DNA of 63,072 nucleotides, filler included, from Guillardia theta CCMP2712 (lineage: Eukaryota; Protista; Cryptophyta): NCBI RefSeq assembly GCF_000315625.1. It is 8 parts of 8 records of this genome, joined end to end, with 100 filler letters (N's around TTAATTAATTAA, not from the genome) between each part and the next. Parts side by side here need not be neighbours in the genome. Positions count along the whole stretch, not along the records: positions 32,309 to 35,346 come from NW_005434084.1; 7 more parts are not named here. One strand, written 5' to 3'. Made by a program: the position numbers and the translations under genes. The notes under the pieces were generated by a model, which was given only the letters and a program-made list of their open reading frames with translations, made no database searches and was not told the origin of the DNA. Numbering within the stretch: position 1 is the first letter of the stretch; each line of letters begins with the position of its first letter. Below, one piece after another: positions 1-63,072 of the stretch.

Positions 1-139
1 CCCCTTCCCCGTCCCTGAACCCCCCCCCACCCCCCCCCCCTCCCCCACCCCCTTGAACCCCCGTTTCCCTACTCCCCTCACTGCTCCTCCTCTAGTTCCC
101 CTTCCAGCTCCCCCCGGCTCTTTCTGACCTGCTCCTCAG

Positions 140-2745
140 GTTCCGGCAGTGCTTCGAGTCGTTCTCCAAGAGGATGCAGCTATCAATCGTATGCCCCCCC
201 CCCTCCCCTCCCCTTCCCCGCTCCTCCTCACCCTTCCAACAGGAAGCGAGGGACGATCCAGACTTTTCCTTCTCCCTCTCCGCCTTGTCCGTGCTCGCCA
301 ACGACCAGGTCCCCCTCCGACATTGGTCACGCCCTCTGACTCGCTCCTTCCAAGTCACCGACGTGGGATATTTTCTCCACGTTCCCTGACCCGACCAAGA
401 GGTCAGAGCAAAACGCAATACCAGGGGCAGGAGGAGGGGCAGGAGGAGGGGCACAGGAGAAGGGGAAGGCAGGAGGAGGAGGGGCAGAAGCACGAGCACA
501 GGAGAAGGAGCAGGGGCAGGAGCAGGCTTGTGAGATTGGTTGTCAGGTTCGTCAGCAACCAGCTCGTCCTGCGGCTGTGCTCCTCGATCTGCGAGCTGGT
601 CATGGAGGCGGACGCGCACGGGAGGAAGCGGTGGCTGGAGGAGGCAAGGCGAGGAGGGGCGGCGACTGATGCAGCAGCAGGTACAGCACAGGAGTCAAGG
701 AGGAAGCAGACATGCCCTGCTCCGAGGATCGTCTGCCCTTGAGGACTCAGGTACATGTCAACATCTGCGGTGCTCCTGCGCCTGATGCTCATGGCAGCAT
801 GGCGACCCGGTCAGCAGCGCCACAGACAACGCCTTGGTGAGAAGAGACTACTCCTCCTTCTCCTCCACCACCACCTCCTCTGCAGTCAAGTCATACAGGC
901 TGACCTGCTTGCAGATCCTCTCGCAGATCCTGTTGAACTTCATGGCCAACTCCAAGATCGCCTCCAACTTGTCCAACAACAGTCTGGTCTGCCGTTCCGG
1001 GGGGGGAGGAAGAGGCAAGAGCTGACTGGGCGTCTACAGTGCCTGCGGCAGCTTCTGCGCAGCATGAAGTTTGGGTTTGCTGCCATCAACGTCAACGTCA
1101 TGAAGGTTTTTGTCTCCGTCTGCCCCCAGCCCTGACCCTCTTCCCAAGATCCTGCTGAGGGTGGGCAGAGCCGCCACGAGCCAGCACGTGATCGAGGGGT
1201 GAGCTCCTGCCCTGCTCCTGCTCCTGCTCCTGCTGCCCCTCCTGCTGCTCCTTCCCTCTCGCTCCCACCATAGCTGACATCGCGTCCTCTCTTGTCAAGG
1301 TGCCTCGATGTCCTCATGTGGCAACTGGGTCATGTAAGATACTCCATTGGAACTTCCCGGATGGGCCTGCTGAACTTTCTGCTTTCTCCTCCTCTCCTGC
1401 TCGTCCTCCTCTTCCTCCTCTTCCTCGTCTTCCTCGTCGTCATCCCTGGCATCCTTTTCATCCTCCCCTCGCCTGCTTCGTCTTGCCTCCACCATGCCAT
1501 TCTTGTGTATTTCCTCCCTCACCCTCTTTTCCATCAGAACGACGAGGCGTTAGTGATGTCAACCTGCCTCGAGTCCATCTCCTTGTACGTGGAGACAGAA
1601 GACGCGCAGGCGGCAAGGGAAAGGTTCTGAAGATCCTTCGTGTCCTGTCGCATCCTGTCCCCTCCCCTCCCCTCCCCTCCCTCCTCTCCTCCCCTCCCCT
1701 CCCCTCCCCTCCCCTCCCCTCCCCTCCCTTCCCCTCCCCTCTCCTCCNNNNNNNNNNNNNNNNNNNNNNNNNNNNNNNNNNNNNNNNNNNNNNNNNNNNN
1801 NNNNNNNNNNNNNNNNNNNNNNNNNNNNNNNNNNNNNNNNNNNNNNNNNNNNNNNNNNNNNNNNNNNNNNNNNNNNNNNNNNNNNNNNNNNNNNNNNNNN
1901 NNNNNNCCCTCCCTCCCTCCCTCCCTCCCCTCCTCCTCCCTCCCTCCCTCCCTCCCTCCCTCCCTCCTCCTCCCTCCCTCCCTCCCTCCTCCCTCCCTCC
2001 TCCTCTCCTCTCCTCCCCTCCCCTCCCTTCTCCAATCGCTCCCATCGCTCCCATGAGGATGAACTTACAAGTCGAGCAGGCGGGTTGACGCGAGGAATCT
2101 CTGCACAATGATGCGACAACATCACCTCCTCCGCACCCTAGACACACACGGGCTCTTCCATCCCTCCAACTTAGTGAGCTCTCCTCCCCTCCTGCTCCTT
2201 CTCTCTTGCCACTCTCCTCCCCTCCTCCTCTCCTGTCCTCCTCCTGCCCCCCTCTCCTCCTCCCGCTCTCCTCCTCCTGCTCTCCTGCTCTCCTGCTCTC
2301 CTTTCCCCATTGCTCCTCCCCTTTACAACCTTGCTGATTCCTTTTCAGGTCCGCGAGCGAACTCTCGAGCTTCTGGTCTGCCTGGGCAAGCATCGAGAGG
2401 ATGCGATCCGGCTCGACGTAGCCCAGCAGGTCACCACCTGGATCCCAGAGGTGGACCGGGGGAGCTGACAGCAGCGCAGGCGAACCTCTGCAAGACCTTG
2501 TGCGTGCTGAGCGTGCAGGACGAGGAGTGGAAGAGCAGGGCCATGGCAGCGCGAGCCCTGCTGGGCCTCAGGTGGGGATTGAGTCGATGTGACGTCAGTG
2601 ACGGCCGTGCAGCCTGCGCAAGGACGGGAAGATGTGCAGACAGATGGTTGAGCATGTGGTGGGATACGAGGAGAACATGGCGAGGGCGATGCTGGGGGGC
2701 GAAGTCTCGTCCGACGTGGCCGCGTGCATGTCGGCTGCCTCTTGA
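140..2745 (+). CDS. Intron-rich helical-repeat (ARM/HEAT-like) hypothetical protein, 5' partial
   Basis: Series of GT-AG-bounded helical exons (FVSNQLVLRLCSSICELV; ILSQILLNFMANSK; VRERTLELLVCLGKH; LCVLSVQDEEWKSRAMAARALLGL). Last exon ends AAS-TGA at 2745. Spans a gap. Confidence 0.45.
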
Positions 2746-2835
2746 CGCGACCAAGGTGACGAGAATTGCAGGTCCCGCTTGCTGATGCTCGTGTGCGAGT
2801 TCCGTCGGGGCTCGACGGAGGGAGGGAGAGGGGAT

Positions 2836-2868
<33 letters not shown>

Positions 2869-3107
2869 ACAGGAGCAGGAGCAGGAGCAGGAGCAGGGGC
2901 AGGGGCAGGAGGATTGTAGATAGGAGAGGAGGGTGTCTCAGCATGTGAATAAGTGTCTCTTGAACGATCAGGACGTCATACAGACTTGCAGCTAGCAGGA
3001 GGGAGCAGGAGCACGATCCCTCCCCTCCCCCCCACTCCCTGCACAGTCATCATCAACAGAGGCCCCACCTGTCCCGTAGGACAGCACCTCCATTCCTCGC
3101 TCCTCCT

Positions 3108-3780
3108 CTACTTGCGGGCTTGCACCATGATGATATGGTAGCCGTACTGCGTCTTGACTGGCTCCTTGGTGTATTTTCCCTCCGGCACCTCCAGCGCCGC
3201 ATTCCAGAAATCTTGGTCGAGCTCGTTTCTTCGCTTCCAACCCAGCAGACCGCTCTTGCCTGCCTTGTCGATGGAGTACTCCCTTGCCGCCTCGTTGAAG
3301 CCCATCTTGCCTAGCAGCAGGTCAGTCGTTAACAACCTCAACTTGCAAGGAGAAGGAGGGGGGGCAGGCGAAGGAGGGCGGGGAGGGTGGGAGGAGCGGG
3401 CGCTAGAGACTCAAGGAAAGAAGACGCAACTCAAGTCGAGATGAGAGGGGGAGGGAAGGCACCTGAGTTGATGATCTCCAGGATCTCCACGGCCTAAGAG
3501 CGCGGGGAGTCAGAGAAAGTGGCCTGTGGCAGAGAAGGCGAGGGAGGAGGAGGAGGAAGGGGGAAGGGGGAAGGGAGGAGGGAGGAGGGAGGAGGGAGGA
3601 GGGAGGAGGGAGGAGCCTGGAGGAGGGAGGAGAGACCTTTGAGTGCTTCTCAACTAGGATATGACGGCACTCCATCATTTCCACTCCCTTCTCCTTAGCA
3701 GCTGCCACAGCTGCTGCTTCAGACTTCGCTTTCGCTGCTGCTGCCTTGCCACCAGCGGCTGCCCCTTTGTCCTTTCCCAT
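3108..3780 (-). CDS. PIN4: Parvulin-type peptidyl-prolyl isomerase (Par14/PIN4)
   Basis: Exons 3637-3780, 3463-3493, 3108-3310. Basic N-tail, CRHILVEK, FNEAAREYSIDKA..GLLGW, PVKTQYGYHIIMV. Confidence 0.93.
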
Positions 3781-4224
3781 TCTGATTCCAAGATCTGACG
3801 GCGACAATGCTGAATCACCCCCTGCAGGACAACACATGAGAGAGTGTCAGATATTATGAAGAAGAGAGTGCACGAACAGTTTGAAGAACAAGCACAAGCA
3901 CAAGCGCATCATGCTCAAAGTGTGAGTTTGTGACATGATTTCATCACGAGCATCATTCCAAGTCAAACATTTCTAAGTACTGCAGCATCAACCAAAACCC
4001 TATCAACGCAATCTGCTTGCAGTTTTCTGCACCCCGTCCTACCTCGCCCCTCCTCCCGTCTCCTTCCCTTCCTCTCCTACCAATCCTCCCACTCTGCCTC
4101 CTGTACTATCTCTTCTCATATCTATCCTCTTCTCCCCTTCCCTCCAGTCCCGTCCCGTCCCCTCCCCCGCTTCTCTTCATCATTCTGCTTCATTCCCGCA
4201 TGCGCTCTGTTACAACCATATGAC

Positions 4225-4745
4225 TTTTGAGTAAAGAAGACCCCTGCCGTGCCCGGCCCGGGCCGCCCGGGCTGAATCGGCCGTGATTCCGATTTCGCCA
4301 GTCAGCGCCCCGGCCCCCCGGGACTGAGCGCCGCCGCAGTGACCCGGGCTCAGTCACATCGGACGGTACTACCGTACGGTCACGGTGCTGCTACGCTGAC
4401 CCGGGTAGTCGCCTCATAAACGGCTCAGCTGATCATTTCCAGCCTTGCCACTTCAAGAACTCAGTGCGTCACCGGCGACCGTACGGTCACCGTCAGACTC
4501 CGGGCCGCCGGACTCAGTGGCCGCCGGGGGACCGGGCCGCCGGCCCCTCCCGGCCAGGCCGGCCCCGAAGTTCGGCTGACTCCCGTTGCCACAATGATGA
4601 TTCTCAGAGCCTCGGTGACTGCCGCCGGAGTCCGATCGCCGGATGATCAGTCCGGCGGCGGATCGCGGCGTGATCATCATCGGATCCGCCATCGATTCTC
4701 ACTGCCGATCACAGCCCAACCGTTCGCAGAGTTCCGGGCTCTCAA
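4225..4745. repeat. GC-rich intergenic island (dispersed family)
   Basis: CCGG/GACTCAG/CGGTCAC-rich. Shares the 22-mer gacggtactaccgtacggtcac with 9978-9999, and TTTACTCAAA (reverse) at its edge. Confidence 0.55.
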
Positions 4746-4783
4746 CCAAACAGCCTTTATAATCGGACTGTGACTACTAGGCC

Positions 4784-6702
4784 CTAACGACGGAGAATTC
4801 CTCTCGATAGTTTATGAAGGACCTGAAACCACACGAGTCAACTTCGACTGCTCAGGCATGCGGCTTTTGCGATATGACGCTCAAAAGCATCATTACGTAT
4901 AGTACAGACGTGCTGAGGCCAAAGGAGAAGACTCCCTTGATCATCTGACCACAGAGTCGGGTGTCATCATCTCAAATACACCTTGACATGACCTTACCTG
5001 AGCCTTTGCCGCCGGCGTGACAATGGAGGATATACCATCCTGAAGTAGATCTGGATGAAAATCAGAACACGAAGGATATACCACGTGTAAGACGCTGTCA
5101 CCGTGTACGATGTCCGGCTTTCTGGAAATGGCAGTCATCAACTCTTGTCTTTGCGCTTCCCTGATACAGAAAATCACTTCATTCCTGACGCAACACAACG
5201 TGAATACATAGGCATCATCTCTCCCTGAGAGCTAAGTCCACATCTCCTTGCAGCGCGACTTAGAATCTCCTGTTGGATGCAAGTCAGGAAGGAAAACTAG
5301 CCAGCTGAGCATCTGCTGGGGTTAGTGTTCCTACCTGTGGCAGTTGTGTGAAGAGAGCTGCTCGTCTCATGGGGCTGGTGTCCTGCTCAAACTGCAACGT
5401 CGAGGGATGCCCAGAGCTCTGGACGACTATCAAGATCTCTCAGCATTGAGTTGCAAGAACAAGTCAGATCCGATACCTGTGAGATTGCCCGCATGCTCGT
5501 CTACTGCAGGCTGATAGAGGGATTGGAATCCTGACAAGCAAGCATAACTCAAAGGCACAACTATGGATATTCACGCCATTCTCACTTTCAATCTGTCCTT
5601 CTGCAATCTGCTTTGGCTTGTCCGGATGCTCCCCCGCTCCCATTCTAGGGTCCCCTGAAGCATTCGAGTCCAATAAAGTTGAGCGCTAAGGGAGAGGTGG
5701 ATGGATCACCAGTGTATGATATGGCAGAGATGGTTGTGTACAGCAGATTCTGATCAAACTTTTCCGGGAGTAGTAGCAAGGCCGTCTGTCATGATTCCAT
5801 CGGTCAGGCAGATCATGGCAAATGGTTTCCGTCACCGCCAGAGCATTTCTGAGGTTCTGTTGGTTTGCTGATTCAACATCTTCGTCATAAACCAATGTTT
5901 CAACCTGGTTCCATCAGATGGTCAGAATGTTTTCATTGTCAACTTTCACTCTCAAAACCCTTCAAAACACAATACACTGAATGTAGGTTGTGATCACACA
6001 CCATGAGCAAAAAGCACTTACCGGTTTCTGCAACCTTCCCGAGATGTATAGATTCTTCCACTCTCGTAACTCCGAGCAAAGTCTACTTTTACTTATGACA
6101 GCATACTTGGTTTTCCTAGACCGATGATATCAGGGCTGTTTGCTCAAAGAATCACCGCGTACCTCCCATCGTCAGGAGAGGGCACATTGAAATAAACTCC
6201 AGCTCCCACCTCCTGAATTCTGTACAGCGACTCCCCGCCCAGCATTCCGAGCATGGAGTAGTGTCTACACGGAATAATCTTCTTAAGAGAGATAGCTAGA
6301 CGCCACTATCCTTCACCTCAATCCATTTCTTTTCCAATTCTCTGTATGCCACTAAATTGACATCTGATCAGCTGTTGAGGGCTAGAATGAAATGAAAACC
6401 TCGGCTGCGTTCTCTATCGCAAAGATATAGTCCACCATGTTCGAACCCTTGTATCCTTTCTGGCATGTCGGAATCAGTACGAGCAGACTTATCTGCCATT
6501 TTCCAATCCGCCCCCCTATTCCAATTCACATCGCAAAGTGCGCATTGGATACCACATCCTCGCAGCCATGTCTCCTCGTGACAGACATGAGCTTCACTAT
6601 GAGCTGACTGCTACTCCTCACCTGCTTCATCACCGCCGACCCGTAAGCCACGGCATAGCTCACCCGGGGCAGCCGCTCCAGGAGCCATCGTAGCTCTCCC
6701 AT
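4784..6702 (-). CDS. TAM41: Mitochondrial phosphatidate cytidylyltransferase Tam41/Mmp37
   Basis: Spliced exons give YAVAYGSAVMKQ, MVDYIFA, HYS..LG..QEVGAGVYFN, KYAVIS..L.EWKNLYISGRLQKP, RMGAGEHPDKPKQI, QD.S..R..L..LP, KGVFSFG. Stop at 4784. Confidence 0.92.
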
Positions 6703-7012
6703 GGCAACAAACCTGTGGTTCTGCCAAGGGAATCCGTAACGAGTCGCAACGAGTTTCGTAACGTATCGCACTGGTTATTTGTAACGGATACGTAACCGAT
6801 ACTGTCCCGGCGCAGCGAGATCCTCTGCACGCGTCGGCCCGTTGGCCTGTTGACCCGATAGGACTGTTGACCCGTACCTGTTCTTTTGGGTGGACCAGTC
6901 ACCCGTACTGACCCCATGATCATCGACTCCATGGTACCGGTGATACGAGTTGAAGGTGACATGGGGTAGAGGGTGGGAGAGTGGTTGACCCACCGCCGAT
7001 CAAGGGAAATCC

Positions 7013-7946
7013 ATGGCGGAGGAGGGAAAGGAAGACTTCAGCGCAGGTCCGCTGTCGCTGCTCGCGGACTCGGTCAGAAAGAACTGCCAGGTATAATTCA
7101 TCATGATAATCATAGAATGGAGTGGAGGAAAAGATCCAGCAAGCAGGGGATCCAGAGAGATAGGAAGGGAGCTAAGCGAAGAGTAGCTGGAGAGCAGGAG
7201 GGGCAAGGTTTATTTATGAGAGGATGGAGACTATGAGTGGGCCATTCGATTGTTTTCTCCTACGATATTACTAGTAGTTCAATGTATGTTTTCTTAGAGG
7301 CAACACAGCACAGGTACCCCTCATCAGTGTAAGCCTAGAATGCTTTTGCTCATGTTGTCTAGGGATAGTGAACGATCAAAAATTACTTGTGCACTGCTCA
7401 CGCATCTCGAAAAGTCCTGGGTAATTAAACTGTTCCTTTCCTTGTGTGTTTGTTAAAGGACTACATTCCAGGTTATGCATAGGGTAGGAGGTGAGAACAA
7501 CAGTTCAGGAATCGTAGGATTCAGACACATTCCGATTGAGAACTGGTTGATCTTGAACACGACACATGAAAGTATGATGGTGTAGTGAATGAATATTGCA
7601 TACGGTTGTTCGTCTAAAACAATTTCTGTTATCTTGATTGAGTCCGTCCTCTCCTCACGTTTTCTTCCAGGTTCTCATCAATTGCAGGAACAACCGAAAG
7701 CTACTTGCGCGCGTCAAGGCTTTCGACAGGCATTGCAATATGGTTCTTGAGAATGTCAAGGAGATGTGGACCGAAGCTCCACGTACTGGGAAGGGGAAAG
7801 CCAAGTCAAAACCAGTGAATAAGGTGTGAGGCGGTGGTTTGCTACCTTGTGATGGTTTCTAACATCAAGGCTTGCAGGATCGCTTCATCAGCAAGATGTT
7901 CTTGCGTGGTGACTCGGTTATCATGGTCCTCAAAAATCCAGTGTAA
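7013..7946 (+). CDS. SNRPD2: Small nuclear ribonucleoprotein Sm D2
   Basis: Exons 7013-7090, 7671-7823, 7878-7946: [58 protein letters not shown]. Confidence 0.97.
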
Positions 7947-8179
7947 ATTCTGTACAGCCTCATACAATCCGAGTCTACTTGCCTGATGCTTTCGAGTTGT
8001 GTTTGGGATACCGGGAGATGATACATTATGAGTTGAAAGTTTGTATTGCTGTGCTAGATCTATTGAATGAAAACATCTGCTTTAGCTCTCAGCAATACGA
8101 GACGTTGGCTCCATATCCTGCCGTGATGCTTGTGGACCCACAACTCTCAGCTATCAACGTGTTACTTTAAACCGTGGTT

Positions 8180-8860
8180 TCACTTCATCAAGGCTTCCTT
8201 CAACTTGGGAAATCTCTTTCCCTGGCAACGGGCGCATGAAATTAGAGAATGATTCTAAGTACAAGAAGTGACCACCTGCTGCTCTGACTGGCGAAAGTCG
8301 AGCTGACACTCCGTGTACGCACTTCCCAATCCAGCTCCAGTGCTCAGCCATGTCAGCATTTTGCGACCACCATGTCCTTTGCCTTGAAAGAACGCATCAA
8401 AACAAGTTGCACATCGATGACATAATGAAGTAAAACTGGCAAAAGTGAGGGAAGGAGAAAGTCTACGAATATCTCTGGATGCAATTCAAACTTACGTAAA
8501 AGCAACATGCCCAACAGGCTGCCAGCAGCAGCTCCTCCTGCGGTACGCAAAATCGTCCTCTGAAACCAAAAAGAAATAATAAAAAATTGAATGTCTTCAG
8601 CATGCAACGACTTGGATGCCATAGAAGAAGCTCGAACATTGACTTTGGCAAGAAGAACTTCTTAACCCCACCCAGAATGGTGGGGAGGGGGGGGGGGGGG
8701 GGGGGAAGAGCAATTTTTGATAGTGACACATCGCATCTCAATGTTGGGACGAGCAAACATAATTGATTTCACACAAGCGCAGACAAAAGCTCCATCTTAT
8801 TACCTGTAGACAGCGATCAGCAATCGCTGCCGTTTCCTCTTCAGGCTGAAAATCCCTCAT
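8180..8860 (-). CDS. MIC10: MICOS subunit Mic10
   Basis: Exons give ADRCLQ / TILRTAGGAAAGSLLGMLLL / WLSTGAGLGSAYTECQLDF / GKRFPKLKEALMK*. Two Gly-rich TM segments with the GxGxGxAY..C...F signature. Confidence 0.85.
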
Positions 8861-9118
8861 TCCAAATTGAACTCTTGAATCAATGAAAGAGGATGTAGAA
8901 ATTGTCGCAGTCTCTCGCTTCTGCAGCACTGCAACACCGTCTCAGACTTGCTCTCTTCTCCTTTCCCTCTGCTGCACGTTGTTTGTTCCAGCGCTTCTGT
9001 CTCCTCCTTCGTCCGGACCTCGGTCAGTTCGCCGCCGCGGCCATCACGCTGTCTCCTATAGCCGGCCGAAAGTTAGTGCGCCGCCTGCCAAGACGAGTCC
9101 GGGACAACCACTGACTCG

Positions 9119-10190
9119 TTTTTACTCAAACTGAGTTAAGCTAAAAATTACTAAGTTACTGTACGAGGACACTGATCGGTGATGCGCCGCCAGTGCGCGG
9201 CCCGGGCCGGGCCGCCGCCGCGGCCGCGCGCTCAGCTGGGCCCTGAACCGGGACCGTACTCCGACCCGGAGGCTTGAACCGAACTTGAAGCGCAGTAGGA
9301 CTGTCGCACAGCCATACGGCGAGACTCTGAGAGAGTGACCCGCCGCCGGCTGTGAGTCACAGCCAGTGTGATCGGCCCGGACTGCCAGTCTGTCACTGCG
9401 TGCCGCACCGCCGCCGCCGGGTGATCGGACCGTGACCGTGGCACTGAGCCTCGGAGTGTCGCACCGTCGTCAGTGACAGTGACTCAGGCCGCCCTCAGTC
9501 CGATCCGCGGCGGGCCGCCGTTCTTGTACCACGAAGGCGTGTAGAATTGATTTTATTGTCGTCATGCAGTACAGTTTGAATCTAAGAATAGCACGCCGCC
9601 GATACAAATTTCTGCATGCAAATACTTGGAATAAAAGGTTCACAACCTACCCTTGCCCCAGCCAAGTCGCCCACCCGACCTACTCTTTTCCCATGGGAGA
9701 GTGAGGGTGGGGTCTACTCCAGGCAAGGGCAGAAGACCCCCAGGCGCCATCAGGGGGGGAAGGACTGGTACAAATTGCAATTAGAGCCGTGTCCATGATT
9801 AGTACCAGAAGGACAGGATCGAGAATTAACTAAAGCTATAAGCGAACGTAATGCGGCGGCCCGGCGGCGCCGGGGCCCGGGGGCTCCCAGCCCGGCCGCC
9901 AGTGAGCCTGCCCGGTCACTGAGTCCCCCGGGCGGCCCGATCGCCGGACTGGGCCAGTCCGGCACAGGCAGTGCACTGACGGTACTACCGTACGGTCACC
10001 CACGCAACCGTCCGGACCGTCCGACGGTGCCTGACGGGCTTCAAGTGGAGCCTGCGCCGATCATCATCCGTCTCGTCTGATCAGTTCGAAGACAATCAGG
10101 AGAGTAGACGAGAGGAGTTCAAGTTAGTCACTAGTACACTACCATAACGCCCGGCCGCCACTCGCGGCTGACTCTGTGAGTCACGAAGGC
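9119..10190. repeat. GC-rich intergenic islands
   Basis: Same motif vocabulary as the other islands. TTTTTACTCAAACTGAGTTAAG at 9119. Confidence 0.5.
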
Positions 10191-10361
10191 TTTCCGTGCA
10201 CCGTCCGGTCAGTGCAGCCTTGAACCTTCTATATTTAATGCTTTCCATCATGCAGAAGGACACTGCATTGTTCATCATCTGATTTAATCTGATCATGCCC
10301 GGCATTGTGCAAGACTCGTTTATTTACATCAACTTCGGGAAAATGATGAAGTTTAAAACAA

Positions 10362-10991
10362 CTAGAGAGCGAGAGTCTGTTTACGCTTATCCCTGGCATT
10401 GAGCACGTTGTTCAAGAGCATTCCTGGCGGTCCATCGCATTGGACTTTCAGGGACAACCTCCTCAATCCGTTCATACAAAGGTCTTTGTCGTTGGAGATG
10501 CGCATCTTCTCCTCGATAACATACGAGCCTCGCTCGGTGTTGAAATCACCCGGGAAGATCAAGGCATCTCCGCGGCTTTCCTTTCGGGTCTTTTTGTTTG
10601 AGCTGTATCTCGTGATGGCAGAATATGAAGAAGAAGAAGGTTTATCACACAGGTCATCGTCCTTCCCTGCCGCTCTCCTTGACCCCGCCATGTCACCTCC
10701 CGCGAAAAAGATATCCTTCGAAATTCCATGCAGGACCTCACTCATGTCATCCGCAGCATCCATCTCCAGCTCTGTTTCCTCAGGAGATACAGCAACCCAA
10801 TCGTGATCTTCATGATGCTTCCTGCGTCGCTTCTGTACATCCCTGCCGTTCATGGCGAGCACACTGCCATCGAACTCCGACTGAGGGGGTTCGGTGACGG
10901 CCAATTCCAGATCGAGGGATTCGGCAGGAGAGCTTGGCGAAAGAGAGGCAGCACAGGCTTTCGTGTCGATGGAAGCAGAAAATGACGCCAT
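10362..10991 (-). CDS. Hypothetical 209-aa protein, intronless
   Basis: ATG-started ORF with normal composition and a KRRRK basic patch. No family recognised. Confidence 0.55.
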   Translation of the reverse strand: MASFSASIDTKACAASLSPSSPAESLDLELAVTEPPQSEFDGSVLAMNGRDVQKRRRKHHEDHDWVAVSPEETELEMDAADDMSEVLHGISKDIFFAGGDMAGSRRAAGKDDDLCDKPSSSSYSAITRYSSNKKTRKESRGDALIFPGDFNTERGSYVIEEKMRISNDKDLCMNGLRRLSLKVQCDGPPGMLLNNVLNARDKRKQTLAL

Positions 10992-11784
10992 GGACTGACT
11001 CGTGGGAGGTAGTTCGAGGGGTGAAGTCTCTACCTGAGAGGGAGCACTCCGACCCTGATGTAACCCGTGGGGTTGCTAAAATGCGAGCCTTTCCTCTTAT
11101 TTTTAAAAACGTTTTAGGCATAAAACAATGTACTGTTGAAGCTAGATGCATGAGGGGGTGGGTCATCTTTGCTCTATGAAGCCGTCAGAATATTTCATCC
11201 AGGGAGCGTAGATTGTATAGGTACCTCATTGATTGTATTTACGATACATCTGATCTTATCGTTTTGAGCTTTGCTCGCGCAGTTCTCGAGGGAGAATGAG
11301 GGTATGAATTTGAAGGGTAGGTGTTTTGTTTGGATTGGATACGTACAATACCCACCCTGGTCGATTCATCTCAATCGCACCGGTCCTTGAAAACTAGTCT
11401 GCCCCTTCCCATTCGTGGAAGGTCTGCCCTCTTCGGGTCTGTCTCATCATAAAAGTAATTATTGTTAATATCCTTACAATACTTATCTCCACGGAGCGAT
11501 GTATCTCAGATTTGGCAATGAGATTGGCCCTGCTCGGCCATGGGGCAAACGTGATGTTGGACCGTGCTAGGAATCGAAATAATGTCTTTTGCGAAGAGGG
11601 CAAGAATGTAAAAATGTTTTGGCAAACGAACCGAACAGTTTTTTGGCTGTATCCTTTCATGTTTTGGCTGTACCGAAGAGGTGCTGCGTACCACATAGAA
11701 CAAAGATGTTCGAAAAGTTTCAGTTTCAAGAACAGATCCATCCATGTTCCCCAAAGACGCATCAAGGGGTTGAACTTGAATTGC

Positions 11785-12640
11785 CGTGACCGCCGCCCGG
11801 CCGGGCGGCGCACAGGCTGAACGGCCGGTCCGGGGGCCCTCGACTCAGTACGGTACTGAGTACTTTTACTCAAAGTGAAGTTAAAAAGCAGTACGAGGAT
11901 CAGTACCGTCTGACCGTGACACGTTTCAACGTCTCTCCTGATTGTCCTCGTAGTCCTCGTACTGATTTTCAACGAGTAAAAGAGTTTTCAACGGGTGACC
12001 GTCGTCAAGACTCGGGTGACCCGAGCCTGCCAGGCCCGTGTACTAGTGCCAGCCCAGGCCCGTGTACTAGTAGTACTGATTTTTAACTTAACTTTGAGTA
12101 AAAAGTAGGCTACGGGTGTAGGACTGAGCCGATGAGCCGACCGCCGGTGACTCCGAGGCAGACTCGTCTGATCGGACGGCGTCGGACTGTCGCCGCCCGG
12201 CCGACGGTGACCGTACTCGCCGGACTCAGGCTGGCTCAGTCGGAGGGCCGGGGGGCCGCCCTGCGCGGCCGCCGCGCGGCCAGCCGGCCGGGCCCCGGCC
12301 GGGCGGGGGGCTTGACTGGTTGACTTCAAGTAGTGACCGTACCCAAACTTGAAACGCATCACTTTTTACTCAAAAATCAGAACGACCGTACTCCGGGATC
12401 GGACAATCAGGCCGCCTGAGAGACGAGGAGGCTCAGTGACCCTGACACTGTCGCACAGGCCGCGCCCAAACGGCGAGAAGAGAAAAGACAGCGAGAACCA
12501 AACCTAATCGGAGGCTGCCATCGGACTCAGCCGAGAGTCACGCACCGGGTGGCGGGCTTTTACTCAAACTGAGTTAAGTTAAAAAGCGGGCCGGTCACCG
12601 GGCCGGGTGGGCCCGGTCCGGCGGGCCCGGCCGCAGTGCC
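11785..12640. repeat. GC-rich island containing an inverted pair of the TTTTACTCAAAGTTAAGTTAAAAA motif
   Basis: Motif at 11864 (+), 12080-12104 (-), 12363 (+, partial), 12558 (+). Confidence 0.6.
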
Positions 12641-12677
12641 ACCCTGTCAGTTTGTTGAGACTTTCACTGCCGCAACA

Positions 12678-14889
12678 ATGGTGAAACATCAGCTCGAGGA
12701 CCGTGACGATGGGGAGGAGAGGAAGCAGCCACGCAAGGAGCGAACGATGAACATCACAGAGCATGCTTTCAAGGACACAGAGAATGAGAGCATGGCAACA
12801 GAGCTTGAGATCAAGGACACAAAGGAAAAGATCACGGCAACAGAGCTTGAGATCAAGGACACAAAGGAAAAGATCAAGGAGACAAAGAAACAGATCACGG
12901 CAACAAAGCTTGAAATCAAGGGTGCAATGGCAAAGATCACGGCAAAAGAACTTGAGATCAATGAAAAAAAGACGAAGATTGAGGAAATCGAGAGACAGAT
13001 TGTAGACCGGAGGAGGCAGCAAGAAGCGGAAGATGCGAGCATGAATACAGAGTCCGTGGATTTTGATGAGCTTGTACGGCATCTGCAAAGAGACAAGAAG
13101 CGACTTGAAGGAGAAGAAAAGCGACTTGAAGGAGAAAAGAAGCTACTAGAAAAGGGTTTGGAGCTACTAGAAAAGGACATGACGCGACTAGACAGGGATA
13201 TGGAGCGACTAGACAAGAACATGGAGCGACTAGACAAGGACATGGAGCGACTAGACAAGAACATGGCGCGACTAGACAAGAGCATGGATGCACTCAGAGA
13301 GAAGGAGAGGTGGTTTTGGGAACCTGGCAGAGCGCCAGTGTCTTCATGGAAGGGGTCAGATGCTCGGCTGGATTGGATGGGATTTCGCGAGGAGAAGAAG
13401 CTCTTCCGTCTCGATGGCTCTTACTTGCAATACGAAGGAGGTGGCAAGGAGGAGGAGCTTTTTCTTTACTGCCGGGAATCCTTCGTGAAGCAGCATCGCT
13501 TCTTGCAAGAGGAAGTGCTTGACAATCAGGCTCTTGGGTGGATCCTGGGGCCTCCAGGATCTGGCAAGACGACGACGTCATTTGCGTTCTGCGTATCGCT
13601 GGATATGGGGAAGTGGAGCGTAGCCTTTGTCAGGCTGTTTTTTGACGGCTCAGTCAAGTTCATGCGGATTATAGGCAACCAGATCAAATCATGCTGTTTC
13701 TCGGCGTACTACGCAACACAGGCCTTTCACAATATTCTTTGTGGATGGCGCGACGACAAGAAGCTTCTGCTCTTGATAGACGGCTACTGGAGTCACATCG
13801 AGGCTCACCAACATGTTTTGTCCGTGTGTTCTCATTGGCGTAACCAGAGACGAGAAGATCGAAGGCTGGTTGTCGTGACTTCGATGTCGTCCCGGGGCCC
13901 GAAGACCAAGGTCCACTTGGATAGAGAGTTTAACGTTAAGCAGCACTTGGTCGATTCTTGGACGATAGAGGAATACCTAGAAGCAGTGAGGTTCGACGCG
14001 GTGTATAAGCGAGTTGAACCGTTCTTAGAGATGAATGTGAGCAAAGACCAGTTGGGCTTCAAGGTACCAAGAGAGCAGGGGGGTAGAGAAGATCGCGTGA
14101 GGAGGAAGCACTATCTCGCTGGTGGCTCATGCCGGTACATGTTCGACATGACTTCAGCCGATGTGATTGAGGAACTCAATCTAGATTCGATCTCTGCGAA
14201 CAGCCTCGAGATGGTCTTGGGGGGGGGGGGGCGTTGGCGAGCATTCGCTACATGCCGTGAATAGCCTGAGAGCACATTACCATGATGGTTGCAAGCCTTA
14301 CTCCTTGCCAGTGAGCAGGTATGTCGGTATGGAGCTTGCGAGGAAAGTGGAGACATCAAAGTTGTCTCAGTTTCTATCGTGGTATGGTGCAAGTACCGCA
14401 GCCTTGAAGTGCCACCTTTTTCAGATGCTATTCTTCCAAGCCATGGAGAGGACAGGGCTGACGGTGAAATACGACAAGTCAGGTCAGACCGTTCATTGGG
14501 ACGCATGCCTCGTGAAGATCTTCGATCCGAGGAAAAGCAAGAAGACTCTTCCTAGCTGCAGGACATGCTTTAGGCCGATCAGTGAGAATCAGGGAGGCTA
14601 TGACGCTGTGTTTGTAGACCTACCAAGCAAATGTGCACAGTTTGTGCAAGTAACAGTAGCAAAGCAGCATGACTTCAAGCTCCGCTACTTCCCGGAGGCT
14701 CTTATCGCTCTTGGCATTCTCCCCGGTCATGGTTGGACGGTAAAAGTTGTTTTGCTTATCCCGCAAAACAGGGTGAGGGAGTTCAAGATCAGCTGCGTTG
14801 ATGACCGTGGGAAGCTGAAGGAGTATGGATGGGAGGGAGGACAGGAAGAAACAAATGTGGACATAGCGAGTGTTCTTCTCGAGCATTAG
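12678..14889 (+). CDS. Crinkler/RHS (CR)-type effector: coiled coil + P-loop NTPase + restriction-endonuclease-fold domain, frameshifted at a G-run
   Basis: LYCRESF, GWILGPPGSGKTT (Walker A), LLIDG (Walker B), SWT.EEY..A, HYLAGGSCRYMF. Frame change at the G-run ~14219-14231, then NQGGYDAVFVD..QFVQVTVAKQHD (PD-(D/E)xK-like). Intronless. Confidence 0.8.
13177..13285 (+). repeat. 21-bp coding tandem repeat (DMERLDK heptads)
   Basis: About 5 copies of gacatggagcgactagacaag. Also 42-bp repeats (ITATELEIKDTKEK) at ~12790-12960. Confidence 0.85.
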
Positions 14890-14994
14890 GATGTGCCCAT
14901 CTGATGGTGTCCATTTCAAAAATGACCACTTGTGAGAAGCAAGCAAAGTAGACAGGGAGGGTCAGAAGCTGCGATACAACCTATGCTCAACACT

Positions 14995-15150
14995 CGCCAA
15001 GGTTCCTGGCAGTAAAGAAATAGCACTCTTCTATTGCCCCCTCATCACTCTGGATAGCACTTTCCCCTTGAGCTTCCCCCTTCTTCCCTTGGGGATGTTG
15101 GCGAGCATTCGCAACATGCCGCGAATTGCCTGAGAGCGCGTTGCTGCTGT
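14995..15150. pseudogene. Scrambled fragments of a CR-effector paralogue
   Basis: 15097-15138 matches 14233-14272 in direct orientation. ~15005-15030 is the reverse complement of the tttctttactgccgggaa segment at ~13460. Confidence 0.6.
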
Positions 15151-15289
15151 GATGCAAATAACAGTGGCTGATACTATTGTGGCTCATGAAAATTTCAATA
15201 CTTTGGAGTGTAGTTTGTAAGCTGTTGTCTCGAATTGTAAGGGATTCTTGCAGAAAGGAAGTGTTGCAGGCATGAGATATTTTGCAAAC

Positions 15290-15737
15290 ATGCGGATGCC
15301 TTCGTTGAGAGAGGAGAACTCCCCAGGATTCACCTGGATGGGAGGTCATGACGTGAACCCTCGTCCTCCTGCAGCACCTGCAGCCTCGTCTTGACGACAT
15401 CAAGTGGGACCGTCACCAAGTGCGTGAGGGATGCGCAGAAGCCTCCGGCAGCAAACAGCTTCGAATACTTCTCAAAGTCCATCTTGGAGGCGACAGCCTT
15501 GGCCACCGCCGCCTTTGCCATGTGGAATCTTTCTCCCAGGTTTGCCTTATTCAATTGCTGAGGAAAATTCAAGATGCTGTTGGCGTCTTGAGATCGTGAT
15601 TTCAATCCGAGGAAGCCCGCATCGGGGTTCCCCAGCGGGAAGGACATGGTACCCGCGCAGTAGGCATATTGCGCGAAGAACAGGGCGGCGGAGATGATCC
15701 TCAACGAGAGATGCGAGAAAGCACGCATCATCCTCAT
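15290..15737 (-). pseudogene. 5' fragment of a phosphate-carrier-like mitochondrial carrier family gene with signal peptide
   Basis: FAAGGFCASLTHLVTVPLDVVKTRLQ | VNPGEFSSLNEGIR (PxDxxK motif). No further carrier repeats are visible downstream. Confidence 0.65.
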
Positions 15738-15894
15738 AAGATATCAATGAAGTGTGTCAGATAATCTGTTGTGCTTCTCCAGTGAATCTGACCGGCGGGC
15801 TACTTCGCAACGGTTCGAGATCAGCGCCTTGCTGCACATGAAATGTCAAAGTTGCTCTCTAGGACTCCGACTGAAAGTTGCAAAGGAAATCATT

Positions 15895-16420
15895 GAAGCC
15901 TGATCGGACGGGGAGTCCAGTGTACAACGATGGGCCAGCGGCCGCGGCCGGCCCTGACTACCGTACGCCGACTCCGGGGCCGCCGACTTGCCCGGCCGCA
16001 GTGCCACCCCGTTCCGAAAGTCCGACTCAATCTTCAAAGGCTTACCTTTACTCAAAGTTAGGGCCGCACGGTCCGATGAGATCCGACTCGTGACCGTTTC
16101 TGCCAGCCGGGCCGGGCGGGGCCGCTGCCCGGCGGGCGGGGCCCGGGCCCGCCCGGCGCCGGGCAGCGGCCCCCCCAGGGCCAGTGACTCGGACTCCGGG
16201 CAAGCCTTTAGTGGCAAGAAGAGACTTAAAAGTCTGGCAGGCGAGAAGAGACTCAAAAGACAGCGCTCCGACTCGGAGAGCCAACCGTTGAACCCTCATC
16301 CTGGGCCGACCGTCGGACTGCTGTCCGGAAGTTGACGTCAGTGATTCGGATCAGTCACTCGGATGGAGCCTTAGTTCCCCGGGCCCCGGCGCGCCTCATC
16401 GCCGGGTCTGACGGCTGCTA
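15895..16420. repeat. GC-rich intergenic island
   Basis: Contains TTTACTCAAAGTTA (16047) and an insertion-riddled copy of the gcgagaagagaaaagacagcgaga... core (16241). Confidence 0.55.
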
Positions 16421-16978
16421 GGCTAGCACTCAGATTTCAAAGTCTCGATTGGCATAGGAAAGCCTCCGAGTTGCGGTCCTAGCAAAAGACCTAGGGGGCC
16501 TACTAGAAAAGGACGGATCTCAATTAGGAGGAGGTAGGGGTGATTGAGTTGTTTGGGGAACGGGGCTGTACCGATCTATAATCGAGAGGGTACGAGCATA
16601 TCATTTTTGTAGTTGAGGACAATAGAGATAATAAAGAGCTAGTATCATAGAGGAAGAGAGCGTTTCAATGGGGGAATACCTCATGGGGTGGTTGGGTAGA
16701 GGTGGCTTGATATACGGTAGGTAGTAGGGGTAAGGAGGATCCCCTGGGGACGGAAAGCCTGGTGGAACAATGAGTGCGAAATTTGGAAGGGGGAGCTGAT
16801 GGGGACGGAGAAGGAGGAGGAGGAGGAGGCGAAACATGGCAGGAAGATAAAGAAGCAGAGGGGGTTGAGAGCAAGAGAGGTCTGTAAGGGAATGCGGGAC
16901 TGAGCACAGCCCCATGGGAATGGGATGAAATGATAGGATGCGAATTCGGAATGTTTTGACCCTGTCTTTGCGAATCAG

Positions 16979-19900
16979 ATGGCCTTCAAGTCACCACAGA
17001 AGATTGCAGCAAACAACGTCAACGATGATCATTGGGCGATTGCAGCTCACGGTATGTTGGCACCTGCTGCTGGGTCGATCGAGCAAGGCGATGATTACTG
17101 TCACAGGTGGAGCCGGAGCCATCAACGACGTGGCTTCTATTCCTGCCAGGCTCCAGGAGTTCTCTGCTGCTTTCGAGAAGGGGATCTCAATGCTCAAGGA
17201 AGGAGCTACGGCGATCGAGGTGGTGCAGGAGGTGGTTGTTATGCTAGAGGACTCCGCGTACTTCAATGCTGGGCGCGGATCTGTATTCACGAACGCAGGA
17301 ACGCATGAGATGGACGCGTCGGTGATGGACGGCACGACGGGGAACGCTGGTGCCGTCTGCAATGTTAGCAACGTTAGGAACCCTGTCCGGCTCGCCCGAG
17401 CGGTCGCAACGAGCACTCAGCATGTCCTCCTTTGCGGGTCAGGAGCAGAGAGTCTCGCACCAAACCACGGGATCCGGATCGAGGACAACCATTACTTCTT
17501 CACCAACGAGAGATACGAGCAGCTGAAGCTGGCGAGGATTCAGAAGCGGGTTGTGCTCGACCACGGTACGGAGATGGAGCAGCACTCTGGCAGTGTGGGC
17601 ATTGCCGCCCCTTCAATCTTCTCGCATCTCGGCATCGATTCGGAGGGGAAGAAGCGTTACCTTTCACCCCTTGACACCAACAGGGACGGGAAGAGAGCAA
17701 AACCCAACGAGATCTCAAGCCCGGGGTCGGGAGGAGACACAACCCCCCTCCTCGGTCCGCAGTCTCATTCCGAGTTTGGAGATCCCAACCCTATCGACCT
17801 GTCACAAGGTTCAGCTAGCAGGAGATTCGGGTTGCGTCTAATGGTGTTGCATGCCAGGGGGTTGGGCAGCAGAGCACAAGTTTGGGACTGTTGGATGCGT
17901 TGCAAGGGACAAGTACGGAAATCTTGCAGCTGCAGGTTGATTTCGCTGCCCTTGCTCCTCGCCCCTCTCCCCTCGCCCTGCCACGGCCCTCTTGACTAGC
18001 AGCCTGCACCTCCCTGAGGCTGTGACAGGGAGTACGGGAGGGCTGACGAACAAGCAGCCGGGAAGAATAGGAGACACGCCGATCATCGGAGCAGGGATCT
18101 ATGCCAACTCCACTACATGTGCGGTTGCCTGCACCGGGCAGGCACGAAGACCTTTCTCTTCACGCATAGAACGACTGATATCTGAGTCAGGGAGAGACTT
18201 TTATCAAGAACTGTGTCGCGCATGACGTATACGCTAGGATGAACTACCAGGTGCCTGAGCTCGTTGACCCTCCTGTCCTGCTGACCCTGTGGGGTGCCAC
18301 CCAGGGCCTCCCGCTCGCTGCTGCCATCGACGAAGTGATTCTGAATGTGCTGCCCCCGGAGACTGGAGGGATGATTGGAGTAGACTCCAACGGCAAGGTG
18401 CATGCGAGCTACAACACCGCAGGGATGTTCACAGGTGAGGTGTCCTCATTAGCACTGGTGGAGGGGAAGGGAGGAGAGAGTGAAGCTATGGGAAGAGAGG
18501 CAGGCGAGGTAAGGTGAGCAGAAAGGAGAGAAGCAGAGAATTTCAGGAGGGGAAGGGACAGGAGGAGGAGGAAGAGGAACGAAACAGGGAGTAGCAGGAG
18601 GGGAGGGCAGGGGAGGGCAGGGGAGAGTTTCGCAAGAGAGTTGTTCGATCTAGAGCAGGCAGGGCTCGTGACGTGTCGCTTGTTTGCAGGGTTGGCCGAC
18701 TACACCGGGAGGCATGAGACATGGCACAAGGTAGGAGGGAAGGGAGAGAGAAATGGGGACTGACGAGCCGGTCGAAGAAACACGAGCAAGCGGAGCAGAC
18801 GATGCAGGAGCTCAAGATTGTACCTGAGTTCATCGACGACTTCAAAGTCCTCGGCTTGCTCAAGGTTGGAGAGAAGAGGAGGGGGCGAGGGAGGGAGAGA
18901 GGCAAGGAGGGAGCGAGGGAGGGAGAGTGCATGACTGTATTGGGAAGGTCTGGTATCATCAGCGAACAGGAGCAGTCTCGCGGGTGTGCTTTTCTTTCCT
19001 CCTCCCGCGCCTCCTGACGGCTGCGCAGGTCTTCCTCAACGTCTCGGGAGGAAAGAGACTTACAACATCGCAAACGAGGCTGCAACCAACCGTCTTCTTC
19101 CCTGGTATCCCTGGCTTGTCCCTTCCTCTCCTTCCCTCCCCGCCCTTTCCCTTTCTCTCATCCCCTCTTTCCTCCCCTCTCTCTTCCCCTCCTCTGCTCT
19201 GATCTGATCTGATCTGCTCTGCTCTGCTCTGCTCTGCTCTGCTCTGCTCTGCTCTGCTCTGCTCTGCTCTGCTCTCCACTTCTGCTACCTCCCCTCCCCT
19301 CCCGTTCCCTGTCTCGCACGTCTGGTTGCCCATCCTCTCCTGCAAGTCTCTCAACTCACGGGCAGGGACCGGCCACTCGACTCTCCCGAGCTTGCACACC
19401 CTCATCATGGTCTGCCTCGACAGCCTGCGAGGAGGCGTCACCCTCCACTGGTGCGTGGGCAACATCCCCGAGGCTAACGTGCACGAAGGAGAGGTAAGGA
19501 CAGGCCCAGGCTGGTGCTCTCCTCTCCTCCTCGAGCATCCCCTCCTCTTCTTCTCGCTACAACGATCGTCTGCCCTCCTTTCATCACCCTTCTTCCCACC
19601 TTCCCCCTCCTGCCGCGACTTCTTCTCTCCTGTCTCGTCCTGTCTTCTCTTTCCGTGACCGAACGGCAGGCGGTGGTCCCGTACCTCGAGCCTGATCCTG
19701 CCTACGACGACAGCGATCCTCCCGTCAGATTCGTCTTCCTCCTCTTCCGCCATTCCCACGGCCTCAAGCCCACAGAGGTGACCTAACTTTCCCCCTCCTC
19801 ATCTGCTCACAGGCACGGCAGTTCGAACAGATCACGCGCAAGGACTTTGACATTCGTCAGTTCGCCTCCAAGCACGAGTTCCTTCCCATCATGTGCACCT

Positions 19901-20623
19901 CCTTCAGATGCGGGAAGCGACCGCAATCAGTGTGAGGTGTCGAGGCTCCTTCCTCTGCCTCATCCTCCTTCTCCCCACTTAACTCCCACAGGAGATTTCA
20001 GCGACCCGACCGAGGATGAAGCTTTCATTACGATAAAGAGGAAATTGCCTCCCACTCCCTCCTTACAGCTCCTGCATCACTTGAATCGCTCGCTTCAGGG
20101 CCTGCAAAGAAAAATCATCCTCCTCCTCCTACTACTCCTCCTCCTCCTCCTCCCTCCTCCTTCCCTCCCTCTTACCTTCACGCGCTCTTGCACCTCCTTC
20201 CTCTTTCGGAAGACCTGGCACATGACAGTCAACGATCCTCTCCCTCCTCTCTTTCCTCTTTGACCTCCTCAGACTCGCGCGTGAGCTCGGCAAGAACCTC
20301 ATCGTTGTCAGTGTCGATGGACTCCATGAGGTGAGGGTAGAGGTGATCCTGCAGCGAGTTGACCTGCTGCATCGTCATGGAGGACCACGACAGCGCTGGC
20401 GAAAGGGGAAGGAAGGCGGGGGGGGGGGGGGGGGGGGGGCGGTGAGGTTGGAGANNNNNNNNNNNNNNNNNNNNNNNNNNNNNNNNNNNNNNNNNNNNTT
20501 AATTAATTAANNNNNNNNNNNNNNNNNNNNNNNNNNNNNNNNNNNNNNNNNNNNAGCTCCTCCTCTTCCATCCCTTCCGACCTCCTGCTGCAGATCTGGA
20601 GGAAGCACTTCAAGACCCACTGA
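16979..20623 (+). CDS. Type-2 (Ntn) asparaginase/isoaspartyl peptidase fused to a C-terminal PEBP-like domain
   Basis: [35 protein letters not shown] (catalytic Thr), [17 protein letters not shown]. Continues in frame into [44 protein letters not shown]. Terminal exons beyond ~19860 are uncertain. Confidence 0.85.
19201..19275. repeat. (GCTCT)n microsatellite in intron
   Basis: Direct observation. A similar (AGAGC)n lies at ~29010-29065. Confidence 0.9.
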
Positions 20624-22378
20624 AGCCTGGGGGAAGTGAAGTGACAAGCTGAGCAAACAAACTCCCTCTCATTCTTTTGCCTCTCTCCTCCCTCCCTCCC
20701 TCCCTCCTCCTCCCCCTCCCTCTCCCCTCCACGTTTCGCCTCTCTCAGCTTCCTCCTCCTCCTTCTCACCGCCATTCCGCGAGGGTGCTGCACTTCCCCC
20801 TGTGCTTGACTGCTCGAGAGATTCTTCCAGTAGTTTCGACTCTCCAGCTTTTCTGCCAGGAAACAAGTCAGCGACGTGAGGAGAAGCAGCAGAGGAGCTC
20901 AGAGCTGAAAGTTGACACCTTGCGACTCACTCATGATTCCTCACCGTCTTGCCTCTTCCTCTCCTCCTCTCCTCCTCTCCTCCTCTCCTCCTCTCCTCTT
21001 GCTCCCCCTCGCTTCCATCCACTCCCTCCTGCTAGCTCTCTCCTGCTCACCTTTCCCATAACCCGCCAAGATCCGGTGCTTCTCCCCTATCATCTTCTCC
21101 TTCGCGTAATCCCAGGGGATAGGAGGAGCAGCGTTGAGAGGATGGTTCGGATCGTTCAAGTCCCCCGTTAGCGTCAGCATACCATCCTCCACGTTAAACC
21201 CCAGTAGCTGCCCCATCCTCTCCCAACCCGCCAACTCCTGCCTTGCTCCCTGCCCCTCCTCTCCCTCCTCCATGTTGGGCTGGTCTGGGAAACGAGCGAA
21301 GTCCTGCGGGGTGAAGTCGACCCTGTTCTCCATGGCGTGGTCGATCAGCCATGGCCGCCTCCTGGCATCACTGTGGTACTTCCTTTTCAGCTCCTGCACC
21401 GTCCTGTTGGGAAACAGGTTCCGCTGCAGGAACTGAAAGTCAGAACCGAAGCTCCGGAGCCCCCAGTACAGCCGGTTGCTCTCCAGCACCGTCCAGCCCT
21501 TAGTCTTGAGGTTTTGATACCTGCAGGAGGAGGCGAGGCAGGGGGAGGGAGGAAGAGCAGAAGTCAATCCAAGGCAGTAAGCAGGACCAGGACAGGAGGC
21601 ATGGACACAGAGCAGGGCAGGAGAATAGGACAGGGGAAGGGGAGAAGAGTCTGGTGCAAGAAAGGGGACAGGAAGCAGGAAGCAGGAAGCAGGAAGCAAG
21701 GGGAGGGACAGGAGGAGGAGCAGAGAGGAGGAGATGCTACCTCGAACCAAAGTCCATGATGTCCGTCAATCTTCTGAACTCAGGGTTCTCCTCGGAGATA
21801 GAGATGTCCTCCAGACCCATCTCATCCATCGTTTCCGGAATCTCCTCCTGCTCCTCCTTCTTGCGATGATGCCGCGCCTGCTTCTCCATCTCATCCAGCA
21901 TATTCATCATTGGCATATCCTCCTCCTCCTCCTCCTCCTCTCCTCCCTCCCCCCCGCCTTCTCCTAGCTCTCCTCCTTGTTCCTGTCCTGTACCAAACGC
22001 GTATTGAGACTGAAATTCCTTTCCCTCTTCAGGAGCTGTCTCTCCTACCGCCCCTGCCGCCCCTGCCGCTCCTCCAGCTCCCCCATCTTCCCCCGTTGTC
22101 GCAGCCGCAGCAGCAGCAGCAGCAGCCGCAGCAGCTGCAGCTGCTTCTCCTCCTCGGTAAGCGTCATGCTGCAAGTCGTCTGCTCCTCCTTTCAATCTCA
22201 GCGCCTCACTTCTCATCGCGCAGACTGTGCACCAATCCCTCCTCCCACCAGACTGAGCCCTTGCACCATCCGCTCGAGCTCCTGACAGCACGGACATTGT
22301 CTCGAACTTGGTGACAAGGGTGACTGGAAGGGAGGTCAGCAGGAGAAGGAGCGTTGCAGAGAATGTCGTGCAGCGCAT
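20555..22378 (-). CDS. Bdp1 (TFIIIB B'')-like SANT/Myb protein with signal peptide and LRLKGG leader; 3' end uncertain
   Basis: WTVLESNRLYWGLRSFGSDFQFLQRNLFPNRTVQELKRKYHSDARRRPWLIDHAM matches the Bdp1-type SANT pattern. N-terminus MRCTTFSATLLLLLTSLPVTL. Confidence 0.75.
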
Positions 22379-22619
22379 GGCGGTAGAACGATGTTGGCGA
22401 TTCTCACACAACAGGTTTGGAATCATTGGCATGTCATGATCAAGGCACAAAACGTGGGCCTTCGTGGAGCTCTGTCGTCCCACTCCCTCTCGGCTTCATC
22501 TGCACATCCCTTGCTTCAGAAAATGCTTCCATTGCTCCCGGTTGTCTTCCCCGTCTCTGCTCTCTATCCCTCTCTCCCTTCCCTTCTCTCCCCAACCCGC
22601 CTCGCCAGGACCTTCGGAG

Positions 22620-23230
22620 CACTGACAGCCGCGCGGTCCCGGGCCCGCCCGGGCGGGGCCCCGGGGCGGGCGGAGTGCGGATCCGATGATCATGCCGACT
22701 CGGAGCCCGGCCCGGCGGCCCCCGGACCGGGACTCGGGACCGAGGCCTCCGGCCAGGTATCATGGCACTGAGTTACTAGTCACAGTAAGTTTGGGGGATA
22801 GCAATCGGCGCGGCAGGTGCCACGTTGGCCCCCGGACCGGGTTTTTTCTCTTGTCCGATGGTCGCCCGGCCCGGCGTTTGGCCTCAGTGCGACCGGCGGC
22901 GTGCACGATCGGACGGCGCGCCGGCCGTGTGGCCGGCCCCCGCACTGCGGCAGAGTCCGATCAAGCCTCAGGGGCTCCTGCAGTCGGACGGTCGACTCTC
23001 GTGATGCCGTCCTTGTCGGACGGTCACTAGTACTTCATAGTCATTTTAACTGGACGGAACACGGAACATGGGCCTGAGAGTCAAAGACTGAGACTCTTGA
23101 CCCTGACACGGTCCGTCGCCGTGCACAGGCCAAACGACGACTCGCAAGAGAAAGACAGCGAGAACCAAACCCAATCCTGCCGACTGCTGTCCCCCAAACT
23201 TGGTCAAAACACTGAGACCGTCGGGACGAT
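22620..23230. repeat. GC-rich intergenic island between divergent genes
   Basis: Contains the core agagaaagacagcgagaaccaaacccaatcctgccgactgctgtcc (~23147), shared with 12473 and 16241. Confidence 0.55.
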
Positions 23231-23407
23231 TTACCCCTCAGAGAGTTCAACTGTCACGTTACGGTCACGTTACCGTCAGTTAATTCCTGCTCGACTTTGA
23301 CTGTCTGAGATTGGCAACATGAATCCTTTCGTAACTCCTGAGCAAGCTTCCCCGTCTCAATCTGAATTCCTTCCACTCCCCTCCCTTCCTGTGACTCCGT
23401 CTCCTCC

Positions 23408-23857
23408 ATGAAGACTCCCCTCTCCTCTGTCACCACCGTCTCCCCCCGCCCTCGCAGCAGCCTGCCCCTCGCCCCCTCCCCTCCTCCCCCCGTCACCCTC
23501 GACATGGAGACGCTCAGGCCGCTCTTCCGTCTGCCTCAGCCTGTCGCTGCTCGATGTCTCGGGGTCTCGCTCTCCTCCCTCAAGCTCGCTTGCCGCCGCC
23601 TGGGCGTACAAAGGTGGCCGTACAAGGCCGCGAGAGCCCCGGCCAAGCCGCCGACCTCAGCGCCCCAGGGCTGCAGCCAAGCAGCGCCCCAGGGCTGTAG
23701 CTCGGGAGGCCGCGGCCCGGCAGACAAGCCCTCGGGCTGCACGTACCGGAGGCTGAGGTGGATCGACCTGGGGCTCTTCGACCTGCTTGAGGACAGCATG
23801 AAGCACGTGGCGGGGACGGGCTTCCTGGTGGAGGGCCGGGGAGGCAGAGGGAGATGA
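23408..23857 (+). CDS. RWP-RK domain transcription factor
   Basis: LRPLFRLPQPVAARCLGVSLSSLKLACRRLGVQRWPYK. Intronless 149 aa. Confidence 0.9.
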   Translation: MKTPLSSVTTVSPRPRSSLPLAPSPPPPVTLDMETLRPLFRLPQPVAARCLGVSLSSLKLACRRLGVQRWPYKAARAPAKPPTSAPQGCSQAAPQGCSSGGRGPADKPSGCTYRRLRWIDLGLFDLLEDSMKHVAGTGFLVEGRGGRGR

Positions 23858-24518
23858 GGGGGCAGGCGAAGGGTTGGTAACGCCCGAGGGTGTAGCAGGG
23901 CAGCAGAGCTGATGTAAGCAGAGTGTGTGTATGGGCTAGGCTTGAAAGGGAGCTTGGCAAGTAAATAAACGGGGCCTTGAGCACCAGGAGACAGTGCGTG
24001 CGTCCTGTGAGTCTACGGCAAGACCTGCACAGTCGCAATCCCAGCAGTAGAGGCAGGCGAGGGCTAGAGACGCCTCGACGGGGAGGAGCCTGAGAGCGGC
24101 AGAGGCTGAGTCAGGACCGGACGTGATAGGAGGTCGGAGCTCGAGACCGAGTGACTGGTCGAGCTGGTCCAAGGAGGAGGAGCAGGCCCAGAGCTCGCCC
24201 CGAGACTATGAGGGTGTGAGGACGTGCTTCAACGGCTTGAGGCCTTGGAGAGGGAGGTCGTTGACAGCACCAGGACGAGCGCAGCTCTGAGGGCACCTGA
24301 GTGAGGTTCGGTCACCCCCCGCAGCTTTACGGGTGGCAGATGTCCATGGCAAATGCTCAAGGCACCTCCGCGGGACCACACGCAAAGGTGAGGTACCACC
24401 CGTACTCGGCACTCTCTGTCGCCCAACAGGGGTTGTACTCCCCAAGTCCAGTAGCCTTGCTGCCCTCGTGGCTGTAAGACACGACCCGACCATAGCTTCT
24501 CTTGCTGCCCCGTCCTGC

Positions 24519-25231
24519 TCAATAAGACTGGTTACTGCGCAGGCTTGAGCTCGCCTTCACAGAGCTCTGATGGGATCGTCGTGTCGCTCTACATCGTATC
24601 CGCAAGGCAGGCGGTATGATGACTTGCCTGTCAGAGTCAGATGTTGAGGAGCCAGCACGTTTGACTCTCGCAACGGTCACGTGACTCTACCTGTCAGATC
24701 TATTTATGAAATATAACCCTTTTTAAGGTAGCGCCCTCTCCCTGCCAACCGAGCTCCTTTCAAAATTGCCTCCGAAGGTCCGGGGACAACTTTGACTGTC
24801 AGCTGACAGGAAAGGCCCATGACTCCTGTCCCCCTTCAAGGTCTGGCGACGAAATATAGCCTGTTAAAGCAGAGACAGTCCTTTTATCGCTCCCCTCCCC
24901 TCAATAAGACTCCTTCCTGCGCAGGCTTGAGCTCGCCTTCACAGAGCTCTGATAGGATCGTCTTGTCGCTCTACATCGTATCCGCAAGGCAGGCGGTATG
25001 ATGACTTTTGACTGTCAGAGTCAGATGTTGAGGAAGCAGCACGTTTGACTCTCGCAACGGTCACGTGACTCTACCTGTCAGATCTATTTATCGGCTTCTC
25101 CCTGCCAACCGAGCTCCTTTCAAAATTACCTCCGAAGGTCCGGGGACAACTTTGACTGTCAGCTGACAGGAAAGGCCCATGACTCCTGTCTCCCTTCAAG
25201 GTCTGGCGACGAAATATAGCCTGTTAAAGCA
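24519..25231 (+). repeat. ~340-bp tandem direct duplication
   Basis: 24519-24871 is near-identical to 24901-25231. Confidence 0.9.
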
Positions 25232-25416
25232 GGAACAGTCGCTCCTCATACCAACAAAAGATTTTGATATATAGCTTACAGTCGCTCCAACTACCCCCTT
25301 TTATAGCTCCCCTCCCCTCCTGCCCACCGCTCGCTCGTCCTCTCTCTCTCTGTCTGCTGCAACAAGCTTCTCTCTTCAAGCCCTCCCCTCTGACCTCTTC
25401 CTCGGCCTTCTCCTCC

Positions 25417-25880
25417 ATGAAGACTCCCCTCTCCTCTGTCCTCACCGTCTCCCCCCGCCCTCGCAGCAGCCTGCCCCTCGCCCCCTCCCCTCCTCCCCCC
25501 GTCACCCTCGATGTCTAACGCGTTCTACACTCACTCTTCCGTCTGCNNNNNNNNNNNNNNNNNNNNNNNNNNNNNNNNNNNNNNNNNNNNNNNNNNNNNN
25601 NNNNNNNNNNNNNNNNNNNNNNNNNNNNNNNNNNNNNNNNNNNNNNNNNNNNNNNNNNNNNNNNNNNNNNNNNNNNNNNNNNNNNNNNNNNNNNNNNNNN
25701 NNNNNNNNNNNNNNNNNNNNNNNNNNNNNNNNNNNNNNNNNNNNNNNNNNNNNNNNNNNNNNNNNNNNNNNNNNNNNNNNNNNNNNNNNNNNNNNNNNNN
25801 NNNNNNNNNNNNNNNNNNNNNNNNNNNNNNNNNNNNTTCCTGGTGGAGGGCCGGGGAGGCAGAGGGGGATGAGAAGACGG
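25417..25880 (+). CDS. Second RWP-RK paralogue (mostly in gap; possibly disrupted)
   Basis: 25410-25510 is near-identical to 23401-23501. 25837-25870 and ~26000-26066 match the 3' end and flank of copy 1. A TAA follows VTLDV just before the gap. Confidence 0.6.
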
Positions 25881-26963
25881 GGAGGAAGGAGGGGGCANNN
25901 NNNNNNNNNNNNNNNNNNNNNNNNNNNNNNNNNNNNNNNNNNNNNNNNNNNNNNNNNNNNNNNNNNNNNNNNNNNNNNNNNNNNNNNNNNNNNNNNNGAG
26001 CTTGATGTGGATGAAGAGTGTGTGTATGGGCTAGCCTCCAAAGGGAGCTTGGCAAGTAAATAAACTGTACGATCTGAAGCGAAGCCCTGTAAGAGACCGG
26101 GAGGGTGCGAGAATATCTGAGAGGACCTGGAGAAGGGGCGGGGGAGGCCGAGCAATCTAAGGGTGGAGGGAGGGGTTGTCAAGAGCTCGATAGGAGACTC
26201 TCAGGGAGGAAGGTCATCGATGGCCGATCAGAACTGGCTTGGTTAGTTAGAAGTCACAAGTCGTTTCGCGGTGAGCCCGGCCATGGGCCAGCATAACTGT
26301 TACTGTAACCACCAACCACACTGACCGCACTGACAAGATACCATCATGTTAGCTGTATGTCGGCCGCCCTGTAGCACAGCCAGCCATGTCGGTGGCGCCA
26401 GCGTTGCCAGACCCCCGAGGTTGAGATGGGTCCAAGCTTCCCTAGCATTTCTCGATCCGATCAACATACAAATGATTGTGGGATAGAACTATCAGAGATC
26501 TGTGAAGGCGGGCTGAAGCCTCCACAAGAAGGAGTCTTATTGAGCAGGAGGGGGCAGCAAGAGAAGCTATGGTCTGGTCTTACAGCCACGAGGGCAGCAA
26601 GAGAAGGAGTCACAGGAGGAGAAGGAAGGAGGCGAGGGAAGGAGAAGGGAGAACTTGAAAGGGAAGCCTGCAACCGAGGGAGAAAAAGGGAGATAGCGGG
26701 GGCAGGAGGGGAATACTGAGTGGGGAAGTAATGTACTGGGGAGCGACTGTTTCTGCTTCATCAGGCAACATTTCGTTCCTTTGGGATCGTGGGATGCTTC
26801 AGTCACGATACTGTCAAACATGTTTCTTCCACAGATATACTTGCTGGTCACCATAGCTACAGTGGCCGACGGGTATCATAACGAGATACTCTACAAGATC
26901 TTCAAAGGCCCTCGGCCCTGATGCAGCTCCCGGCGCCCGGGCCTTCGCTCGCTCGCTCGTTCA

Positions 26964-28700
26964 TCAATGGACTAGCTCGGCCTCGTCGAATTCCTTGGTT
27001 ACAAACTCCGACCTGAGAGAGTAAAAGCCCGTCAGCAAGGCCTGATACTGAGCAAGTTCACTCACTGTAGAATGTCTTGCATGGTCCCTTCATCCTCTCC
27101 GCCTTCATCCTCGCAAGGAACGTAATCGAGACGGTACCTGAGCACGATCAACGCAGAGGAGAGAGTGAAGTCTGTAGTACCTCGGGTTGTCCGCTGGGTT
27201 GGAGTAGAAATGCTCCAGGAAGTTGAACTGGACCTCCTCCAGAGTGACGTCATCTATCATCTTGCAAATGAGCAGAGCCAGCTCGAACTTGCTCAGCCGA
27301 TTCTCATTCACGTCTCGGAGGGACTCGGAGAGATCGCTATTCCTCTGCTTCTCGCAGACCATCTGGTAGAAAAGGATCGCAAGAGACGTGATAGCCGAGA
27401 TCAAGAGATTGCGCGAATTCTCAGGGCCGATGCTCAGTAGTATCATGTTGAAGAGTATGTTGGATACTGTCGTGAGCTTGTTGTCCGAATCTCGGATCGA
27501 CGGTTTGATCTGCCTCCGGAAATTGTTCGAGATTACCAACTCTTTGATTCTGTACAGGGAAGACAAGTTGAGAGCCATGAGTGAGAAAATCTGAATCTGC
27601 TGCGCGAAAGATCGGTGGAGAAAAACTTTGAGCGGATCTCGCTGCAGCTGCCGCCCCAGTGCTTTGAGCACCACAAGGTTGTGGGCTCGCCTCTGTGAGT
27701 CTCCGCCGAGGTAGTGCTCGAAGATCCAGCAGAGCGGCCAGACGAGGAGGAAGGAGAGGACCACAAGAACCAGGCTGAGCGCAATCAAGACGAGGAAAGC
27801 TAGCAGCCAGAAGGCATAATAGGTCAACGGGTAGAACTCCTTCACTAGGAGAATGGCGCAGATCCTTAGCGAGGCCGTCTGCGCTTCGTCGTCACTGATG
27901 CCTGGTATGGGGGGAGATGTAAACTGCCACCAGTCGGCTCGACTTCGGAGGATCAGGAAGCATCCCCGGACTTGGAAGAAGAGAGTGTACAGGAGGAAGA
28001 TAATCGAGACGCTGTTGTTGAAATATTCGCTCTCGCTCCGCCATGGAGGGATCTTCCTGCTGAGGAGGTTGAGGGTTCCGGCTCTGATAGTCCTGTATGA
28101 ATGCTTCAAGCCCTCGTGGTTGCTGTAGGTCGAATCCGACGGGGTCGCCCCCTTCTCACTCACGGTCCCTCGGTACCGATGTAGCAGGTACCGGGCAAAC
28201 CCTTTGTCCGTCTTGGCGTTTCCTTCCTCCAAACTCTCGAGGGGCTCGAACTGAAGCTGCCTGTTATCCTTCTGGTACTTCACACGAATGGGGAATACAG
28301 TTCCCTCCTCCAGCTGATTGATGCTCGCTAGCGCCTTGGTGAAGTGTTCGTAGGCTTGCTGGCCATGCGCGGAGCGCTCCGGTTCAACTTTGAGCTTCTT
28401 CTCCTCCACGCTCTCATAGCCAGCCAGCTCCTTGAACCAGGTGTAGTTTCCTCCCAGATATCGCTCCTCCTCTGGCCTGCAGTAGATGTCCCAAGGATGC
28501 CTCTTGTGGACGTCAGGGTCGAATGGTTGGCCTGTCGTGGGATGACTTTCGTAAGGACGTCCTGTGAACGGGTCGATGTTGGGCTCTCCCAGGTCCTGGC
28601 TCCCCCAGAAGGCATCGACAAGCTGTCCTCTGCTCTCCTGAAGGAGGAAAACAGGATGAAGCCTCCCCAGGACCCTTCGTAGCGTGTAAGCCCCGCTCAT
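26964..28700 (-). CDS. Hypothetical multi-pass membrane protein
   Basis: Long ORF 27105-28970 with several hydrophobic segments, plus short terminal exons ending AELVH*. Confidence 0.6.
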
Positions 28701-29290
28701 TCCGCCATAGCTCCAAATCCGGCAGGGAGGAGGGGGTTGTGGTAGAAATAGGGAGAAATGTGGGGTAGTGAAGGTAGTGAGAAGAATTGAAGGGTACTCT
28801 CTGGGAACAAAGGGGGTAGGGGTGATGGAGGTAATGATTGAGTAAGTGGAGGGGGTAGGGGTGGGAGGGGTGGTAAAAATAGGGGTACAAATGAAGGGAG
28901 AAAAGGGGGTCATTGTATTGTAATATATTGACGGGTGGGGAGAGGGATGCGGCTGGTGAATGGAGAACACAGCTCCCTGATTCGTGGAGGGAGAAGGAGA
29001 GGGGGGGAGAGCAGAGCAGAGCAGAGCAGAGCAGAGCAGAGCAGAGCAGAGCAGAGCAGAGCAGAGGAGGGGAGGGGAGGGGAGTGAGGAGTGGAGAAGG
29101 GAGAGGAGAGCAGAGGGAGAGGAGAAGAAAGAGGAGAGCAGAGCAGAGGAGGGGAGAGTAGAAGACGAGAACAGAGAAGAGGGAGAGAGGCGAGAGGCGA
29201 GAGAAGAAAGGAGAGGAAAGGAACCAGAAGCGGAACGTACTTACAGAGTAAAAAAGAACACTTTCAGAGTGTATCGAGCCATAATTTTGA

Positions 29291-31763
<2,473 letters not shown>

Positions 31764-31836
31764 GGTGACAGTCTCATCTTGCGAATAACTTAGCCGAACC
31801 ATCCTCCTCCTCCTCCGTCTCCTCCTCCTCCTCCAG

Positions 31837-32150
31837 GAAGTGCAGGTCTGCTGAACATGCAGGTTGTCCTCCAAGTCCAGGATGAGTTCTCCTCCGTCAA
31901 GAGGTGACCTGAGGCTGCCTGCCATCAAAGAGTTTGACCCGTTGAAACGCAGGAGGAGCGATCCCCAATCGTTCTCTGTTCATGTCCTTCCCATCAACGA
32001 TCCCCCGTCCTTTCAGCTCGTCGGGGAGATATCTGTGGTGAATATTCCTGCAGTCTTCTTGTTCGTTCTGCTGATTGCAGTCCCCATTCCAGTACCTTTC
32101 CACACAATTCGTCCGGGTGGCAGACTCGTTGGTCGCGGGCCCATGGAACG
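31837..32150 (+). CDS. Exons of a cadherin/Ig-like repeat surface protein (fragment)
   Basis: GSAGLLNMQVVLQVQD / SDPQSFSVHVLPINDPPSF / SLVAGPWNE resemble the V.PVNDxP.F repeat signature. Confidence 0.5.
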
Positions 32151-32679
32151 AGGTTGTTTTGAAGGATTGCATTCAACTTTTGGATCGATTGAAGCTGCTA
32201 TCTCCAGANNNNNNNNNNNNNNNNNNNNNNNNNNNNNNNNNNNNNNNNNNNNTTAATTAATTAANNNNNNNNNNNNNNNNNNNNNNNNNNNNNNNNNNNN
32301 NNNNNNNNTTTACAAGGACGGGAGGATCAGATTGCGCACCTCAAGCCGATGTACTCGCAAGTCTCCTCCCCTCCTCCTATGCTACGTCTGATGCCCTGAG
32401 CAGCGAGGTTGCGTCGGTCCGAAAAGACCAGGTCAAGCTCATGCGAGACAGTGGATGAGAGGAGTGGGTGGGAGAGGGGAGGAGGAGGAGGAGGGAGGGG
32501 GAGGGATTGGGAGACCTGAGGAGGATAAGAGGATGGTCTGAATGTTTACTCATCATGTATATTTTACAGATCAAGGACGTATGACGACAAGGTATAACAT
32601 ACCCTCCTCTCCCCTTCCCTCCTCTGCCTGCCTGCCTGCCTCCACTCGTTTCCCAGTTCTTCATTCCTTTCCCCTGCAC

Positions 32680-33783
32680 AGGCCCTCCTTCTTCGGGACA
32701 GCGCCCACCTAGTGGCCGACTACGGTGCTCATGTACCCAAGTGAGTTTCACCCTCACACAGCTCTCTTCTCATCTCCTCTTCAGGAAAGGGGAAGTCATG
32801 CACAGGGAAACTGAAGGAGCCGTCGGAGAAGACAAAGTGAGAAGGATCATGGAGAAGAGGGAGAGGAGAAGGAGAGAAGAGGGAGAGAAGAGAAGGGATG
32901 AGAGGAGAGGAGAGGCGGAGGAGGAGGCGGAGGAGGCAGAGGAGGGAAGGGGGCGAGGAAAGGAGAGGGGGAGGAGCGCTCAACAGTCTCCAGGCGCTGC
33001 TGCACGAGGATCACAAGAGGCTAAGGAAGGACTTCTCCAACATGAGGAGGCAACCCGTCTGACCTCCTCGAGTTTGCGCTGACTCCCTGGATCAGGGACA
33101 GGAGGCAGCTGGAGCAGGATGAGCACAGCACTGTGGATGTAGGACGGGGACCCCTTCCTTCCATGCCCATGACTCGTGGTGGCAGGTGAGGGGGGCCAAG
33201 GGTGCCAAACGAGCTGAGAAAATGTACGACAACGACGAGCCCTCCTCCAGCAGCCACCGAAGGCACGCTAGCCACAGTGGCGCCCTGACCTCTGGCAAAG
33301 TCAAGATGGTGAGCCCAACTTGTCAAACTCATGCTCCTAAGTCAACCCTCTTGCAGATCATGGCTGGGCTGTGCGGAGTCCTCCTGGTGCTGCTGGGTAA
33401 GAGCTGGGAAGGGCTGGGTTTCCTCTTCCGACCCTTCGGCTTTGCAGGCATCCTCGTCCTCTTCCGTCAGTCTCGTTCAAGTCGTTCGTCAAACGCCGCT
33501 GAGTCCGGCGACAGGCAAATCCCTGCTGCTCCTCCAGCTGCCTTCCTCCTTCGCTCCTCCTCCTCCCCCTCCCTCCTCCTCCTCCTTCGCTCCTCCTCCT
33601 CCTCCTCCTCCTCCTTCGCTCCTCCTTCGCTCCTCCTCCCCCTCCTCCCCTCCCCTTCTCACTCTCATGCGTGTCTTAGGATTCCCCTGCGGCAAGGAGA
33701 CCCTCGATCCATCCCGGTAAAAGTCAACTCACCCGCTCCCTCAAGGCTCATCCCTTGCATCGCAGAAGCACATGACCTTGTAG
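32680..33783 (+). CDS. 3' exons of a single-pass membrane protein
   Basis: Spliced exons give the TM segment IMAGLCGVLLVLLGILVLF, then RQSR, ending KHMTL*. Confidence 0.4.
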
Positions 33784-33879
33784 CCCCGAGGCCTCTGCTG
33801 GACTTTGAGCTGAGAAAGCAGCTGGGAGCTGGCGGCCGCATCGGCCTGGATGGCTCCGGCTCCAGCAACGGAGTCAGGC

Positions 33880-35346
33880 TCACCCAAGACTTTTGCTGTC
33901 CTGGCCGTTGGCATGCAACAAGGCTGACAAGCTTGAGATGAATGAATGCACATACTCCTCTATCCTGAGCCCGTTGATGGCATCCTCGAAGGATTCGAGC
34001 AGTGGAGACTCCAGCACGATCCCAAGAGCGTGCTGGACGCTCGCATGCTGCACCAGCGGTTAACGGACTTTGACATGGTCAGTCCACCATACTGACCTGG
34101 AGGATGTCCGGAGAAAGCCAGTCCAGCAGGCTGTAGGAAGTTGTCAGGAGCTCGTCAAGGTCGTCAAGACTCTTGCAAGCTACCGGAAGGGGATCGTCTC
34201 CAGAGGGCCAGCTGACGAGCTGAGAAACGGCGTCAGATGTCTGGTCCCCATGGAGCAGCAAGGGATGCCTGTAGGTCGTCACGAAGACCTCGTCGACGTA
34301 GAGGTAGTCCGAGTCTGCTACCACGTACTTCACCTGCGCCGAGCTTCACCCTCCTCTCCTGCTTCCCCTCCCTCCTCCCCATCACCCGCTGCGTTCGGTT
34401 CTGGACTGTGACGATCTTGGCGGTGTGTTGACAAGCATGGAGGGGGGTCGTCAAGTCGACCCTGAGCGTTCTCAGCTCACTCTTAGAGGCCACTGGGCTG
34501 ATACACACAACGTCCCCCTCCTTCAGCTCGTCCGCAAACATGTGTTTGACATCCGGTGTAGTCACGTTGCCGGACGAGGCAAGTACCGGCAAGACATGCT
34601 TCCTTGAGAGCTGCAGCTGCAAGGCTTGTCCTTGACTCGTTCTTGCCGTGACTATCGACGTCTGCCTTGCTGTCTCATGCTCGAACACGAAGACAACTCG
34701 CGCGAACCTCGTCTTGTTCCTACGGTTGTCATGTGACAGGATCCCTGTCCCCCGGGGTTTGACGTCCTTGATCCTGATCCGTTCAGCCCTGACCCCCTCA
34801 CTGCCCGCCCCTTCTGCTGCCTCCTCCACTTGTCTCAGCACGCTTCCGTCCACACTGAAACATCCTGCCAGCACTGACTTTCCTACAGCAGTACACTGAG
34901 AGTTCGCAGTTATGTACGCCTGCTGGGAGACAGGGGCTGCCGCACATAGTTAGTTCATGTTCAGCCTCCCGTTCCTCGAGTTGCTCCTCCTCTCACCTCC
35001 AGCACTGTAGACGCTGAGGAAGTTGCAGCGGCTGCCGATGGAGGCGAAGTATGGGAGGGTAACGTTGTTGCAAGAGGCGTGCATGGCGGCGCAGGAGTCG
35101 TAGCAGATCTGCGTGAACTCCTTGTCGTCGTTGGTGCACAAGGGGAAGTGGTAGGCACAGATGACTTGCTTGAGGGCTGTGACGCAGGCAGCTGAGGGCT
35201 GACTCTGAGAGTAGAGCTGAACCATCTTCTCAGCATAGGCCAGGTCCGTCTTTGCCTGCGAGCAGGACTGGGAGACCCCAGAAAGTGAGCGAGGAGAGCA
35301 GAGGAGAGGGTGGAGGGACAGCCAGCAGGTCACCTGGAGGACGGTG
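33880..35346 (-). CDS. Frizzled-type cysteine-rich domain + Hint/Hog autoprocessing domain protein, 5' partial
   Basis: CVTALKQVICAYHFPLC..QICYDSCAAMHASC..RC spliced in frame (intron 34937-34996) to G|CFSVDGSV, LSRKH, ADELKEGDVV, YVDEVFVTTY and a helical tail. Confidence 0.8.
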
Positions 35347-35461
35347 NNNNNNNNNNNNNNNNNNNNNNNNNNNNNNNNNNNNNNNNNNNNTTAATTAATT
35401 AANNNNNNNNNNNNNNNNNNNNNNNNNNNNNNNNNNNNNNNNNNNNCCTCCACCTCTTCCC

Positions 35462-36166
35462 TTAGCTCACCTTAACATCCACAAGCACGTCATCAAGAGG
35501 TTCAGGAAACTGCCAGCTCATGGCCCGATCGGTCTCGGAGAACATCACTCCTCCTCTCCCCTCTGTCAGATCTCGCTTCCCCCAAGACAGCAGCGTCACG
35601 TCGAACTCCAAGGTCGCAAACGGCTTCATGCCATCCCAAGGGGGGTTTGCTCCGTAGCCATACGCGCCCTTGACGATGAAGTTGGCTCGCTCCCCTTGCT
35701 TCATGGTGGAGACGCCGATCTCGAGTCCTCTCACAATCTCCCTCTTGCCATACCGAAACACCAGCGGGTCGTTGACTGTCCTGTTGAGAAAGCACTTGTC
35801 CGGTTGCTGGTACACCCTTCCGACCACAACTAGGGACATTTCATCTCCCACCGACAGCTCAGGGCTCAGCCATCCAGGCTCTAGGATCTGCTTCTGCACT
35901 CCACTGTCTTCCGTGAGAGACACAGTCCTCTCGTCCTCCGAGCAAACCTCTGGGAACTCATCACCCCCTCCCCGAAGCCGCAAGGCAGCCATGTTCGCTA
36001 TACCTCCCTTCCCACGGAGACTTTGTCTCTTGCATGTCCTAACTGCATGAGGGTCTAGACCCGATGTGGGAGACGAGTAGTCTCCTCCTGCTGCCCACCC
36101 CTGCCCACCCCCCAGCATCGCCAGCGCTGCTGCCAACAACCCCACCACTCTCCGCCATCGCACCAT
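35462..36166 (-). CDS. Multi-domain FKBP-type PPIase (FKBP52/ROF1-like) with signal peptide and LRLRGG leader, 3' partial
   Basis: GVQKQILEPG, IVRGLEIGVSTMKQGERANF..AYGYG, ATLEFDVTLLSW, DLT..GGV. The second FKBP domain starts before the gap. Confidence 0.88.
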   Translation of the reverse strand: MVRWRRVVGLLAAALAMLGGGQGWAAGGDYSSPTSGLDPHAVRTCKRQSLRGKGGIANMAALRLRGGGDEFPEVCSEDERTVSLTEDSGVQKQILEPGWLSPELSVGDEMSLVVVGRVYQQPDKCFLNRTVNDPLVFRYGKREIVRGLEIGVSTMKQGERANFIVKGAYGYGANPPWDGMKPFATLEFDVTLLSWGKRDLTEGRGGVMFSETDRAMSWQFPEPLDDVLVDVKVS

Positions 36167-37545
36167 TGGGATCCCCGCAACACGTTGCAGCTTTTGGAAT
36201 CCGTTACAACCCAACTATCGGGGCCCGGGGCCCGGGGGGGGCTACCAACACTGAGTGGATTACTCAGTGTTTTAAAAGTGTTTTAAATGGCAGTTACACA
36301 GAAGGTTTTAGTGTAACGGATATAAGTACCGGCGGACGTTCTTTATTCCTCTGCGCTATTCATGATCTGATGACCCACGTAATGACCCCACCCTATGACT
36401 GTCCATGACTCTATTTAAGGGGGTGGTAGGACTGAACACATTTGTCATGGGTAGTGTTGATATCACGGTAGGGGTTATCCCTCATTAGTGATCTCACGAA
36501 AAGGGTGAGGGTACATATTTCTACTACCAAAAGGGGGGTGAAACACTATCAAATAGGGGTAGAGGGTGGTCAATGGTGACAAGGAGGCCGGGGGGTGGGG
36601 TGGGGTAACGTGAGGACGTAGCTGATCCTGTCAGGGACCATCGTCATGACCTTCTTCAGCCAGGCATTCTCGAGCCACCCCTACCCCTCCATCTCCCCAG
36701 AATTTATTAATAGGACTACCCACCCCTGGTAGGCTTTCCATCCTCCGATCTGATACAGTTACGATCGTTACATCACATTGTACCCCCACCCCCTCATGTA
36801 CCAGCCTTTTCCACCGTTTCACAGAATCACGGCCCCACCCCTCCATCCACCTGCCCCATCCCATGGACCCACCCCTTGCTGATAGACTTTGCACTGGACC
36901 CCCCATTCTGGAGAGCATGGTTCACGACCCACGTCACTCTCGCTGACTACACCCGTACTTATGGGGTGCAACGTACCGGTTAAATTTGTCCACGGATAAG
37001 ATAAGCTCTGTACCCCTATCACTTTCATCCACTACCCCTGTACCTTCCTAGTACCACCCCTGTAAACTAGAACCCCATGCGGCTGACGTTCGATCTGTGA
37101 CCGAGAGACCCCATGGTTATGCGATCAGGTACCCCTACCCCCTCGAGGGTCTTGAACAGAACACCTCAGGACCCACCCTGATCATAGCTCAGTCATCGCT
37201 TTGTATGACAGAACCCGTTCATTTCCCTCTCATACTACCCACCCCCTACCATACCCACCCCATGTTCTAGAGTCATATATCTCCCAACTGGACACCCCAC
37301 CCTGTGTTGCGTCCAGTAGCAGTACCCTGACTATAGTGCCAACATCTGGGACCCGACAACCACCAGATACCTCAGTGAATTTGCCTACCCATCCCATTCC
37401 TGAAATTACCCTTACAAATAGCTTTAGACACCAGTCAAAAGTATAGGTAGGGTATTATACCCTACCTATACTTTTTGAGATCATGTTTGCCCCCACCCTA
37501 CGAAAATTACTACCCCACCCCACATTGTTTACGCCCCTCCCCCTT

Positions 37546-37553
37546 CTATAAAG
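37546..37553 (+). promoter_or_regulatory. TATA-like box upstream of the CoADR-rhodanese gene
   Basis: ctataaag ~130 nt before ATG 37678, followed by a pyrimidine-rich leader. Confidence 0.3.
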
Positions 37554-37677
37554 CGTTCCATCGTCCCCTGCTCCACCAAATTGCCACTCCTCCTCCTCCT
37601 CCTCCATTCCCCCATTGCGATCGCATTCCCGCCTCTCCCTCTCCTACTCGTACTCTTGAAACAAGTTTGAACTACCC

Positions 37678-39446
37678 ATGTCCAGAAGAATCCTCGTTAT
37701 CGGTGGTGTTGCCGGCGGTGCCTCTGCAGCTGCTCGTCTCCGCAGGTTGGACGAGAACGCTACCATCACTGTCTTCGAGAAGGGACCCTTCGTGTCCTTT
37801 GCCAACTGCGGTCTCCCCTACTACGTCGGAGACGTCATCAAGGATGACAAGGATCTTGTCATCGCTACCCCTGCTCGATTCAAGGAGCGCTTCAACATTG
37901 AGGTCAAGACCATGCACGAAGTCTTGAAGATCAACAAGGAAGACAAAACCATTGAGGTTAAGGACCTCAACACTGATGACACCTCTGTCGAGAGCTACGA
38001 TGCTCTCGTGCTTGCTCCTGGTGCCTTCCCCATCCGCCCTCCTCTTCCCGGCATCGACCTCCCCGGAATCTTCCTCTTGCGCACCATCCCAGACAGTATG
38101 CAGATCCGTGCTTGGATGGATCAGTACAAGATCAAGAAAGCTGTTATCGTTGGCGGAGGCTTCATTGGCCTTGAGACCACTGAGAACCTCGTTCATCGTG
38201 GTGTTGAGGTGACCATCGTCGAGATGGGCACTCAAGTCCTCCCTCCTATGGATCCAGGTGCCTCCCTCAAGTCTTCTTTCGCTTGCTTGTACTGACGCAT
38301 ATGGGTCGCAGAGATGGCTGAGGTCCTTCACGAGCATTGCAAGGCCAAGGGCGTCAACCTCTGCTTGGGCGATGGCGTCGCCGGCTTCTACAAGACTGAC
38401 ACCGGCCTTGAGGTCGCTACTCAGTCGGGCGCTCGCTACCCATGCGACGTCGCCATCCTTGGCATCGGTGTCCGCCCTGAGACCAAGCTGGCCAAGGAGG
38501 CTGGGCTTGAGCTCGGCAAGCTGGGAGGGATCAAGGTTGACGAGCAGATGCGCACGTCTGACCCCAACATCTGGGCTGTGGGCGACGCAGTGGAAGTGAA
38601 GGACTTCGTGACGGGACAGATGGCGTTGATCCCCTTGGCCGGGCCTGCGAACCGTCAGGTGAGATGCGGTAGTGTGAGGTCGGGGAGGGGAGGCTGACTG
38701 GGAGTGCTCAGGGTCGCATTGCTGCCGACGCGATCAACGGGCGATCGAGCACCTTCCGTGGTGTGCAGGGCACTGCTGTGTGCGGAGTGTTCGACAAGGT
38801 GGCGGCGGCAACCGGAGCGAGCGAGAAGACGCTCAAGCGGTACGGGATCCCCTACGAGAAGGTCTACCTTCACCCCAACCATCACGTTGGCTACTTCCCC
38901 GGAGCCAGGAACATCAACTTCAAGCTTCTCTTCAACCCTCAGGACGGAAAGATCCTCGGAGCTCAGGCGATCGGAGAGGCTGGCGTGGAGAAGCGTATCG
39001 ACGTCGTTGCCATGGCGATCCAGCAGGGCATGACGGTGTACGACCTGGAGGAGTCAGAGCTGTGCTACGCTCCTCAGTTCGGAGCTGCCAAGGACCCTGT
39101 CAACCTTGCCGGTATGGTTGCCGCCAACTGCCTCCGCGGGGACGCTCCTGTGATTCAGTGGGAGCCGATCATCAAGGGGGAGTGCGACCCCAACCACGTG
39201 CTGGTGGACGTACGAACCAAGGGCGAGGTGGCAAACGGCATGTTCACTGGTGCTCGCAACATCCCCATCGATCAGATGCGCGAGCGCATGTCTGAGCTCC
39301 CCAAGGACAAGCCCATTTACGTGTACTGCGGGGTTGGAATCCGAGGATACAACGTGGTGCGCATGCTGAAGCAATGCGGGTATGACGCATACAACGTGCC
39401 GGGAGGATGGACTACATACAGTTTCTTGTCAAAGTGTGTCAAGTAG
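37678..39446 (+). CDS. CoA-disulfide reductase-rhodanese fusion (CoADR-RHD / Npsr-type persulfide reductase)
   Basis: GGVAGG, SFANCGLPY, GGGFIGLE, WAVGD, LAGPANRQG, LCYAPQF..AKDPVN, rhodanese YCGVGIRG. Introns 38258-38311 and 38659-38711. Confidence 0.95.
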
Positions 39447-39759
39447 ACTTGCTAGCTGATACTTCTGTTTTCTAATTTGAGTGAATTGTTTTTTGTTGAA
39501 TACATTTGGCACAAAATGAGAAGAAAACAAACAAAGAGACAGTTTCCAAATTTGTTGTCAAGGAAGAAAGAACANNNNNNNNNNNNNNNNNNNNNNNNNN
39601 NNNNNNNNNNNNNNNNNNTTAATTAATTAANNNNNNNNNNNNNNNNNNNNNNNNNNNNNNNNNNNNNNNNNNNNATCTTCTTCTCCTCCTCCTCCTCCTC
39701 ATGCTCCTCCTCATGCTCCTCCTTTTCCTCCTCCTCCATCTTCTCCTCTTCTCCTGACA

Positions 39760-42700
39760 CAACAAGTAGGAGGTAAACGTTCAGGACGATGACATTCAGT
39801 GCCGATACGAGTGGACCGTCCCCTCCCTCTGCCAGCAGCACCTCCAGCACACCCAAGACCTGCTGGTCGAGGACAAGGACGCTTTCTCGGCTCTCCTGCT
39901 GAACTACCTCAGCCAACGTATCACCTCCCTCCGCATCGCACAGGTCATCTCACTTCCTGCCTCCCCTCCAGCTGCCGTGTGACTATGTTTTCAGCTCAAG
40001 CTGAACCTGCAGCTGAGAATCTGCGGGAACTCGGACGACTTTGTGGCTGTCAGGAAGCACATTGCTGACAGGCTGCAGCTGGTGGACGTGGAGCTGGAGG
40101 AGCAGCAGAGGAGTCAGAGGGACCTCAAATCGTTGGAGGAGGGAGGAGGTGACAAGTCCCTGCTCTCCGCGTCTTGCTCGCTCGTGCAGTCGATGATCGC
40201 ACGATCATGGTCCCAGTGGAGCATGACGAGCTTCTTGAAGCAGCTACAGCACATGGGGTCGGCGAGGAGGAGGAGAGTGTTGGCGAGCATGAGCAGGGAC
40301 AGGGAGGAGCTGACGGCGCGAGAGAACGAGAGCAGTAAGGACAGCAGAGACAGCCTGGTCGTCTTCTCCTCCTCCTTCTCCTCCTCCTCGTTCACCGCCT
40401 CCTCCTTTGTCCCCCAGCTCTCGGCCAACGACAGGCAGCTGAAGTTCGAGCTGGAGGTGCTGCGGGGGGAGCTGAACATCGAGGAGAAGCCGGATGACAA
40501 CGACGGTTACAAGTTTGACAGATCCGTTTACAACCTGGTGCTCAGTCACACGGAGAACACCAACTTGGTCTTTGAGCATCTGAAGAAGAGATTGGCGACA
40601 AACAGAGTGAACAAAACATGGCGAGTGAAGGCGGAAGAAAAGCGGCAGAAGCTGTTTCCGAGGTAGATGATGTGATATCAAGAGTAGGCACGATGATGAT
40701 GATGATGGAGGAGGAGGTGGTGGTAGTGATGATGATGATGTTGATGATGGAGGAGGAGGGGTGGTGGTGGTGGTAGTGATGATGGAGGAGGTGGAGGAGG
40801 TGGTGGTGGTGGTGGTAGTGATGATGATGATGATGTAACGTATGATGACAATGATCTGTGACTCGAGCTGAAAGAGAGGCTATCAAGATGAAACCTGGTT
40901 CTAATTCCACATTGTGACGCTTGTATCATTGACTGTTCATCACTGATGTCAAAGAGACGTTGATCAGTGCGAAGAGAGATTAAAACATTCAAGTTCGTGA
41001 CGACACTCTTTCACTTTCTTCACAGGCACAGCAGGCACACAGAGTTTTAGATTCTCAACTCAGTTACCTCCAGCGGTCGTCTACCAGCGCAGACATCAAG
41101 AACGTGGGAGAAGAAATCGATGTTGACATCCGCATCAATTCTCCTCTCTATGCTGTTCTCAACCTGAGCCAACCTTCTGCTATGGGTGCGGCGTTGAAGC
41201 AGATTGCAGCAACTCACAACTCCAGGTCTGTCATTGTCACATTTGTGTTCTTTCTGTTTGAAATCCTTCATGAATTTCCTCCTCGTGTTTGTGTTAATGA
41301 CTTTCCAGGTTGAATGAGTGTTTGAAGAACCCCATCGTTGCCCATTTCGTCAAAAGTCAAATAGACATGGAGGTGAATGTTTTGGTGCCTTGTCTTGTCT
41401 TGTCTTGTATCGTCTTGTCTTTTCTTGTCTTGTATCGTCTTGTCTTGTCTTGTCTTGTCTTGTCTTGTCTTGTCTTGTCCTGTCCTGTCCTGTCCTGTCC
41501 TGTCTTATTTCTGCTTCTCTTTTCAAGGTTTTCGGCCGCAATTCCGTCGAGCTCAATCCTGAGTACCTCAAGGTACTTGAAATGTTTTTCTGTTTAATTG
41601 TCTTTTGATGCATCTTTTGTTCTCTTGCGTTGAAGTTCTGTCATTCTCATTTCAACTCTTCTGTCCATCTCTTCACATCACACTTCAGATTCCTCATAAC
41701 TACTTGTTCACTTGGCTGATCTGTTTCCGTTGTTGCCCTCATGCTCTTACACGACTCTGAAAGTTGTATGATGTTTTTCTGACATCTTTCTTTTCTTCTC
41801 CCTTCCGCTCTCGTCTCGCCTCCTCTTCTACTCTCCTCTCCTCTCCTCTCTTACTTTCTCTTCTCTCCTCTCCTGCTCTCCTCCCCGACTCTTCCACTCC
41901 GCTCTCCTCCCCTCCCTTCGTCAGGCTCTGTACTCCCTGAGGGTCCTGGTGATCAGGAGAAGCAGGAGGAGGATACTAGCGATCCTTAACGTGATGGGTA
42001 TCATACAGAAACAACTCGCAACCTGGACGGCGATGCTTCGATCATGGGAGAACGACAAGTTCGAAGACATCAATCTCGATCAGCAGGAGTGGAGGACGAT
42101 GATTGCAGACTACCACGAGTTCCATGTTGATGAGAATGGAGTTGTGCACAGTCATGACAAGGAAGGGTATGATGTGATCTACGAAGATACTGTCGACTTG
42201 TTCTACAAGCTCGAGACAAGACTGCTGCTGATTGCAACTCATTACATCAGGATGGCAGAGACAGAGTGCTTGCCAGACAAAGTCAGGTGCCTCCATAGCG
42301 CTTTCACATGCGAGCTCGCGTTCCAAGAAGCGAAACTAAACCTCATCGTTGCTCTTCTCGACACGTTCCATCACTGTGTTGATGTTGACGACTTGCGGGA
42401 GATCATTCAGAAGATCGTTGACCTGATACACTTACAAGTTCCCATCAGTCTCAGCTCTCCCTTCATCACATCAGCGTACAACCTGCAGATCTCAACACTG
42501 AAGAAGAAGACAGAGCTTCTTGAGGGCCTGATGGTGAACATTCGGAACGATCAGAGGCTGTACAGCAAACAACTCTCCTCCCTCTTTTCCCCGGACTTTT
42601 CAACCAGTGGCCTCCCCCTCCCTGTCTTCACAATCTCTCAGGCCATGACAGCTCGCATCTCCAGTCTGCACGTTCATCGTATCTTGTCTACTCAACCAGT

Positions 42701-43440
42701 CTCTCATCATATCTTGGGAGAGCTCTGCTCCTCCCTGTCCCGCGTCCACACCTGCCTCGATGTTTGTGACTATGTTGCTGATGACATCGTGACAGGACTG
42801 AGGTACAAATTTCCTCCTCCTTCCTCCTTCCTCCTTCCTCCTTCCTCCTTCCTCCTTCCGCCTTCCTCCTCAACTTCCTTCCTCCTCTACCTCCTTACTC
42901 TTCCTCCGCTTCAACCTCTCCCTCCTCCCTCCTCCTCCTCTCCCTCCTCCCTCCTCCTCCTCTCCCTCCTCCCTTTCCTGCACTCTTCCTCTGACGTTTT
43001 CTTCAGCTGCAGTACGGGATTAGTCTGGCTCAGCGCGGCAAAGAACGTTACGCAGGAAGCATGCGATCTTTTGAAAACTTGTGTCGAGAGTTCTACCAAG
43101 AGCTGGATCCAGAGAGTTGAGTTTGCAGACAATCCGTTTGTTGTTGTTCAAGTCCTAGAAGCTGCAATCTTGGGAGATCGCAACAAGAACCTTCCAATCG
43201 CTCAAAGGCAGTTTGTACATGCCAAGAGGATGGTTGATATCATATCCACAAGGTCTTGTTTGTGTTGTTGTCTTGCTTCTTTCTGATGACATCTCCAGAC
43301 AAAAATTGTGCGAGCTGATCGTGGAGATCGAAGCGATGAAAGAGGCGACAAAATCTTTTTGCGAGAGCTTTGACATCTCAAATGTTGATGATGAATCCTT
43401 TTTTCATCATATCAGCTCAGAACATGTCAAGTTCGGGCGT
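39760..43440 (+). CDS. CCDC162/DUF4549-like large protein, partial at both ends
   Basis: YSLRVL.IR..RRRILAILN, VIYED..D.FYKLETRLLLIATHYI, E..FQEAK..L...LDTFHH, I.DLI pattern resembles CCDC162. Confidence 0.55.
41390..41506. repeat. (TGTCT/TGTCC)n microsatellite in intron
   Basis: Direct observation. Confidence 0.9.
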
Positions 43441-43871
43441 GAGGTAGGAAACCTTCATCTGAATCTTCCTTGGCATGCATGTCTACCTATTCCTGTCTAT
43501 TCAACCATCATTCTTCATTACATCCGTTGCAATGTTTATCTTTGTTGCCACATCGATTGCATGTCTTCTCTTTCAGAGAACTGTTACACATTCCCACAAC
43601 AACCTCCCCTCTCCTCCTCCTCNNNNNNNNNNNNNNNNNNNNNNNNNNNNNNNNNNNNNNNNNNNNTTAATTAATTAANNNNNNNNNNNNNNNNNNNNNN
43701 NNNNNNNNNNNNNNNNNNNNNNCCTAACCCTTGAGCTAACCTAACCACCCCATCCACCACCCCCAGCTCTTCACCCTGCTATTGACCACCCCTTATTTGC
43801 ACTGAATAATCCTATGAATCGATGGGGTCATAAGGAAATGAGGTCCCATGAAGGAGTGATACTACCGCAAA

Positions 43872-44175
43872 GAGGGAGGGAGCGAGGGAGGGAGCGAGGG
43901 AGGGAGCGAGGGGAGGAGCGAGGGAGTGAGCGAGGGAACGAGAGGGAGCGAGAGGGATCGAGAGGGAGGGAGGGAGGGAGGGAGCGAGCGAGCGAGCGAG
44001 AGGGGGCGAGGGAGCGAAAGGGAGGGAGGGAGCGAGGGAGCGAAAGGGAGGGAGTGAGGGAGCGAAGGAGCGAGGGAGCGAAAGGGAGGGAGGGAGCGAG
44101 GGAGCGAAAGGGAGGGAGCGAGGGAGCGAAGGAGCGAGGGAGCGAGCGAGGGAGCGAAAGGGAGCGAGGGAGGGA
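43872..44175. repeat. GGGAGCGA/GGGA low-complexity satellite
   Basis: Direct observation. A similar GGCA/GGGA tract lies at 46635-47140. Confidence 0.85.
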
Positions 44176-44399
44176 GGTGAGGAAGAAGACAGGGACAGGG
44201 ACAGAGACAGAGACAAGGACCATGAATCAAGAGACCAAGAATAAAACGGCGGGGGGAAACGAGTATCTCGGGGTGTGTTGCGTACATGATGACTCAGAAA
44301 TAGATGTTTGTCAAGGTAAGAAGGAAGGAAGGGACAGCAAGCGTCTCTTACGGGAGATAGAGCATTTCGGATGTGGCAGTGTAGCTCATGGACCTGATC

Positions 44400-46070
44400 A
44401 TTGCTATTCTTCTTCCATCTCATCTTCCTGCTTGCCGTTGTGGTTGGCAGGCATAAAGGGAATGGAGATGAAGAAGTGTCGCAGTCGATGGAGAAGTCCG
44501 ACCCCTGACGCCATTTTCACACTCGGTCACACTCTGGGCTTCTAGGGAAGAGGAAAAGGTGAGGTGCAGTGACCACCAGGAGTTCAGGGTTCATCCTCGA
44601 GGTCCATGGCGAGACAACCACAACAAGCAAGGAGCATCAACAGCCGCAATCAGGTCACAGCAGTGGCATCGAGTCGCGCGACCAGGGGCCTCATGACGCA
44701 TGAGAGGGAAGGAAGCTTCTTGACGAGAAGACGTTCGGACAAACATGTGCGCGGCAATCATACCATGAACGGGCAGTGACGTGTCTCCTGCAGAAGGCAA
44801 AGCGTGAAGTCACTCGAAGAAGAGCTTTGTATGAGGCTCCGCACATGAATCGCAAGCGAAGGCGCTCAGCCTTCATAGTTTCATGCATGCAGGGCAGAAC
44901 CATCTGGACATGAGAAGAGCCTGAGAGCGTTCAAAACTTCAAAGCATTGAAAACGTGCTTTGATCATGGCAATTGATTGAAATTATACAAGTGAAAGAAC
45001 AAGCGAGAAGCGACGATCACGCCTCAGGATATCCGATCAGCCCGCGAGGCGGAAACCCAAAGTCCTTTGTCTTGATCCCCTGCATCACAGACCGAGAGTG
45101 AGACTCAAACCTCTTTCTCTCCTCAACTTCTTTCTCTCCTCAACTTCTTTCTCTCCTCGACTTCTTTCTCTCCTCAACCTCTTTCTCTCCTCGACTTCTT
45201 TCTCTCCTCGACTTCTTTCTCTCCTCGACTTCTCTGCTCTCCTCGACTTCTCTGCTCTCCTCGACTTCTCTGCTCTCACCATCTTCTTCAATTTTTCATC
45301 CATTTCGTCCCAGTCTGTCTCGTCACCTTCGTCTTGACACTTTTCATTCTACGAAAAAGTTAGGAGAACACAAGGTCAACTCACAAACTCACTCTATCGT
45401 ATCCCCCGTAACTCACATCAATGAGCGCATCCCTGTGCCTGCGATCGTGCAAGTTGACATAGATACACGCAGGGGCAAAACCTACTTGGATCCAAGAGCT
45501 TGTACGATGTAATACAATCCCTCATTTCCGATGCTGTTCCAAGAAAGATACACTTCTTTGAGGTCCTTGTGCTGTTTGATCCACCTTGCCACGGCCTGCA
45601 GGTAGCAGCGCCTTGAGTGAATGGCTAGTTAGATAACGGAGGACCTTTGCGCCGCCCGGTCCAATGCAGTTGTTGCGCAGGTCGAGAGCTTCCACAGACT
45701 GTCCAGCGGATTCAATTAAATTGCAAGCACGGCAGTACATGTTACCGAAGCACTGTTGCTTAAGATCTCTTCCATCAATTTCTGACATCCGTCGGCGTGA
45801 ATGAAATTGTTGCTCAGAATCAAGGTTGAGCAGTAAATATTCTTCTTAAATCCCTTGGCAATGTTCTTTATCTCGTTGTCTCCCACGCCATTGAAAGACA
45901 GATTGATCTGATCTTGTATCATCTTACAAAACAAAACAGACAGCCAATCTACCACAGCCGAAGGGCTTGTCTCGATCGCTTTTCCAAACTTTGAGGCATC
46001 GTTACAAGTCAACCAACCGGTGAAATCTTCTTCTCGCGTCCTGCAAGTCAAATACATGGTTTCTCTCAGC
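44400..46070 (-). CDS. RNI-like leucine-rich-repeat protein, 5' partial
   Basis: INLSFNGVGDNE, LILSNNFIHADG, LDLRNNCIGPGGAK, VYLSWNSIGNEG. 3' end uncertain. Confidence 0.75.
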
Positions 46071-47384
46071 GGTTGGGGATTACCCAAGTCAAGTCAATCG
46101 GCATTTCGTTTTGCATCAGAGTCTAGCTCCGCCTCTCCCTTACTGACCCCCTCCTTGCTACCTTCCCCCTCCCTTCTTCTCCCTCCTCCTTCCCCCTCCC
46201 TTCTTCTCCCTCCTCCTTCCCCCTCCCTTCTTCTCCCTNNNNNNNNNNNNNNNNNNNNNNNNNNNNNNNNNNNNNNNNNNNNNNNNNNNNNNNNNNNNNN
46301 NNNNNNNNNNNNNNNNNNNNNNNNNNNNNNNNNNNNNNNNNNNNNNNNNNNNNNNNNNNNNNNNNNNNNNNNNNNNNNNNNNNNNNNNNNNNNNNNNNNN
46401 NNNNNNNNNNNNNNNNNNNNNNNNNNNNNNNNNNNNNNNNNNNNNNNNNNNNNNNNNNNNNNNNNNNNNNNNNNNNNNNNNNNNNNNNNNNNNNNNNNNN
46501 NNNNNNNNNNNNNNNNNNNNNNNNNNNNNNNNNNNNNNNNNNNNNNNNNNNNNNNNTTAGAACATGAGTGGGGATGTGGTCGTGGCTTCCATGCTGCACA
46601 ACGAAAATATGTTTAGAGTAGGAGGTAGGGAGGAGTGAGAAGAGGCAGGCAGGCAGGCAATCTGTCAGGGGGAGAGAGGATAGGAGAGGAGGGAGGCAGG
46701 CAGGCAGACAGGCATGGGGAGAGAGGAGAGGAGAGGAGGGAGGCAGTCAGGCAGACAGGCAGGCAGGCAGGGAGGGAGGGAGGGAGGCAGACAGGCAGGG
46801 AGGGAGGGAGGGAGGCAGGCAGGCAGGGGGAGAGAGGAGAGGAGAGGAGGGAGGCAGACAGGCAGACAGGCAGGCAGGCAGGCAGGGAGGCAGGGAGGCA
46901 GGCAGGCAGGCAGGGAGAAGAGGCATGGAGGCAGGCAGGGAGGCAGGGAGGCAGGGAGAGGAGGCAGGCAGGGAGGCTGGCAGGGGAGGGAGGGAGAGAG
47001 AAGAGGGTGGGAGGGAGGGAAAAGGGAGGCAGGCAGGCAGGGAGGGAGGGAGGCAGGCAGGCAGGGGGGGAGGAGGGAGAAAGCGAGCGAGTAAGCGAGC
47101 GAGCAAGCGAGCAAGAAAGGGCGTGAGGGAGGGAGCGAGGGCGAGATGAGATGAAAGTAGATGAGATGAGAGTAGATGAGAGTAGAGTAGATGAGATGAG
47201 GTATCGAGAGTGTATGAAGTGGAAAGCTATCTAGGCGAGGCATGGATACGCAGACATACCCAAGGAATGCAGTAGGCATGTAACTTGTCCTGCAAGGAGG
47301 ATGCAAGAGATATATTCGCGGAGAAGTGATGAAACAAACAAGGTCGCTTCTACAATATGCTCACATGGCTCAAGTCAGGTACTC

Positions 47385-48968
47385 ATGGCCACAGAAGCAC
47401 GGCGACCTTCCAATAGCAACGCGAGCGTGGGCAGCCCGTTGAGAACCAGTGACAACCGCTCAAAGCAGGTGGAGTGATCTGCTCTGTTTGCAGCAACAAC
47501 TCACGATTTTCCGTGGAAGTCACCAAAGGCTGAGCCGCTGTGGAAGACTTGGGACCATTTGTCGTTGAAGCATGGAGAGCACGCGACAGTCTATCACACC
47601 AACGGCGACAAGTGAAGGGGAACCGATCGATGGAGCTTTTCTTGATGGAGTCGTTGCAGATACCGCGGACAGTATGAGGGGAACATGAAATGCGGTCAAG
47701 GGACCCTCCTGTTCAAGAATGGCGACAAGTATGAAGGCGAGTTCAGAGAAGACATGCAGGTGATGGCATGAGATAATCCCTGCCCTCCACTCCTCCTCGA
47801 TTACCTTGCTCGCCCATCCCTTTAGCTCTCCTCTCTTCATCCCTTTACTCTTCTCTCTTCATCCCTTTAGCTCTTCTCTCTTCATCCCTTTAGCTCTCCT
47901 CTCTTCATCCCTTTAGCTCTCTTCTCTCCTCTCTTCATCCCGTTACTCTTCTCTCTTCATCCCTTTACTCTCCTCTCTTCTTTCTTCAGTCTGGCTTCGG
48001 GACGCACTGGACAAACGTGCAAGGAAAGCTTATCCTGCAGTATCGTGGAAGCTTTTGGCAGGGGAGGCGGCATGGGCATGTGAGTGTGCTTCCTGTCTAG
48101 CGCGGGCCTCATGCTGAGCAGGGCATCTTTGCATACAAGGATGGGGGAAAGTACGACGGAGAGTGAGACGCTTGCTTGCTCGCTGCTCCTCCTGACCCGT
48201 GACCGTCAGATGGCAAAACGGCAAAAGACATGGCGAGGGAAGAATGAACTACACCGACGGGACTGTACTGCTCTTCTCTTGTCTGGTCTCGGCATCTGAC
48301 TTCGCTCTCAAGGTTTACGAGGGAATGTGGGAGAATGGAAAGCGGCATGGAGCTGGAACGCTGTTCCTGGCAAACGGTGACGTGTATCAGGTGAGCCAAG
48401 GAGGGCAGCGGGAGGGAGGGCATGGCAGGTTGATGTAGCTCAGGGCGACTACGCCCTGGACCTGAAAGATGGCCCTGGCACTTTCTTCTACGTCTCCAAG
48501 AAGAAGCGGTGAAGGAGCAGCAGCCCAGCCTTGTGCTCACCTGCGACCTCGCCAGGTACGACGGCGTGTGGAGCAAGGACGTGGCAAAGTGCGGGCTCTA
48601 CGGCAGCATCGAGACGGACGGGGACTGCGGTCTGCCTGGTCTACAGCTGCTTGAGCCCATGGCAGTCCTGGAAGAGCAAGCGTATAAGCTGCAGGTGACA
48701 CGACCAGCGGGATGCATGTCGTTGTGACCCTGAGCTACAGCATGAGCGCGCTGCTGAGCACAGCATGAGGAGCGAGGGAGGAGAAGGCAACGACCTCACC
48801 CGACAAGTGGAAGAGAGGAATGTGGACGGGCACGGGACGACCGGCGGGTCGTTGGGAATTGTTCACGAGCGGGAGGAGGAAAGCTTCAACATAGAAAGCA
48901 ACTCGATGCTTGAGAGCGAGCAAGAGGAAGTCGATGATTACCTTGATGAACAAGAAGTTGAGCAATAA
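47385..48968 (+). CDS. MORN-repeat protein (MORN3-like)
   Basis: PLWKTWD..K.G, repeated YEGEW..GKRHG.G motifs, YDGVW..DVAKCG, LP.L.L..P. Stop at 48968. Confidence 0.85.
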
Positions 48969-49085
48969 ACCTTACACGCCATGACCAATAAACCTTAAAC
49001 GCACTTACACGCCATGACCAATAAACCTTAAACGCACTTACACGCCATGACCAATAAACCTTAAACGCACTTACACGCCATGACA
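48964..49085 (+). repeat. 33-bp tandem repeat containing AATAAA
   Basis: caataaaccttaaacgcacttacacgccatgac x3, plus a shortened first copy. Confidence 0.9.
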
Positions 49086-49228
49086 GTCATGACCCTCCTC
49101 GTCGTTTCCCTCCCTCTCCTTCACACCTGCACTGCGCTACAGGTCTAGTGGTTTCCCTTGTCCCTCATCCCTGCCTCTCTTCAACGGATTTCCTCCATTA
49201 GCGTGTAGGGCCGCCGCCTTTACCTGTC

Positions 49229-49278
49229 ATGGACGCAGACGCTTGGCCGCCACTGTACGAGGTGCCTCCCACTTCCTC

Positions 49279-49329
<51 letters not shown>

Positions 49330-52320
49330 ATCATCCTCGTCCTCGTCCTCCTCATCCTCCTCCTCCTCCTCCTCCTCCTCCTCCTCCTCCTCCTCCTCCA
49401 GGCCTTGTGCGGGGCAGGCCCCCACGCAGCCACTCCAACCAGGGGCCGATAAATAGATCAAGGATGTTGGAGGATCGACCAGCGATGGGGATGACACCTT
49501 CCACGATATCCATCTCTAGTCACCTGAACCCATCTTGATAGCAAGATAAGGTCAGGNNNNNNNNNNNNNNNNNNNNNNNNNNNNNNNNNNNNNNNNNNNN
49601 NNNNNNNNNNNNNNNNNNNNNNNNNNNNNNNNNNNNNNNNNNNNNNNNNNNNNNNNTGAGCGAGTGAGAAAGAGGCGTCAGGTGACGGAGGACAAAACCA
49701 TCTTCTTTCCGCTGGAGCTGACAGACTTCGATTACGGAAATCGGGTGTTGGGTCTCATCGAGCAGGGGCTGGGGGAGGTGAGGGAGAGGAGAGCAGGACA
49801 AGGCGGGAAGTAGCTCCGGGCGCTAGTGATGCACTGCTTGTACTCGCTGCACTGCTTGTACTCGCTGCACTGCTTGTACTCGCTGCACTACTTACACTAC
49901 TTGTACTCGCTGCACTACTTGTACTCGCTGCACTACTTGTACTCGCTGCACTGCTTGTACTCGCTGCACTGCTTGTACTCGCTGCACTGCTTGTACTCGC
50001 TGCACTGCTTGTACTCGCTGCACTACTTGTACCCTGCACTACTTGTACTCGCTGCACTGCTTGTACTCGCTGCACTACTTGTACTCGCTGCACTGCTTGT
50101 ACTCGCTGCACTGCTTGTACTCGCTGCACTGCTTGTACTCGCTGCACTGCTTGTACTCGCTGCACTGCTTGTACTCGCTTGATCCTCTCGGCAGGTTCAT
50201 GTGGCCATGGTGGAGCTTTCACTCGCGACTCCTGTGGTATCAGATGGAGTCCTTGTCCCCAGCAGCCAAGTGTCTCTCTCCCAGCTCCTTCGCCACCTCG
50301 AAGACGCGCATGTGGCCAAGGAAGTCACCGAACGTCGCATGTGAGCATCTGACGAAGAAGCAGGCCTTCAGCTCCCGCATGCTCATGGACGAGCAGGACT
50401 TTCGGGAAATGATGAAGAGACTTCAACAAGCACTTGCAAGCATGTCCAACAAGTCCAAAATCCTGCAAGACCTAAATCACGTGAGTCTGCTCCCTCCCTC
50501 TCCTCCCCTCCCTCCTCTTTTGTCCCTCCTCTCCCTCTTCTCCCTCCCTTCCTACCTCACTTCCTACCTCACTTCCGCCATAGACTGACCAGCCCTTGAG
50601 TGCCAAACAGATCAGCTCTTCGACCTGGGCTTGCAGGTAGCACGACTGCTCTCTCGGCATGGCTGAGAGGAGAGCAGATCCTTGGAGCAGGGTCAAGAGC
50701 TAGTCTCTGCTGCCAGACATCCCAACAGCTCCTGCAGTTGAAGACGCGCTGGACCCGGCATCGCAGTTTTCGTCAGGAGAGGATGAAGAGGTTGATGGAG
50801 GTCTTGCCCTCCGACGCTTGTGGTCCATGCGAGGAGCAACTGGTGAAGCTCAAGAAGAGGATCGCCAAGGTGATGGGCTTGTGGCTCGAGAGTTTCAGTG
50901 ACCGGAGTCTCTCAGCTGAAGAGCCTCCCTGCCTTCTCCCACCGAGAGCAGCTTGACCACATCTGGAAGAGAGTGCACGACCTCGCGGAGGAGAGGTCTT
51001 TTCTGTCAGAGACTCTATATCAAAGCCGCGAAGAGGAGCGTTATCACGTGCGAGCCAAGAAGGTGGGAGGGGAGGCGCGTCAGCTGAGGGGAGGCGCGTC
51101 AGCTGAGGGGAGGCGCGTCAGCTGAGGGGAGGCGCGTCAGCTGCGGTGACGCTCTTGCTCTAGTGGGATCAAGCTCAGATGAACAAGCACGCGCAAGACT
51201 TGGAGATGCTACCCAGGATCGAACAAGTCAGCGAGAAGCTCGCAGAGGTATGGGCCTCCATCAGACCAGCCGAGCTGCAGGAGAGCGAGGAGAGAGCTGG
51301 GTATCGCGAGTGCATAGAAGAGTTTGTGGAGAGAAGAGACTACGTGTCTGCCAACGAGATGTCGAGAAGGCTGGAGGGTGAGGAAGCTCATAGCCTGGTC
51401 GCCTACTGATCTTGTGCAGACATGCAGGCAATGAGAGACAGACAGCAGGCCAACACCTTGATGGCTCGCTTGTTCCAGAGAGCTGGGGAGAGAGGAGGAG
51501 TCGTGAGCTCGAGCGATGTGATGCTTTATGTGTGAGGTCATGGCAGATCCGGGCCATGACGGAGGTTGTCAAAAGAAGCGACCCTCGCTCTCTCCCAGAC
51601 GAGCCTCTCTTCGACGAAGACTTGCTGGTGTTCCTGCTAGACAAGCAGTTGGAGGTTCTGCGGGAGAGGTGGGAAGGTGTCATCTTTCATGAGTGACATG
51701 CTGGGGAAGGTCGAGAACGTGGAGGCTCGACTATGAAGCAGACCCCGCACAGGTTCTCTCGTCCTCTCAGACTCTATCCCGACATGTCCAGCAGGTTGAC
51801 GAGCTGATCGCAAGAGTAAGTCATCTTGATCTATTCTTACATTCCATCTTTCTTACATCTACTCTTACGATGTATTCTTACATTCGTCATCGTTGACATG
51901 ACAGCCGTGAAGCTAAACGAGCATGTCAGGTCGAGAACTATCAAGCGCTCCTCTCTTGGAGGTTGTCAGCGCTGGAGCGACTGCAGGAAGCAGAGGAAGC
52001 TGTGGAAGTGTGACTGGCTGTCCCAGCACCCCAGCAGCTGATCCCCTCGTAGAGCATGCGAGCTGTCGTCGAGGAGCTTCTCGTCCCCTCGCACGGAAAG
52101 CTCTCGAGGGTGACGGCCGCGAGGATTGTGAGGCTTGTGTCTCCTACTCATGTGAGGTCCTCACCTCTTTCAGCTTGAGCATCTCTCCTTTGACCTCTCG
52201 CGCCTTCGCCGCCTCCTTCTGCATCGCGACAGCCTCTTGGCCCTCGCGGATGACCTGGTTCGCTGATGCTTCCCAGCCTCCTGGTGGCCAACACGCTTAT
52301 GCAGGAGGACGCGAGCAGAG
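49229..52320 (+). CDS. Intron-rich coiled-coil hypothetical protein(s); the last exons may be the N-terminus of the NHL gene
   Basis: Chain of GT-AG-bounded helical exons (FREMMKRLQQAL, LDHIWKRVHDLAEER, LSALERLQEAEE). Confidence 0.4.
49831..50179 (+). repeat. 18-bp minisatellite (gcactgcttgtactcgct)n
   Basis: About 19 copies, probably intronic. Confidence 0.95.
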
Positions 52321-52382
52321 GCGGTCAGAAGCCAAGGCATGCGGTGTGGGGGGCTGAGGGCTGGAGAAGCTGCAAGGGATGG

Positions 52383-53827
52383 ATGATGACAAGCATCGGA
52401 GGATGGGGCAAAGACGAAGGAAACTTCAAGAGCCCTTGCGGCCTCGCCTTCAGGCGCGACCCTCTTCCTCTCCTCCTTCCCTTCTCCTCTTCCTCTCCTC
52501 CTTCCCTTCTCCTCTTCCTCTCCTCCTTCCCTTCTCCTCTTCCTCTCCTCCTTCTCTTCTCCTCTTCCTCTCCTCCTTCCCTTCTCCTCTTCCTCTCCTC
52601 CTTCTCTTCTCCTCTTCCTCTCCTCCTTCCCTTATCCTCTTCCTCTCCTCCTTCCCTTCTGCTCTTCCTCTCCTCCTTCCCTTCTCCTCTTCCTCTCCTC
52701 CTTCCCTTCTCCTCTTCCTCTCCTCCTTCCCTTCTCCTTCTGCTTCTCCACTCCTCCTCCCTGCTTACTCACTGTTCTGTAGCCCGACAGGTCAAGTCCT
52801 GGTAGCGGATCGCGGGAATCATCGGGTGCAAATCTTGTCCGACAACGGCAGGTAGAGGTCGCCTGCTGCTTCTGGAGCAAACGCGCTTGTGGTGAAGGGT
52901 GCTCAAGGCCTTCGCGAGTCGAGGCTCAGGAGATGGAGAGCTGGAGAGCCCAAGCGGGGTAGCTGTGAGTGAAGACGGAAGAGTGCTGGTGGCTGATCGA
53001 GGGAACAATCGTATCTCCGTGTTCAACATGGAGGGGCGTTGGCTCTATCGTGAGACCTCCGTGTTCCTTTCCTGTCGGCCATCTCCTACGCTCTCTGCCT
53101 CCCCTCGCCAGCTGCTACAACATACATGACGACTGTCCTGTACACTCACTGAGCATGCAGACATAGGGAACGGGACGGGAGTAGAAGCAGGGGAGATGCA
53201 GGGGCCTTGCGGGGTGAGGAGACGATGGCTGCGGGCAAATAGTGAGAGGCTGCAGGTGGCGACAAGCAGGAGGAACGAAGTCCTGGTGGCGGACTGCGGG
53301 AACCATCGCGTCCAAGTGTTCACGCTAGACGGAAACTTGAAGCGAATCATGGGGGAAGGGCTGAGATATCCCATCTGTGTGGCGGCGAGGAAGAGCGGGG
53401 AAGTGCTGGTCACAGAGAGAGGAGGAAGCAGCGTCAAGGTCTTGTCGCCCGACGGGAGGGTGAGTTGTGCTGATGCTGGTGGTGAAACTCATCAGGGCTT
53501 CAGCTCGTTGCTTCGCTTCCCCTCGCCGCAAGTCGACAAACTCGCAACGAGTGAGCGCCATGAGCAGAGGAAGAGGAGAAAGCCAATGACTCGCCAGCCA
53601 GGTTTCACGTCTGTGCCATGGGCGAGAGGATAGCAGTGTCTGACGCAGCAAGTCACGTCGTGCGTGTGTTGGATGCCGGGAGCGGAGAGGTGCTTTCGCA
53701 GCTGCTGCTGCAGCACCATGACACCTCCCTCATCTCTCCTAATGCTCTCGCCGCCTATGACGATAGTCTGATCGCCCTCGCCGACCATGCGAGGCACAGC
53801 ATCGTGTTTGTACAGGAAGAGAAGTAG
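52383..53827 (+). CDS. NHL-repeat beta-propeller protein
   Basis: GNFKSPCGLA, VADRGNHRVQI, GELESPSGVAV, VADCGNHRVQVF. True start is probably further upstream. Confidence 0.88.
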
Positions 53828-53840
53828 AGACATCGCTGGT

Positions 53841-55242
53841 TTACAAGGAAGGGGTGAGATGCTGCTGGTAGCTGATGACTTTGACTCCTGTCCCAACCAC
53901 GGCAACTCTGAGAACATCTGTCCTACAACCGAATGAGAGGCACAGCACCTCTGAGCATGAGAGCATGTCTTACCTTCGATGAGCTGACATCGGCATGCGA
54001 GCACGAACCTGTTCAAGGAGGGAGAAGTCCAAGTCGGCAACGACAACGCCAGCAGATTCGGAACCTGCGTCTTGAAGCACCTGACCACAAGTCACTTACC
54101 CTCACGTTTTCCGCCGCAGCTCTCATCCTCTCTCATTCTCTTCCAATGATGCGCATCCGTCTCTTCCATCTTCACCTTCCCCCACGGGTCGACGATGAGC
54201 GCATGGCCGTAGCTCGACCGCTTCTCATTGTGTCTTCCGAACTGTGCTGCGGCTGCGACATAGCACTGGGTCTCGATCGCTCTTGCTCGCAGCAGCACCT
54301 GCCGGCATCTATCACACTCCTCCCCTCTCAGGCTTCCTCCTGCCTCCCAGTGCGCCTCGCCCGTGGTCGGCATGAAGGCGCTGGGGATCAGGATGAGATG
54401 TGCTCCTGCATCTCTGAGTGCGACGAAGAGCTCAGGAAACCTGAGATCGTAGCTGCAACATCGTCATGGAATGCATCCTTTGCATCACCCTTGCCAGCAC
54501 CATGTTGTGATCCCGATGTTGCCAAACGGAGTGTCTTTAAGCACAACGATCTGCAGGATCGCGTCACGACATGCGGGTAATTTCGTACACAAGGACTCAC
54601 TTCCTCTCCTTTATGCGTTGATCTGCTCTCCTGGAACCCTCCATCATAATCCACATCGAACAAGTGCAGCTTCCGGTATCTGAGGCTCGCTCAGTTCTAA
54701 CCTCCCGCAGCTCCTCCCCCTCACGTGGCTGCGATCTGCCCAGCATCGTCTACAACGATCTGCCCATGGGGGATGACTCAGAGTTTGTTCTCACACGAGT
54801 TTTGCATCACGTGAGTGTTGTATATCTTTGGATCGTCTTTTGTCTTGCGTTCGTGGAAGCCTCCTAAGCTCAGCCACAAACCCTCGTCTCGCGCCAGCTG
54901 CAGCTAGTTGAGCTCCGTCACCTCCGCCCTCCTCCGCGTCGACCTTTCTGTACCGAGAGACGATTTCTCCCGTCAAAGGCTCTGCCATCTTCAACGCGTC
55001 GCCCGTGCCTGGGGTTCCCATGAACTCGAAGCACTCAGGGAGCGACAAGAAGGAGGCGCCCTGTCCCGACATATCAGACGACCAGGAGGAGAGCAAGGAG
55101 ACTAGGGAAGGGGAAGAAGAAACACAAGCACCTGCAAGCGAGCAAGTTGGCACAGCCTCTTGCTCTCTGCCATGTTCGCCTCCACGTCACTCGTCGATCG
55201 CATCTGACCGACCGCGATCCGAGCTGCTGCATGTCGCAACAT
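53841..55242 (-). CDS. NIT1: Nitrilase-family deaminated-glutathione amidase (Nit1)
   Basis: [73 protein letters not shown]. Confidence 0.92.
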
Positions 55243-55624
55243 CCGCCTGACCAAGTTGTTCCAGTCGCAAGAGTCGCAGATAATCAATTGGGGCCCGGCG
55301 GCGCCGGCCGGCGGCGGCCCGGACGGTCTCGGCCCGGCCCCGAGATCGGATGACTCCCTTAGTCACCAGTAGGGCCGCTGGCTCAGCCTGCTCTTCAGGC
55401 TGCTGGGTGCATCAGCATCTGTTGATTATGCGGTACAAGCGGTCCCGCCCAGTGCTCTGCGTACTGGTTGCATAGCCCGTCCGGAGAGCTCGCCGTCACT
55501 GTCAAGCATCCGAAGAGAGGCTGCAGAAGCCGGCTCTCCATCCATCACTGCCAGTGACACCAGCACTGCTGGCAACTGTCAGCAGACTCGACCCGGCACT
55601 GCCAGCCCACGCGCGAAGCGGAGG

Positions 55625-58050
55625 GCATATGCAGCGCGATGTTTGCGAATCTTCTCCAACGCTGCAACATGGAGGGCGTCAGGCACTTTTTACCTTCTGC
55701 CAGTAAATCTCCTTTGGCGTCCGCCATCAAGCCCTCGTACTGCTCGGACCCTAAAGTGCCCCAAGCAGAAGAAAGCAGCATGCTTGAGGCACTTTTTACC
55801 TTCTGCCAGTAAATCCATTGTCCGGAACACAGCAACAAACGCACTGCGGCACGAAACACAAGACCGAAAGTAACCAGTGGCTCAGGTCCGCTCAGGAAAA
55901 TGAGCGAAGAAGATGGTGGTGGACTGCAAGTGCAAGACCCTATCCTGCGGCTGTGCAAGGTGTGGATATCACGCTTCTGATCGGTAAGCGCTGCTTTCTT
56001 CTGCTTTAGGCACTTTTTACCTTCTGCCAGTAAAACTCAGCGCAGCACGAGCATGGACATGGCAATGAACATCCGCATGACAAGAGGAGTCACATTGCGC
56101 CGCGCAGGCGGAGGAATTTACTGGCAGAAGGTAAAAAGTGCCTCAAGCAGAACAAAGCAGGAATAAGCTAAACCTCCAGGCACACAGCGCACAGCGAGAA
56201 GCTGCACAAACACACACAAAACACAAGCCATGCATCGCCAGCCCAAGCGCGAAGCCGCGCAGACAAGCAGCCTAAGCTTTGTGGCGGCAGCGGACGTCTC
56301 GACTGACAGTGGTCAGTCGGCTGCCTCCGGGTATCGCGTCTAAGGGATTTTATTCCTCCTGCATGCTCNNNNNNNNNNNNNNNNNNNNNNNNNNNNNNNN
56401 NNNNNNNNNNNNNNNNNNNNNNNNNNNNNNNNNNNNNNNNNNNNNNNNNNNNNNNNNNNNNNNNNNNNNNNNNNNNNNNNNNNNNNNNNNNNNNNNNNNN
56501 NNNNNNNNNNNNNNNNNNNNNNNNNNNNNNNNNNNNNNNNNNNNNNNNNNNNNNNNNNNNNNNNNNNNNNNNNNNNNNNNNNNNNNNNNNNNNNNNNNNN
56601 NNNNNNNNNNNNNNNNNNNNNNNNNNNNNNNNNNNNNNNNNNNNNNNNNNNNNNNNNNNNNNNNNNNNNNNNNNNNNNNNNNNNNNNNNNNNNNNNNNNN
56701 NNNNNNNNNNNNNNNNNNNNNNNNNNNNNNNNNNNNNNNNNNNNNNNNNNNNNNNNNNNNNNNNNNNNNNNNNNNNNNNNNNNNNNNNNNNNNNNNNNNN
56801 NNNNNNNNNNNNNNNNNNNNNNNNNNNNNNNNNNNNNNNNNNNNNNNNNNNNNNNNNNNNNNNNNNNNNNNNNNNNNNNNNNNNNNNNNNNNNNNNNNNN
56901 NNNNNNNNNNNNNNNNNNNNNNNNNNNNNNNNNNNNNNNNNNNNNNNNNNNNNNNNNNNNNNNNNNNNNNNNNNNNNNNNNNNNNNNNNNNNNNNNNNNN
57001 NNNNNNNNNNNNNNNNNNNNNNNNNNNNNNNNNNNNNNNNNNNNNNNNNNNNNNNNNNNNNNNNNNNNNNNNNNNNNNNNNNNNNNNNNNNNNNNNNNNN
57101 NNNNNNNNNNNNNNNNNNNNNNNNNNNNNNNNNNNNNNNNNNNNNNNNNNNNNNNNNNNNNNNNNNNNNNNNNNNNNNNNNNNNNNNNNNNNNNNNNNNN
57201 NNNNNNNNNNNNNNNNNNNNNNNNNNNNNNNNNNNNNNNNNNNNNNNNNNNNNNNAAAATCCCTTAGACGCGATACCCGGAGGCAGCCGACTGACCACTG
57301 TCAGTCGAGACGTCCGCTGCCGCCACAAAGCGGGCGGCCGCGGACGGAGAAAGGGCAGCCGCCGACAAGGAGCCGGCGTAGAGGAAGGCTGGACACAGGA
57401 ACACGGTACCGCTCGAGGTAGTTCACCTCGCTAGCCTCCGAGTCAGCGTTAGCCGAGTCAGCGGTAGCCGCCCGTGACGGCGGCGACTCGGCGCCGCGGC
57501 AATGCCCAAGGACCGGCGTGACCCGACCGATGCCGGGGAGGAAGCAGGCGAGCTCGGAGCTGTCCTCTGGCTCGAGAAGTGCTTGCGCCCGCAAGGGCGT
57601 CATGCGCCTCGCACCAGACAAGAGCGCCTCCAGCGTCAGCTGCATAGTGAGGCGCTGATAGGTGGCGGCGCGTTTGCGAGCTAAGACCTCAGCAGCAGGG
57701 CCGTCATCAGGCACGAAGTGCCGACCAAACGCCGCATCCTCAAGAGGCATCGAGCGCTGAGCCGCATGATGTCCGCGAGATACCAGATGAAGCGGAGGGT
57801 GTCAGGATGCAGGGTACCGTCCGTCGAGATGGCAAGAGGGATGAACGCTCGAGGAGGAGTAGTCATAGCATATGCAGCGCGATGTTTGCGAATCTTCTGT
57901 TTTGCTTGAGGCACTTTTTACCCTCTGCCAGTAAATCCTATAAAGTCTCAGACGCTGCAACATGGAGGGCGTCGAGGTTGACTTCCCCCCACTTGGTCAG
58001 GTCGGCAGAGCTACCAATGTAAGAAGTTAATGGATTTACTGGCAGAATTT
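55625..58050 (-). mobile_element. Relic of a REL-endonuclease non-LTR retrotransposon (CRE/R2-like) with interspersed TIR-like repeats
   Basis: ALHVAA.EKIRKHRAAY..AFIPLAISTDGTLHPDTLRFIWYLA resembles the C-terminal restriction-like endonuclease. Partial duplicate at 55625-55680. Confidence 0.55.
55991..56160. mobile_element. MITE-like element with ~44-bp terminal inverted repeats
   Basis: 55991-56034 and 56117-56160 are inverted copies of ctgctt...gcactttttaccttctgccagtaaa. Confidence 0.6.
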
Positions 58051-58171
58051 TTTGCGCACATCATGAACCATNNNNNNNNNNNNNNNNNNNNNNNNNNNNN
58101 NNNNNNNNNNNNNNNTTAATTAATTAANNNNNNNNNNNNNNNNNNNNNNNNNNNNNNNNNNNNNNNNNNNN

Positions 58172-58219
58172 TTTGCTCCTCCTCCTGTCTCTCCCTCTCC
58201 TCACGCTCCTCCTCCTGTC

Positions 58220-58284
<65 letters not shown>

Positions 58285-58300
58285 CGCTCCTCCTCCTGTC

Positions 58301-58335
<35 letters not shown>

Positions 58336-59582
58336 CGCTCCTCCTCCTGTCCCTGCTCCTGCTGCTGCTGCTGCTGCTCTTTCTCCAGCTTCTCCTCCTC
58401 ATCCTCCTCCATCCCCTTATCTCCTTCACCATCTCCCATCCCATCCTTCTCCTCTCCAGCACTAGCCGCCGCCATTACTGCAGCCTGATCCGCCTGTACA
58501 GGAATCGGTAGCAGGAAGAGACGACCTTGCTGCTCCTGCCCTTCGTCGTCGAACATCAACTGCTCCTTAGGGGTGTAATCATTCCCTCCGTCTTCGAGCA
58601 GCTCCTCCCTTCCTCTCCCTCCCTCCTTCTCCTTCCTGTGGCTGTACGAGATTTTGTGCCGTTCCTCCTCCTCCTCCTCCTCCTCCTCCTCCTTCCCCTT
58701 GTACCTCAAGTCCACCAGCCCGGGCCTGTCCCCGTCTGGACTGACCAGCTCCACCCGCTCCTTTATCTCGCTCCTTTCCAACTTGTTCTCCCACTCCAGC
58801 TCCCTCAACCTGCTCTCGCTGTAGCTCTGCGTCGACCTGATCATTCTCTCCAGCTTGTTCCACGTCGCATCATCGACGTACTTGGAGTCGTTCGACCTGC
58901 CGTCTCCTCCCTCCACCTTCTCCTCCCTCCTCCCTCCTCCCGTCCCCGACGTCTCGGACTTGCGCTGCTCCCCGCTCCTCCTCTCGCTCAGGTTCACTTG
59001 GCCGCCGACGTCACTGAGGGCGATCAGGGAGAACTCTGTACTGAACCAGTAGGAGTCGAGGATGCTGAGGTCAGTCGCCGTCGATCCCGTTGACACCTCC
59101 TCCTCCTGCCCCCTCAACTGCCTCATCTTCTCCTGCGCTGCCCCCACAAACTCCTTCTTTGCCCTCTTCAGCAGCTCCCTCAGCTCGCTGCTGCCATGGA
59201 TCCAGTCAGCCTCCCACCTCCCCCTGCCCTCCTCCTCCACCTCATCGATTTGACGGCCTGGAAGTCGCTGGAAAATTTCTTGACGATGAGGAGCGAAGTG
59301 TCTCGGGCGACGGAGTGCAACTTCGTCTCGTGGGGGACCTTCTCCTTCCTCCCCTCCCTCCTCCCTTCCTCCCCATCCTCCTGCTCCACGTTCCAACCCG
59401 TCAGCCACACCGCTGCCAACCTCTCAGCTCTTACCCGCTTCAAGGCTTGATCTTCCTCCGCCAGTTGCTCCAGGTGATACTTGATGTGGTACCAGGGGTC
59501 TTGCTCGTCCTTACATGGCAGTCAGGATTTCATGGCTGACAGGACAAGGAAACATGTACCGGAGACTCGAAGTCCGTTCCAT
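58172..59582 (-). CDS. Hypothetical acidic/polyQ low-complexity protein, partial
   Basis: Long open frame to the gap (EADWIHGSSELRELLKRAKKEF...), plus upstream exons. Confidence 0.45.
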
Positions 59583-59634
59583 GCACAACCCTTGATAGGC
59601 TGACAATCTGTGAATATCACTCAGTTCGGTTTCT

Positions 59635-59724
<90 letters not shown>

Positions 59725-59970
59725 TCGTCCATTTCTCACCTTCTCATTCGACTTCATTCAGTCTTCTCCTCTCGCCTTCCTATCGCCTCTGANNNNNNNN
59801 NNNNNNNNNNNNNNNNNNNNNNNNNNNNNNNNNNNNTTAATTAATTAANNNNNNNNNNNNNNNNNNNNNNNNNNNNNNNNNNNNNNNNNNNNCCTTCTTC
59901 TCATCCTCAGGAGTCCTTCTCTCATCCTCCTCTCCCTCCCTCCTTTCTTTCTCAATATAGCATGCATGCG

Positions 59971-62123
59971 ATGGTGAAGACGCAACTCGGGTGGGGAACT
60001 TTGCGAAGGTCGATGAGCAGTGGCTATTTGCCAGCAGCTCTTTCATGTTCAGCGAGCGTCAGAGCGTACAAGAGCCTTCTTGTTCCAAGAGGTTGGAGAC
60101 GGGAGGGGATAGCGAGAGCCATGTCGACTACGAGGGAGGGAGAGGAGGAGTTCCTAGATAGGCTCGAGGCCGGACGCCCAGGCGTCGAGCTGGGGCTTGA
60201 CAAGTCTGTGCGTCTCCTAGAGAAGTTGGGATTGCCGCAGAGAGAGCTGAGGGTGATGCACGTCGGGGGGACCAACGGGAAGGGAAGCGTCTGCGCCATG
60301 ATGTCTTCAGTGCTACAAGCAGCCGGGTACTCCGTCGGCGTGTTCAGCTCCCCCCATCTCCACCACTGGTCGGAGGCCGTGACGGTGAACGGGATGGTGG
60401 ACGTGGAGGCGTGGAGGAGAGCGGTGGGTAAGGTACAGCAGCAGCTCGTGCAGGATGGAGAGGACGGCAAGTTCACTGCCTTCGAGGCGGCTTGCGCTGC
60501 CATGTGGGTCCAGCTAGCAGAGAGGCAGGTGGACTACGCGCTGATCGAGGTTGGGGTGGGGGGTCGACTGGACGCCACCAACGTGTGCGAGGAGGTGGAA
60601 GTAAGCATCATCACCAGCGTCGGGCTGGACCATCAGGTGCTGCTGCTGTACCTCCCTTCGCCTCCTCCTCCTGGCTGAATCCTCTTCCTCCCTCCTCCTC
60701 CTCCCTCCTCGTCCTCTCTGACTCCTCCCGCAGGACCTGCTCGGCGAGACCGTCGCTGCCATCGCCGAGCAGAAGAGCGGCATCATGAAGAAAGCGTGCC
60801 CCTCCGTCGTCTCCTCCACCCTCCCCGAAGACGCCATGTCGGTTGCCATCTCCTCAGCCAAGTCTCTTTCCTGTGACCCCTTTCTCGTCGCTCCTCCTGC
60901 CGTCCCCGTCAGCTCCTCCTCCTCCCACCTCGGCTGCACCCTAGCTCGTTGGCAGGACCCGATGACTGGAAGCATGCTTGAGTTCGAGCTGTCGCTCCAC
61001 GGTGACTTCCAGCTGTCAAATGCCGGTACGTCTCACCAGTCCTCTCAACCACCACCACAACTAGCTCCTCCTCTGATCTCCTCCTCCTCCTCCTCCTCTG
61101 ATCTCCTCCTCCTCCTCGAGCTCCCCGTCCTCCTCCTCTCCTCTCCCCCTCCTCCCGCTTTTCCTCCCCCTGCTCTTCTTGACGCGCTTGCAGGTACGGC
61201 CATCGCTGCCCTCAAAGCTGTTGCTGCTACTCACTCCCGCCGAGGTCCCAGTGCTTGTCCCCTTCCTCTGTCTACTCACCTCCTCTTCTCTACCGCTTCT
61301 CACCCTCTCCTCCTCTACCTCTCCTCATGCTCTGTTCCTCTGCCTTTCCTCCTCCCCTCCTCTATACCTGCCCTCCTCTACTTGTCGTTCTCCCCCCCTC
61401 CTGTACCTCTCCTCGTTCTCCTCCCCTCCTCTGCCTCTCCTCGTTCTCCTCCCCTCCTCTACCTCTCCCCGTTCTCCCCCTCTCCTCTTCCTCACGGTCG
61501 TCCCTCAGGTACACCGAAGCCTCTGGTGCTGTCGGACGAGCACATTCGCGAGGGGATGCGGCGGGCGAGCTGGCCGGGGCGGCTGGAGTGGACCACGTGG
61601 CGGGGGAGAAGCATCCTCCTTGACGGGGCTCACAACAGCGAGGCAGCCGCTGCCCTCCGCTCCTACATCGACAGCATCTCCCATCGCTACCCCAAGGTGC
61701 TCTCGCTCCCTTCCCAGCTGGAGATGAGCTCGTGCTGAGCTGGGCTGGTGCCGCAGGTGCACTGGGTGGTGGGCATGGCAGAGAGCAAGGACGTGGAAGG
61801 GTTCGTTCGCATCCTCGTTCGGCCCTGCGACGTCGTCGAGGCCGTCAGCGTTCAGTCGCTTCCTCGACGGCACACAGCAGCGTCTCCTGATCGCATTCAG
61901 TGAGGGGACGAGGAGGAGGAGCGGCAGCAACTGATGGCCGTTGCAGGAAGGCGGTGACAGCAGCAGGCGCTTGCTGCCATGTGTCTGCCACGCTCACAGC
62001 GGCGCTTGAGCGAGCATGCGAGGTGATGGAGGCGCTAGAGGAGGAGGGATGTAACTTGTCTGGCAGGACGAGGACAGTCTCAAGGTGCTGTGCGGGTCGC
62101 TTCACCTCATAGCAGATTTTTGA
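59971..62123 (+). CDS. folC: Dihydrofolate/folylpolyglutamate synthase with mitochondrial-type presequence
   Basis: HVGGTNGKGS, FSSPHL, EVGVGGRLDATNV, ITSVGLDH, IAEQKSGIMK, WPGRLE, LLDGAHN, CGSLHL. Confidence 0.93.
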
Positions 62124-63072
62124 GCTTGTGAAGAAGAAAGTTCTGTGGATTTCTTCCCTCCCTCCCTCCTCCTTCCTCCTTTCATCTACGCGCTTCTCTC
62201 CCTTCTGTTCCTCCCCCTCGCTCTCCCTTCTCACTCCCTTCTTCGCATACTGTATGCTCATTCTTTCAAATGTTTGACATCATTGAATGTTGCTGGCATT
62301 CACGAATGAAGTGAGAAAGGAACTGCAGCAGCTGGCAACATGACATGTATCTGTATCTACATCTGTATCTACATCTGTCTAACAAGGACAAGCAGCAACA
62401 AGACACGTCATGTTAACATGAATCAGCATCTCTCTTACTACATGTCAAGTTTGCTTTTCACCTTCGCTTGCTCGCCCTCCTCCCCGCTCTTTCCCCTCCT
62501 CGTCATCTTCTGCACCTTTGCGGATTTTCACCCCCTTTCCCTCCTCCTCCTCCACCTCCTCCTCCTACTACTACTACGACTACTACTCTCCTTCCTCCCT
62601 CCCTCCCCTTCTCCGCCTTGTCGTGCTCCTCCTCGCCCTTCACCTTCCCCTTCCCCTCCTCCTTCTCCTCCTTCTCCTCCTTCTCCTCCTCCTCCTCCTC
62701 CTCCTCCACCACCACCACCACCACCTCCTCCTCCTCCTCCTCCTCCTCCTCCTCCTCCTCCTCCTCCTCCTCCTCCTCTGATCCCCTCCTGATCTTCGCT
62801 TGGTCTTCAGCTTTGCATGCCAGTGTGACCTGTCGACTTCTGTCATGCTCGCAAACAAGCAGGAGCCAGCAAGAGAGAAAAAGCATCTGGACCATCTCGA
62901 TGGCATGCGATTCATGGGTCAGGCGAGTCACGACGTAGTAAAATGTCAGAACACACGAAGATCTAGGACATGCCCGTCGACCCTGAGGGCCACGACATGG
63001 TAGTAAAGAAAGATAGGGCTCAGCTAAGGAAACAGAGACCAGAGTAGCTCCCCCTCGGAGCAGCCGGGCGTC

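What the first reader, a model, noticed from the sequence alone, without database searches (positions are those of the whole stretch)
33880..35346. Frizzled/Smoothened-type CRD joined to a Hedgehog-type Hint (Hog) autoprocessing domain
Seen: a Cys-rich exon with Fz-CRD spacing (C..LK.V.C...FP.C...IC...C......C...C) splices in frame, via a phase-1 intron with a ctaac branch, to G|CF, an SxxH version of the Hint TxxH motif, A.EL.EGD, YVDEVFVTTY and a helical tail where Hedgehog has its sterol-recognition region. Established: Hog domains cleave at G|C and can attach a sterol to the upstream domain, and Smoothened/Frizzled CRDs bind lipids. Inference: this algal protein may release a lipid-tagged, lipid-binding CRD, combining the two lipid-handling modules of animal Hedgehog signalling in one gene. 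The 5' end, including any signal peptide, is lost in the gap.
Basis: partly seen in the sequence, partly recalled or inferred. Interest (0 to 1): 0.85.

Follow-up and report, generated by a model that had tools for sequence, protein, structure and literature searches.

The report
Algal Frizzled-like domain fused to Hedgehog-type self-cleaver

Summary
The piece is a 3038-nt Guillardia theta CCMP2712 scaffold carrying the partial gene GUITHDRAFT_149673 on the minus strand. GenBank calls it a hypothetical protein; UniProt's automatic name is "FZ domain-containing protein".

- **Gene model.** Spliced transcript contigs show seven exons. The cysteine-rich exon joins in frame to the exon holding G|CF, but the true acceptor is at 34936, not 34865, which adds a 24-residue linker.
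- **Hint/Hog identity: firm.** The AlphaFold2 model has pLDDT 89. Its best PDB match is Drosophila Hedgehog-C (1AT0, E 6e-10). A family profile hits Hedgehog at E 1e-15 to 3.5e-17.
- **Fz identity: good by sequence only.** Pfam Fz gives E 7.5e-7 (30.1 bits, cut-off 32.1); the orthologous exon in L001 passes at 33.3 bits. Ror2's CRD is the best PDB sequence hit, and protein-language-model neighbours are Fz clusters. The fold model was too poor to test.
- **Recurrence.** The same architecture occurs in Hanusia phi and in three more diverged metagenomic lineages, one with a signal-peptide-like N-terminus.
- **Selection.** dN/dS is 0.26 overall and 0.12 in the CRD.

Self-cleavage is likely. Sterol tagging and lipid binding are untested. 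I rate it a new variant of the known Hog protein kind.

The parts
35334..35346 (-). Last 13 nt of the upstream exon (..TVLQ), cut by the scaffold end. The transcript continues at least 255 nt further 5'.
   Evidence: Loose ends of the X1/X2 contigs match 35338-35346 and then run on (table 7). L001 extends it by 35 nt, reading ..FNTKAFC TVLQ.
35268..35333 (-). Intron 0 (66 nt, GT-AG, in frame, so it reads as ORF).
   Evidence: The transcript contigs stop matching at about 35271 and resume at 35338. Splice sites checked. The orthologue L001 has a 21-nt indel here.
34997..35267 (-). Exon 1: Fz-type cysteine-rich domain, Fz cysteines 3 to 9, plus one cysteine of an extra pair.
   Evidence: Pfam Fz E 7.5e-7, 30.1 bits, profile 36-91/110. 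The orthologous exon in L001 scores 33.3 bits, above the cut-off. Ror2 CRD alignment. dN/dS 0.12.
34937..34996 (-). Intron 1 (60 nt, phase 1, GTGAGA...CTAAC...CAG).
   Evidence: Records 2 (X1) and 10 (X2) are contiguous across 34997|34936 (table 8). Same junction in P0054..
34386..34936 (-). Exon 2: 24-residue linker holding Fz cysteine 10 (NSQC), then the Gly-Cys-Phe cleavage motif and the Hint core.
   Evidence: Pfam Hint E 1.4e-6. AF2 pLDDT 89.4 and Foldseek 1at0 E 6e-10. Alignment.
34857..34865 (-). G|CF: predicted autocleavage site. The Cys is the thioester nucleophile (Gly119, Cys120, Phe121 of the partial model).
   Evidence: Coordinates. GCF is conserved in 14 of the 17 aligned Hog sequences and in L005.
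34674..34694 (-). VFVFEHE: Glu sits at the position where relatives have the Asp of F.HDH. I take that Asp to be the counterpart of Hedgehog's sterol-activating Asp46.
   Evidence: Alignment. The His is invariant (H70). L005 has Thr at the Asp position.
34584..34610 (-). LSRKHVLPV: Hint block B, an SxxH version of TxxH.
   Evidence: Alignment. The His is invariant across 29 sequences (H97).
34737..34760 (-). KPRGTGIL in the scaffold. Reads give KPGDRIL, the canonical Hint GD motif, so this is a probable assembly error or an allele.
   Evidence: One and two letters left out at 34745/34749 and G>C at 34754 in X1, X2 and X13 (tables 3-4). L001 and P0001 read KPGDRIL.
34334..34385 (-). Intron 2 (52 nt, GT-AG, phase 0).
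   Evidence: Joint 34329/34382 with cut +4.. P0002 and P0054 both read ..NRTQR|VKYVV.
34269..34333 (-). Exon 3: last Hint strands, VKYVVADSDYLYVDEVFVTTY (motif J with Thr in place of Hedgehog's Cys).
   Evidence: 100% identical in L001.
34220..34268 (-). Intron 3 (49 nt, GC-AG), retained in the GenBank model.
   Evidence: Joint 34219/34269. The MMETSP ORF P0002 reads TTYSSSAGPLE. P0054 retains it.
34184..34219 (-). Exon 4 (36 nt): SSAGPLETIPF, the start of the conserved post-Hint region.
   Evidence: The ST.AG.LET.PFR motif is shared with protist Hogs.
34131..34183 (-). Intron 4 (53 nt, GT-AG), retained in the GenBank model.
   Evidence: Joint 34130/34184..
34097..34130 (-). Exon 5 (34 nt): LLDWLSPDILQ.
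34048..34096 (-). Intron 5 (49 nt, GT-AG).
   Evidence: Joint 34047/34097..
33880..34047 (-). Exon 6 coding part: conserved tail (..VLESPLLESFE..) to stop TGA 33882-33880. It occupies the position of Hedgehog's sterol-recognition region.
   Evidence: P0002 ends ..DSKSLG. The tail aligns with protist Hogs including crGt Hog1/2.
33765..33879 (-). 3' UTR, overlapping the last exon and 3' UTR of a convergent plus-strand gene.
   Evidence: The X1/X2 contigs run through 33765-34047. Plus-strand GT-AG intron 33716-33764 is backed by RNA reads of X20..

Best explanation
This is a genuine, expressed, spliced nuclear gene of Guillardia theta (GUITHDRAFT_149673, 5'-truncated by the scaffold end). It encodes a precursor with a divergent Frizzled-type cysteine-rich domain, a short Cys-containing linker, and a Hedgehog-type Hog domain. 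The Hog domain is a Hint module beginning Gly-Cys-Phe, followed by the conserved C-terminal extension typical of protist Hog proteins.

Most likely mechanism:
1. The protein enters the secretory pathway. This is inferred from the disulfide-rich domain and from the signal-peptide-like N-terminus of the full-length relative P0004.
2. The Hint module performs an N-to-S acyl shift at Gly119-Cys120 of the partial model. Cys and the block-B His are present.
3. The thioester is resolved by a nucleophile, releasing the CRD-bearing N-terminal fragment from the Hog domain.

Shown here: the gene structure, the expression, the junction, the Hint fold, sequence-level Fz homology, recurrence of the architecture, and purifying selection. 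Inferred only: secretion, cleavage, and the resolving nucleophile. I put about 35% on a sterol or other lipid adduct and about 35% on simple hydrolysis, conditional on cleavage.
For: - **Transcripts.** Spliced contigs in two studies join all exons in frame. The MMETSP ORF P0002 matches the spliced C-terminus exactly.
- **Identity.** NCBI EKX30787.1/XP_005817767.1, on a contig of 3038 nt, the same length as the piece. UniRef names it 'FZ domain-containing protein'.
- **Hint.** Pfam E 1.4e-6. A family profile that includes this protein hits Drosophila Hh at E 3.5e-17 to 1.5e-15 and human Shh at 2e-12. The AF2 model has pLDDT 89.4 and pTM 0.86. Foldseek's top hits are 1at0 and 6tyy at E 6e-10 and 6e-9, TM 0.81 by target, ahead of inteins. 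Atlas neighbours are Hint and Hedgehog clusters.
- **Catalytic residues.** Cys1, the block-B His and the His of F.H[DE]H are conserved.
- **Fz.** Pfam E 7.5e-7 for the window, 8e-8 (33.3 bits, above the cut-off) for L001, 2.7e-6 for Hanusia, and 1.3e-4 and 5.4e-5 for P0004 and L004, which cover profile positions 1-93. The best PDB sequence hit is the Ror2 CRD, with six cysteines aligned. The three nearest named Atlas clusters all carry Fz (0.89, 187-194 shared features).
- **Recurrence.** CRD followed by GCF-Hog occurs in Hanusia phi, L001, the P0004 clade (uninterrupted 573-aa ORF with one N-terminal hydrophobic segment) and L005.
- **Selection.** dN/dS against L001 is 0.26 overall and 0.12 in the CRD. 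Exonic indels are limited to one in-frame triplet.
Against: - Both Pfam hits on the window's own sequence fall just under the gathering cut-offs (30.1 vs 32.1; 28.5 vs 29.7).
- The CRD structure model was poor (pLDDT 58.9). Neither Foldseek nor VIA-align gave a significant Fz-fold match.
- The N-terminus, and therefore any signal peptide, is not in the piece.
- The position I align with Hedgehog's sterol-activating Asp is Glu here and Thr in L005. Thr of TxxH is Ser. Two insertions interrupt the Hint core.
- No biochemical evidence of cleavage exists for any protist Hog protein that I could find.
- One true RNA-seq run (X20, about 6% sampled) showed no reads over this gene.
Confidence: 0.7

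Rival explanations
1. The Hog domain attaches a sterol to the C-terminus of the released fragment, and the Fz-type CRD is itself a lipid- or sterol-binding module. The product would then be a lipid-tagged lipid binder uniting the two lipid-handling modules of animal Hedgehog signalling.
For: - The G|CF motif, the Hint fold nearest to Hedgehog-C, and a strongly conserved post-Hint tail in the place of the sterol-recognition region.
- Glu could still act as a general base where Hedgehog has Asp46. The structure 6tyy is a D46H autoprocessing mutant, by its PDB title.
- From established knowledge of those proteins, Fz, Smo and related CRDs bind lipids.
Against: - The tail shows no detectable similarity beyond the first residues of Hedgehog's post-Hint region.
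- The Asp position is not conserved in the clade: E, E, D, T.
- Nothing Smoothened-specific was found in the CRD.
- The groove residues could not be examined because the fold model failed.
- No lipid assay exists.
Confidence: 0.22
2. The Hint module is a degenerate, non-cleaving domain, and the protein acts as one uncleaved extracellular or membrane-associated polypeptide.
For: Substitutions at TxxH (Ser), at the Asp position (Glu) and at motif J (Thr for Cys), plus two insertions in the Hint core. Pfam Hint scores are below the cut-off.
Against: - The nucleophilic Cys preceded by Gly and both invariant His residues are retained in every Fz-Hog lineage.
- The Hint region is under purifying selection (dN/dS 0.34).
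- The model folds confidently as a complete Hint module.
Confidence: 0.12
3. The cysteine-rich exon is not a true Frizzled-family domain, only a disulfide-rich module whose spacing resembles one by chance or convergence.
For: The window's hit is sub-threshold. The PDB sequence hit is weak (E 0.008), with Kazal-type hits just behind it. There is no structural confirmation.
Against: - Fz is the best Pfam family in every Fz-Hog sequence scanned, at E 1e-4 to 8e-8, and one orthologue passes the curated cut-off.
- FZ_RECK and Folate_rec also appear as weak secondary hits on the L001 exon.
- UniProt's automatic pipeline names the protein FZ domain-containing.
- The Atlas feature neighbours are Fz clusters.
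- P0004 aligns to Fz profile positions 1-93, and I could place all ten canonical cysteines by hand.
Confidence: 0.1
4. The fusion is an artefact: two neighbouring genes or a chimeric assembly.
For: The scaffold is tiny (3 kb). The GenBank model has errors. One transcript contig (X2) fuses this gene with its convergent neighbour.
Against: - The junction lies within one spliced reading frame in two independent transcript assemblies.
- It is collinear in the independent metagenome contig L001.
- The same order occurs in an uninterrupted 573-aa ORF, P0004, found on several contigs.
Confidence: 0.02

Closest known systems
Protist Hog proteins (Burglin 2008, PMC2362128), including Guillardia theta crGt Hog1/Hog2
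   Same: The same Hog domain type: GCF start, F.H[DE]H, [TS]xxH, VRYV..., and the conserved tail ST.AG.LET.PFR...LESP.L..FE. Same organism and a secreted-precursor logic.
   Different: crGt Hog1/2 and their relatives (P0005, P0010, P0017) carry a different Cys-containing N-terminal region (FVC..NIKAL...), and Pfam found only Hint in those relatives. That paper stated that only GmGIN1 and Hoglet have recognisable N-terminal domains. Here the N-terminal domain is Fz-type.
Animal Hedgehog (HhN-HhC; PDB 1AT0, 6TYY, 6TD6, 7E2I)
   Same: Gly-Cys-Phe junction, the Hint fold (TM 0.81 by target), the block-B His, and a C-terminal extension after the Hint module.
   Different: The cargo is an Fz-type CRD, not the Hedge signalling domain. 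Asp46 is replaced by Glu, and the motif-J Cys by Thr. The tail is not detectably similar to the animal sterol-recognition region. Cholesterol transfer is not shown.
Nematode warthog/groundhog/quahog and choanoflagellate Hoglet
   Same: A Hog domain used as a module behind lineage-specific secreted N-terminal domains (PMC2362128, PMC1636047).
   Different: Their N-terminal domains (Wart, Ground, Qua and others) are not Fz-type, and they come from different lineages.
Frizzled-type CRD proteins (Frizzled, Smoothened, sFRP, ROR1/2, MuSK, carboxypeptidase Z, RECK)
   Same: The cysteine pattern and the core motif C..(8)..C.Y.FP.C...(10)..C...C......C. Best PDB sequence hit is the Ror2 CRD. Pfam Fz and FZ_RECK hits.
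   Different: There is no 7TM, kinase, NTR or protease partner. An extra Cys pair sits between canonical Cys2 and Cys3, and the Cys9-Cys10 spacing looks long. The domain is fused to an autoprocessing domain. The ligand is unknown.

Membership tests
Hint/Hog autoprocessing domain (Pfam PF01079; Hedgehog-C type) | Nucleophilic Cys (or Ser) as the first residue of the module, preceded by Gly | tested here: met
   AG|CFSV at 34868-34851, aligned with GCF in 14 of the 17 aligned Hog sequences and in L005.
Hint/Hog autoprocessing domain (Pfam PF01079; Hedgehog-C type) | Block B TxxH, with the conserved His | tested here: met
   SRKH. The His is invariant across 29 sequences (H97). Thr is replaced by Ser, as in P0004 and P0024.
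Hint/Hog autoprocessing domain (Pfam PF01079; Hedgehog-C type) | Hint beta-fold closest to Hedgehog-C | tested here: met
   AF2 pLDDT 89.4, pTM 0.86. Foldseek 1at0 E 6.3e-10 with TM 0.81 by target, and 6tyy 5.8e-9, ranked above all inteins.
Hint/Hog autoprocessing domain (Pfam PF01079; Hedgehog-C type) | Profile match at the curated threshold | tested here: inconclusive
   Window exon 2 alone scores 28.5 bits against a cut-off of 29.7, E 1.4e-6; P0054 scores 25.8. The family profile that includes it hits Hedgehog at E 3.5e-17, and relatives reach 70-75 bits.
Hint/Hog autoprocessing domain (Pfam PF01079; Hedgehog-C type) | General-base Asp (Hedgehog D46) needed for sterol transfer | tested here: not met
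   Glu in Guillardia and Hanusia, Asp in P0004 and most protist Hogs, Thr in L005. This is a conservative change, so function may persist.
Hint/Hog autoprocessing domain (Pfam PF01079; Hedgehog-C type) | Actual autocleavage or sterol transfer | not testable with these tools
   Needs biochemistry.
Frizzled-type cysteine-rich domain (Pfam PF01392) | Ten conserved cysteines in canonical spacing | tested here: inconclusive
   The piece holds Cys3-Cys10. Cys3-Cys8 align to the Ror2 CRD with two short gaps of 1-2 residues. Cys1-2 lie in the missing upstream exon. By my assignment from its Cys positions and the Pfam match to profile 1-93, full-length relative P0004 has all ten (C94, 102, 146, 155, 162, 173, 177, 184, 203, 233) plus an extra pair.
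Frizzled-type cysteine-rich domain (Pfam PF01392) | Profile match at the curated threshold | tested here: inconclusive
   The window scores 30.1 bits against a cut-off of 32.1, E 7.5e-7. The orthologous exon in L001 passes at 33.3 bits, E 8e-8. UniRef's name is 'FZ domain-containing protein'.
Frizzled-type cysteine-rich domain (Pfam PF01392) | Mainly helical Fz CRD fold with a lipid-binding groove | tested here: inconclusive
   The AF2 model built from 5 sequences has pLDDT 58.9 and is all-helical. No significant Foldseek or VIA match; the only VIA hit I know to contain a CRD is FAM155A (7cm3_B), Z 5.7, within the noise.
Smoothened-type sterol-binding CRD specifically | Sterol-contact residues of the Smo CRD groove | not tested
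   There was no reliable model or Smo alignment. The nearest matches are generic Fz, ROR and RECK.

The most novel reading that the evidence does not exclude
Cryptophytes and related environmental protists make a secreted Frizzled-type CRD that a Hog domain releases and covalently lipidates (by sterol or another lipid), and the CRD binds lipid. If so, the autoprocessing module of Hedgehog ligands and the lipid-binding fold of Frizzled and Smoothened receptors were already combined in one signalling or lipid-carrier protein outside animals.
Probability: 0.2. Interest if true: 0.8.

Novelty: new variant of a known kind. Interest (0 to 1): 0.55.

Why it matters
Hog domains are known across protists, but their N-terminal cargo has been described as short, lineage-specific and unrecognisable. 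Here the cargo is a recognisable, strongly constrained Fz-type CRD, a fold otherwise known mainly from animal Wnt and Hedgehog receptors. The pairing is conserved across several diverged algal or environmental lineages.

This gives a concrete, testable protist model for two questions: what Hog domains did before Hedgehog existed (which nucleophile, which cargo), and what Fz-type CRDs bind outside animals.

It also corrects the public gene model of GUITHDRAFT_149673 (two retained introns, a wrong 3' end and a probable 3-nt assembly error).

Tried and rejected
- **CRD structure.** Prediction from a 5-sequence alignment gave pLDDT 58.9. Foldseek against PDB found nothing below E 0.7. VIA-align wide gave a top Z of 6.3 among unrelated helical proteins. 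I treat this as no test of the fold.
- **Word-index homology searches.** They returned almost nothing because of the length window: only P0001/P0002, then P0003/P0054, then P0004 itself. The exhaustive representative search gave 53 Hog relatives.
- **Exon-versus-intron conservation against L001.** Uninformative: introns are 77-96% identical and exons 89-100%. I used indel placement and dN/dS instead.
- **Single origin of the fusion.** A quick tree groups the Guillardia clade with the P0004 clade (SH-aLRT 91). L005 pairs with P0041 elsewhere on a weak backbone, so one origin is neither shown nor excluded.
- **Literature.** Searches for Fz together with Hint or Hog found no description of this architecture. 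The library is limited, so this is not proof of absence.
- **RNA-seq run X20.** It gave no reads over the gene with about 6% of the run sampled. I do not take that as silence.
- **Full spliced protein.** Exons and database proteins were used instead.
Full report
**What the piece is.** Places 32309-35346 form a 3038-nt scaffold. A protein search returned [quoted passage not shown] (EKX30787.1 / XP_005817767.1; P0054, 432 aa). Its longest contig is exactly 3038 nt. The same sequence in UniRef (A0A0C3SGJ9) is auto-named "FZ domain-containing protein".

**Gene structure (observation check).** The gene is on the minus strand.
- I laid public runs on the piece. Runs X1 and X2 hold spliced contigs, which behave as transcripts. 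X13 holds unspliced contigs collinear with the window, which behave as DNA.
- The transcript pieces and joints define the exons, high to low: ...-35334 (cut by the scaffold end), 35267-34997, 34936-34386, 34333-34269, 34219-34184, 34130-34097 and 34047 downward, with stop TGA at 33882-33880.
- The introns are 49-66 nt. All are GT-AG except 34268-34220, which is GC-AG.
- The Cys-rich exon is joined in frame (phase 1) to the exon with G|CF, and the CTAAC lies 10 nt upstream of the acceptor. That acceptor is at 34937/34936, not next to GCF. Twenty-four residues (APVSQQAYITANSQCTAVGKSVLAG) therefore separate the CRD exon from the Cys.
The real sequence is ...TTY-SSSAGPLETIPFR-LLDWLSPDILQ-HASVQ...KSLG*, confirmed residue for residue by an MMETSP ORF (P0002).
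- The GenBank model P0054 keeps these two introns and has a spurious 3' exon.
- The transcripts continue at least 255 nt upstream of the piece, so the N-terminus is indeed missing.
- At 34745-34754 the three runs that cover the site (X1, X2, X13) differ from the scaffold by a net 3-nt deletion plus G>C. The real protein therefore reads KPGDRIL, the canonical Hint "GD", not KPRGTGIL.
- My partial model is 378 aa.

**The Hint/Hog domain.**
- Exon 2 alone hits Pfam Hint at E 1.4e-6 (28.5 bits, cut-off 29.7).
- An exhaustive profile search found 53 relatives. Most are protist Hog proteins that pass Pfam Hint at 46-75 bits.
- In alignment the Guillardia protein shares with them GCF, GD, F.H[DE]H, [TS]xxH, VRYV.., and a strikingly conserved post-Hint tail (ST.AG.LET.PFR..L.PG.LQ....LESP.L..FE).
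- A 29-sequence profile headed by the Guillardia sequence hits Drosophila Hedgehog (6td6, 6tyy, 1at0) at E 3.5e-17 to 1.5e-15 and human Shh at 2e-12. BIL/intein-like chains follow only at about 5e-3.
- AlphaFold2 on that alignment gave pLDDT 89.4 and pTM 0.86. Foldseek's best PDB matches are Hedgehog-C 1at0 (E 6.3e-10, TM 0.81 by target) and 6tyy, followed by inteins. ESM Atlas neighbours are Hint and Hedgehog clusters.
- Membership of the Hedgehog-type Hint family is therefore firm.
- Differences from animal Hedgehog: Ser for Thr in TxxH; Glu where relatives have Asp in F.HDH, which I align with Hedgehog Asp46 (Thr in L005); Thr for the motif-J Cys; and two insertions in the core.

**The cysteine-rich domain.**
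- Pfam Fz is the best family for this exon, at E 7.5e-7 (30.1 bits, cut-off 32.1, profile 36-91 of 110).
- The orthologous exon of metagenome contig L001 (92% nt identity over this exon) passes the cut-off at 33.3 bits, E 8e-8. It has weaker secondary hits to FZ_RECK and Folate_rec.
- Hanusia phi (P0003) gives 2.7e-6. P0004, P0057 and L004 give 5e-5 to 3e-4 but cover profile positions 1-93. L005 gives 3.8e-4.
- A profile of these CRDs finds the Ror2 CRD (7me4) as its best PDB sequence hit (E 0.008), with six cysteines in register.
- Language-model feature search of the P0004 CRD returns three Fz clusters as nearest named neighbours (0.89, 187-194 of 256 features).
- From the Cys positions of P0004 and its Pfam match, I assign all ten canonical cysteines plus an extra pair between Cys2 and Cys3. 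By alignment, the Guillardia piece contains Cys3-Cys10 (Cys10 sits in the linker, NSQC) and one Cys of the extra pair. Cys1-2 must lie in the missing exon.
- Structural confirmation failed. The 5-sequence AF2 model had pLDDT 58.9 and no meaningful matches.
- I conclude that this is a divergent Fz-type CRD, with good sequence evidence and an untested fold. Nothing singles out Smoothened.

**Is the fusion real and conserved?** Yes.
- Besides the transcripts, the same order (CRD, linker, GCF-Hog, conserved tail) is found in several places:
  - L001, collinear and about 90% identical;
  - Hanusia phi, EukProt EP00960 P011666;
  - an uninterrupted 573-aa ORF, P0004, seen with 10 close variants in ENA, JGI, NCBI and Logan assemblies;
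  - L005, an intron-containing metagenome locus with CRD, GCF and tail on one strand.
  - L004 carries the N-terminal region and the CRD, and is cut before any Hog part.
- P0004 has a single hydrophobic segment near its N-terminus (residues about 34-58, ending AGSA) and none elsewhere. That is consistent with a signal peptide.
- Between the window and L001, dN/dS is 0.26 overall: 0.12 for the CRD, 0.34 for the Hint module and 0.36 for the tail. The only exonic indel is one in-frame triplet.
- A quick tree groups the Guillardia clade with the P0004 clade (SH-aLRT 91). L005 falls elsewhere on a weak backbone, so the number of fusion events is open.

**How it most likely works.** By analogy with Hedgehog (established for animal Hh), the precursor is secreted. 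Cys120 attacks the Gly119 carbonyl to form a thioester, and a nucleophile resolves it, freeing the CRD fragment.
- The residues for the first step are present and conserved, so I rate self-cleavage as likely (about 0.7).
- The second step is open. The conserved tail sits where Hedgehog has its sterol-recognition region, and Glu could act as a base. However, the Asp position varies within the clade, and the tail is not detectably similar to the animal region.
- I therefore split the outcome roughly evenly between lipid or sterol transfer and hydrolysis.
- That the CRD binds lipid is inference from other Fz-fold domains only.

**Comparison with what is known.**
- Burglin (2008, PMC2362128) found Hog proteins in many protists, including Guillardia (crGt Hog1, Hog2). 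Those sequences, read from the paper's supplement, are the other paralogue type (N-terminus FVCSVANIKAL...) and not this gene.
- That paper states that only GmGIN1 and Hoglet have recognisable N-terminal domains.
- Four literature searches found no paper linking Fz and Hint/Hog domains in one protein.
- The thing is thus a new variant of a known kind: a Hog protein with a previously undescribed, recognisable cargo domain. In databases it is only auto-labelled.

**Verdict.** The architecture is supported. The functional story is untested. Interest is moderate to fairly high for people working on Hedgehog and Wnt evolution, tempered by the sub-threshold Fz scores, the failed CRD fold test and the absence of any biochemistry.

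Noticed in passing
window 32316-33960 (+ strand): A convergent gene built from at least 12 micro-exons (26-123 nt) with 44-165 nt introns, two of them apparently GC-AG. The spliced frame ends ..KHMTL* just after 33766 and has one C-terminal hydrophobic helix (IMAGLCGVLLVLLGILVLF). Its 3' UTR overlaps the Fz-Hog 3' UTR, and run X2's contig fuses the two transcripts.
   Followed up: partly
window 34745-34754: The scaffold differs from all three runs that cover the site (X1, X2, X13) by a net 3-nt insertion plus one substitution in a G run. The reference reads KPRGTGIL, while the reads and the orthologue L001 give KPGDRIL. This is a probable assembly error or an allele.
   Followed up: yes
window 34131-34268 and 33883-33960 (GenBank model P0054): The public model GUITHDRAFT_149673 retains two introns, which adds about 46 spurious residues inside the post-Hint region. 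It also replaces the true C-terminus with a wrong-frame 3' exon.
   Followed up: yes
L002:41-1762, L003:98-1858 (P0004/P0057 clade): An uninterrupted 573-586 aa Fz-Hog ORF recurs in metagenome assemblies from several sources. It has an extra N-terminal Cys-rich stretch and an insertion of roughly 100 residues inside the Hint module. The organism is unknown. Its relative L004 does have introns.
   Followed up: partly
L005:111-1460: A third, intron-containing Fz-Hog lineage in a JGI metagenome. The position of Hedgehog's Asp46 is Thr (..AHTH..). Its Hog part pairs with the database fragment P0041 in the tree.
   Followed up: partly
window 32466-32512, 32881-32945, 33542-33660: Long purine-rich or pyrimidine-rich (GGA/CCT-type) low-complexity tracts sit inside introns of the plus-strand gene. 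The read tool skipped them as repeats.
   Followed up: no
window 34100-35346, run X20: The one true RNA-seq run of the species label, about 6% sampled, gave no reads over the Fz-Hog gene while covering the neighbouring gene. This suggests low or condition-dependent expression.
   Followed up: no
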